Positions 1 to 9,874 of a stretch of 9,874 bases of DNA are shown here, one piece after another. The notes beneath the pieces are model-generated. The model worked only from the letters and a program-made list of their open reading frames with translations. It made no database searches and was not told where the DNA came from. The stretch lies in IMG/VR virus record IMGVR_UViG_2711768008_000004; one strand, written 5' to 3'. The stretch is from a virus. Lineage: Duplodnaviria > Heunggongvirae > Uroviricota > Caudoviricetes. Made by a program: the position numbers and the translations under genes. Positions within the stretch are counted from its first letter, which is position 1, and each line of letters begins with the position of its first letter.

Positions 1-186
1 GCTCGCCACGGGAATATCTACGGCAGCAAGCCAGTAATGGGTTAAGTGATAACAGGTGTCTGGAAATATAGGGGCAAATCCAGCGTTCATCAGCCCCCGC
101 ATTGCCGACAGGATCACAGACGGGGGGCGCAACTGGTTGTCGTTCAACTGGCCCAGCTACCGTTCTTGTATCAGAGGTGTGGCTGC

Positions 187-1578
187 ATGACAACACCAGT
201 CTGGCGTAATGATGACCTGGAAGGCGCTGTCATTGGCGCATTCTTTCTGCGTGGGGCAGATCATGAAGTGATGGATATTCTGATCACACTACCGGCGGAC
301 ATTTTTTCTGTACGAGCGTATCGGGATATCTACACAGGCATCTGCAGACAGGCCCGTGTTTCAGGAGTGATTGACCCCGTGCTGTTGTGTAATGAGATGC
401 CGGAACTTGCCCCGGTGATTACTGATACCGGGCGTAAAACCTGGGTGAAGTCTTCACTGGAGCACTATGTTGCAGCGTTGCGGCGCAATGCCGCACTGCG
501 CGATGCAGAAAAAACACTGAATGAGGCGCTGCAGAAATTACGTGATGCGCATACCTGTGAAGCAGCTGAAGATGCCCTGAAGGATGCGCAGAACATGATG
601 GTCACACTGTCGACAGGAAAGGGCGTCATTCAGCCGGTACATATTGATGATGTGCTTCCGGAAGTGGTTGAGCGTGTTGAATGCCGGAATCAGGGGCTGG
701 AGAAATCCAGGACGTTGATGACCGGTATTGATGAACTGGACGCAAAAACAGGCGGTATGGAGCCCGGAGACCTGGTATTCATTGCCGCCCGTCCTTCGAT
801 GGGGAAAACCGAACTTGCGCTGGACATCATCGACAAGGTGACTGAGCAGGGGCATGGTGTGCTTCTGTTCACCATGGAGATGGCGAACATCCAGATTGGT
901 GAACGTATGGTGTCTGCGGCTGGAGGGATGCCAGTATCACGCCTGAAATCTGTGGCTCACTTTGAAGATGAAGACTGGGCGCGTTTCTCACAAGGGGTGG
1001 GGCGGATGACCGGGCGCAATATCTGGATGGTGGACCAGGCGAACCTGACCATTGATGAGATATGCGCAACAACGAAACACCATCTGATTAAACATCCGGA
1101 AACGGCGCTGGTGGTGGTTGATTATCTCGGGCTGATAAAAACCCGAACCACGGGGCGTCATGACCTTGCCGTGGGTGAAATCTCAAAGGGGCTTAAAGGC
1201 CTGGCAAAATCCGGTGGTTTTCCGTTGATTGCGCTGAGCCAGCTCTCCCGCGGTGTGGAGTCCAGACCCAATAAACGTCCCATGAACTCAGACCTGAAAA
1301 ATTCCGGAGAAATAGAGGCGGATGCAGACATCATTCTGATGCTTTACAGGGATGAAGTGTACAACCCGGATACACAGGCTACAGGCATAGCAGAAATTAA
1401 TATCACGAAACAACGTAACGGTTCTCTGGGGACGATTTACCGGCGTTTTTATAACGGACATTTTCTGCCTGTGGACCAGGAAAGCGCACAGGTTCTTTCC
1501 ACCCCAATGCGGCAGCCCCAGCCGCGCAGATACAGCAATACACGTACCGACAGCAGTAAGATGGAGCGTTTCTTTTGA
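187..1578 (+). CDS. Replicative DNA helicase, DnaB family (phage replication helicase)
   Basis: Long ORF in the frame of 46..1578. DnaB-N-like region begins at ATG 187 (MTTPVWRNDDLEGAVIGAFF...) with GAGG at 174-177, 9 nt upstream. Walker A FIAARPSMGKTELALD; Walker B-like VVVDYLGLI; RecA-like C-terminal core. Stop TGA 1576-1578. In-frame codons 46-186 are W/C/R-rich and not protein-like, so 187 is preferred over GTG 46. Confidence 0.85.
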   Translation: MTTPVWRNDDLEGAVIGAFFLRGADHEVMDILITLPADIFSVRAYRDIYTGICRQARVSGVIDPVLLCNEMPELAPVITDTGRKTWVKSSLEHYVAALRRNAALRDAEKTLNEALQKLRDAHTCEAAEDALKDAQNMMVTLSTGKGVIQPVHIDDVLPEVVERVECRNQGLEKSRTLMTGIDELDAKTGGMEPGDLVFIAARPSMGKTELALDIIDKVTEQGHGVLLFTMEMANIQIGERMVSAAGGMPVSRLKSVAHFEDEDWARFSQGVGRMTGRNIWMVDQANLTIDEICATTKHHLIKHPETALVVVDYLGLIKTRTTGRHDLAVGEISKGLKGLAKSGGFPLIALSQLSRGVESRPNKRPMNSDLKNSGEIEADADIILMLYRDEVYNPDTQATGIAEINITKQRNGSLGTIYRRFYNGHFLPVDQESAQVLSTPMRQPQPRRYSNTRTDSSKMERFF

Positions 1579-1832
1579 ACAACCAGACAATGACTTTTAC
1601 CTCTGAACAATTGCGTAAACACGCGCAGGAAATGTTGCGACAGGCGGAACAACTGGAAAAAACAGGTGTAACAAAAGATGCCATTCGTCGGGATATGGTG
1701 CCAGCGCTCAGGGAACTGATGCAGGCGAAACATCGCGCACAAAAAGCGGTGGATGAGCTCGTTGATTGTGTGGCAGAGCTGGAAACCAAAGTTGGAAAGT
1801 TTGAAAAAATGGTGCAGGAGGTGCTGCGCTGA
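1575..1832 (+). CDS. Hypothetical small protein (85 aa, charged, predicted coiled-coil); function unknown
   Basis: ORF whose TTG start (1575-1577) overlaps the helicase stop, with GGAG at 1563-1566; alternative ATG at 1590. K/E/Q/A-rich sequence. Its stop TGA 1830-1832 overlaps the next ATG (TGATG). Position and coupling support a real gene; I recognise no family. Confidence 0.5.
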   Translation: MNNQTMTFTSEQLRKHAQEMLRQAEQLEKTGVTKDAIRRDMVPALRELMQAKHRAQKAVDELVDCVAELETKVGKFEKMVQEVLR

Positions 1833-2203
1833 TGCGCCATGAGTTTATTTTACCTTATCCGCCGACGGTGAATACTTACTGGCGACGTCGTGGCAGCACA
1901 TATTTTGTATCAAAAGTTGGTGAGCGTTATCGCCGTGATGTGACGCTAATTGTTCGCCAGCAGCGGCTGAAATTAAACCTGTCCGGAAGGCTGGCGATAA
2001 AGATTATTGCAGAGCCACCGGATAAGCGCCGTCGTGACCTGGACAATATCCTGAAAGCACCACTGGATGCGCTGACGCATGCCGGACTACTCATAGACGA
2101 CGAGCAGTTTGATGAAATCAATATTGTGCGCGGTCAGCTCGTTCCTGGTGGGCGACTGGGCGTGAAGATTTATGAAATCACAGGTGATAACGATGGCGCG
2201 TGA
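1832..2203 (+). CDS. rusA: Holliday junction resolvase RusA (crossover junction endodeoxyribonuclease)
   Basis: 123 aa. Matches my recollection of E. coli/lambdoid RusA: N-terminal ...[15 protein letters not shown]..., central [20 protein letters not shown], then LLIDDEQ and GGRLGV. ATG 1832 overlaps the upstream stop; GGAGG at 1817-1821. Confidence 0.85.
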
Positions 2204-2579
2204 TATTCAGCAGGTTATGGAACGGTGGGGGGCTTGGGCTGCAAACACTCATGAAGATGTATCCTGGGCGTCGATCGCTGCTGGTTTTAAAGGGTTAATT
2301 CCGTCGAAAGTGAAATCACGCCCTCAGTGTTCTGATGATGATGCAATGATAATTTGTGGCTGTATGGCCCGGTTGAACAAGAAAAATCAGGATTTGCACG
2401 ATTTGCTGGTGGATTATTACGTAGGTGGAATGACTTTTATGAGTCTGGCACGGAAACATGGGTGTTCGGATACCTGTATTGGCAAGCGCCTGCAGAAAGC
2501 GGAAGGGGTTATTGATGGCATGTTGATGATGCTTGATATCCGGCTGGAGATGGACAGATACGTAGAACGAATTATGTAG
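2193..2579 (+). CDS. Late-gene antitermination protein Q (QuuD-like family of E. coli lambdoid prophages)
   Basis: ORF 2172..2579. Preferred start is ATG 2193 ([23 protein letters not shown]...), overlapping the rusA stop (ATGGCGCGTGA). Strong similarity, from memory, to DLP12 QuuD-type Q proteins (…[47 protein letters not shown]…[20 protein letters not shown]…[10 protein letters not shown]…). A promoter-like and terminator-like element follow immediately downstream. Confidence 0.8.
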
Positions 2580-2583
2580 GTGC

Positions 2584-2613
2584 TTGACCAGACACATTGT
2601 CCGGGGCTATATT
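2584..2613 (+). promoter_or_regulatory. Candidate late promoter PR' (sigma70-like), target of Q
   Basis: TTGACC at 2584-2589 and TATATT at 2608-2613 with an 18-nt spacer, 5 nt after the Q stop. A perfect 6-bp-stem hairpin (CGCCAG-caaaat-CTGGCG, 2621-2638) lies in the predicted initial transcribed region where lambdoid Q proteins engage paused polymerase. Confidence 0.45.
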
Positions 2614-2674
2614 CCTCACGCGCCAGCAAAATCTGGCGTCGGGATTGGAACCCCGGATAGAGACCGCGACAGAC

Positions 2675-2698
2675 ACACGCCGCGAGCGTGTTTTTTAT
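2675..2698 (+). terminator. Candidate tR'-like intrinsic terminator closing a short PR' leader transcript
   Basis: Stem ACACGC (2675-2680), loop CGCGA, stem GCGTGT (2686-2691), then T-run TTTTTTATT. It sits about 60-80 nt downstream of the predicted PR' start, analogous to lambda 6S RNA / tR'. Confidence 0.5.
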
Positions 2699-2824
2699 TG
2701 TCGTATGCACGCGCACATCTGAATTATGGTGGGGCGCATGGGGGAGCTGAAAAGCTCGCCGGTCGGTTTCCCGGTAGTTCCAACCCTGTGCGTCTCACCA
2801 CCCGATGATTGGAACCTGACGGTG

Positions 2825-2853
2825 TTGACAGTTTCAGGTTTGCAGTTTACATT
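2825..2853 (+). promoter_or_regulatory. Candidate sigma70 promoter upstream of the ORF6N-like gene
   Basis: TTGACA at 2825-2830 and TACATT at 2848-2853 with a 17-nt spacer. A weak hairpin plus T7 run follows at 2889-2917 (CCACA...TGTGG TTTTTTT). Confidence 0.3.
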
Positions 2854-3059
2854 TCCCCGCGGTGCTCAAAACACCTCGAAAGCGGTATCCACACCCGATA
2901 GCCATGTGGTTTTTTTGTGTCCAGAATTCTTGGTTTATGACCGGGTGTGCGGCTAATACAATACCAGCAATGGAAATACGCCCGCCGACTTTCGACGGTT
3001 TTGAGCGCCCGGTCACCCTCTCAAAAGGGGTAAATCAAAATATTCGAAAGGACATGTCT

Positions 3060-3623
3060 ATGAATCGCACGTCTATTGAAAAACTCCCGTCACTTACGCA
3101 TAACCATCTTCCTGTCATGACAACAGAGCTGCTGGCTGATTTGTACGGAACAGAGCGCCAGCGTTTGACAAACAATTTCAATCGAAACAAAGAACGGTTT
3201 ATAGAAGGTAAACATTTTTTCCTGATAGAAGGTGATGCGTTACGAGAGTTGAAGAACGAAAACTCTTTAAGAGTTTCTGTGAAAATTGCCCGTAACGTTC
3301 GCTCCCTCATCCTCTGGACAGAACGTGGCGCAGCCCGTCACGCCAAAATGCTCGAAACCGATCAGGCGTGGGAAGTGTTCGAAAAACTGGAAGACTGTTA
3401 TTTCAACCAGAAACAGCCACCAGCGGCACAAAACACATCTATCGAAAATGATGGATGCGCATTACTGAGCCACTTCGATAAACACGGTCAGGTTGAGTTC
3501 ACGGAAAAGGTACCCGCCGATGCGATGGTATGTACTCTGGAACGGTTTAAATTTTATCTGGAGCAACACGGGTGGATCGTTGCCCGTAAAGAGCAACTGG
3601 TGGAGCGGTTGATGCGGTTTTAA
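3060..3623 (+). CDS. Phage antirepressor-like / ORF6N-type DNA-binding domain protein (cargo gene)
   Basis: ORF 2862..3623. Its N-terminal 65 codons are W/C-rich and lack an RBS. ATG 3060 has AAGGA at 3048-3052 (7-nt spacing); ATG 3054 is the alternative. The domain (…LADLYGTERQRLTNNFNRNKERFIEGKHFFLIEGDALRELK…LWTERGAARHAKMLETDQAWEVFEKLEDCYF) resembles ORF6N/KilA-C-type antirepressor domains, from memory. I do not recognise the ~70-aa C-terminal domain. Confidence 0.55.
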   Translation: MNRTSIEKLPSLTHNHLPVMTTELLADLYGTERQRLTNNFNRNKERFIEGKHFFLIEGDALRELKNENSLRVSVKIARNVRSLILWTERGAARHAKMLETDQAWEVFEKLEDCYFNQKQPPAAQNTSIENDGCALLSHFDKHGQVEFTEKVPADAMVCTLERFKFYLEQHGWIVARKEQLVERLMRF

Positions 3624-3698
3624 AAATTTTTTCCGAAAACTTTACGATCGTAAAAAGTTGAATATCCTGTTAAGAGTGGTTACTACGCCACACAGCTT

Positions 3699-3724
3699 AA
3701 ACCCGCCGATGAGCGGGTTTTTTT
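3699..3724 (+). terminator. Intrinsic terminator after the ORF6N-like gene
   Basis: AAACCCGC (3699-3706), loop CGATGA, GCGGGTTT (3713-3720), continuing into TTTTTTTAT. Confidence 0.6.
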
Positions 3725-3774
3725 ATACCTGAAAAACGGCACAGGACGTTAAACGTGCTGGTGGTCAGATGAGT

Positions 3775-3803
3775 TTGCAGATGTGATGACATATGGTTAT
3801 TAT
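3775..3803 (+). promoter_or_regulatory. Candidate promoter for the tRNA array
   Basis: TTGCAG at 3775-3780 and TATTAT at 3798-3803 with a 17-nt spacer; the first tRNA begins at 3813. Confidence 0.3.
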
Positions 3804-3812
3804 TCTGCCTCC

Positions 3813-3889
3813 GGCCCTTTAGCTCAGTTGGTCAGAGCGAGCGACTCATAATCGCCAGGTCGCTGGTTCAAGTCCAGCAAGGGCCACCA
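3813..3889 (+). tRNA. tRNA with anticodon CAU, ileX/ileZ-like (probable tRNA-Ile2, lysidine-modified, reads AUA; tRNA-Met not excluded)
   Basis: Cloverleaf folded by hand: acceptor GGCCCTT/AAGGGCC, D-arm AGCTCAGTTGG, anticodon loop CTCATAA, T-loop GGTTCAAGTCC, discriminator A, encoded CCA. Near-identical to E. coli ileX as I recall it. Confidence 0.85.
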
Positions 3890-3890
3890 A

Positions 3891-3967
3891 CCACCACTAG
3901 CTCATCCGGATAGAGCATCAACCTTCTAAGTTGACGGTGCGAGGTTCGAGTCCTCGGTGGTGGGCCA
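3891..3967 (+). tRNA. tRNA-Arg (anticodon UCU, reads AGA/AGG)
   Basis: Acceptor CCACCAC/GTGGTGG, anticodon stem TCAAC/GTTGA, loop CTTCTAA (anticodon TCT), T-arm CGAGG-TTCGAGT-CCTCG, CCA encoded. Starts 1 nt after the previous tRNA. Confidence 0.85.
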
Positions 3968-3969
3968 GC

Positions 3970-4045
<76 letters not shown>

Positions 4046-4048
4046 TAT

Positions 4049-4123
<75 letters not shown>

Positions 4124-4258
4124 GCGAGATTTGAGACGAAGGTTGTTATTTGCACTGACACAATATTGTGTGGGAATGTCTGACTCCTTACCATCTCCTG
4201 TTCTGTGATGTTGTTTTGTTGCAGTTCCAGTGCTCTTTTTTCAGCACCAGAATGGTGC

Positions 4259-4621
4259 NNNNNNNNNNNNNNNNNNNNNNNNNNNNNNNNNNNNNNNNNN
4301 NNNNNNNNNNNNNNNNNNNNNNNNNNNNNNNNNNNNNNNNNNNNNNNNNNNNNNNNNNNNNNNNNNNNNNNNNNNNNNNNNNNNNNNNNNNNNNNNNNNN
4401 NNNNNNNNNNNNNNNNNNNNNNNNNNNNNNNNNNNNNNNNNNNNNNNNNNNNNNNNNNNNNNNNNNNNNNNNNNNNNNNNNNNNNNNNNNNNNNNNNNNN
4501 NNNNNNNNNNNNNNNNNNNNNNNNNNNNNNNNNNNNNNNNNNNNNNNNNNNNNNNNNNNNNNNNNNNNNNNNNNNNNNNNNNNNNNNNNNNNNNNNNNNN
4601 NNNNNNNNNNNNNNNNNNNNN
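4259..4621. other. Run of 363 N (assembly gap or masked sequence)
   Basis: Uninterrupted n characters from 4259 to 4621. All ORFs crossing it in the six-frame track are artefacts of N translation. Confidence 0.99.
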
Positions 4622-4723
4622 ATTGGTGTGCTGGGAAGTCTGCTTCTGGGGCTTCTGACTTATCTGACAAATCTGTATTTCAAAATAAGAGAAGACAAGC
4701 GTAAGGCTGCGAGAGGTGAATAA
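4622..4723 (+). CDS. Class II holin / pinholin, phage 21 S21-type; 3' fragment only (5' part lies inside the N-run)
   Basis: Visible C-terminal 33 codons [33 protein letters not shown] match the C-terminus of phage 21 S21 pinholin (…[34 protein letters not shown]) as I recall it. Stop TAA 4721-4723 overlaps the endolysin ATG (TAATG). A ~71-aa holin would start near 4508, inside the gap. Confidence 0.75.
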
Positions 4724-5220
4724 TGTCGCCATCATTACGCAAGGCTGTTGCAGCTGCTATTGGTGGTGGGGCTGTTGCTATAGCATCTGTGTTAATCACT
4801 GGCCCAGGTGGTAACGATGGTCTGGAAGGTGTCAGCTACATACCATACAAAGATATCATTGGTGTATGGACTGTATGTCACGGACACACCGGAAAAGACA
4901 TCATGCTCGGTAAAACGTATACCGAAGCAGAATGCAAAGCCCTCCTGAATAAAGACCTTGCCACTGTCGCCAGACAAATTAACCCGTACATCAAAGTCGA
5001 TATACCGGAAACAACGCGCGGCGCTCTTTACTCGTTCGTTTACAACGTGGGCGCTGGCAATTTCAGAACATCGACGCTTCTTCGCAAAATAAACCAGGGC
5101 TATATCAAAGGCGCATGTGACCAGCTATGTCGCTGGACATATGCTGGCGGTAAGCAATGGAAAGGGCTGATGACCCGTCGTGAGATTGAGCGTGAAGTCT
5201 GTTTGTGGGGGCAGCAATGA
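4723..5220 (+). CDS. SAR endolysin (signal-anchor-release lysozyme, phage 21 R21-type, T4-lysozyme-like muramidase)
   Basis: 165 aa. N-terminal Gly/Ala-rich weakly hydrophobic SAR segment ([23 protein letters not shown]), then catalytic region [25 protein letters not shown] (Glu/Asp/Thr triad). Near-identical to R21 as recalled. The ATG overlaps the holin stop. Confidence 0.9.
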
Positions 5221-5681
5221 GCAGAGTCACCGCGATTATCTCCGCTCTGGTTATCTGCATCATCGTCTGCCTGTCATGGGCTGTTAATCATTACCGTGAT
5301 AACGCCATTACCTACAAAGAGCAGCGCGACAAAAACGCAAGAGAACTGAAGCTGGCGAACGCAACCATTACTGACATGCAGCAGAGACAGCGTGATGTTA
5401 ATGCACTCGATGCTAAATACACGAAGGAGTTAGCTGATGCGAAAGCTGAAAATGAAACTCTGCGCGCTGATGTTGCCGCTGGTCGTCGTCGGTTGCACAT
5501 CAAAGCAGTCTGTCAGTCAGTGCGTGAAGCCACCACCGCCTCCGGCGTGGATAATGCAACCAGCCCCCGACTGGCAGACACCGCTGAACGGGATTATTTC
5601 ACCCTCAGAGAGCGGCTGATGACGATGCAGATGCAACTGGAAGGGGCACAGGAGTATATCCGCACTCAGTGCATTAAGTAG
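5217..5681 (+). CDS. Rz: i-spanin Rz (inner-membrane spanin subunit)
   Basis: ATG 5217 overlaps the endolysin stop (ATGA). N-terminal TM segment ([20 protein letters not shown]), coiled-coil periplasmic domain. Highly similar to lambda Rz as recalled. Stop TAG 5679-5681. Confidence 0.9.
5437..5619 (+). CDS. Rz1: o-spanin Rz1 (outer-membrane lipoprotein), embedded in the +1 frame of Rz
   Basis: 60-aa ORF fully inside Rz in another frame. AGGAG at 5425-5429, 7 nt before ATG 5437. Lipobox LVVVGC, proline-rich PPPPPAW. Near-identical to lambda Rz1 as recalled. Confidence 0.85.
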
Positions 5682-5723
5682 CCTTTTTATCGTGGTAAAC
5701 ATTTCGCAGGGTATGAGGTATTT

Positions 5724-6074
5724 ATGCCATCACTAATCCCACGTGCCTGCCGTAAGCGTGGATGTGCAGGTACAACCACAGACAGTTCGGGTTACTGCGA
5801 TAAACATCGCGGTGAAGGCTGGGTGCAGCACCAGCGCGGACTGAGCCGCCACCAGCGTGGCTATGGCTCAAAATGGACGGTGATTCGTGCCCGTATTCTG
5901 AAGCGCGATAAAGGTCTGTGTCAGTTGTGTCTGCGTGTCGGTGTGGTGAGCGAGGCGAAAACCGTCGACCACATCATCCCGAAAGCGCATGGCGGAACAG
6001 ACGCAGACAGCAACCTGCAGAGTCTGTGCTGGCCCTGCCATAAAGCGAAAACAGCGCGCGAACGAATCCGGTGA
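5724..6074 (+). CDS. HNH endonuclease (terminase-associated)
   Basis: 116 aa. Cys-rich zinc-finger-like N-terminus (CRKRGCAG…YCDKH). HNH motif DHIIPKAHGGTDADSNLQSLCWPCHKAKT. GAGG at 5715-5718. Sits immediately upstream of the terminase small subunit, as in HK97-like phages. Confidence 0.85.
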   Translation: MPSLIPRACRKRGCAGTTTDSSGYCDKHRGEGWVQHQRGLSRHQRGYGSKWTVIRARILKRDKGLCQLCLRVGVVSEAKTVDHIIPKAHGGTDADSNLQSLCWPCHKAKTARERIR

Positions 6075-6096
6075 TAATTATTCTCACTTGTAGGGA

Positions 6097-6156
6097 GGGG
6101 CGGGGCAAATCCCTGTGACCTGACGTCTTCCGGACTGCCCGCCCCATCGTTTTTTT
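6097..6156. other. GC-rich dyad symmetry plus T-run between HNH and terminase genes; candidate cos site and/or intrinsic terminator
   Basis: GGGGCGGG (6097-6104) pairs with CCCGCCCC (6138-6145) around a ~33-nt interior that holds palindromes GACGTC (6122-6127) and TCCGGA (6129-6134). A T7 run follows at 6150-6156. In HK97-like genomes cos lies between the HNH gene and terS. Confidence 0.3.
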
Positions 6157-6195
6157 ATACCCGCGAAAAATGAAATTTAACCAGGAGTGCCGCAT

Positions 6196-6690
6196 ATGGC
6201 TGGAACGGCGGGGCGTTCCGGGCGTCGCCCCAAGCCAACGGCGCGCAAGGCGCTGGCCGGAAACCCCGGCAAGCGAGCCCTGAACAAAGATGAACCTGTT
6301 TTTACGCCCATCAAAGGTGTTGAGCCACCAGAGTGGTTCGCTGAAGAAGATCTCCCTCTCGCCACGATCATGTGGCAACTGACAACCAAAGAACTCTGCG
6401 GTCAGGGCCTGCTGTGCGTGACTGACCTGGCGGTACTTGAGCGGTGGTGCGTGGCCTATGAGTTCTGGCGACGTGCCGTGAAAAATATTGCCATACAGGG
6501 CAACACCATCACCGGTGCAATGGGCGGCAGGGTCAAAAATCCGGAGCTGACCGCCAAAAAAGAACAGGAGTCCGAGATGAGCAGCACGGGGGCAATGCTC
6601 GGACTCGACCCCAGCAGCCGCCAGCGTCTGATTGGCCTGGCGGGGCAGAAGAAAGCCACTAACCCGTTTCTGAAAATTATCGAATCATGA
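6196..6690 (+). CDS. Terminase small subunit (P27-family-like)
   Basis: ATG 6196 with AGGAG at 6183-6187 (8-nt spacing). Basic N-terminus ([22 protein letters not shown]). About 164 aa. Stop overlaps the terminase large subunit start (ATGA at 6687-6690). Family assignment is from memory and position. Confidence 0.75.
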
Positions 6691-8420
6691 GCCGGAAATC
6701 TTACCCCAACGTAAATGCTGCAAATCAGTATGCCCGGGATGTCGTGCGCGGAAAGATTGTTGCCTGCCAGTTTGTGATTCAGGCCTGCCAGCGCCATCTT
6801 GATGACCTGATGGCGGAAAAAAGTAAGTCGTTTCGTTACCGCTTCGACAAGGACCTGGCTGAACGGGCCGCGAAATTTATTCAGCTGTTGCCGCACACCA
6901 AGGGGGAGTGGGCATTCAAACGGATGCCCATCACGCTGGAGCCGTGGCAGCTATTTGTGATCTGCTGTGCGTTTGGCTGGGTCAATAAAGGCACCCGGTT
7001 GCGCCGCTTCCGGGAGGTGTACACCGAAATCCCCCGTAAGAACGGCAAATCAGCAATCTCTGCCGGTGTTGCCCTGTATTGTTTTGCCTGTGATAACGAG
7101 TTTGGCGCGGAAGTGTATTCCGGTGCCACGACAGAGAAACAGGCGTGGGAAGTCTTTCGCCCGGCGCGACTGATGTGTAAACGCACACCCATGCTGACGG
7201 AAGCGTTCGGGATTGAGGTTAACGCCTCAAACATGAACCGTCCGGAGGATGGCGCGCGGTTTGAACCGCTGATCGGCAACCCAGGTGATGGTTCATCACC
7301 CCACTGTGCCGTGGTTGATGAATATCACGAGCATGCCACCGATGCGCTTTATACCACAATGCTTACCGGGATGGGGGCGCGACGTCAGCCACTGATGTGG
7401 GCCATCACCACCGCCGGGTACAACATTGAGGGGCCGTGCTACGACAAGCGGCGGGAAGTCATCGAGATGCTCAACGGCTCGGTGCCTAACGATGAACTGT
7501 TCGGGATCATCTATACCGTTGATGAAGGTGACGACTGGACCGGCCCGCAGGTGCTGGAAAAAGCCAATCCAAATATTGGCGTGTCGGTTTATCGCGAATT
7601 TTTGTTAAGTCAGCAGCAGCGTGCGAAAAATAACGCCCGTCTGGCAAACGTCTTTAAAACAAAACACCTCAATATCTGGGTGTCGGCGCGTTCGGCGTAT
7701 TTCAACTTGGTGAGCTGGCAGAGCTGCGAGGATAAATCACTGACCCTTGAGCAGTTCGAGGGGCAGCCGTGCATTCTGGCCTTTGACCTGGCGCGTAAGC
7801 TGGATATGAACAGCATGGCGCGACTTTATACCCGCGAGATTGACGGTAAAACGCATTACTACAGTGTGGCCCCGCGTTTCTGGGTACCGTATGACACGGT
7901 GTACAGCGTCGAGAAAAATGAAGATCGACGGACAGCCGAACGCTTTCAGAAATGGGTGGAAATGGGCGTTCTGACCGTTACCGATGGTGCGGAGGTGGAT
8001 TATCGCTACATCCTCGAGGAGGCCAAAGCGGCGAACAAAATCAGCCCGGTCAGTGAGTCACCCATCGACCCCTTCGGGGCGACCGGGTTGTCACATGACC
8101 TTGCTGATGAAGACCTGAATCCCGTCACTATCGTCCAGAACTTCACCAATATGTCCGATCCGATGAAAGAGCTGGAAGCAGCGATTGAATCGGGACGTTT
8201 TCATCATGACGGCAATCCCATCATGACCTGGTGTATCGGCAACGTGGTCGGCAAAAACATGCCGGGTAACGATGATGTGGTGAAACCCGTCAAAGAGCAG
8301 GCGGAAAACAAAATCGATGGTGCAGTTGCGCTGATTATGGCGGTTGGCAGAGCCATGCTGTACGAGAAAGAAGACACGCTGTCTGACCACATTGAGTCCT
8401 ACGGGATCCGCTCGCTTTAA
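6687..8420 (+). CDS. Terminase large subunit (ATPase plus nuclease)
   Basis: 577 aa. Walker A-like [12 protein letters not shown]. Conserved acidic nuclease-domain residues in the C-terminal half. Gene order HNH - TerS - TerL - portal. Confidence 0.9.
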
Positions 8421-8431
8421 CTGAGGTAATT

Positions 8432-8614
8432 ATGATCATGCTGATTCTCGCGCCTCTGGTGGGCGTGCTGGGTGCGCTTTTGCTGGCGTATGGTGCCTGG
8501 CTGATTTATCCCCCGGCGGGTTTTGTTGTTGCCGGGGCGCTGTGCCTGTTCTGGTCGTGGCTGGTGGCGCGATATCTCGACCGTACACGGCAGTCTGTCG
8601 GCGGAGGTAAATAG
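8432..8614 (+). CDS. Small hydrophobic membrane protein (60 aa, two predicted TM helices); function unknown
   Basis: ATG 8432 with GAGG at 8423-8426. Sequence [60 protein letters not shown] has two hydrophobic stretches and a basic tail. Stop TAG 8612-8614 overlaps a GTG preceded by GGAGG (8603-8607). Confidence 0.5.
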
Positions 8615-9770
8615 TGTTCTTTTCGGGATTATTTCAACGAAAAAGCGATGTGCCGGTGACCACGCCAGCAGAACTGCTGATGCTATCGGGCTGTCATACG
8701 ACACCTATACCGGAAAGCGGATCAGTAGCCAGCGGGCCATGCGCCTGACGGCGGTCTATTCTTGCGTCAGGGTGCTGGCAGAGTCTGTTGGTATGCTGCC
8801 CTGCAGTCTCTACAAAATCAGCGGTACCCTGAAAACACGGGCGGTGGATGAACGACTGCATAAGTTGGTTTCGGCAAAACCTAATGGCTACATGACACCG
8901 CAGGAATTCTGGGAGCTGGTTATTGTCTGCCTGTGTCTACGGGGGAATTTTTACGCCTACAAGGTAAAGGCACTGGGAGAAGTGGTGGAGCTTCTTCCGA
9001 TAGATCCGGGCTGTGTGGAACCGAAGCTGAACAGCCAGTGGCAGCCGGTTTATCAGGTGACGTTTCCGGATGGTTCCGTGGATGTGTTGACCCAGAATGA
9101 AATCTGGCATGTGCGCACCCTGACGCTGGATGGACTTGTCGGGCTGAATCCCATTGCGTATGCGCGTGAGGCCATTTCACTGGCAGCGGCAACCGAGGAG
9201 CACGGTGCCAGGTTGTTTAGTAATGGTGCGGTGACATCCGGTGTGTTGCGTACGGAACAAAAGCTCACGCCGGATGCTTACGAGCGTCTGAAGAAAGATT
9301 TTGAGGAGTGTCACACGGGGCTTGGCAATGCTCACCGCCCGATGATTCTGGAAATGGGGCTGGACTGGAAGTCGATGGCGCTGAACGCCGAGGACAGTCA
9401 GTTCCTGGAAACCCGCAAGTTTCAGCTGGAAGAAATCTGTCGTCTGTTCCGGGTGCCGTTGCACATGGTGCAGAACACCGATCGCGCCACCTTCAACAAT
9501 ATCGAAGAGCTGGGGCTGGGATTTATCAACTATTCACTGGTGCCGTATCTGACCCGCATCGAACAGCGGATCAACACCGGACTGGTACGAAAAAGTAAGC
9601 AGGGCGTTTATTACGCCAAATTTAACGCCGGGGCGTTACTGCGCGGGGATATGAAGTCCCGTTTTGAAGCCTACGCCACCGGGATCAACTGGGGAATTTA
9701 CTCTTCCAATGACTGCCGCGACCTGGAAGATATGAATCCGCGTCCCGGTGGTGTAATGCCGATCAGTTAA
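8614..9770 (+). CDS. Portal protein, HK97 family; 5' end shows a reading-frame discontinuity (probable frameshift or sequencing error near 8700-8720). Uninterrupted in-frame core is 8739..9770
   Basis: Long ORF (frame of 8523..9770) has the portal signature …AMRLTAVYSCVRVLAESVGMLPCSLYK… First well-placed in-frame ATG is 8739, with no RBS. A GTG at 8614 with GGAGG 6 nt upstream opens a different frame that reads MFFSGLFQRKSDVPVTTPAELLMLSGCHTTPIPE… and stops at 8746-8748. The upstream part of the long frame (from ATG 8523) is C/W/R-rich and not protein-like. Confidence 0.8.
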
Positions 9771-9804
9771 GGATCAGTTGACCGATCCAGTGGCTGTGTA
9801 AGAA

Positions 9805-9837
9805 TCCGGAAACGCTCACTTGTTTCCGGATTTTTTT
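9805..9837 (+). terminator. Intrinsic terminator-like hairpin after the portal gene
   Basis: TCCGGAAAC (9805-9813), loop GCTCACTT, GTTTCCGGA (9822-9830), then TTTTTTT (9831-9837). Confidence 0.55.
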
Positions 9838-9874
9838 ATGCACATTGGACAGGCTCTTGATCTGGTATCCCGTT

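Follow-up and report, generated by a model that had tools for sequence, protein, structure and literature searches.

The closest described counterparts of the locus analysed here are the immI operon of phage P1 and the isrK locus of the Salmonella prophage Gifsy-1. In P1 immI, a sigma70 promoter is followed by the target boxes a1 and b1, a hairpin with a T-run (seen in the P1 annotation and sequence), the antisense RNA c4, and the boxes a2 and b2, of which b2 lies on the Shine-Dalgarno sequence of the first downstream gene, icd. The output of the operon, from ant1/ant2, is an antirepressor, and the variable boxes determine specificity, as in the heteroimmunity of P1 and P7. The antirepressor of P22 immI is likewise controlled by a small antisense RNA (sar), but sar is an opposite-strand transcript, and P22 ant is additionally under the protein repressors Arc and Mnt. 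The CI RNA of P4 differs in acting by transcription termination on replication genes. It resembles the locus described here in being a processed antisense RNA positioned between upstream and downstream complementary sites, seqA and seqC, according to the passage of PMC4825925 that cites it.

In Gifsy-1, the isrK promoter drives the transcription of anrP, and expression of AnrP raises the level of antQ mRNA and induces the prophage (PMC4825925). The control of anrP was explained by an activating IsrK RNA and by translational coupling through orf45, and no c4-type repressor was invoked (Hershko-Shalev et al. 2016, PMC4825925). AnrP is a predicted antirepressor that would bind a repressor; Gifsy repressors are known to be inactivated by proteins that bind them (Lemire 2011, PMC3121763). 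The Rfam family sRNA-Xcc1, a Xanthomonas integron-cassette sRNA, has been presented in published work as acting in trans and as linked to virulence. The papers that could be searched do not describe sRNA-Xcc1 as an antisense RNA encoded in cis and flanked by its target boxes, and only a study of phage APSE noted an sRNA-Xcc1-type RNA upstream of an ORF6N gene, giving no function.

The window, the whole 9,874-nucleotide stretch of phage DNA that was analysed, contains a cassette at positions 2825–3724, located between Q and the tRNA and lysis genes. All of the features described here are on the + strand. The cassette is probably a P1 immI-type immunity and induction operon in which an antirepressor is gated by an antisense RNA, and, by sequence comparison, its arrangement is a two-module variant of the P1 immI and Gifsy-1 IsrK design. 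The preliminary description had located the cassette correctly and recognized it as a self-contained unit that runs from a promoter, which is of the sigma70 type, to a terminator. It had left the 206 nt between the promoter and the gene (2854–3059) blank as a 5' UTR, whereas we find them packed with RNA elements.

The gene of the cassette, ant (3060–3623), encodes a predicted antirepressor of 187 residues. Both the open reading frame and the ORF6N antirepressor-like N-terminal domain that had been proposed for it were corroborated: Pfam ORF6N (PF10543) matches residues 13–97 of the product (E = 8.8e-21, 74.4 bits against a cut-off of 27.8), and PHROG 2379, 'anti-repressor', matches its full length (residues 2–187, E = 4.4e-85). 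The start codon is the ATG at 3060, with AAGGA upstream at 3048–3052; the ATG at 3054 was rejected as a start because it is ATA in Escherichia coli EC12. The AlphaFold2 model of the product, with a pLDDT of 74, is composed of an N-terminal domain (residues ~17–114), a disordered linker (114–130), and a small C-terminal domain (133–186). The product shares 49% identity over 184 residues with Gifsy-1 AnrP (E = 6e-58), which is also 187 residues long, and is by this similarity its positional orthologue. An identical 187-residue protein is encoded in many NCBI genomes. Among relatives with the same Q, ant is present with one RNA module or with two, and it is not a conserved core late gene.

The promoter TTGACA-17-TACATT (2825–2853) has 10/12 matches and lies where it had been proposed. 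The promoter scan identified four promoter-like sites in 2400–4300, compared with 1.4 ± 1.4 in shuffled sequences, and therefore the scan alone is weak evidence. The promoter is made solid by comparison with EC12, in which the hexamers are conserved and the spacer is variable, and with 65 related loci: in 46 of them a site matching 9 or more of the 12 positions precedes the a1/b1 boxes, whereas only 1 of 65 control segments has such a site. Transcription is expected to start near 2860. The operon ends with an intrinsic terminator (3699–3727), previously noted from position 3699, which is formed by an 8-bp stem (3699–3720) and a T-run; the fold of 3624–3727 has a z of −2.4. A related genome (L148) lacks exactly the terminator hairpin at 3696–3733.

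The leader of module 2 carries its target boxes at 2861–2882, where the hairpin GGTGCTCAAAACACC includes box a1 (GCTCAAAAC, 2864–2872) and is followed by box b1 (TCGAAAG, 2876–2882). A weak intrinsic terminator at 2889–2916 (CCACA...TGTGG, then T7), present as a hairpin in the minimum-free-energy fold, would by analogy with IsrK release an a1–b1 RNA of ~55 nt. A T-run of at least five T follows b1 in 63 of 65 related loci, at a distance of 22–29 nt in nearly all of the 63.

The second antisense RNA of the locus, RNA #2 (2939–3022), is c4-like, is ~84 nt long, and matches Rfam sRNA-Xcc1 (RF02221) over model positions 1–87 of 87 with 77.4 bits (GA 53, E = 3.9e-14). It is composed of an outer stem, hairpin 1 (AAUACAAUACC...GGAAAUA), hairpin 2, the loop of which is b' (CTTTCGA, 2989–2995), a single-stranded a' (GTTTTGAGC, 2998–3006), and a 3' CACCC. 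The Rfam C4 model (RF01695) gives no match to RNA #2 at E ≤ 1, and therefore its homology to P1 c4 is architectural and not demonstrated. In an alignment of 69 homologues, the covariation score of RNA #2 is 0.405 compared to 0.152 for shuffled alignments, none of 500 of which scored as high. The two hairpins are paired in 90–100% of the homologues; the outer stem is weakly supported, being paired in 55% with a register shift in the MAFFT alignment. Thermodynamically, module 2 stands out only modestly: the c4-like RNA has a z of −1.6, and the leader has a z of +1.0.

In the downstream target region at 3020–3052, box a2 is CTCAAAAG (3020–3027) and/or ATCAAAAT (3034–3041), and b2 is TCGAAAG at 3044–3050, which overlaps the Shine-Dalgarno sequence of ant. 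The leader boxes (2864–2882) are exact complements of a' and b'. Box b' is exactly complementary to TCGAAAG at both 2876 and 3044, and a' to GCTCAAAAC at 2864 and to CTCAAAA at 3020. Whole-segment RNAduplex predictions were inflated and noisy, and only exact boxes were used. Two open reading frames in this region, 2862–3623 (253 aa from a GTG start, a longer version in frame with ant) and 2726–2956, were rejected as genes because they span promoter and RNA elements and because close relatives have 2-nt indels in the b1 box.

The boxes vary together across related loci. When 102 distinct loci were compared, all three words of the b' zone agreed exactly over 6 nt or more in 64% of the cognate sets, but in only 4.3% of the non-cognate and 2.7% of the shuffled ones; the corresponding values for the a' zone were 67%, 10.8%, and 1.8%. 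These loci contain 45 different b words. The 36% of loci that lack this exact agreement at b may use G–U pairs or shifted boxes. Seven near-identical modules differ mainly in a concerted manner at b1, b', and b2, with the sets CGAAAG/CTTTCG, CAGTAG/CTACTG, and CAAGTAG/CTACTTG. In 53 of 65 related loci, b2 has a Shine-Dalgarno motif at its 3' end, and an ATG follows b2 by 8–11 nt in 51 of 64. The genes downstream of the RNA module in the 70 loci scanned belong almost entirely to antirepressor-type Pfam families (P22_AR_C 18, Bro-N 17, KilA-N 16, P22_AR_N 11, Rha 11, AntA 8, ORF6C 7, and ORF6N 5).

Module 2 shares with P1 immI the order and spacing of the elements from the sigma70 promoter to b2, an antisense RNA of ~77–84 nt with b' in the loop of hairpin 2 and a' on the 3' side of b', the cotranscription of this RNA with, and upstream of, its target, the position of b2 on the Shine-Dalgarno sequence of the first downstream gene, the variable boxes as specificity determinant, and an antirepressor as output. 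In contrast to P1, there is no icd-like open reading frame, and b2 masks the Shine-Dalgarno sequence of ant itself; the ATG 8 nt past the end of b2 is ant's own start. P1 Ant1 contains an ANT/KilAC domain (PF03374), whereas the ant product contains ORF6N. RNA #2 matches sRNA-Xcc1 and not C4, whereas RNA #1 of the upstream module does match C4. Furthermore, the operon is located in a lambdoid prophage just after Q and has two modules in tandem. RNA #2 fits the full sRNA-Xcc1 model, but its context is a prophage antirepressor operon rather than an integron cassette.

Module 1 is located upstream of the cassette. Its promoter, equivalent to PisrK (TTGACC-18-TATATT, 2584–2613, 10/12 matches in the promoter scan), begins 5 nt past the stop codon of Q, where the lambdoid PR' would be, and its hexamers line up with the promoter region of isrK in Gifsy-1. 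The promoter is followed by an IsrK-type leader RNA (2620–2696; Rfam isrK 77.5 bits, GA 50), which also matches c4-a1b1 (50.1 bits, GA 46.7) and has two hairpins with box a1 (TTGGAAC, 2645–2651) and box b1 (GAGACCG, 2660–2666). The leader folds into three hairpins and ends with an intrinsic terminator at 2675–2696, identified in the terminator scan; the element at 2675–2691, first taken for the Q-dependent tR', is instead this IsrK terminator. The C4 antisense RNA #1 (2722–2805; Rfam C4 71 bits), equivalent to STnc1160, carries loop b' CGGTTTC (2764–2770) and a' GTTCCAA (2777–2783). The isrK, c4-a1b1, and C4 matches together cover 2607–2805, all above the gathering score. Box a2 (TTGGAAC, 2809–2815) is the same as a1, and the word search located TTGGAAC at 2645 and 2809 and nowhere else, with its complement solely at 2777.

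In relatives with a single module, the b2 of module 1 lies on the Shine-Dalgarno sequence of ant. Here, this b2 and Shine-Dalgarno segment is replaced by module 2, with a junction that can be seen when the locus is aligned with L153 and Gifsy-1, and therefore transcripts starting after Q also enter the cassette. Module 1 is the older of the two modules. A single 7-mer, GAAACCG at 3354 inside ant, was rejected as a b2 candidate of module 1, as its occurrence is at chance level.

The locus has the same order as Gifsy-1, Q – isrK – C4 – ant – tRNA – lysis genes, and in both, Q is directly followed by an IsrK RNA that has a promoter and a terminator of its own. Module 1 is ~90% identical, and the likeness extends to the promoter, the terminator, and both orf45 AUGs (+107 and +119 in Gifsy-1, 2726 and 2738 here). 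The promoter and leader retain this ~90% identity although the two Q proteins are unrelated. The differences from Gifsy-1 are the full second module of ~230 nt (promoter, leader, and c4-like RNA) inserted between C4 and ant, and the a box, which is TTGGCGT in Gifsy-1 and TTGGAAC here. A search for isrJ on the 3' side of ant gave no match at E ≤ 1 in 2560–3810, whereas Gifsy-1 itself scores 100 bits.

The cassette is not arbitrary cargo like stx, the comparison drawn in the preliminary description: its gene corresponds to anrP of Gifsy-1 and occupies the equivalent place in the genome. If ant were nevertheless a moron, it would be an accessory gene, constitutive in the lysogen and serving lysogenic conversion or anti-defence, unrelated to the lysis–lysogeny switch. 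The separate promoter and terminator that the unit has within the late region, the location in the classical cargo site from Q to the lysis genes, the variability among relatives with the same Q, and the terminator that is an indel in one relative all agree with such a gene. However, its product falls into antirepressor families and is orthologous to AnrP, an inducer of Gifsy-1, which makes a host-serving function unexpected; the leader antisense RNA is aimed at ant's own Shine-Dalgarno sequence, contrary to constitutive expression, and in nearly all of the 70 scanned loci the gene that follows this RNA module is of an antirepressor family. We consider a moron very unlikely, and of the three roles that had been offered for the gene, the evidence favours induction control over lysogenic conversion and anti-defence. 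Positive control of the IsrK type alone, in which the leader RNA would remodel the long mRNA, a small open reading frame would be coupled to ant, and the c4-like RNA would be no repressor, follows the mechanism published for the homologous module 1 (PMC4825925) and is in line with the conserved orf45 start codons; we consider it very unlikely as the full explanation. In Gifsy-1, orf45 stops near the start of anrP, which allows translational coupling, whereas here its frame (2726–2956) ends 104 nt short of the ant start codon at 3060, with module 2 in between.

The RNA itself could alternatively be a trans-acting regulator of host genes, with its adjacency to ant being incidental. Published links between sRNA-Xcc1 and HrpG/HrpX control, and the host targets predicted in papers, speak for this, but the variable loop matches two flanking cis sites in 64% of loci versus 4% for non-cognate sets, the gene next to it nearly always codes for an antirepressor, and the geometry is the same as that of P1 immI, so that a trans-acting role appears extremely unlikely. 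The RNA regulation might also operate as proposed while the ORF6N protein promotes lytic transcription directly, as a DNA-binding regulator or a toxic KilA-like protein. The PHROG and homology annotations are uniformly antirepressor, and the Gifsy repressors are known to be inactivated by proteins that bind them (Lemire 2011, PMC3121763); both argue against such direct action, neither is decisive, and we regard it as highly unlikely.

According to the proposed antisense-gated operon, transcription from the sigma70 promoter at 2825–2853 would produce the leader with the short target boxes a1 and b1, and the weak terminator at 2889–2916 would end a share of the transcripts. Read-through RNA would contain the c4-like RNA (2939–3022) and then the ant mRNA with a2 and b2, the latter fused to the Shine-Dalgarno sequence. 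The c4-like RNA is presumably excised, as P1 c4 is by RNase P, and its loop b' and tail a' would pair with a2 and b2 and block the translation of ant; therefore, we propose that the lysogen transcribes the cassette without making the antirepressor. The Q-independent expression in the lysogen that had been suggested is thus retained in part: transcription is probable, but it is not expected to mean expression, because the mRNA carries a c4-type RNA and target boxes, one of which overlaps the Shine-Dalgarno sequence of ant. The short a1–b1 leader RNA would titrate the antisense RNA, a role that IsrK may have in trans in Gifsy-1, and a mismatch of the antisense RNA could arise with a superinfecting relative that has a different b box. 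Ant would then be made and inactivate the prophage repressor, allowing early transcription up to Q. The elements themselves, their complementary boxes, the covariation, the families to which RNA and protein belong, and the similarity to AnrP are seen directly in the sequences; the RNA processing, the translational repression, the decoy role of the leader, and the activity and target of the antirepressor are inferred. The prophage repressor gene is located outside the window.

The sRNA-Xcc1 family may gate antirepressor translation through a programmable 'b box' of 6–8 nt, and the short leaders that end at a terminator, IsrK among them, may serve as built-in decoys for such RNAs. We give an even chance to the joint proposition that sRNA-Xcc1 is a second class of c4-type immunity RNA, that the leaders are decoys, and that the tandem modules form a feed-forward loop. 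If true, the 45 b words would amount to a specificity code, written in RNA, for superinfection immunity and for cross-induction of prophages. With decoy leaders, the IsrK mechanism as published could be reread as a repressor RNA being titrated, and in the tandem modules read-through from the post-Q promoter would be coupled to antirepressor synthesis. If ant is gated by the c4-like RNA, the induction and cross-induction of co-resident prophages in Shigella and E. coli would hinge on matching 7-nt RNA boxes, which are readable from sequence, a widely annotated "virulence sRNA" family would be given a concrete function, and IsrK in Salmonella would have a simpler mechanistic reading. What had been an open "cargo gene" would now be a largely explained regulatory module.

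Antirepressor switches time prophage awakening, including that of Shiga-toxin phages with the module-2 RNA upstream of antB. Module 2 precedes antB with 87–88% identity in Nil2, 2851, and the O104:H4 phage P13374, and the module-2 RNA is also located upstream of antB in Shigella phages 75/02 and POCJ13. The N-terminal 124 residues of the Stx-phage antirepressors are 67% identical to those of the ant product, but their C-terminal domains are different, and their genes are in nin or integrase-proximal regions and not downstream of Q. In Phi24B, deletion of ant was proposed to lower the efficiency of induction, and no RNA control was described (PMC3064807); Phi24B ant is compared here as an antirepressor gene alone, whereas the likeness of the module covers antB of Nil2, 2851, and P13374. 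For Nil2 (L002), a promoter is annotated 'by homology' at 4027–4066 of L002, immediately upstream of the stretch homologous to module 2; in the numbering of the record, the promoter spans 8919–8958 and the match to module 2 spans 8959–9145.

The window comes from a lambdoid prophage and covers its late-regulatory and packaging region, in which genes for a DnaB-like helicase, RusA, and the antiterminator Q (2172–2579, PF06530) are followed by tRNAs, an N-run, and genes for lysozyme, Rz/Rz1, HNH, terminase, and portal. The four tRNAs form a tight array (3813–4123) with anticodons CAT, TCT, TGT, and TCC, and a promoter-like sequence (TTTGCA-18-TATTAT, 3774–3803) lies 10 nt 5′ of it. Positions 1–4258 are 100% identical to CP032523.1, a 5.03-Mb NCBI genome. 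The N-run (4259–4621, 363 N) corresponds to 659 nt of this otherwise identical sequence (7200–7858 of our extract, L145), and conceals a 98-aa ORF, without a Pfam match, and the 5′ half of a holin gene (PF04971). Downstream of the N-run, the window therefore falls approximately 296 nt short of the real sequence.

The preliminary description placed a self-contained cargo cassette, comprising a promoter, an ORF6N gene, and a terminator, 5′ of the tRNAs. All three elements are present, and the interpretation was right in part. The promoter (TTGACA-17-TACATT, 2825–2853) was one of four sites in a scan with 1.4 expected, which taken alone is weak evidence; comparative support comes from E. coli EC12, where the hexamers are kept while the spacer varies, and from related loci, 46 of 65 of which match at least 9/12 positions at the equivalent place, versus 1 of 65 control segments. 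The gene, ant (3060–3623), encodes a 187-aa protein with a Pfam-confirmed ORF6N domain at residues 13–97 and a full-length match to PHROG 2379 'anti-repressor'. The exact protein is present in thousands of assemblies, the closest named cluster being Shigella sonnei. Translation starts at ATG 3060, with AAGGA 7 nt 5′ of it; the alternative ATG 3054 was rejected, as it is not conserved. The terminator is a hairpin with a T-run at 3699–3727. The related genome L148 is devoid of exactly the 38 bp forming this hairpin (window equivalent 3696–3733), and transcription of its cassette would continue into the tRNA genes.

Four Rfam RNA families lie between Q and ant: c4-a1b1 (2607–2659), isrK (2620–2696), C4 (2722–2805), and sRNA-Xcc1 (2939–3022). 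Salmonella phage Gifsy-1 has antQ, isrK, C4, anrP (187 aa), isrJ, tRNA-Arg, and lysis genes in this order, and its C4 element is the published STnc1160/orf45. Window positions 2584–2830 are about 90% identical to the Gifsy-1 promoter–isrK–C4 stretch and retain both orf45 AUGs (+107 and +119). The ant protein and AnrP share 49% identity across 184 residues, and ant is by homology the counterpart of anrP. In Gifsy-1, anrP is transcribed from the isrK promoter and translated only with short IsrK supplied in trans, and expressing AnrP increases antQ mRNA and triggers prophage induction (Hershko-Shalev et al., PMC4825925). The Gifsy-1 comparison also identifies the terminator at 2675–2691, previously read as tR′, as that of IsrK; it may additionally serve as tR′. 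The window Q (135 aa) has no BLASTP similarity to AntQ, the Gifsy-1 Q (225 aa), and the two are unrelated, whereas the DNA just 3′ of the Q stop (2579–2620) is about 90% identical to Gifsy-1 (L003 34316–34349), which places a mosaic joint at the end of Q. The promoter just after Q may be the Q-dependent PR′. The orf45 equivalent, an ORF of 76 codons with the same two AUGs (2726–2956), crosses the 2825–2853 promoter, enters the sRNA-Xcc1 RNA, and stops 104 nt short of ant; in the present phage it probably does not serve as a coupling ORF. GAAACCG at 3354–3360, where ant is most conserved, is exactly complementary to the C4 loop (2764–2770), which for a single 7-mer is at chance level.

The second module, from the 2825–2853 promoter to box b2, was read against the annotated immI region of phage P1 and has, judged by its layout, the same anatomy. 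The leader contains the target boxes a1 (GCTCAAAAC, 2864–2872), carried on a hairpin, and b1 (TCGAAAG, 2876–2882), followed by a weak hairpin with T7 (2889–2916). The 84-nt sRNA-Xcc1 RNA, RNA #2 (2939–3022), is formed by an outer stem and two hairpins, with b′ (CTTTCGA, 2989–2995) in the loop of hairpin 2 and, 3′ of that hairpin, single-stranded a′ (GTTTTGAGC, 2998–3006) and then CACCC. Upstream of ant are a2 (CTCAAAAG, 3020–3027, and/or ATCAAAAT, 3034–3041) and b2 (TCGAAAG, 3044–3050), which overlaps the ant Shine-Dalgarno AAGGA (3048–3052). Correspondingly, P1 immI has a1 TTGACAG and b1 GTTAGTG, with a hairpin and T-run directly 3′ of b1, a c4 RNA containing CACTAAC and CTGTCAA, a2 TTGACAG, and b2 GTTAGTG fused to the icd Shine-Dalgarno, with an ATG 10 nt later. 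The window operon differs in the absence of icd, in an ORF6N rather than ANT/KilAC antirepressor, in an RNA #2 of the sRNA-Xcc1 class, which the C4 model misses, and in tandem modules after Q. The isrK model gives the P1 leader (L152 231–318) 35 bits, short of its threshold of 50; together with the hairpin and T-run after b1, this suggests that P1 may also release an IsrK-like short a1–b1 RNA.

Related loci were retrieved as 120 viral contigs with the hairpin 1 pattern, giving 102 distinct complete loci. In a three-way match, at least 6 nt of a zone of the RNA have exact complements on both sides, upstream and downstream. Such a match occurs for the hairpin-2 (b′) zone in 64% of loci (4.3% with other loci's flanks, 2.7% shuffled) and for the a′ zone in 67% (10.8% and 1.8%). 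The 102 loci carry 45 different b words, and seven near-identical modules differ mainly at their three b sites, which change in concert. Among the loci with a b match, a T-run follows b1 in 63 of 65, at 22–29 nt in nearly all, a Shine-Dalgarno is located at the b2 3′ end in 53 of 65, and an ATG 8–11 nt 3′ of b2 in 51 of 64. The RNA hairpins covary (score 0.405 versus 0.152 in shuffles, none of 500 as high), with the outer stem poorly resolved in the MAFFT alignment. The Pfam families found in the downstream genes of the 70 loci scanned are essentially all antirepressor types (P22_AR_C 18, Bro-N 17, KilA-N 16, P22_AR_N 11, Rha 11, AntA 8, ORF6C 7, and ORF6N 5 members). The matching boxes, kept layout, covariation, and antirepressor neighbours identify the RNA module, at the sequence level, as a portable regulator of antirepressor genes with a hypervariable b box, the expected look of an immunity-specificity determinant. 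In the O104:H4 Stx2a phage, Shigella Stx phages, and phages 2851, Nil2, and TL-2011c, antB is preceded by a homologue of the module with 87–88% identity.

In the lysogen, both module promoters would be active, most transcripts would end at the leader terminators, and read-through would supply the antisense RNAs. RNA #2 would cover the ant Shine-Dalgarno, so that the operon would be transcribed yet silent. Production of Ant would follow titration of RNA #2 by surplus a1–b1 leader, as with IsrK in trans in Gifsy-1, the arrival of a phage whose b box differs, or a flood of Q-modified polymerase through the region. The prophage repressor would in turn be inactivated by Ant, strengthening induction. 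By its architecture, the cassette belongs with known systems (P1 immI, Gifsy-1 IsrK–AnrP) and contains nothing categorically new. In the searchable papers, whose coverage is incomplete, sRNA-Xcc1 is described as a trans-acting sRNA that is borne on integrons and linked to virulence; a study of APSE phages places it 5′ of an ORF6N gene without interpretation, and no link to c4 or antirepressor control was found.

The related genome L144 has an insertion of about 1.26 kb in the DnaB-like gene (window equivalent approximately 416–419), with a 4-bp overlap at the flanks and a transposase (rve) gene called nearby; it is probably an IS element. IS copies also surround the prophage in other related genomes, and the prophage may therefore be defective in some strains.

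Follow-up and report, generated by a model that had tools for sequence, protein, structure and literature searches.

The nearest relatives of the portal gene analyzed here are portal L38 of the Stx2e phage phiP27 (NP_543090.1) and the portal of E. coli A36 (WP_240745495.1). In both, the genes for the large terminase (TerL), a 60-aa membrane protein and the portal follow each other in this order, the GTG start codon of the portal overlaps the upstream stop codon, and the portal is encoded by a single intact ORF of 413 aa, which is followed by the genes for the prohead protease and the capsid. The Shigella phages SfIV and SfII and the Salmonella phage ST64B belong to the same family and show the same gene order, with portal genes that are intact in complete phage genomes. 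As a remnant, the closest analogue is beeE (b1151) of the cryptic prophage e14 of E. coli K-12, where a truncated portal gene is located directly after ymfR and a terminase remnant (ymfN). In the reductive evolution of Shigella, disruption by insertion sequences (IS), IS-mediated loss of neighbouring DNA and subsequent small indels are a standard course of gene loss.

The stretch of DNA analyzed in this work (IMG/VR record IMGVR_UViG_2711768008_000004; 9,874 nucleotides, in the following called the window) belongs to a lambdoid prophage remnant in Shigella sonnei that resembles phiP27, SfIV and e14. The terminase, ymfR-like, portal and IS4 features described below are all located on its plus strand. 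The window contains, in this order, genes for a DnaB-like helicase, RusA, Q, ORF6N, four tRNAs, a lysis cassette, an HNH endonuclease, the small terminase (TerS), TerL, YmfR and the portal. It shares the order of the last three genes and the overlapping GTG start with phiP27 and A36. BLAST gives a nucleotide identity of about 93-94% to both; within portal codons 1-380 the identity is 92.6-92.8%, and only 9-10 of these 380 codons differ at the amino acid level. In contrast to the intact portal ORFs of phiP27 and A36, however, the portal gene of the window carries a deletion after codon 21, and an IS4 element has replaced codons 381-413 together with the downstream genes. The nucleotide identity to SfIV, SfII and ST64B is about 87-89%, and the N-terminal motif MFFSGLFQRKSDAPVTTPAELADAIGLSYDTYTGK is identical in these phages and in the window; their portal genes are intact. 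The e14 gene beeE has the same start and N-terminus as the portal of the window, but retains only about 140 codons, after which a deletion fused the portal to tail-region remnants (jayE), and it contains neither the frameshift at codon 21 nor an IS4 element.

Upstream of the portal, the genes for the HNH endonuclease, a P27-family small terminase and the large terminase are adjacent and uninterrupted (5724-8420). The large terminase gene (6687-8420, 577 aa) is apparently intact and is recognized by the Pfam families TerL_ATPase and TerL_nuclease. Thus, the packaging enzymes outlasted the structural genes in this prophage remnant. Between the large terminase and portal genes lies the ymfR-like gene (8432-8614), which according to the ORF list and its translation encodes a small membrane protein of 60 aa. 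Its stop codon TAG (8612-8614) overlaps the portal start codon GTG (8614-8616) by one base. A ymfR or 'membrane protein' gene is annotated at the same position in E. coli A36, phiP27, ST64B and the e14 prophage of K-12, and the exact 60-aa protein is present in the protein collection as 'protein YmfR' of Shigella sonnei.

Four tandem tRNA genes (Met-CAT, Arg-TCT, Thr-TGT and Gly-TCC; 3813-4123) lie downstream of the Q antiterminator gene, with the ORF6N gene on one side and the lysis cassette on the other. In Stx-converting lambdoid phages, tRNA genes and the toxin genes are found at the equivalent position. The tRNA genes of the window are followed by a run of N at 4259-4621, a scaffold gap of 363 N, which corresponds to 659 nt in finished S. 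sonnei genomes. Since the gap comprises only 659 nt in these genomes, there is no room for an stx operon after the tRNAs. The gap contains most of a 98-aa ORF, for which no Pfam match was found, as well as the beginning of a 71-aa holin gene (PF04971). Among the finished genomes, CP000038.1 is listed as S. sonnei Ss046, and several phiP27-like regions are listed in S. sonnei (PMC5447701).

Reading frames of the portal gene and the one-base deletion

The translation start of the portal gene is found at 8603-8616 and consists of a GGAGG motif (8603-8607) six bases upstream of the GTG codon at 8614-8616. The equivalent GTG is the annotated portal start in A36, phiP27 and SfIV and also in beeE of e14, and this stretch is invariant in a six-way DNA alignment. 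A preliminary description of this sequence had proposed GTG 8614 as the start of a portal gene broken into two reading frames, and in this respect it is borne out by the homologues. The positions it gave for the GTG, the GGAGG motif, the overlap with the upstream stop, the TGA and the run of N also agree with the sequence.

The frame opened by GTG 8614 encodes only 44 aa and ends at the TGA at 8746-8748. The portal body (…KRISSQRAMRLTAVYSCVRV…) lies in another frame, which is open from 8523 to 9770. The only in-frame start codons of the latter are three TTGs at 8523-8529, inside the ymfR-like ORF, and ATG 8739, and the two frames overlap by 72 nt (8676-8748). When the intact 413-aa portal of A36 was used as a tblastn query, aa 1-21 matched in frame +1 (8614-8676) and aa 22-380 in frame +3 (8676-9753). 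Codons 1-21 (MFFSGLFQRKSDVPVTTPAEL) have thus kept the original frame, with 19/21 identical residues, and the stretch from codon 22 to codon 380, comprising the whole HK97-type portal core, is read in the shifted frame with 94% identity. In the protein alignment the two translated pieces abut seamlessly (…TTPAEL/ADAIGLSYDTYTGK…; …PAEL/ADAIGLSY…). Because a single intact homologue matches across both frames, the break is not a chance pattern of ORFs, and the idea that one portal gene is split over two frames holds.

The tail of the 44-aa ORF (8677-8748; …LMLSGCHTTPIPESGSVASGPCA) is out of frame, and the other frame of the same DNA matches portal aa 22-45. No match of the 44-aa product to any Pfam or NCBIfam family was found, nor was it present in a collection of 15 billion proteins. 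The 44-aa ORF is therefore made up of portal codons 1-21 and 23 out-of-frame residues, and its tail is translational noise and not a gene. As had been described before, ATG 8739 is not preceded by a ribosome binding site, since no Shine-Dalgarno motif was found in the sequence upstream of it (GGATCAGTAGCCAGCGGGCC). Judged from the reading frame, a truncated protein starting at this ATG may nevertheless be made, and the corresponding ORF still spans nearly the whole portal HMM core.

The lesion that separates the two frames is the loss of one nucleotide at 8676/8677, where the ancestral CTGGCT (Leu-Ala) has become CTGCT. As a consequence, G8676 serves both as the last base of codon 21 and as the first base of codon 22. 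In DNA alignments, both pairwise and six-way, with the intact homologues of A36, phiP27, SfIV and ST64B there is exactly one gap column, which falls at CTG-GCT, and the E. coli homologues among the matches listed all span 162 nt as compared to 161 nt of the query. The preliminary description had rightly attributed the split to a 1-nt loss, but had placed it, as an example, in the run of A at 8714-8716. This position has to be corrected, because the region 8700-8730 including the A-run is identical in all four intact homologues aligned. The deletion did not fall in a long homopolymer but in a GG dinucleotide.

Restoration of the missing G yields an ORF without any further stop codon. The repaired protein is recognized by TIGR01537 (portal_HK97) with 263.6 bits over aa 39-379, to which model positions 3-343 map (cut-off 112.05), and by PF04860 (Phage_portal) with 359.2 bits over aa 47-373 (cut-off 39.1). 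In comparison to the A36 portal, the repaired ORF contains 67 synonymous and 9 nonsynonymous codon differences, which shows that the portal gene was under purifying selection until recently. The full-length uninterrupted ORF of close homologues (413 aa) is absent from the window as a result of the frameshift after codon 21 and the IS4 element at codons 381-413. The gene is thus a pseudogene that belongs to the HK97-type portal family by descent, and portal function was most likely lost. Of the surroundings of a head module, the upstream HNH, TerS, TerL and YmfR genes are present, with IS4 and then host genes downstream at the locus.

The IS4 junction and the downstream locus

Homology to intact portal genes stops at position 9753. 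The remainder of the window (9754-9874) corresponds to the left end of IS4 (TAATGCCGATCAGTTAAG…) and is ~97% identical to those annotated IS4 copies of E. coli genomes that match it best. The element, which had gone unnoticed in the preliminary description, takes the place of portal codons 381-413, the last 33 of the gene, and contributes the tail of the ORF (VMPIS) together with its stop codon at 9768-9770. The end of the ORF at 9770 is thus a stop inside IS4 and not the natural stop of the portal gene. A joined portal of ~385 aa had been predicted from the two frames, and a protein of exactly this length does exist; however, its length reflects the truncation by IS4, as intact homologues have 413 aa.

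The window ends 121 nt into the element. In finished genomes, the IS4 transposase (442 aa; PF13006 and PF01609) is encoded directly downstream, and the terminal inverted repeats (TAATGCCGATCAGTTAAG…) are 1426 bp apart in the finished genome locus L005. To the right of IS4, host DNA is found: 8 loci continue into the bamE/recN side, and 4 into the raiA/pheA side. The same IS4 copy accordingly has two different right-hand neighbours, bamE-recN in loci of the L003/L012 type and raiA-pheL-pheA in loci of the L005/L017 type, which points to IS-mediated rearrangement between strains. In most assemblies, IS4 is itself interrupted by an IS3-family element; in loci of the L003/L012 type, this interruption reduces the transposase call from 442 to 374 aa.

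A simple insertion of IS4 is flanked by a direct target duplication of about 11-13 bp, and a control copy of IS4 in mlc of the E. coli laboratory strain ME8067 shows a duplication of 13 bp. At the portal locus, neither the remainder of the portal gene nor a target duplication (…CCCGGTGGTG) was found after the right end of IS4 in any of the 12 loci examined, and genes for protease, capsid and tail are absent after the portal at this locus. The lack of a target duplication together with unrelated host DNA in two configurations argues for a secondary rearrangement instead of a simple insertion; it does not count against the identification of the element as IS4. An IS4-mediated deletion or rearrangement would be the most plausible way in which the head and tail genes were removed from the locus. 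The missing 3' end of the portal gene and the head and tail genes could still persist elsewhere in the chromosome next to another IS4 copy, if they were displaced by an inversion rather than a deletion.

The 14 nt to the left of IS4 in the portal gene (window 9740-9753, GCGTCCCGGTGGTG) loosely resemble the target of the independent IS4 insertion in mlc of ME8067 (L022:1601-1614, GCGCCCGCGTTGGTC), a resemblance that may reflect a target preference of IS4.

Distribution of the alleles and probable order of the lesions

Furthermore, the occurrence of both lesions in public genomes was assessed. Loci were retrieved by exact matches to the terminase and 343-aa products of the window, the latter being the product called from ATG 8739, which yielded 20 loci from 18 assemblies. 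The organism names of most of these assemblies were taken from protein names and not from the records themselves. An 81-nt probe sequence across the site with the deletion is identical in 20/20 loci, including that of the finished genome of S. sonnei Ss046 (CP000038.1), and the IS4 junction is identical in every locus long enough to reach it. For the 343-aa product, the collection lists 1695 blocks and at least 1000 contigs, where it is named as a portal protein of S. sonnei. The deletion was not found in any E. coli complete-genome record matching a 161-nt probe, and no E. coli complete-genome record spans the junction between portal and IS4. No exact-pattern match to the deleted allele was obtained in the GTDB species-representative genomes, among which S. 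sonnei probably does not have a representative of its own. Both lesions thus appear to be confined to S. sonnei in the collections searched. The frame break is a real but ordinary mutation, which thousands of public S. sonnei assemblies already contain and which lies in an annotated locus in many of them.

Some of the loci contain further breaks. TerS and TerL are each split in L015, L019 and L020 have a TerL call of 498 aa, and L007 shows a 1-nt indel in the ymfR region. These differences could reflect continuing decay or errors of long-read assembly.

The undeleted allele is also found within S. sonnei. The exact repaired protein of 385 aa, which ends in the IS4-encoded VMPIS, is present in public S. 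sonnei assemblies, and 10 S. sonnei loci combine the GG allele with the same IS4 end. This allele is linked to a second difference at window position 7707 in the large terminase gene, where 9/10 of the GG loci contain C, and the window and Ss046 contain T; in the tenth GG locus, L031, an upstream indel blocked scoring of this position. The change is synonymous, with the Leu codon TTG in the window and Ss046 and CTG in the GG strains and in SfIV. The outgroup SfIV has C at this position in an otherwise identical 62-mer. As SfIV shares the C, the GG/C haplotype is ancestral and the G/T haplotype derived; as both haplotypes share the IS4 junction, the truncation is older than the frameshift. We infer this order by parsimony from the sharing of haplotypes and from one outgroup-polarised SNP; in principle, the GG of the minority lineage could also have arisen by back-insertion of the G.

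Upstream of HNH-TerS-TerL, the GG strains L028 (L028:1-3100) and L029 contain a module with ORF6N+ANT, RusA, NinH, a PF03589-type antiterminator and a 149-aa protein at the position of Rz, where the window contains Q (PF06530), ORF6N and the tRNAs. The differing modules indicate that the remnant is mosaic among S. sonnei lineages.

Probable stepwise decay and alternative readings

The two lesions, their exact positions, their recurrence across assemblies and the intermediate allele with IS4 but without the deletion are observed directly. Taken together, they make a stepwise decay of the prophage remnant, in which truncation by IS4 came first and a neutral frameshift followed, very probable. 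In a first step, an IS4 element would have inserted into portal codon 381. A later IS4-mediated deletion or rearrangement would then have led to the loss of the last 33 codons and of the prohead protease, capsid and tail genes at the locus, so that the right end of IS4 came to meet host DNA. Thereafter, one G of the GG at 8676/8677 would have been lost in the clade that forms most of the sequenced S. sonnei, including Ss046, shifting the frame after codon 21. The 1-nt deletion probably spread with this dominant clade as neutral decay of an already useless gene.

Among the other readings, it could first be argued that the frameshift is the primary inactivating mutation, which rendered an otherwise complete prophage packaging-defective, as had been suggested in the preliminary description. 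The frameshift indeed removes the conserved N-terminus of 42 residues from any product of the main frame, and the upstream terminase genes look intact. That the mutation is inactivating is nominally true, but IS4 also cuts the gene at codon 381, no protease, capsid or tail genes follow, and the assemblies with the undeleted allele already contain the same IS4 junction. The loss of the 3' end and of the head genes thus came earlier and the frameshift is secondary, which makes its role as the primary lesion improbable.

Second, HNH-TerS-TerL and the portal core of 343 aa from ATG 8739 might be retained in S. sonnei and act together with head and tail genes of other phiP27-like prophage regions. 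If active, such a remnant could, for example, support packaging or transfer of DNA or interfere with incoming related phages. The portal HMM core and the terminase ORFs are unbroken in the window. However, the data provide no positive support for this reading, the S. sonnei clone is too young for identity between strains to indicate selection, and several assemblies carry further breaks in TerS or TerL. We therefore consider a retained function quite unlikely.

Even less probable, and in effect refuted, is a sequencing or assembly error, which had also been put forward and according to which the true genome would read GG and the frame break would be an artefact of a draft contig. The contig is a scaffold in which the 363 N stand for 659 nt, and GG is read in a few public S. 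sonnei assemblies. However, the identical deletion in 20 loci from 18 assemblies, with Ss046 among the finished chromosomes, and the occurrence of the 343-aa product on at least 1000 contigs contradict an artefact, the site is not a long homopolymer, and the assemblies that read GG constitute a haplotype of their own, marked by the linked SNP at 7707, rather than random errors.

We likewise see hardly any chance that the region contains two genuine genes, a conserved small ORF at 8614-8748 and a 343-aa portal starting at ATG 8739. Several annotation pipelines do call the 343-aa ORF 'portal protein', and the HMM core is retained in it. On the other hand, the start of the homologues corresponds to GTG 8614, and 19-20 of their first 21 residues recur in the small ORF, of which the last 23 residues match nothing; the 44-aa protein is present in no database, and ATG 8739 is without a Shine-Dalgarno motif. 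The region is covered by 1343 E. coli records and 20 phage records, and none of them was found to have a portal that begins at the equivalent of Met-8739. Finally, programmed ribosomal frameshifting or another form of recoding that restores a full-length portal, for which a -1 shift anywhere in the 72-nt overlap (8676-8748) would give a fusion protein, can practically be dismissed, as no XXXYYYZ heptamer is found in any frame between 8610 and 8750, every intact homologue, among them those of the viable phages phiP27, SfIV and ST64B, encodes the portal in one frame, the two-frame layout is limited to one S. sonnei haplotype, and the recoded product would still be without its C-terminus and partner genes.

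Overall, stepwise decay places the portal gene of the window as one more IS/frameshift pseudogene of Shigella, which does not differ in kind from those known before, but in which the order of the lesions can be read from polymorphism within the species. The importance of this finding goes little beyond annotation. Public S. sonnei records list 'portal protein' calls of 343 aa or 414 aa; these and the 44-aa ORF are all parts of a single pseudogene, for which the exact sites of the lesions are given here. The deletion at 8676/8677 and the linked T at 7707, which was not scorable in L031, form a haplotype of two markers that could be of minor use for marking a clade of S. sonnei. In addition, the locus provides a small worked example of the stepwise decay of a prophage.
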